This document shows, in pieces, positions 1-64,000 of a stretch of DNA of 64,000 nucleotides (the stretch's first letter is position 1; every line of letters begins with the position of its first letter). Source of the DNA: Phoronis australis (lineage: Eukaryota; Animalia; Phoronida); assembly GCA_002633005.1 (NCBI GenBank), contig NMRA01000370.1, positions 382,470 to 446,469 of the forward strand, written 5' to 3'. The notes beneath the pieces are model-generated. The model worked only from the letters and a program-made list of their open reading frames with translations. It had not been told where the DNA came from and made no database searches. The position numbers and the translations under genes were made by a program.

Positions 1-208
1 TTTTCCTAATTGTACTTGATGTACACACAGTTCTCCAAGAAGTCACAAGGTGGCGCGTTTTACAAATTTAAAAATCCACAGTTTCAATGAGACACAGCAT
101 CTTGAACTGATTGAGAATGGGTTTCCGGAGACTATCCCAAACAGAAGTATAGCCAACCATGTCACATGATCACACTTCTCTTCATATTCGGATGGACCAG
201 GTAATAAT

Positions 209-620
209 CAGGGCTTGGAATGACCAACGACAAAAAACGCGGAAACTTTGAAACTTTTATGGCCCAAGTCATGCCTGATAACCAGCCTTGAATTGGTCAA
301 TGTGAACCTTTCCCCGACAAAAATCGCAGAGCGGTAGTATTTGTCGCCGCGCTTAACAATAACACGAGACGCCATTGAAAATCCCACCACGCTGTCCCAG
401 ATGCCCCGGCAATGTTGACAATTTACGTTCCTCCGAAACATAAAGAGCAACTTCCGCTTTTCGAGGTGAACGTCGTCTGCAACGCCGCGGTAAGAAAGGA
501 ATTTGCCGTGGAAATTTTATATCAAATCCGATTTTTTTACCCAGAAATATTATAAAAAAAGCGGAAACCACATTTGAAAAAAGCGGAAATCCGCGTTTCC
601 GCAGAAAATTCCAAGCCCTG
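209..620. mobile_element. hAT-like MITE with 6-bp TSD
   Basis: TIR cagggcttggaat / attccaagccctg; aataat duplicated at 203-208 and 621-626; partial second copy at 22870-23058. Confidence 0.8.
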
Positions 621-2471
621 AATAATACACATGCCGTCACTCTGGTCCAAAACGTCATGACATCGGAATGACATGCTAAACATTCCTATCGCGTGACTTT
701 TACAAATTGTAACTGAAAAAATCCATACCAATGCACCAACTCTCCAAAACAAACGGGCCAGAAGCAATCATTCTTTTTTGTGATAATTCCAATTGCCTTC
801 TAGAAGAAATTGTACACTGCCTATCAGCGACCAAACTTTCAAAAGAGACCAGTCACAACCGGTCATTCTAGCTACCATGACGCATTCAGTCGTCAAGACA
901 GGGAATTCTGGGTCATTTTGTCAGATTATATTTGGCATGTACTGTACAGTAATTCTACACTTATTTTGCAAAAACATAATTTCCACAATAACCATTTTTC
1001 AATGGCTCATTACGTTTTTCCAAAAATGAGAACCTTTTAGTTGGCAAATGCTATTTTATGACTTATCTACATACTGCAAACCATACTTGTGATACACTAA
1101 ACTAAATATGTTCTCAATCTTTACTTTTGAGGAGATATTTAATAATACAGAATTTCACTTGTCATCCATACTCTGTGCTAAGCATGTGAAGAATTATCAT
1201 GTATTTGTTTAGTTTTTCAGTCATTCACAAGCATGTAACTTTGATGTTAAAAACAGAGTCCTTTCTTTACGACACTCACTTGGGTGAAAATGTTATGGAA
1301 ATTCTACAATTATCCCTAAATATAATTAATATAGTACTTACTACTTAGTATAGTGTATAAATATTAATAAATACAGTACATGAAGTAGGAAAGACACATG
1401 GACATCGACGAGCAAATTTTATCTAATCAAAAGAACGCTATCATATCTGCTCTCAGGAGTGAAAATGTTACAATTCTGGCCAATCACAGGCAATCATTAC
1501 GGGCACACACAGCCAAACCACCGATCACGTCGGTGGAATGTTGAAGGCAGATCTATCACCTGATTTAAGTTCGGATGACGAGAAATAAAATCAGACTTCT
1601 GACAAGCGTTCCCATGTGAATTTTTCAGACAGCTTTCTGTTTGGACGGCATGCAAAAGTAGCAACAAAAGAGGTGCTGAGACAACACATACCAAACATCT
1701 GAATTATTCCCGGCCATCCTTGTGTTAAAAAGGTGCCTAGATCCTCTTAACTTTTCAAACCTAACAAGGCACATCACAGAGTCCAGCTTTTAAAAATCAC
1801 GATCACTATTCACTATTACTGTAGTTACTATTACATTAAAGTCCAACAGAGTTTATCATCACAACTCAAAGTGCTACTTAATAGAAAAAAAAACATTGAT
1901 CACAAAAATTAACTACACAACTGGAAGTATGAGTAATCAATCCTAATACAAATTCATTTTGAAGCAGAACGAATACTTTAAGTCTAACCCACCCGACTTA
2001 TGTATACAATATAGTTACAGCATTGTGGACATGACCCCAAGCACATGGCACAGTGCCAAGCCACATCCTCGCAGAAAAGGCAATCCTACATCAACATTCT
2101 AAAACTATGAACCTAGATATTAATAACAAAAATTACATAAAAATCTACTTCCATCCGACAACAGCATCAATCAAGGACAACAGCACATTGTTTCCATAGA
2201 TACGGGGGCAAGTAAAATACATCCAGAGAGATTTTCAGCAGCAAACTAACCCTTGAAGACTAACAGCTTTTCCTGTTAAGGATACAGTATTCTACAAAAA
2301 CAGAAAACCGACCAATTGTGCATTTCACATTATATTATCAAAATAATTTCTAAGCACCTTTAATAAAGTTTTACTGCACCTGCATTGCATTATGGACAAA
2401 ACAGTAGTGCCTGTTGTAAAAGAAAAAATCTGAGGTCTCTTTCATAAAAAGTGACTTTAGACACACGTCAG

Positions 2472-2900
2472 TAATTAACCTATCGCAAGCTCCGCCCCCT
2501 AGCATAATGTCAACAAACAAACAATAAGTTTTACCCGGCAACGCGTTGTTTGTCGGGTAAAATGGCAGCTTGGAAATGAAGGTGTGTCAAGAATGCTGCC
2601 TTCTGATTGGTCAGTTAAGCCGTCATTCATAATCCTGGCGATAGGTCAATTTTGATTTACTCTTTTACTACAACTCCACAATAACTGGATAACGAGTTTT
2701 TGCCTTGTTAGTTTTTGGCACATCACAGTTTAGAATAACTTATGAAAATTATCCAATCACCTAGCAATTGACCTATCGCCAGGATTTTGAGTGACAACTT
2801 AACTGACCAATTAAGACACACATTCGTTTCCAAGCTGAAATTTAACACGCTGCCGGGTAAAACTTATTGTTTGTTTGTCGACTTACGATAGGTCAATTAC
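2472..2900. mobile_element. Two short MITE-like units in inverted arrangement
   Basis: Each unit bounded by aatt(g/a)acctatcg ... cgataggtcaatt; units ~2472-2652 and ~2767-2900 are reverse-complement similar. Confidence 0.6.
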
Positions 2901-3293
2901 AGGCGTCCTTTCGAGAGACCCTGACTGCTTCTTCTGAGGTGAGGTAAAATTATTTTTCACAAATAATTGTACGGAGCATCGGATAAAATTTCTGAATCCC
3001 TTTTAAGTCACTTTTCATGGCACAGACCCCAGCACCTAAATTCGTCATTAGCCCCACTAACTGAAAGCTTTAAGCAAATAACTATACAATATTTTTAATC
3101 AACATGTTGCTGTCTCTCTTGGGTGTTACAAAAAATTAGACAAAAGTCAAATAAAAGTCTAAAGAAAGTCTAACTTTGGTTATATCTTCCTCTCATTTTT
3201 CTCCCTTACGCAAAAAAATGATACTACAAGAGAAATCGGTTGTTCCTGAAAACATGGTTCAATAAACCCTTTTTATTAATTATCTCCCCTACA

Positions 3294-15747
<12,454 letters not shown>

Positions 15748-16677
15748 CTGAAAGATTAAAGCATAAACTACAGGGCATGGCCTAATACAACCTAACGCTA
15801 AAGCACTGGTCAGCTGCTACGAATTATCTACTACAAAACAGCAAAAAATATAACTGTGCCTGGAATGTCTGAACACAGGCCCATCGATGGATCTTCAGAA
15901 ACGACCTTTCTTAAAAAACGTCAATTGAAACCGAATGTACGCCAGGGCGTATTTTCGGAATTTGTGTCAAACATGCCATGGTGCAATTTTTGTTAAACAA
16001 ATATTAGTTGTGAAGATTTTTATGAAATAAATACGTCATTTTCAATGTATGTAGCTGTACCTCGCTAGTAAGAATTTTATTCCTCCATACACAATGCATT
16101 AAAATTGCCCTTCACACTGTGGTAACAGAACTATTCATTAGATTTTCATAACATGCAAACAATTACGTCCATGGGCATTCTTTTGGAAAACTTTCTGAAA
16201 ATACGCACATGGGTGTATTTTGAGTGCACCTATTTTCAGAAATTCCGAATACTAAACAAAAGCAACAATCAAAGACTCAATGCATCTGAAATTGTTTGAC
16301 ACAGGAGAACTTAATGCGTAAGGTGAAATCAACAAAGTAAAAAAGTAAATGACGTCAAAAACACAAAAATTGGTCTTTTTATGAATCTCGGAGTAGCCAC
16401 AGTGAATGACAGAAAAAGGTCTTGTGCAAGGTAAGGAAATTGGACCATGGCTATAAGACCCACGACACTCATTATAAAAGCTTGTGTGATCACGTGTCTC
16501 ACTTGTAACGCATGCGATATCTCAAATCAAGGCATGGTATGCAGACTGGTGCAATTGCACGGTAAGTTACTAAGCCAGCGATGATTAGGAACGTATGTGA
16601 GATGTCACACAAGACGAACGAGCATGTGACAGTGAATGAAATAAAATGTAAAGTGACGAGCGACGAACAATAAATCC

Positions 16678-16951
16678 AGGAGGCAGTGAGGCCTAGTGGG
16701 TTGAGTGTTCACCTCCTGTTCTGAAGGCCCGGGTTCAATTCCCACTGGAACCCACTGCTAAACCCATGTGAGCCCATTGCACTGATCACCTGGGACTATT
16801 TTTATGCTTTACTAAATAGTATACAGTTATATGCAAGCTGAGGAGCTAGCAACCTGACTCAAGGGCTTAGGAGTGTGACCGAGTGGGACTCAAACCCACG
16901 ACCTCGAGTAAAGAAAGCGGGCACCTATCACACTTGGTCACACTGCCTCCT
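16678..16951. mobile_element. Two convergent tRNA-derived SINE-like heads
   Basis: Plus strand: A-box aggcctagtgg and B-box ggttcaattcc. Minus strand: tgaccaagtgtg and ggtttgagtcc. Both heads begin aggaggcagtg. Confidence 0.55.
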
Positions 16952-17149
16952 CTAATAAGCTGAAAGCGTACCAAGATATTTTGAGAATATCAAATATACT
17001 CAACACCTGTAAAGTCTATTATATCAGAATCCTGGTCAAATTCAATTTTTCGAAAAATATTTGCAGCTTTTGTATCGCTCCGTTGTCCAAAATGAAACTT
17101 TAAAATTTGGCTGTAATGAGGCGTTTCCATCGTTTAGCATGGATTAGTA

Positions 17150-18420
17150 CAAAGTTACCAAAGTCCAAGCCAGCATCACTCTGCGGAATACATCTGACCA
17201 GGCCATCAGGGGATGCAGTATCCAGTCACGCACCGGAAGGAAGTGGTCCACCACTTTAGCGATCAGTGAAGCAGAGAGTCGGCTGAGGCACAGGCAGTTA
17301 GTAGGAACAGCTTGCCAGGGTAGGCAAGGGCTGGGCTACAAGACCGGTAAGCCAACAAGGGAAAGATCTAAAGACCCAGGCAGAGACAGAATAATCAGGG
17401 AGGTCAGATCATCAGAGAACGAAGAAAGGTACCCCGAGCAGTCCAGATGGGCCAACAGGGAGCATGGACCAAGTGGGACAAAGTCTTACAAAGGAAAGTC
17501 AAGTGGGCTGATTTGTGGAAGATGTCTCCTCTGAAAGCCAAATTCCTCATTAGATCTGTTTACGATGTACTGCCGACTTCCTGCAACCTTGCTACTTGGG
17601 GCCTTGCTGACAACACAAGCTGTATTCAGTGTGGACGCAGATGTACGTTAGAGCACATCCTATCATCTTGCAGCGTGTCCTTGGCATCAGGAAGGTACAC
17701 TTACCGACACAACCAGGTACTCAAAGTTTTTGCAAGGGTGTTGGTCGACGAGGTGAAGAGCAAACCGAAGCCGAGAAGCCACCGCGTCGAATTCATCAAT
17801 TTCATAAGAAGTGGTGATGAGGCGAGTAAAAGGAAGACCCCTGCGCAGAAAGGTATCCTGCACACAGCCAACGACTGGAGAGTGTTGGCAGACCTTTCCG
17901 GTCATCAGTCATTCTTCCCTCAACACATTGTCCAGACGACCCGGCGCCCTGACTTGGTTATATACTCGGACAGTTCCCACCAGGTCATCTTAATTGAGCT
18001 CACTATCCCGTGGCAGAGTAGGGTGGAAGAGGCACACGAGCGAAAGAACTTGAAGTAAAAGCAGACCTTAGGAATGATTGTCATGTTAACGGCTAGAGAT
18101 GTTGGAGTTTTCCTGTGGAGGTCGGCTGCCGGGGTTTTCCAGCCAGTTCGATCATTACCATGGCGAGGTGTCTTGGCGTCTCAGTGTCGGGAAAGAAGGC
18201 TCTGCTACGCGACGCAGCCACTGAAGCTGAACAGGCATCTTGTTGGATTTGGATTAAATACCAACAGCAACACCACCAACAACCGTCAGACAGAGCCTGA
18301 TCAACTCTGTTGTCTCGCCTACTAGAGATGGTCTTGGTTTAGGGACGAAACCATTAAGGACAGTAGGAGACCAACTGAAGATGGCGGTTGAGCACTGTTC
18401 CATCAAGTGTTTAAAGTAAG
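17150..18420 (+). mobile_element. 5'-truncated non-LTR retrotransposon with restriction-like endonuclease (R2/HERO-like)
   Basis: GRKW...AESRLRHRQLVG...GLG; QQGAWTKW; CCHC CIQC...HILSSC; RYTYRHNQVL; RPDL...IELTIPW; EVGCRGF; frameshifts and stops. Confidence 0.9.
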
Positions 18421-19285
18421 TTCGACAGAGATATGTACGCTGAATTGATGAAGGTCCCTGCGAAACAACGCCTGAAGAAGGGTTCCATACCGTTGCTGTT
18501 GATTCCCGGCAGTGCCCCGTCGCCAGCCCCGAGAAGTGCATTTTTGAAGTGAGAAGCCTTGCGAGCTGTGGCCACTATAAACAGTGACTGGAAGCACTTC
18601 ATCTACTGTCACCCATGCCTCCGAATGTACCCAATAGCGTGCAATTCCAGGAACTAGCAGTGATTCCCCGTATGCTGTTGTCTCTAGCCCAGAGCCTGTA
18701 AGCAGCCCTGTAGCGATGTTGAGTAGTGGGAGTGAATACAGGCCCAGTTTGGCACCCAGTGAAAAGGACAGTTCGTCATCCAATGAACAGATCGGTGAGT
18801 CTAAGTTTGATAAGTTTATTGTGGATTTGTATTGGAGCTATTTAGAAGGTGCCACGTGTGTGACGAGGGAGTCGCACGGCGGGATGTAAGCAGTTTGGGT
18901 GCTCAAGTCACCATCCACTGGAAGTGTGTCGCGGGACACTCGGGTCAGTGGGACAGTTCTTCCTCTGTACGTGAGACGATAATGAGTACTTCTCGGTAGG
19001 CAGCAACAGCGTGGCATGTTGTCTGACTCGTAAACAAAAGCAAACGACGACCGAACTTATCACAACCGAGGTAGAACAATGACTGACTCGACTGCTCTCA
19101 TAGTCGGACTGTATGAAAAGAAATTGGCGCGAAATTCTTGCCTCCCAAAATGTCACTTCCGGAGTAGATGACGAGTAATTAATTAAATTACGAAAAGCTG
19201 TAAATAAGTGAAAAGTATGACTGTTATAATCAACGAACCCTATTTTTGCTGAAAATGACATGAAAAAGGTTGCCTTCGCCTTTAA
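18421..19285 (+). mobile_element. Kolobok element D, right half (THAP C-terminus, transposase N-terminal relic, long inverted terminus)
   Basis: FDRDMYAELM...RLKKGSIP (THAP end); KFIV..LELFRRCHVC and GAQVTIHWKCVAGHSGQWDSS resemble Kolobok transposase motifs; terminus ggttgccttcgcct-TTAA. Confidence 0.75.
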
Positions 19286-19623
19286 TGCATGAGGGCGTAC
19301 AAACTAATGAATACACAGAAGTGTCTAGAGTTCATGTCTTAGCTCATTTCGGTGCCTGTGAACGTGAGACAGTGGTTCAGATACCATAGTTACTCTTCTA
19401 ATTTGTCACTTTAATGTTGTATAAGAAGAATTGTTAAAAAATAGCAACTCATGTATATAGCATGCACGACACAAGAGGAGGCTCAGCACAGGCAGTCCTA
19501 CCGTAACACATTACCTAGGTGTGCACATGCACAGTGCTATTTGGGATTCTAATTGGGGCAAGTGATTTTTTTGTTCGGGCAAGTAAAAGTTTCAATTACT
19601 TAAAAAGTTAATGTTGAGCCCTG
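19286..19623. mobile_element. hAT-like element C, right end
   Basis: Ends gttaatgttgagccctg, followed by tagag; matches left end cagggctcaacactaac at 61712, which is preceded by tagag. Confidence 0.75.
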
Positions 19624-19785
19624 TAGAGCAATTATCGAACAAAAGAGCGCAGGCTCTCCAACCATGAATGCCAGAATGGAGTTAATCAGTCGTGTAAGAT
19701 ATTGGCTATGGGGGGTTAACTTCCCAACTTATTGTTGGGCTATAGAATCGAACAAGTTGGGAGCAAACGGGATGTCGCTGTCATG

Positions 19786-20711
19786 TGAGCTCATGCTAAT
19801 TTAAGTGTTTGCTGGCAAAAACTGTTGTGAAACAACTCAGTTGATTTCCATCCCACGGCCTGGTGTTAGGGAGTCTTTATTTACATTTACATTATTAAAA
19901 TAATGATTGTCAGTGTACAACTTCTGCCCTGACGGTGCTGTGGCCAAAGCGGAACCTGTCAGCTGGGAATTCGTGGCCCTCGACGTGTAAGTAGATTTGC
20001 AGTTTCGTGGGTAATTCACCAGCATAATCACGTGCACATTACTTTGGCTCACTAGTATTTTCTTGGCTGAAAATTTAGTTTCCAACTTTCGCTGGTTTAT
20101 GTTCGTGATGTCTGATCAGTTTCCGAGCCACTGGCTGGCGGGATAACGAGCCAATCCACCGGCTGGCCGGCCGCTGGGACGGGCCTGATCGTGCTCCGAG
20201 CCACTGGCCAGGATAACAAGGGTTTTGTGTGTTTAGAACTCAAAGAATCACAAGTCTAAACAACACAGATCTAGGTTCTCCTGTCTGTATCTCATGGAAA
20301 ATACTTCGAATTTATCTCCGAACACACCCCAAACTTCTGCTACGGACCATATATTGGCCTGCCGAACTTTGTAGGCTACGGTGTGTCCAAATACCAACAA
20401 ATCCATAACAGCAAAATAAAACAACAACACGTTTTTATTAGAGCTCGGTGCATTTTTAAGGGTTTTACATTGAAGTTTGATGATTTATTGATGTTAAACG
20501 ATGAGTTCAAGCGATAAGCTGACACCAGTAACCCGTGTTGTGAACTGCTGAACAGACTGCGTGTGAAACCGATGACGTCATTGGATAATTTCAACACCTC
20601 CGTCTGCCATCAGGTGTCAGGTAACGCAACCGTACTTGGCTATATGGAGTAGAACTACTCGATCTAAATTGATACAAATTAGGTTGTTTTTTGGGTGGCA
20701 TGCTCCTTTAA
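19786..20711 (-). mobile_element. Kolobok family A, terminal arm
   Basis: Reverse-complement similar to 32958-~33845; terminus gggtggcatgctcct-TTAA. Confidence 0.8.
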
Positions 20712-20974
20712 TGATAGTATCAGATTTGGTACACTGTTGACTGGTTTTTAGAAGTTGTACTTTAGAGTTTCATTTAATCTTGTAGCTATAGTATCAGTTG
20801 TTGAAAATAAATAAGAATATGCTAGTAATAGTCTTATTTGTCTTCTAGCTGTTTCTAATTGTATTTTGACCTGTTTTGTGTCAGTTATGTTGCTGGCTAT
20901 GTCTTATCATTAATGTTTAACTTTCAATTAATATATTTAAGAAGCCATTTGTATACAGTATTTTTTCCTTTTAG

Positions 20975-47598
<26,624 letters not shown>

Positions 47599-48073
47599 AA
47601 TGGTCAAATGTTGCCTGCTTGCTAGAACTTAGCACTCAAGTACTACGTTTACACATCAGGTTGATTTGCAGAATGATCTACAAATAGCATGCTGATAACA
47701 TGCTAGTTAATATTACTTGAGTGATTCACTGGATGGTGACAGATCTCAGGGTGCAGGTTGCTAAGCAGCCAGCAGCCCCAAAGTTCTGAAGCCTTGGCTG
47801 GTGCATTTTTACTATCGGGATCCTCTGCAGTTATTTGGTAATGTGATATTGTCAAACTGATGAAATTTGTATGGTGAAAATACTTTGTACCTGAGTATGT
47901 GATATGGAGTCTGGGAGACGGCACATTTCATTGTGTTATGAATTGCCAGTAACACCCCTAAAGATTTATACCAGCTTTATAAGCACACAGTCATCTGCAT
48001 CACTGACAGCATCATGATTTTTCTCATTAATTTTATCAACATCGTCATCTAGCCTATTGATTGGAGTATCTTT

Positions 48074-48213
48074 TGTATTTCTGAATATGCTAAAATGTAT
48101 TTCTGAATATGCTAAAATGTATTTCTGAATATGCTAAAATGTATTTCTGAATATGCTAAAATGTATTTCTGAATATGCTAAAATGTATTTCTGAATATGC
48201 TAAAATGTATTTC
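48074..48213. repeat. 22-bp tandem repeat x6 in the probable IRE1 3' UTR
   Basis: tgtatttctgaatatgctaaaa. Confidence 0.9.
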
Positions 48214-50459
48214 ACTTTGCAATCTGTAGTAGATCGTGATCAAATTTTTTGTTGTACTAGGTTTTGAAAGGTTGAGGGTTTACGTTCATTTGTTGTCTCA
48301 TAAACTGTATCATAGATGACTTTATATCTGATAGTAACTTGGTTTATGTTTCAATAACATGCTGTGTTTGTGCCTATTGTGCATTGTATGGCCTACTTAA
48401 AATGTGGATTAAGTCACTTGCGTTGTTTGCATTTATTGTTTTTATGTTAAAATAGTGAGTTGTTCATACGGTTTAAAAATGAATCATCTTACAACAACTT
48501 TTTTATTTTCACTTTGCATTTAACATATCATCCTATGTGGTCAGAATTAAGATATACAGTTATGCATATAAAGTGGCCAAATTCAAACAAGAATGAATGA
48601 ACTTTATAATATAGATACTATCTGTATAACTAATCGAAACTGCTTTCCGTGGATGCTAGAATTTCATGAGTAAAGCATGTGTAGTCATATGCTTTGCTTG
48701 CAATGCATGGGGGTGAAGTCTTGCGAGATCTTAGACATACGTTTCGTAGGGTTTATCGTGTCATGGTACGCTGTCCAGAATTCCACTTGACTCATAGTAA
48801 AATTAGGAGTTGTGTGAAGTGTTGGCATTTAATGACTGGCTGTGTGTGGCTTGGAGTCACAATGACTAGGAAGTAATACACTGTCAATCTCATTTTAGAT
48901 TGTCTTTGAAAAGATTTTGGGATTTTTATAACATTTATTCTTTGACTAAAATAAAATACTGTGGAGCAAAATTCACCGAAGAATTTTAATCAGCAGTTCA
49001 CATGTTAGCTCCTTGTTTTATTAACACAAAATGATGGACATGGGCAGCTATAGCCCCCAGTTTTTTCAGTGCTGCGCCGCCCATGATGGAGTAGCTTAAA
49101 TTTAACTTGTGTGTTGAATAGTACACAGAATGAGTCTCATGGCAGTTTAATGAACAACAGGAGAATTCTTGCCGCACTAGTACACATTATTTTGAGCTTG
49201 GTTGGTAACTAGATTGAATAGTAGCTTAGAATTTTGCGGATGGTTGTAAGTCGTGGGTGACATGTTCTGACATCTGATTGGTTTGTGAGCTGAAAGTCAT
49301 CATCCATAACCAATAAAATGTTGAGGAAGCCCGCTGGAAAGGCATTCAAGTGTAGTCTATGTGAGATGGATAATCATTACATTCTTGGTGTTCAGTAAAA
49401 CTGATGTGTTCCAAAACTTTTGTAGCCAAAGTTATAGATTATTGAAAATGTTTCAGAATTGTTCATATTGTGAGAAATGAGTTTTTTTTTATTGGGAATT
49501 GACAGCATAATGAACAGACAGGTCTTACAGTTTTCTCTAGAATGCATCCACCCGGAAATTTTAACTCAAAAATGTTTGTGTCTCTCTCTGTTATGAATTC
49601 GTAGTTGTTAACGTTCGGTAGTGAAAAGATTGGGACATCTTGATCTTGGATGCCCAATTTCCATGTAAAATCTGGTAACAACATGCTTTTATTTATTAAT
49701 TGTACCTTTGCAATGGCAATGGAGGAGTTGTGTGGAAAAGCACAAAGGTAAATAGCGAAGTGTGTGATCACCATCAGATATGTTAGGATATTCTGATACT
49801 GTTGCAGGACATTCTGATACTGTTGTAGGACTTGGGATGAGGCTTCAAAAATTGAAACTTGTCAGCTTGATGCTGAATTAGATATATGGTACTAGGTATT
49901 ATTCAAGCTTGTGCTAAATTTACCTTATAAAGTCATCATTGTCATCAGTTTTCTACTTTGAACCATTTTGTGTTTGGTGAAAAGCTCATAACTTTGTGTT
50001 CAGAAGGCTTTTTTCTATTTGCAGACTTCTTCATAAAATGTTGCAGACTATTTTTTTAGAGTGAGCTGCCATTCATTTATTTCAAAACACAACACTGTTT
50101 TGCAAATTCTATTTCCCCTTGCTTGATGATTCATTTGTTGCCAGGGTATATGTTTTGTATTCCTTTGATGTGACTACGTCATGCACAGTCCCATACTGTT
50201 GTAGTTTGCTTTAAGTCATAACACAGAAGCTATTAGTCAATTGATATGGTTTATGAACTCGTGTATCTGCACACGTCATATTGTAAATTGTTGAACACAC
50301 TTCTCTTAAGAAGCTACACTACATCAAGTTATATGTACTATTCATGTTCATTTCATGAAACTGTCTTGAAAGGTATAAACATTTTAATTTGTAGAAGTCA
50401 TCTCAGTTGTATTGTGTATTTATTTATGGGATGAGGGTTTGTGCATTCTATTTAGTGTT

Positions 50460-51645
50460 TTGGATTAAAAATGCAATAAATACTGTATAAAGAAATCAAT
50501 CATTGTCTTTGTATTTTACAAAGAAATATACTATTCCATTGTGCACTACCTGAGTGACCAGATGCAGTATAATTAAGCTGACATTGCTCAGCTTGTGGTG
50601 GTCATTATGCACATGGTGGCTGCAATTGACTTCACAGGTTCTGCAGAGTCATGTGGCTTAAAGACATCTGATTGGTCTGTTGGTCGGACATTGTCATCGA
50701 AAACTAATCAGATATTTTAGCCGTTGACCCAACAGAAACAGCAAAATCAGACAAGTGTACCCAACATATTATTTCAAGTTGGCACTTCCTGTGACCGAGA
50801 GCCATACTGAACTATTTTTATTGACGTTGGAAGTGGCATGCATATTGCATTGAAATGTATTTGGATAATCATGCTGCCGGTAGAGAGCTTGGCATGCAAA
50901 AANACATGGTGAACAGAGACACCTGGTGGCTGCCAAAAGTATTGCTCACAGGCTACTTTAGTTTTTGACAATATTGGACAAGACAACTAGTTCTTGTCTG
51001 TCAATCATCTAAGTTCTTAACAGGTCCTCCTGGAGGCAATTTGTTTGCAAGTATTGGATTTTATATTTCAACCTATAAAAATAATTAAAAAATTATGGGT
51101 CATGGGTTGGAGAAATAAATGAAAAATATGGGCGGTGGGTACGAAATAAAAGTGCCTTCCCCCCCTCCCATACAGATTTTGCTGGAACAGCCCTTATTGC
51201 TTTGGATTAAAAATGCAATAAATACTGTAAAGAAATCAATCATTGTCTTTGTATTTTACAAAGAAATATACTATTCCACTGTGCACTACCTGAGTGACCA
51301 GATGCAGTATAATTAAGCTGACATTGCTCAGCTTGTGGTGGTCATTTTTTTATGCACATTGTGGCTGCAATTGACTTCACAGGTTCTGCAGTCATGTGGC
51401 TTAAAGACATCTGATTGGTCTGTTGGTCTGACATTGTCATCGAAAACTAATCAGATATTTTAGCCGTTGACCCAACAGAAACAGCAAAATTAGACAAGTG
51501 TACCCAACATATTATTTCAAGTTGGCACTTCCTGTGACCAAGAGCCATACTGAACTATTTTTATTGACGTTGGAAGTGGCATGCATATTGCATTGAAATG
51601 TATTTGGATAATCATGCTGCCGGTAGAGGGCTTGGCATGCAAAAA
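50460..51645. other. Haplotype-overlap duplication around the n at 50903
   Basis: 50460-50902 nearly identical to ~51200-51645; second copy preceded by a MITE end (ggaacagccctta). Confidence 0.75.
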
Positions 51646-54600
51646 GGCTGACCCATAAAGGCTTATTGTGTTGAGGAATTGGGCGGCACACCACAGGGGG
51701 CCGGAGGGGGGCTATAGCCCCACATATTTCTTGCTCCGCACCCATTGGATATGGGCGGCACACCATAGTGGGCTGGGCTGGGGGCTATAGCCCACCTCCC
51801 CATGTTGATTAGAATAGCTCCCTGGTGACCAGACACTCTTACAGACTCATATATCACTGCTGAGCATGCATAGTTTCTTTTCTCTCCCCTCCACATTTCA
51901 TAGTGTGTAGTTTGTAGGCGTGTGTTTTGTACTGAGCTCACCCATATAGTCACGTTATGGCCTAAATCAACACCCCACAAGTATTCCACTCATGTGTTGC
52001 CCCGCCCAGATGTTTAACAGTCTTTTGTTTTTCCTTTAGTGAGTTACCCAAACTCTTCAGAGTACGAAAGGCACTTTAGTAGTCGGGATTTAGCTTTAGT
52101 CCTAAAAAGTCCACCCATGCATACTGAGATACTCGAGTCTGCATATAGATTTCCATGTGGCCACCAAAAGCTACTGAGAAGTCAAACACTCTCCTCTTGT
52201 AGCCAGATAGCTAGCTGTGGATCACAGACACGGGGACTCAGTCTACACTGTTACTGAACATTAAAACACATAGCTTTTATTCAGCTTTGCACTACGGTTT
52301 CTCCCATGGAGGCATTAGCAACATACACCCACAGGCGTCCTCAGCTTCTGATCGTCCCCAATACACTACATATAATACTACAATCTAAAGACCTGTGGTC
52401 CGATTCCCAGTTGGGGTTCCTGATTTTTCTGTGTTTATTTGAGATGCGTAAGATTGTGAAAACATTGATCTAACTTGGGGAAAAAAGAATAATTCATATA
52501 ACCTCAAAGATTTTTGAGTAAATGACGAAATACTCTGAAAAATTAGGTTTCTGGTTTTTGCTATTTTTGAATTCATTTGTTACACCAATTTCATTTTTAG
52601 AATTGTTTTGAAATATTTTGGAACAAAAGAAATATTTTCACCGAACCATGGTAATTTTTTAAGTGTTTTGTCGTTTGAAAGTGGTTTGGTGACTCTCTAT
52701 CTTGTTTTAGCAATACAGTAAGCTATCTATTCCCAAATATAGTTGTCTAAACTTGATATTTTTTGTGGCCTGAAATTTTTGGGTGCTATTTGCTAAAAAA
52801 GGGCTATTTTTGAGGCTGTAATACTTAAATAACTCGAGAGCCACCTAAGCAATTTTAAAAAATATATATAAATGGCATGTCTAAAGCTACCATTTTAGAC
52901 TATTGAAGTGTTTCTGATGAAATTTGTATTTTGCTTTGCTCTGACAGCTACTTTTTGTAAAACAATACGCAAAGGGTGTTTTTGTATTCCTTCTCAGAAA
53001 TGTATGCAACACTGACTTTATGTAATGTTGTTATGTTTTTTCCTGTTTGTCATTGTAAAAATCAATTCCATTATATATTTGTGTTGTCATTTTTCACTTA
53101 ACAATTGTAAAGTAAGGCAGGGGAATCTCAGACCCCTGTTACTTACTCATTGGAACTGGGAAAATAAAGAAATGAAAAATGTCTAATTTGTGTGTGCTGT
53201 GCTATCTGATAACCACTAAAAATAAGGCTGACAGAACACCTTTCATAACCTAAGTCTTTCCCTCTCATGTTCTCTGTTTCAAATTTTGTGGTATTTTGTT
53301 TCAGTTGGTGGTTTTATTTCATGTTATAACTTTTTTCTTCTGCAGGCAAAAATATAGCACTTAAAATTGAATTCCCTTCACTAAGTATAAAGTACAAAAA
53401 CTTAATTTATAAAAAATGTACTATACAAGTTTCCTTTCCAACGTTGAATATCTGTTGGCGTCACAAAACCCTAAAGAAAATTACAGTGCCAACTGGTCCT
53501 TCAAAATTTTGACTTCTTCAATTCACTGGTTATCTCCACAACTCAATAGTGGAACTGATTCTGGTGTGAAAATTAAACATTCACGCTCAATGCAATACTG
53601 GAAATTAGCTCAGTTTTTTGTTAAAAAGCCATAGAAGAGACCTGGAGGAATGAGTTCACTTTCACAAAATCACGTTCCAGATACAACTCTTCGTTCCATA
53701 TTACTTTATAGATACTCTATGTATTTGTGACATTTAGAGGATGTTCAGACACTGAAAGAGAGAAATAGACATTAGGTCTTAATGAGCATGCCCACCTTCA
53801 TAATCATAAGTATCACTCGTCAAGAAGCTGTGGAGAATACATCAACTCAGTTGACATGGAGAGCATGATGTGCTGCTATTGAAAATATTGAGAGTCCCTT
53901 TTGATTACATTCTCGAAGCCCGTTTTGAATGAGCAGCAAACAGGGTCATGCTGCACTTGTTTGCGCGACATTCTTGTTACCCCCTCCATTTGTCAGTCTG
54001 CAGTATTTCACACCTGCTGTGTACCATTGCATATTTGATTAGCTAGTTTTTGCTCTATGGTGGTATTACTGTGTCATTTTATTTCCACTTGATGAAAAAA
54101 GTATTTTCAAAATATCGTTTGTCGTCTCTTGGTCAGTTTCTTTACCAATGTTCTGACGATACGAACGGAATGGAATAAAGATTGTGACAGCAACAAGTGT
54201 CATGTATCGAACCAATTTTGCATAGTCGTAGCTATGTTTAGAAGTTGCCTTACAATGTACTTTTGGTCTATGATAGTAGTGACAGCAATTTTTGACACAC
54301 AACTTTTTGACACTCAAGTTTTGCAAATGACATGTCAATGCCAGTTAGCCTTTGGCCCATCCCCGTGGAACAAAGCTGTGTGAATTACAAATATTTATTG
54401 TGTAACATTGTTACAATTTCATTTTTGTTGGTTAATACTTGTGCTTATGATTATGAGCTGATTTGTACGGTACTCAATTTAAACAACAAACATCAATACT
54501 AATTGCAACAAAAAATCAGCCGAAGACGTTTCTGGCGTTAATAACTCATATTTGTCAAAACATGTCTGAATTATCTTGTGAATGTTTTAAATGACATGAC

Positions 54601-55007
54601 AGAGAACAGTATACGCATTTTATTTTTACAAGTCTTAAAAACTCCAAAAAATCAAGCAATTCGACTCATTACTTTACCAAATCTTGAAACGAGGGAACGA
54701 GCGCTCCGTAAAACCGGAAGTTTTCTATCCTGCGTGTGCAGCGCCCTCTCATCGTTAGTGCTTATGTCCCGTGGCCCGCGACATGCGCAACGCGCTCTAA
54801 CGGAGTTGGCAGTCCCTATCTATAGTCTATGATGTAATTGCCTACATCACATGCTTCCCCAAGAATCTTGGTGAAGCATGTGATGTAGACAGTACCACTG
54901 TCTGAAATGGGCCAGGGCTACTGGCACAGACAGTGGTCATCCTGCCATATGCCAGAAGCTTTTAGGAAATTAATGGCTCGCACAGACTAAACCATCAGTC
55001 ATGTTGC

Positions 55008-55180
55008 TGTTGTACTAGTACTTAGTCACAGATTTACTAGTGTTGTGAGACACTATTTGTACTAGTACAGTCACAGGTTCACTAGTGTAGTGAGACACTA
55101 TTTGTACTAGTACACAGTCACAGGTTCACTGGTGTAATATTTGTACTAGTGCACAGTCACAGGTTCACTAGTGTAGTGAG
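55008..55180. repeat. Degenerate ~40-bp tandem repeat
   Basis: tgtactagtac...agtcacaggttcactagtgtag units. Confidence 0.7.
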
Positions 55181-56499
55181 GTTCGTGAGTCTCACTGCTG
55201 CGCTGGCCTTCTGCTGCACACCTTCCCCCCAGTCGGCATTGAAAGACGACTGTTGTTTGTTTTGGAAACTGCTGACATTGGTTGTCCAGGCCCATATGCA
55301 GGTGGTGGCCATTAAGGGCACAATATGAATGTTCAGGGTCCCTCAGCAGCCGATACACGTGCTGGTGCAAAGGGCGGCACTTGACCTAGCAGCGTACATC
55401 CCAGGCATCCAAAGGGATGCCCTGGCAATAATCTAGATGCTAGACACCCTGGCAAGGACACCCAATGTATCATTTGGACGTTCATTGTCAATAAGAACCT
55501 TTCAAGTTAAGACACACACATTGTAATGATTACTAGGAAGCCCAGACGCATAGCTAAAAGAAGAAGTGAGCTCACTGTACTGGTTCTTTCTTCTAAGCAG
55601 GAAGAAATATACATCGTATATACGATGTTGCCATGTTCAAACTAGGTTTAAAACATTGCGTATCCAACACCTTTCAAGCATTTGCCCAGGTTTGGTTGTC
55701 AAAGTTTCTTCCACTGTTGACTATGCTCCCAGTGGTCTTATCTCCATAGTTCAAGACTTTATCTAGGAGTCATACCTTAGTGTAATTGCAAATTGATGTG
55801 TCAGAGCTGTTATTTCATGATTTTCATCTTTTCATAAAAATCAAAAGTGAAATAAGTGTCATTATTTCATTACTATAATGTGCCACGAGAATACGCCCAT
55901 TCAAAATTTTTTAGTTTGCGCTCGTTTCATGCTTTTCATTGTGCGTTTTAAGGTTTTAATATAGAACAGCAGTGACACCTGTTGCCAAAATATAAACCAT
56001 ACATCATATGTCCATCTTTCTTGTTTTGTGTTTGCAGCTCTAATGTCTCATTTTACAGAATACTAAAGCTAGTTTAGATGATATGACGAACTTTATAAGA
56101 TCAATTTGACTGGAGGTCACCAGAAACATAGTGCACTCATCGTTCAACCAATATCTCTAATATTTGTTTGGTAAGCTACTTGGCTGTGTTCGTAAATTTA
56201 GATGTAAAAGTCTTGGTCTACACATTTTTTGAGTAAAAAAGCTCACTACAGAGGGCTGTTTTGTAATTTTAGATGTAAAAATCTTGGTTTACGCATTCTT
56301 TTTTAAAAAGCTTACTATGTGTGGTGAACGGTCGTGGGGGTTTATGCATCGTCGAATCATGGACACCCTGGAATATTGGGAACCCTATTTTGGACACCCT
56401 ATTTTCAAATTCCTGGATAAAGACCTGCCTACTGACCACTGAACTGAACGGACATACACACAACTCCAGGAGCACCCTTAGTATTATTGCAAGAGGAGT

Positions 56500-56972
56500 G
56501 GCAGTCTAGCTGGGAAAGTTTGTCTGGTGAGGGGAGCTAGTTATTGTATTGATAAAGACATTGCTCTGCAGCTGGCTCATGGTAGGGCCACACTGTACAT
56601 TACAGGCTGCACCCACCAGTCCAAAGAAGGTTTATACATGTCCCTCTCCTGACTACTGCTGATGAAGTAAGCATCCGTGGTGGCCTGTATACTCGTCCAG
56701 TGGGATCACAGTAACCCTGACGATGTGAAGAAACTGTTAAACGAAATCGAGCAAGGTCAAAAAGGCATACTAGATGTTCTTGTCAACAATGCGTACTCAG
56801 GTGTTGATCCAATTTTTCAAGGCATAGGAAAGAAGTTTTACAAGAGCGATCTTGTTGAACTCTGGGATAGTATTTACAACATGAGGTTAAGAAAGCACAA
56901 TGTCTTTAGAGTTTATGCAGCTCTACAAATGGTGGCACAGAACAAGGGTTTCATAATAAACATCTCCTCCAT
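56500..56972 (+). pseudogene. DHRS1: DHRS1-like short-chain dehydrogenase processed pseudogene (N-terminal half)
   Basis: LAGKVCLVRGASYCIDKDIALQLA...TLYITG; frameshift and stop; GILDVLVNNAYSGV...WDSIYN.RLR.H...YAA..MV...KGFIINISS. Intronless; TGxxxGxG motif destroyed; 3'-truncated. Confidence 0.8.
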
Positions 56973-58969
56973 TTTATTTGATTAGAGGCAAAACGTAATG
57001 AAGAACTTAATTTATTCATTTATCTTTTGAAACAGGCCAATTCCTGTACCAGCCTTATAATCCACACTGCTCTAATAGAGTGGCCAAGCCAAGGCCATTA
57101 TAACTCATCCCTCTGTCCTGCCTCCTCTCCTAAACAGTGCAGAGTCTCACTGAGAGTACTTACAACATACGGCCAACCAGCTTCCACCAAGGTCCAGATT
57201 TGACGGGCACACTTCCTGAGTTTGAGATGTAAATATGAAGATGCCATTCGGGAAACTATCACATGGACTAACGCAGGACAAGTACAGTTTGAGCATAGAA
57301 GTACACTTCAGGAGACTAGTGTCTTTAATTTTTTTTAACTTACTTGGTTTTTTCCAACAATACATCTTTTCATTTGTCAACGATGCCATTTTGTCCAGGT
57401 ACAAGAGGTGCAATGCTGGCGCCCAAGTTTCAAGCTCTATAGCGAACCCTGGCAGATCACTAGTGCAGTGCGTTAGTAACTGGCTTACTCCTGAGGTCAT
57501 GGAGGTAACCTTGATTGTGATCTAAACATTTGCATGTTAGATATGCATAGTGATGCATTCATAACATGGATTAGATCACAATTTGGGTCACTAAATGAAG
57601 GACTATTAAAAAATTGTTGTTTGCAGGAGTATTTGTTTGAGTTGGAAGATTTAAAGACTCAAAGTACCTCCAAATGTGCCCATCTACACTTGAAAGGTAC
57701 ATATATAGAAATTTAACTTTGAATAGCTTAGCTACTTTTAAGCACAATTTGCAGAAATTCTTCCACTTCACAGGCTACATCAGGGTTAGGAAAATTACAT
57801 CGCCTATGGATGCTGTAGGTGTCCACCCACTGTAGCATATCCCTATAAAAAGTTAATAATTTCAACAAAAAAAATAACAATGAATGAAGCATGCATATAT
57901 AGGTAGTAGATTATGATTAGCACGTACCATGACACTAGAGACAATTTAGTTAACATAATGTGAACATAGCTATGGAAATTTGTCGAGGTTCACTTGGGGT
58001 TTCACTGCCGGTTGCCATCTTTAGGAAGTTGCACCAAATCACGCTAGATCAGGAACAAAAAGTCCCAGAGACACAAATCTTATTCCTCGTAATATCCTCC
58101 CGTTCTACATTTGTCAGCCATCAGGTCGCACACTCTGCTCAGTCTCTTGTTGTGGCCTAACTTGCATGATGCCAATTGACTTACTTTGTATGGTCATCGT
58201 GTGTGGTGAAAAAGTTAATGCTGACGAAAAACGTGGATTTGAATTCTTTGCTATTTCGATTGCTGTAGACATGTTTCATCTAGGATATGCATAGAACTAG
58301 AACGGATCATCAGTGAAGAAAGGAAGTGCTTTTCTAAGCGACAATTTTAATTTGAAGAGGTGAGAATCTCTTATTCTGTGACCGTACTTGGACTACCACC
58401 TGTTTAAAATTCATGGGAATGACATTTGTACAGAGACTGATTGGGAGCAATGTAGCCTCTCGTCAGCTAGCCGAGAGGCTACCTGTCGCTTGCATCAGGG
58501 TGTGTCATCGTCAAGCGATGGAGTTGCCAGCCAGCTAGTCTTGTACACTGGAAAATTTCTGCAAATTACAGTCACGTTACTTTGTACCATTTGAATTTCT
58601 TTCCTTCTCTTATTTGCGCGGCTTAAGTTTTGCACAGTTGGAAAATGTCAAAACAAAGCCCTATCTTTAACAAATCACAATTTAACTAATGTTATTAAAA
58701 TCTGAACACTTTATATTCAGCAGTTCATTCATCCACTTGGGACATCTCATACTGTTGTGAGGTGAAAAGGGTGATCTAGGTGAGCGTTATGTAACCCGGA
58801 GGCATTAGCTGGATAGAGAATTTCACCAACAATGGAGTAAAGTATTTTTACATTAGAACTAGATGAACTAAATTAATTGCTGTTAATTGGATCAGTTGAT
58901 TGCATTTTGTTAACAGATAGCAATTTTTGGTTATTTGGTTATTCAGTTAAATTCGCACACCCGTCAATC

Positions 58970-59099
58970 ACAAAGTCTGTATATTCAGTTTATTTTGGAC
59001 TTCCACTCTATGGGGGAAGTAGGTGGAGAAAAGATCACAAAGTATGTATATTCAGTTTATTTTGGACTTCCACTCAATGGGGAAGTAGGTGGAGAAAAG
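58970..59099. repeat. ~68-bp direct repeat x2
   Basis: caaagt(c/a)tgtatattcagtttattttggacttccactc...gtaggtggagaaaag. Confidence 0.85.
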
Positions 59100-59903
59100 G
59101 GCCGTCCCGGATTACACGACGATAGAACTTTCCTTTGTTTCGGAGGTAAGAAAGCGCATGACCTCATTTTGGAAATCAGGCACATTGTCGTGTCTCTTTT
59201 TTATGTTGTGAAGGTGAGGAATTTCACATCACGCATCCACGGGTGTTTTGTCCAGTTTATCAAACTTTTTCATGTCGGAGTTGCTGTGCGCAGCACAACA
59301 GTAGTACTTCGTTGAAGCTACTGAGAAAAACAACAAAGAGTAACATGTGAAACTTCAATGGCACGAGAACAAGGCACCAAATGTGCCTGGCGGATGTTTA
59401 TTGCATTGTGGATAAATACAGAGAGATTCAAATGTCACTGTGTAATGGCCCTATTAGATTAGCTAAAACAATACAAAAACACTTTGGCTTGGCCAAGATG
59501 AAGTGCTCGTTTTTGTTTTTTCTTTGTTATGTGCAGCTTGTGATTAGCGCTGTAAAGTCCATAGCCCTGTAATGTCCATGGCCCTGTAAAGTCCGTAGCC
59601 TCTCAAAACATGATGTGATTAGTTTTTTCATACAAATTCCTTCATAGAATGAAATTTGAATAAATCCATACGTTTAATGCACGGTAACACAACAGTTGTG
59701 TGTGGTACATTTAAACCATGCCTACCTTAACTTGTGCACAGTTAAAGAAGATTAGAGTTTATCCTTAAATACCCGTTTTTTTGTCTTATATCATATCATT
59801 AGGTAGAGGTGACACTAGTGATACTTTCTATGTCTAACAAAAACCCAATACATAATTTGATGACTCTGAAATGGCTGCATTATGTTAAAAAACAATTTGT
59901 AGG

Positions 59904-60037
<134 letters not shown>

Positions 60038-60279
60038 CATTAATTTCACGGATTTCATGACAATCCCGCGCTACAAAGAAAGCTGTCAGCTAGGAATTTT
60101 AGTTCTTTCCATGTAGTGGATCGCCTTAATGTCGTCCGATGCTTTCCTCGCAGCGTTACGTACTGGTCGAATAGAGATGATGATGATGATGCTTTCAAAA
60201 TCTGTCTTTTAGTCACCTCTGTAACCATCTGTGATGGATGTCTTGAGCAACAGGACTGGAGTTGTTGGCCAGATGAGTT

Positions 60280-60841
60280 TTAAGCTTGAATATAGTCATC
60301 GGAGGTACAGTGTACCTGCTGTTGGGCAGTAGAATCTCCAAAAGTGCATAAGTTGGTCGTTTCTCTAGGAGCGTGGTCAGTATCAACATTCAAGCGCTGG
60401 GCGGCTCTGACGGTTAGAAACGTTCGTTGCGAACCTTCATCAAATAAAACATTTACCTTAGTGTGACGCCCCTCTCTCTCAATGTTGGCAGCGGCAGTGT
60501 TCAACAAAACTGGCCCTGCTGTGAGTGCCAGGTTCACCTGGGCATTCGGAGTGGTGCTCGATGGTTGGCGGTTGGCGTGGGTTCGCTTTTTTTGGTTGGC
60601 TGGCGTGCAACCTATTGTCGGGCAGTTGCAGCTTGGGGCGTTGTACTCTCGGAGTCGGGTGTCTAGCAGGTGACGTGGTGGTGATCGGGGTCGGTGATAG
60701 TTTCTTGGTTTTGGCGAGAAATCTGGTCGCGTGGAAAATGGTCTCCAGCACAGTGGACATGAAGACATCGGTACTGATGATTTCGTCTTCTGTGGCATTC
60801 TCGCCATCAAGCAGGTTGATAATGCTGGCTGGTATCGAGCA
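60280..60841 (-). mobile_element. BEL/Pao LTR-retrotransposon gag-protease fragment (internally deleted)
   Basis: RVQRPKLQLP (gag-like); VLLNTA...VNVLFDEGSQRTFLT (Pao-type aspartic protease). Confidence 0.75.
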
Positions 60842-60842
60842 N

Positions 60843-61316
60843 GCTGTAAATAACAAGTATGAGGCCGTGAAACATCTCCGTGTCTGGCCAGCAGTCGTTG
60901 ACAGTGCCTGATGAATGCCGGCTTACCAAATAACTATCCTTACGTTCCGTTGTCTGAGCTTGTTCATGGCGCCTGTTCATCACTGTATTCCTGTTTGAAT
61001 TGATAGCCTGTGAAACTTAACGTTCCACCTGCGAAGTCTTCGTCGGGTTCGACTGATGAGCTCTCGTCTAAGTCACACGGGATTGCCGTTGCCATGTTGA
61101 TGTTTGTTACCGAGCATTCTGTTTCAAAATGAATTATTCTCACCTTAACCAATGCTTAGATAAAGCTTAAACAAAGTCTGCCTCATTAGATGCAATTTGT
61201 AATGCCTTTGGAGTGTTCGTGAGTGCAAATGATTTGAGAAGCCAGCAGTGAGTAAGTCACTGCCTTACTGGCTTTAGGTGCAATAAAACTAATTGATGGG
61301 ACACCGAGGCCGTGTG
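60843..61316 (-). mobile_element. Kolobok family A, internal part; continuation of 19786-20711
   Basis: Similar to ~33845-34330 (SFTGYQFKQEYSD; NNKYEAVKHLRV); breaks exactly where the 19786 arm resumes. Confidence 0.8.
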
Positions 61317-61711
61317 CATTACAGCGTTCTGTCGTTCGGTAAATTTTCCAGACATGAGGGGTGCTGGCTCTTTTGTTAACTGCCCAGCTCAGTCTTTTGT
61401 CCCGTATGATAACAAGCAGGCCAATTACCTCCCAGGCTTCAAAGGAAACCTATGGTGGTTGCAGGCTATTACTGAAGGCGTATTCAGAACACAGTCAAAC
61501 CCTGTGCATTGGTAATCCATTTGGACAGAATAGATTGTCTTAAATTCTGTTGTAGCTGGGCGGTTTTGGTGATTCAAAAACGGAACATAGTAAGCATTTG
61601 ACGAGGAATTCAGAAAGTCTATTGGTTTAAGCTCAAATATGTTAGAACTTAACTTTCATTTTTATCAGTCCAGCTCAGTCAGGCTTGATAGGATCTGATC
61701 GGAGATTAGAG

Positions 61712-62630
61712 CAGGGCTCAACACTAACGGTTGCCCGATTGCCCGTGTACATGTAGATTTTGCGCCGAGCAAGTGGAATTTGAAAAGTACTTGCCCGATG
61801 GGCAAGTTAAAAAGCTGGCTGCATAGGCAAGTAGATCCTAAGATTGTCTGCTCGACATTTGCTCCAAGCCTAAAAACCGTTGAAAAAGCCCATGTGGCTG
61901 TCAAAGAAACTCCCGTTTTCGAATGAGCACCGAAAGGAAAATAGAACGAGTGTGGTCAAATCCTTTCGATTCTCTGAACGTGCCCTGCAGTTTCTGAATA
62001 AGTTATCACGTGATACTACTGATTGTCTGCACTCTGGCAAAACGTCCAAACAAGGAAGCCGTCCAGGCCTGTACGGCATTGGTTTAGTTGCTAAAAACGA
62101 GTTCAGGATAGAATCAAAGCAACAATATGAAACGAAAAGAGTGCGGGAATGGGTTCCGTCATGGGAAATTAGGTTTCCTGGCCTGCGAGACAGTGAACAA
62201 GGGATAACGTGTGATTTTGCCGGCGTTTACCCACGTACAACTGGAAGCACTGCGTTCATTGGCGGATGTAAGTCATACAGATAAGCGCAAAAGCTAAAAA
62301 GTGAATGATTGACTACATATTTTCTACACTACACAGCAGTTTTAAAGGCCTCGTATTGATTCAGGTGGAATTCCAAAGTAAATTCTTATGAATTCCTGGC
62401 TCCCGGTGGCGACTCCCGAAAGAAGAGGAATACGTCTACAGGATTGTCGCTTTAAAGGGTGACTTTTTCGCGGTCTATCTATTTTTCAAAAATGTAATTA
62501 TTTATTGAAAATAAAAGTATATGTGGCATCATTTTATGTTAAAATTTGATTTTAATTTAATACAAGGTACCGATGACCAGATTTTTACGGATAGCAAAAA
62601 TTCAAATTCAGGTTAAGCAACAACTCAAGT
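61712..62630. mobile_element. hAT-like element C, left part
   Basis: tagag|cagggctcaacactaac; internal ttgccc/gggcaag subterminal motifs like those near 19555-19585. Confidence 0.7.
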
Positions 62631-63883
62631 TTAAAGGCGAAGGCAACCTTTTTACATGTCACGTTAAGCAAAAATAAGGTCTGTTGATTATCCTAAACAT
62701 ATTTTTTACTTAATTACAGCTTTTCGTAATTTAATTAATTTCTCGTCCTCTACTCCGGAAGTGACGTTTTAGGAGGCAATAATTTCATGCCAATTTTTCA
62801 TACAGTCAGACTGTGAGAGCAGTCAAGTCAGTCATTGTTCTACCTTGGATGTGATAAGTTCGGTCGTCGTTTGCTTTTGTTTACGAGTCAGTCAACATGC
62901 CGCACTGTTGCTGTGTACCAGGATGTACTCATTATCGTCTCACGTGCGCTTTGAGTACCTTGCATCGTTTCGGAAGCATTACACACTTCGCCGTACTTGG
63001 CTAGCTCGTTCGTGTGAAGAACGCAGTGCTACCCGTTCACGCAACATACAAAGCAGTGGCAAGCATTTTCAGCCGTCAGATTACAGCTTGCCAGGGTAGG
63101 CAAGGGCTGGGCNTTTCTACACTACACAGCAGTTTTAAAGGCCTCGTATTGATTCAGGTGGAATTCCAAAGTAAATTCTTATGAATTCCCGGCTCCCGGT
63201 GGCGACTCCCGAAAGAAGAGGAATACGTCTACAGGATTGTCGCTTTAAAGGGTGACTTTTTCGCGGTCTATTTTTCAAAAATGTAATTATTTATTGAAAA
63301 TAAAAGTATATGTGGCATCATTATATGTTAAAATTTGATTTTAATTTAATACAAGGTACCGATGACCAAAACTGTGCAAGATTTTTACGGATAGCAGAAA
63401 TTCAAATTCAGGTTAAGCAACAACTCAAGTTTAAAGGCGAAGGCAACCTTTTTACATGTCACGTTAAGCAAAAATAAGGTCTGTTGATTATCCTAAACAT
63501 ATTTTTCACTTAATTACAGCTTTTCGTAATTTAATTAATTTCTCGTCCTTTACTCCGGAAGTGACGTTTTAGGAGGCAATAATTTCGTGCCAATTTTTCA
63601 TATAGTCAGACTGTGAGAGCTGTCAAGTCAGTCATTGTTCTACCTCGGATGTGATAAGTTCAGTCGTCGTTTGCTTTTGTTTACGAGTCAGTCAACTTGC
63701 CGCACTGTTGCTGTGTACCAGAATGTACTCATTATCGTCTCACGTGCGCTTTGAGTACCTTGCATCGGTTTCGGAAGCATTACACACTTCGCCGTACTTG
63801 GCTAGCTCGTTCGTGTGAAGAACGCAGTGCTACCCGTTCACGCAACGTACAAAGCAGTGGCAAGCATTTTCAGCCGTCAGATT
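62631..63883 (+). mobile_element. Kolobok element D, left end with THAP N-terminus (two haplotype-like copies, starting 62631 and 63431, around the n at 63113)
   Basis: TTAA-aggcgaaggcaacc; (M)PHCCCVPEC...LHRF...RRTWL...KHFQPSD. Confidence 0.75.
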
Positions 63884-64000
63884 ACAGCTTGCCAGGGTAG
63901 GCAAGGGCTGGGCTACAAGACCGAAAGCCAGCAAGGGAAAGATCTAAAGACCCGGGCAGAGACAGAATAATCAGGGAGGTAAGATCATCAGAGAACGAAG
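63884..64000 (+). mobile_element. REL-type LINE (same family as 17150-18420), 5'-truncated, runs off the window
   Basis: Near-identical to 17307-17424, with a few substitutions and one indel. Confidence 0.9.

What the first reader, a model, noticed from the sequence alone, without database searches (positions are those of the whole stretch)
17307..64000. The ~46.6-kb IRE1 block is circularly permuted: its right end closes onto its own left end, inside a copine intron
Seen: the block is bounded by direct copies of one REL-LINE (17307 and 63884; offset 46,577 bp). Every transposon end opened at 60.8-64 kb is closed, in reverse order, at 18.4-20.7 kb. THAP 'KHFQPSD' (~63883) continues as 'FDRDMYAELM' (18421). 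The Kolobok D left end TTAA-aggcgaaggcaacc (63431) pairs with 19285. The hAT C TIR and TSD tagag (61707-61728) pair with 19607-19628. Element B termini cattacagcg/cgctgtcatg with a tg duplication pair 61317 with 19785. Kolobok A is broken at the same gccatgtg|agc site judged against the intact copy at 32958-34633. The 17.2-kb LINE has ~150 bp more 5' sequence and no Kolobok left flank, so it looks like a hybrid of two insertions. Inference: either (a) a circular IRE1-bearing intermediate integrated by LINE-LINE recombination into a copine intron, (b) a large tandem duplication, or (c) a repeat-induced misassembly. (c) is quite plausible given the n join at 60842.
Basis: partly seen in the sequence, partly recalled or inferred. 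Interest (0 to 1): 0.85.

Follow-up and report, generated by a model that had tools for sequence, protein, structure and literature searches.

The report
Misassembled transposon nest in IRE1 intron
A stack of nested transposons from the first intron of the IRE1 gene appears in two halves 42 kb apart, most likely because the genome assembly fused two copies of one retrotransposon and parked the leftover piece further along the scaffold, so this is likely an assembly error rather than a gene moved on a DNA circle.

Summary
The pairing is real. Four nested DNA transposons opened at 60.8-63.9 kb close in reverse order at 18.4-20.7 kb, and reads of intact family copies confirm two of the breaks. 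The LINEs at 17146 and 63884 are two different insertions. But no circle is closed by sequence. The only link from the IRE1 3' side back to the nest is the single N at 60842. It is the one of five such joins without overlapping ends, and 308 bp of the outer transposon is missing there. Contig depth shows no extra IRE1 copy (ratio 0.89 and 0.95 to copine). Both haplotypes seem to carry both LINE 5' junctions. RNA from three other samples splices IRE1 exon 2 to an upstream exon. The best candidate for that exon is 16447-16536, left of the LINE and in normal gene order (not proven). Verdict: repeat-fusion misassembly in a heterozygous scaffold (about 0.87). A real circle-mediated move is about 0.04. 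No long reads or whole genome were available. Side finding: the neighbouring copine lacks its C2A exons in the window and may be transcribed from an internal start.

The parts
3294..15747 (-). copine-8-like gene, 12 exons from the C2A-C2B linker to the stop; C2A exons absent from the window
   Evidence: open 427-codon chain, 285 of 411 identical to P0036 aa 135-549; C2A profile finds only cross-hits to the C2B exons (18 and 15 bits) against 33-52 bits for 5 of 5 control pieces
16300..16680 (.). promoter-like, CpG-rich stretch (CRE-type palindrome at 16350, E-box at 16491)
   Evidence: CpG observed/expected 0.99, against 0.11-0.28 in four 300-bp samples at IRE1 exons 2-4 and 0.52 over the whole IRE1 body; motif names recalled; function not tested
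16447..16536 (+). candidate IRE1 exon 1 (30 codons, signal-peptide-like, phase-0 donor); inferred, not proven
   Evidence: rank 6 of 345; open frame with exons 2-8; plus-strand RNA in bin 16063-16504
17146..18422 (+). 5'-truncated LINE with zinc-finger and REL-type end; hybrid of two insertions (5' junction of copy 1, 3' junction of copy 2)
   Evidence: zf-RVT E 1e-5, below the curated cut-off; start inferred from contigs ending at 17175
18423..19285 (+). Kolobok D (THAP-bearing), right half with TTAA
19286..19628 (+). element C, right half, terminal repeat and 5-bp duplication
19629..19785 (+). element B, right half
19786..20711 (-). Kolobok A', one half with its terminus and TTAA
   Evidence: 703 of 850 identical to the intact copy; flank joined to IRE1 intron in contigs 20686-22250
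20975..47598 (+). IRE1 exons 2 to last, in order
   Evidence: tblastn with P0001 and P0005; exons 2-3-4 spliced in 3 of 3 raw RNA runs
32959..34633 (+). intact Kolobok A copy used as yardstick
   Evidence: TTAA and matching termini on both sides
50452..51645 (.). tandem-allele overlap across N50903 at the probable IRE1 3' end
   Evidence: 439 of 447 identical; poly(A)-signal word at about 50476
60283..60840 (-). BEL/Pao-type protease fragment ending the contig left of the suspect join
   Evidence: DUF1758 E 3.6e-5, above cut-off
60842..60842 (.). single-N scaffold join without overlap; the only link that would close the 'circle'
60843..63883 (+). displaced left halves of the nest: Kolobok A' 60843-61316, B 61317-61706, C from 61712, D from 63435; 62321-63112 and 63114-63913 are two versions of one stretch
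   Evidence: 775 of 788 identical between versions; THAP E 1.7e-4, below cut-off
63884..64000 (+). 5' junction of LINE copy 2 inside THAP; the same junction also at 63083-63112

Best explanation
The window holds the two halves of one transposon nest 42 kb apart, most likely because the assembly fused two separate insertions of one LINE family and re-attached the excised piece at a single-N join. Shown: the halves belong together and to IRE1 intron 1; the two LINE 5' junctions differ; the join at 60842 has no sequence support. Inferred: the true order is left flank, LINE copy 1, unknown stretch, nest left half, LINE copy 2, nest right half, IRE1 exon 2. Copy 1's 5' end was joined to copy 2's 3' end, probably during scaffolding or gap filling. 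Two geometries remain. (i) Local collapse, about 0.55: both LINEs lie in IRE1 intron 1 at least 3.7 kb apart, exon 1 is 16447-16536, and IRE1 is in normal order beside or inside copine. (ii) Distant chimera, about 0.32: copy 1 lies in a copine intron unrelated to IRE1, and exon 1 is outside the window.
For: 4 of 5 single-N joins carry 175-788 bp near-identical duplicated ends, the tandem-allele error described in PMC7202002 (passages), so the scaffold mixes haplotypes. The fifth join, 60842, has none and lacks 308 bp of Kolobok A. Contig depth at IRE1 20925-22250 is 0.89 (X1) and 0.95 (X2) of five low-repeat copine bins. The THAP-LINE junction occurs in both versions of the nest, and the contig at 16776-17175 that differs from the window at 20 places also reaches into LINE copy 1, so both haplotypes seem to hold both insertions. 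RNA depth starts at the exon-2 acceptor, with 30, 5 and 10 read-bases over the 5 exon letters of that bin (about 6, 1, 2 reads) and none at 20720-20927. For geometry (i): the 16447-16536 candidate puts the conserved luminal motif at residue 44 (35-50 in 9 of 10 homologs; 1 not matched), sits in a CpG-rich stretch, and plus-strand RNA is 137 and 168 read-bases in bin 16063-16504 against 0 in the three bins to its left. The pattern matches 'collapse forces the intervening section out' in PMC2397507 (passages).
Against: No read or contig spans either LINE, so the fused join is neither shown false nor shown true. The exon-1 letters were not listed; the candidate gains only 6 bits over exon 2 alone, its donor is modest, such candidates arise about once per 7 kb in my scan (5 in about 35 kb of both strands), and its RNA bin also holds some repeat (2-2.5 times unique DNA depth). 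Two copies of a family with about 20-35 copies falling within 4-20 kb on one strand is unlikely under uniform insertion (0.0002-0.002 per copy, assumed genome 350-500 Mb), which counts against geometry (i). Why the piece was placed after 60841 is not explained. The tool warns that summed contig depth is no copy number. X1 and X2 are one sample and may be the source of the assembly. The RNA comes from other individuals and says nothing on this one's haplotypes.
Confidence: 0.87

Rival explanations
1. Real intronic deletion allele: recombination between the two nearby LINE copies deleted the nest's left half on one haplotype; the assembly shows that allele, and the intact allele's piece was appended at 60842.
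For: Gives exactly the left-flank/LINE/right-half join, would be harmless if exon 1 is at 16447-16536, and needs no dosage change at IRE1 exons.
Against: The left half with its LINE junction is present in two versions 98% alike, which suggests neither haplotype lost it.
Confidence: 0.05
2. Real circle-mediated move: IRE1 was excised as a circle and integrated into a copine intron by LINE-LINE recombination, as a balanced cut-and-paste or an old fixed event.
For: The order in the window is what such an event gives; copine's C2A exons are missing and its 32-nt exon keeps an acceptor; IRE1's 3' end is linked to 50904-60841 by a 447-bp overlap.
Against: No extra IRE1 dosage; the closing link is an unsupported N; no good exon 1 in 50904-64000 (best: 53025-53111 in a stretch with CpG ratio 0.0, and 59498-59551 with a negative donor score); conspecific RNA shows an upstream exon spliced to exon 2; described human cases have microhomology junctions, not long homology (PMC7450558, abstract).
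Confidence: 0.04
3. Tandem duplication of the IRE1 unit with the LINE at the unit boundary.
For: The middle of a tandem pair looks permuted and is bounded by direct LINE copies.
Against: Depth ratio 0.89 and 0.95 where 1.5-2 is expected; it does not explain the different left flank at 17146; IRE1 exons occur once in the window.
Confidence: 0.02

Closest known systems
Repeat collapse with excision of the intervening segment (mis-assembly class, PMC2397507, passages read)
   Same: Two same-strand repeat copies merged; the segment between them forced into separate contigs.
   Different: Here the copies differ in 5' truncation, the excised piece was re-attached in the same scaffold, and the mate-pair signature could not be examined.
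Tandem alleles at single-N gaps (PMC7202002, passages read)
   Same: 4 of 5 single-N joins have duplicated near-identical ends.
   Different: The join at 60842 has no duplicated ends, so it is not a tandem allele but an unsupported join.
Segmental duplication through circular DNA intermediates, A-B to B-A order (PMC7450558, abstract and outline read)
   Same: Reversed order of two parts of one locus.
   Different: No donor-plus-copy dosage, no sequenced circle junction, and the boundary is long LINE homology, not microhomology.
Kolobok DNA transposons (PMC9587614, passages read)
   Same: TTAA duplications with RR...YY termini in elements A and D.
   Different: No transposase was tested; copies here look non-autonomous or decayed. 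Labels for B (CACTA-like), C (hAT with 5-bp duplication) and the LINE clade are recalled, not tested.

Membership tests
Circular-intermediate duplication or translocation | Block order reversed relative to the intact locus | tested here: met
   In the assembly, the 5' half of the intron-1 nest follows the IRE1 3' end.
Circular-intermediate duplication or translocation | Intact donor plus derived copy (extra dosage) | tested here: not met
   Depth ratio 0.89 and 0.95 in two runs of one sample; soft measure, and a balanced move would escape it.
Circular-intermediate duplication or translocation | Sequenced junction that closes the circle inside the block | tested here: not met
   Only a single N without overlap at 60842; no convincing exon 1 in 50904-64000.
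Circular-intermediate duplication or translocation | Molecules spanning both integration junctions | not testable with these tools
   No long-read run among 8 listed; contigs stop about 30 bases inside the LINE.
Repeat collapse with excision (mis-assembly) | Two distinct same-strand repeat copies with different flanks | tested here: met
   5' junctions at 17146 and 63884, 113 of 118 identical.
Repeat collapse with excision (mis-assembly) | Intervening segment on separate contigs | tested here: met
   60843-63112 and 63114-64000 are set off by single Ns.
Repeat collapse with excision (mis-assembly) | [quoted passage not shown] | not testable with these tools
   DNA runs are held as contigs only.
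Repeat collapse with excision (mis-assembly) | Switch of copy-specific variants inside the merged repeat | tested here: inconclusive
   Only 118 bp of copy 2 is in the window; 5 differences there; family contigs cannot be phased.
Tandem allele at a single-N gap | Near-identical duplicated ends on both sides of the N | tested here: met
   4 of 5 joins (22869, 32594, 50903, 63113); not 60842.
Tandem duplication of IRE1 | Doubled depth and a second set of exons | tested here: not met
   sequence past 64000 not available.
Kolobok | TTAA duplication and RR...YY termini | tested here: met
   Element D and the intact A copy at both ends; A' at one end only.
Full-length copine | C2A domain exons | tested here: not met
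   None in the window; may lie outside it.

The most novel reading that the evidence does not exclude
The rearrangement is real and fixed: an IRE1 circle integrated into copine by LINE-LINE recombination, cut off copine's C2A exons, and IRE1 took a new signal-peptide exon and shared promoter from the copine intron, leaving an expressed single-C2 copine head to head with a rebuilt IRE1.
Probability: 0.04. Interest if true: 0.75.

Novelty: not a real feature. Interest (0 to 1): 0.12.

Why it matters
As an artefact it is a clean teaching case: nested transposon ends and their target duplications act as an internal ruler that exposes a mis-join without reads, and it warns that this scaffold's IRE1 and copine gene models need care. 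If it were real, it would be a rare germline gene move through a circle by homologous LINE recombination in an invertebrate. The side finding, a copine possibly expressed without C2A from a promoter shared with IRE1, would matter modestly for copine biology.

Tried and rejected
No whole genome is held, so sequence past 64000 could not be read. My first exon-1 candidate, 59498-59551, was dropped: donor score -2.5, the GT starts a 17-bp tandem repeat, rank 89 of 345. Laying RNA on 20720-22260 did not list the upstream exon's letters; X8 laid 0 records. In one search transposon reads crowded the tables (3902 loose ends and 245 joints not shown), so a 16536-20975 joint could be neither seen nor excluded. 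A protein search with exon 2 found nothing among 8 candidates. The representative-protein search and the atlas search with the exon-1 candidate did not complete (47, 53). No RNA holder was listed as holding the stretch; this is not used as evidence. Three look-ups of earlier findings returned nothing. No tRNA genes. A paper search for the scaffolder's single-N rule gave only a listing that I did not use; searches on C2A-less copines and on the LINE clade gave 2 and 1 listings, not read. The missing Kolobok A end was sought on both strands of the window and not found.
Full report
Setting. The window is an animal scaffold, 38% G+C, with two longer gaps and five single-N joins at 22869, 32594, 50903, 60842 and 63113. 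The best IRE1 hits are from a brachiopod, an annelid and molluscs at 60-70% identity. No whole genome is held. It carries a copine-8-like gene on the minus strand (3294-15747) and IRE1 on the plus strand (exons 2 to last, 20975-47598).

Observation. Kolobok D, element C, element B and Kolobok A each have one half at 60.8-63.9 kb and the other at 18.4-20.7 kb, in reverse nesting order, with matching terminal repeats and target duplications. Reads from intact family copies elsewhere in the genome bridge two of the breaks: loose ends before 18423 match 63855-63884 at 27 of 30 letters, and those before 19624 match 61677-61706 at 26 of 30 (counted by hand). Chance cannot give four coinciding break sites in nested order. 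So 60843-63883 belongs directly before 18423, in IRE1 intron 1, with a LINE inserted in the THAP region. The LINE at 17146 starts about 160 bp further 5' and has another flank, so it is a second insertion whose 5' end has been joined to the first one's 3' end.

What is not confirmed is the circle. A permuted circle needs continuous sequence from the IRE1 3' end round to exon 1 and the nest. The link at 50903 is supported by a 447-bp overlap. The link at 60842 is not: it is the only one of five single-N joins without duplicated ends, the left side is a BEL/Pao-type fragment, the right side starts inside Kolobok A, and 308 bp of that element is missing from the window. No convincing exon 1 lies in 50904-64000: 59498-59551 has a negative donor score and 53025-53111 lies in CpG-free sequence.

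Dosage. In two DNA runs of one sample, possibly the assembly's source, summed contig depth over three bins at IRE1 exons 2-4 is 0.89 and 0.95 of five low-repeat copine bins, which I chose from the 30 bins by low depth. The tool warns that this is no copy number, so I take it as soft evidence against a duplicate. The nest's left half appears in two versions, 775 of 788 identical, both with the THAP-LINE junction. A contig differing from the window at 20 places over 16776-17175 also enters LINE copy 1. Both haplotypes therefore seem to carry both insertions, which argues against a heterozygous deletion.

RNA. In 3 of 3 raw RNA runs from other samples (8, 5 and 13 reads laid; a fourth, contig-only run laid 0), exons 2-3-4 are spliced (4, 2, 5 and 2, 1, 5 reads). 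Depth begins at the acceptor 20975 and is zero over 20720-20927. An upstream exon is therefore spliced on, but its letters fell below the listing threshold. A scan for phase-0, signal-peptide-like first exons found 16447-16536, 600 bp left of the LINE. It ranks 6 of 345 on a profile of homolog N-termini; the four non-trivial ones above or level with it are IRE1's own transmembrane exon (twice), an IRE1 intron stretch and a neighbour at 16581. It reads openly into exons 2-8, lies in a CpG-rich stretch, and its bin has plus-strand RNA in both runs laid there while the three bins to its left have none. This is suggestive only: the gain is 6 bits, similar candidates occur about once per 7 kb, and the bin holds some repeat.

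Mechanism. Shown: split nest, hybrid LINE, unsupported join, haplotype-mixing scaffold. Inferred: two LINE copies were merged during assembly and the displaced piece was attached at 60842. This is the collapse-with-excision class of PMC2397507 (passages), in a scaffold that also shows the tandem-allele single-N error of PMC7202002 (passages). I put 0.87 on an artefact, split about 0.55 for a local collapse inside IRE1 intron 1 and 0.32 for a chimera between distant copies. Against the local form: two copies of a 20-35-copy family within 4-20 kb are unlikely under uniform insertion, although this intron is plainly an insertion hot spot, and it requires IRE1 to start 700 bp from a copine coding exon. 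Against both forms: nothing spans the LINE, and I cannot say why the piece was placed after 60841. These odds are my judgement.

Comparison. Real circle-mediated duplications show reversed block order, but with a donor copy and microhomology junctions (PMC7450558, abstract and outline). Here dosage and a sequenced closing junction were tested and not met. Elements A and D meet the Kolobok definition of TTAA duplication and RR...YY termini (PMC9587614, passages). The labels for B, C and the LINE clade are recalled. No supplements were consulted.

Side finding. The copine chain is open for 427 codons from the C2A-C2B linker, and its first methionine falls at the start of C2B. C2A exons are absent from the window. 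Copine-strand RNA covers 15763, 16 bases upstream of the 15747 acceptor (6 and 3 reads, against 15 and 6 at the next exon), and continues into the bin 16063-16504, while the intron bin 15179-15620 is empty. Either IRE1 is nested in a long copine intron and a shared promoter yields a short copine, or this copine has lost C2A, or it is intron retention. None of 14 homologs under 500 aa that I inspected clearly starts at C2B; one paper search gave two listings, not read.

Verdict. Observation partly confirmed; most likely not a real genomic feature; interest 0.12.

Noticed in passing
window 15716-16504 (-): Copine-strand RNA runs upstream of the 15747 acceptor to about 16.3-16.5 kb; with C2A exons absent, this may be a single-C2 copine transcript from a promoter shared with IRE1.
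   Followed up: partly
window 54600-54900: CpG-rich promoter-like stretch (ratio 1.12; ETS-type word at 54714; 26-bp hairpin at 54839-54891) with no gene assigned.
   Followed up: no
window 56671-56982 (+): Intronless short-chain dehydrogenase fragment (adh_short E 3e-8), probably a processed pseudogene piece.
   Followed up: partly
window 50904-51193: End of an insertion present in one allele only, near the IRE1 poly(A) region; looks like a DNA transposon terminus at a TTA site (family label not tested).
   Followed up: no
window 60283-60840 (-): BEL/Pao-type protease fragment (DUF1758), cut by the join at 60842.
   Followed up: partly
window 24243-25009: 31-bp tandem repeat beginning at the 3' end of an IRE1 exon and running through a 438-N gap.
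   Followed up: no
window 47599-50481: IRE1 3' UTR may be about 2.9 kb if the poly(A)-signal word near 50476 is used; not checked with RNA.
   Followed up: no
proteins P0001/P0036/P0082 and P0004/P0046: In two relatives, IRE1 and the listed copine-8 proteins lie on contigs of different length, a weak hint that the neighbourhood is not conserved.
   Followed up: no
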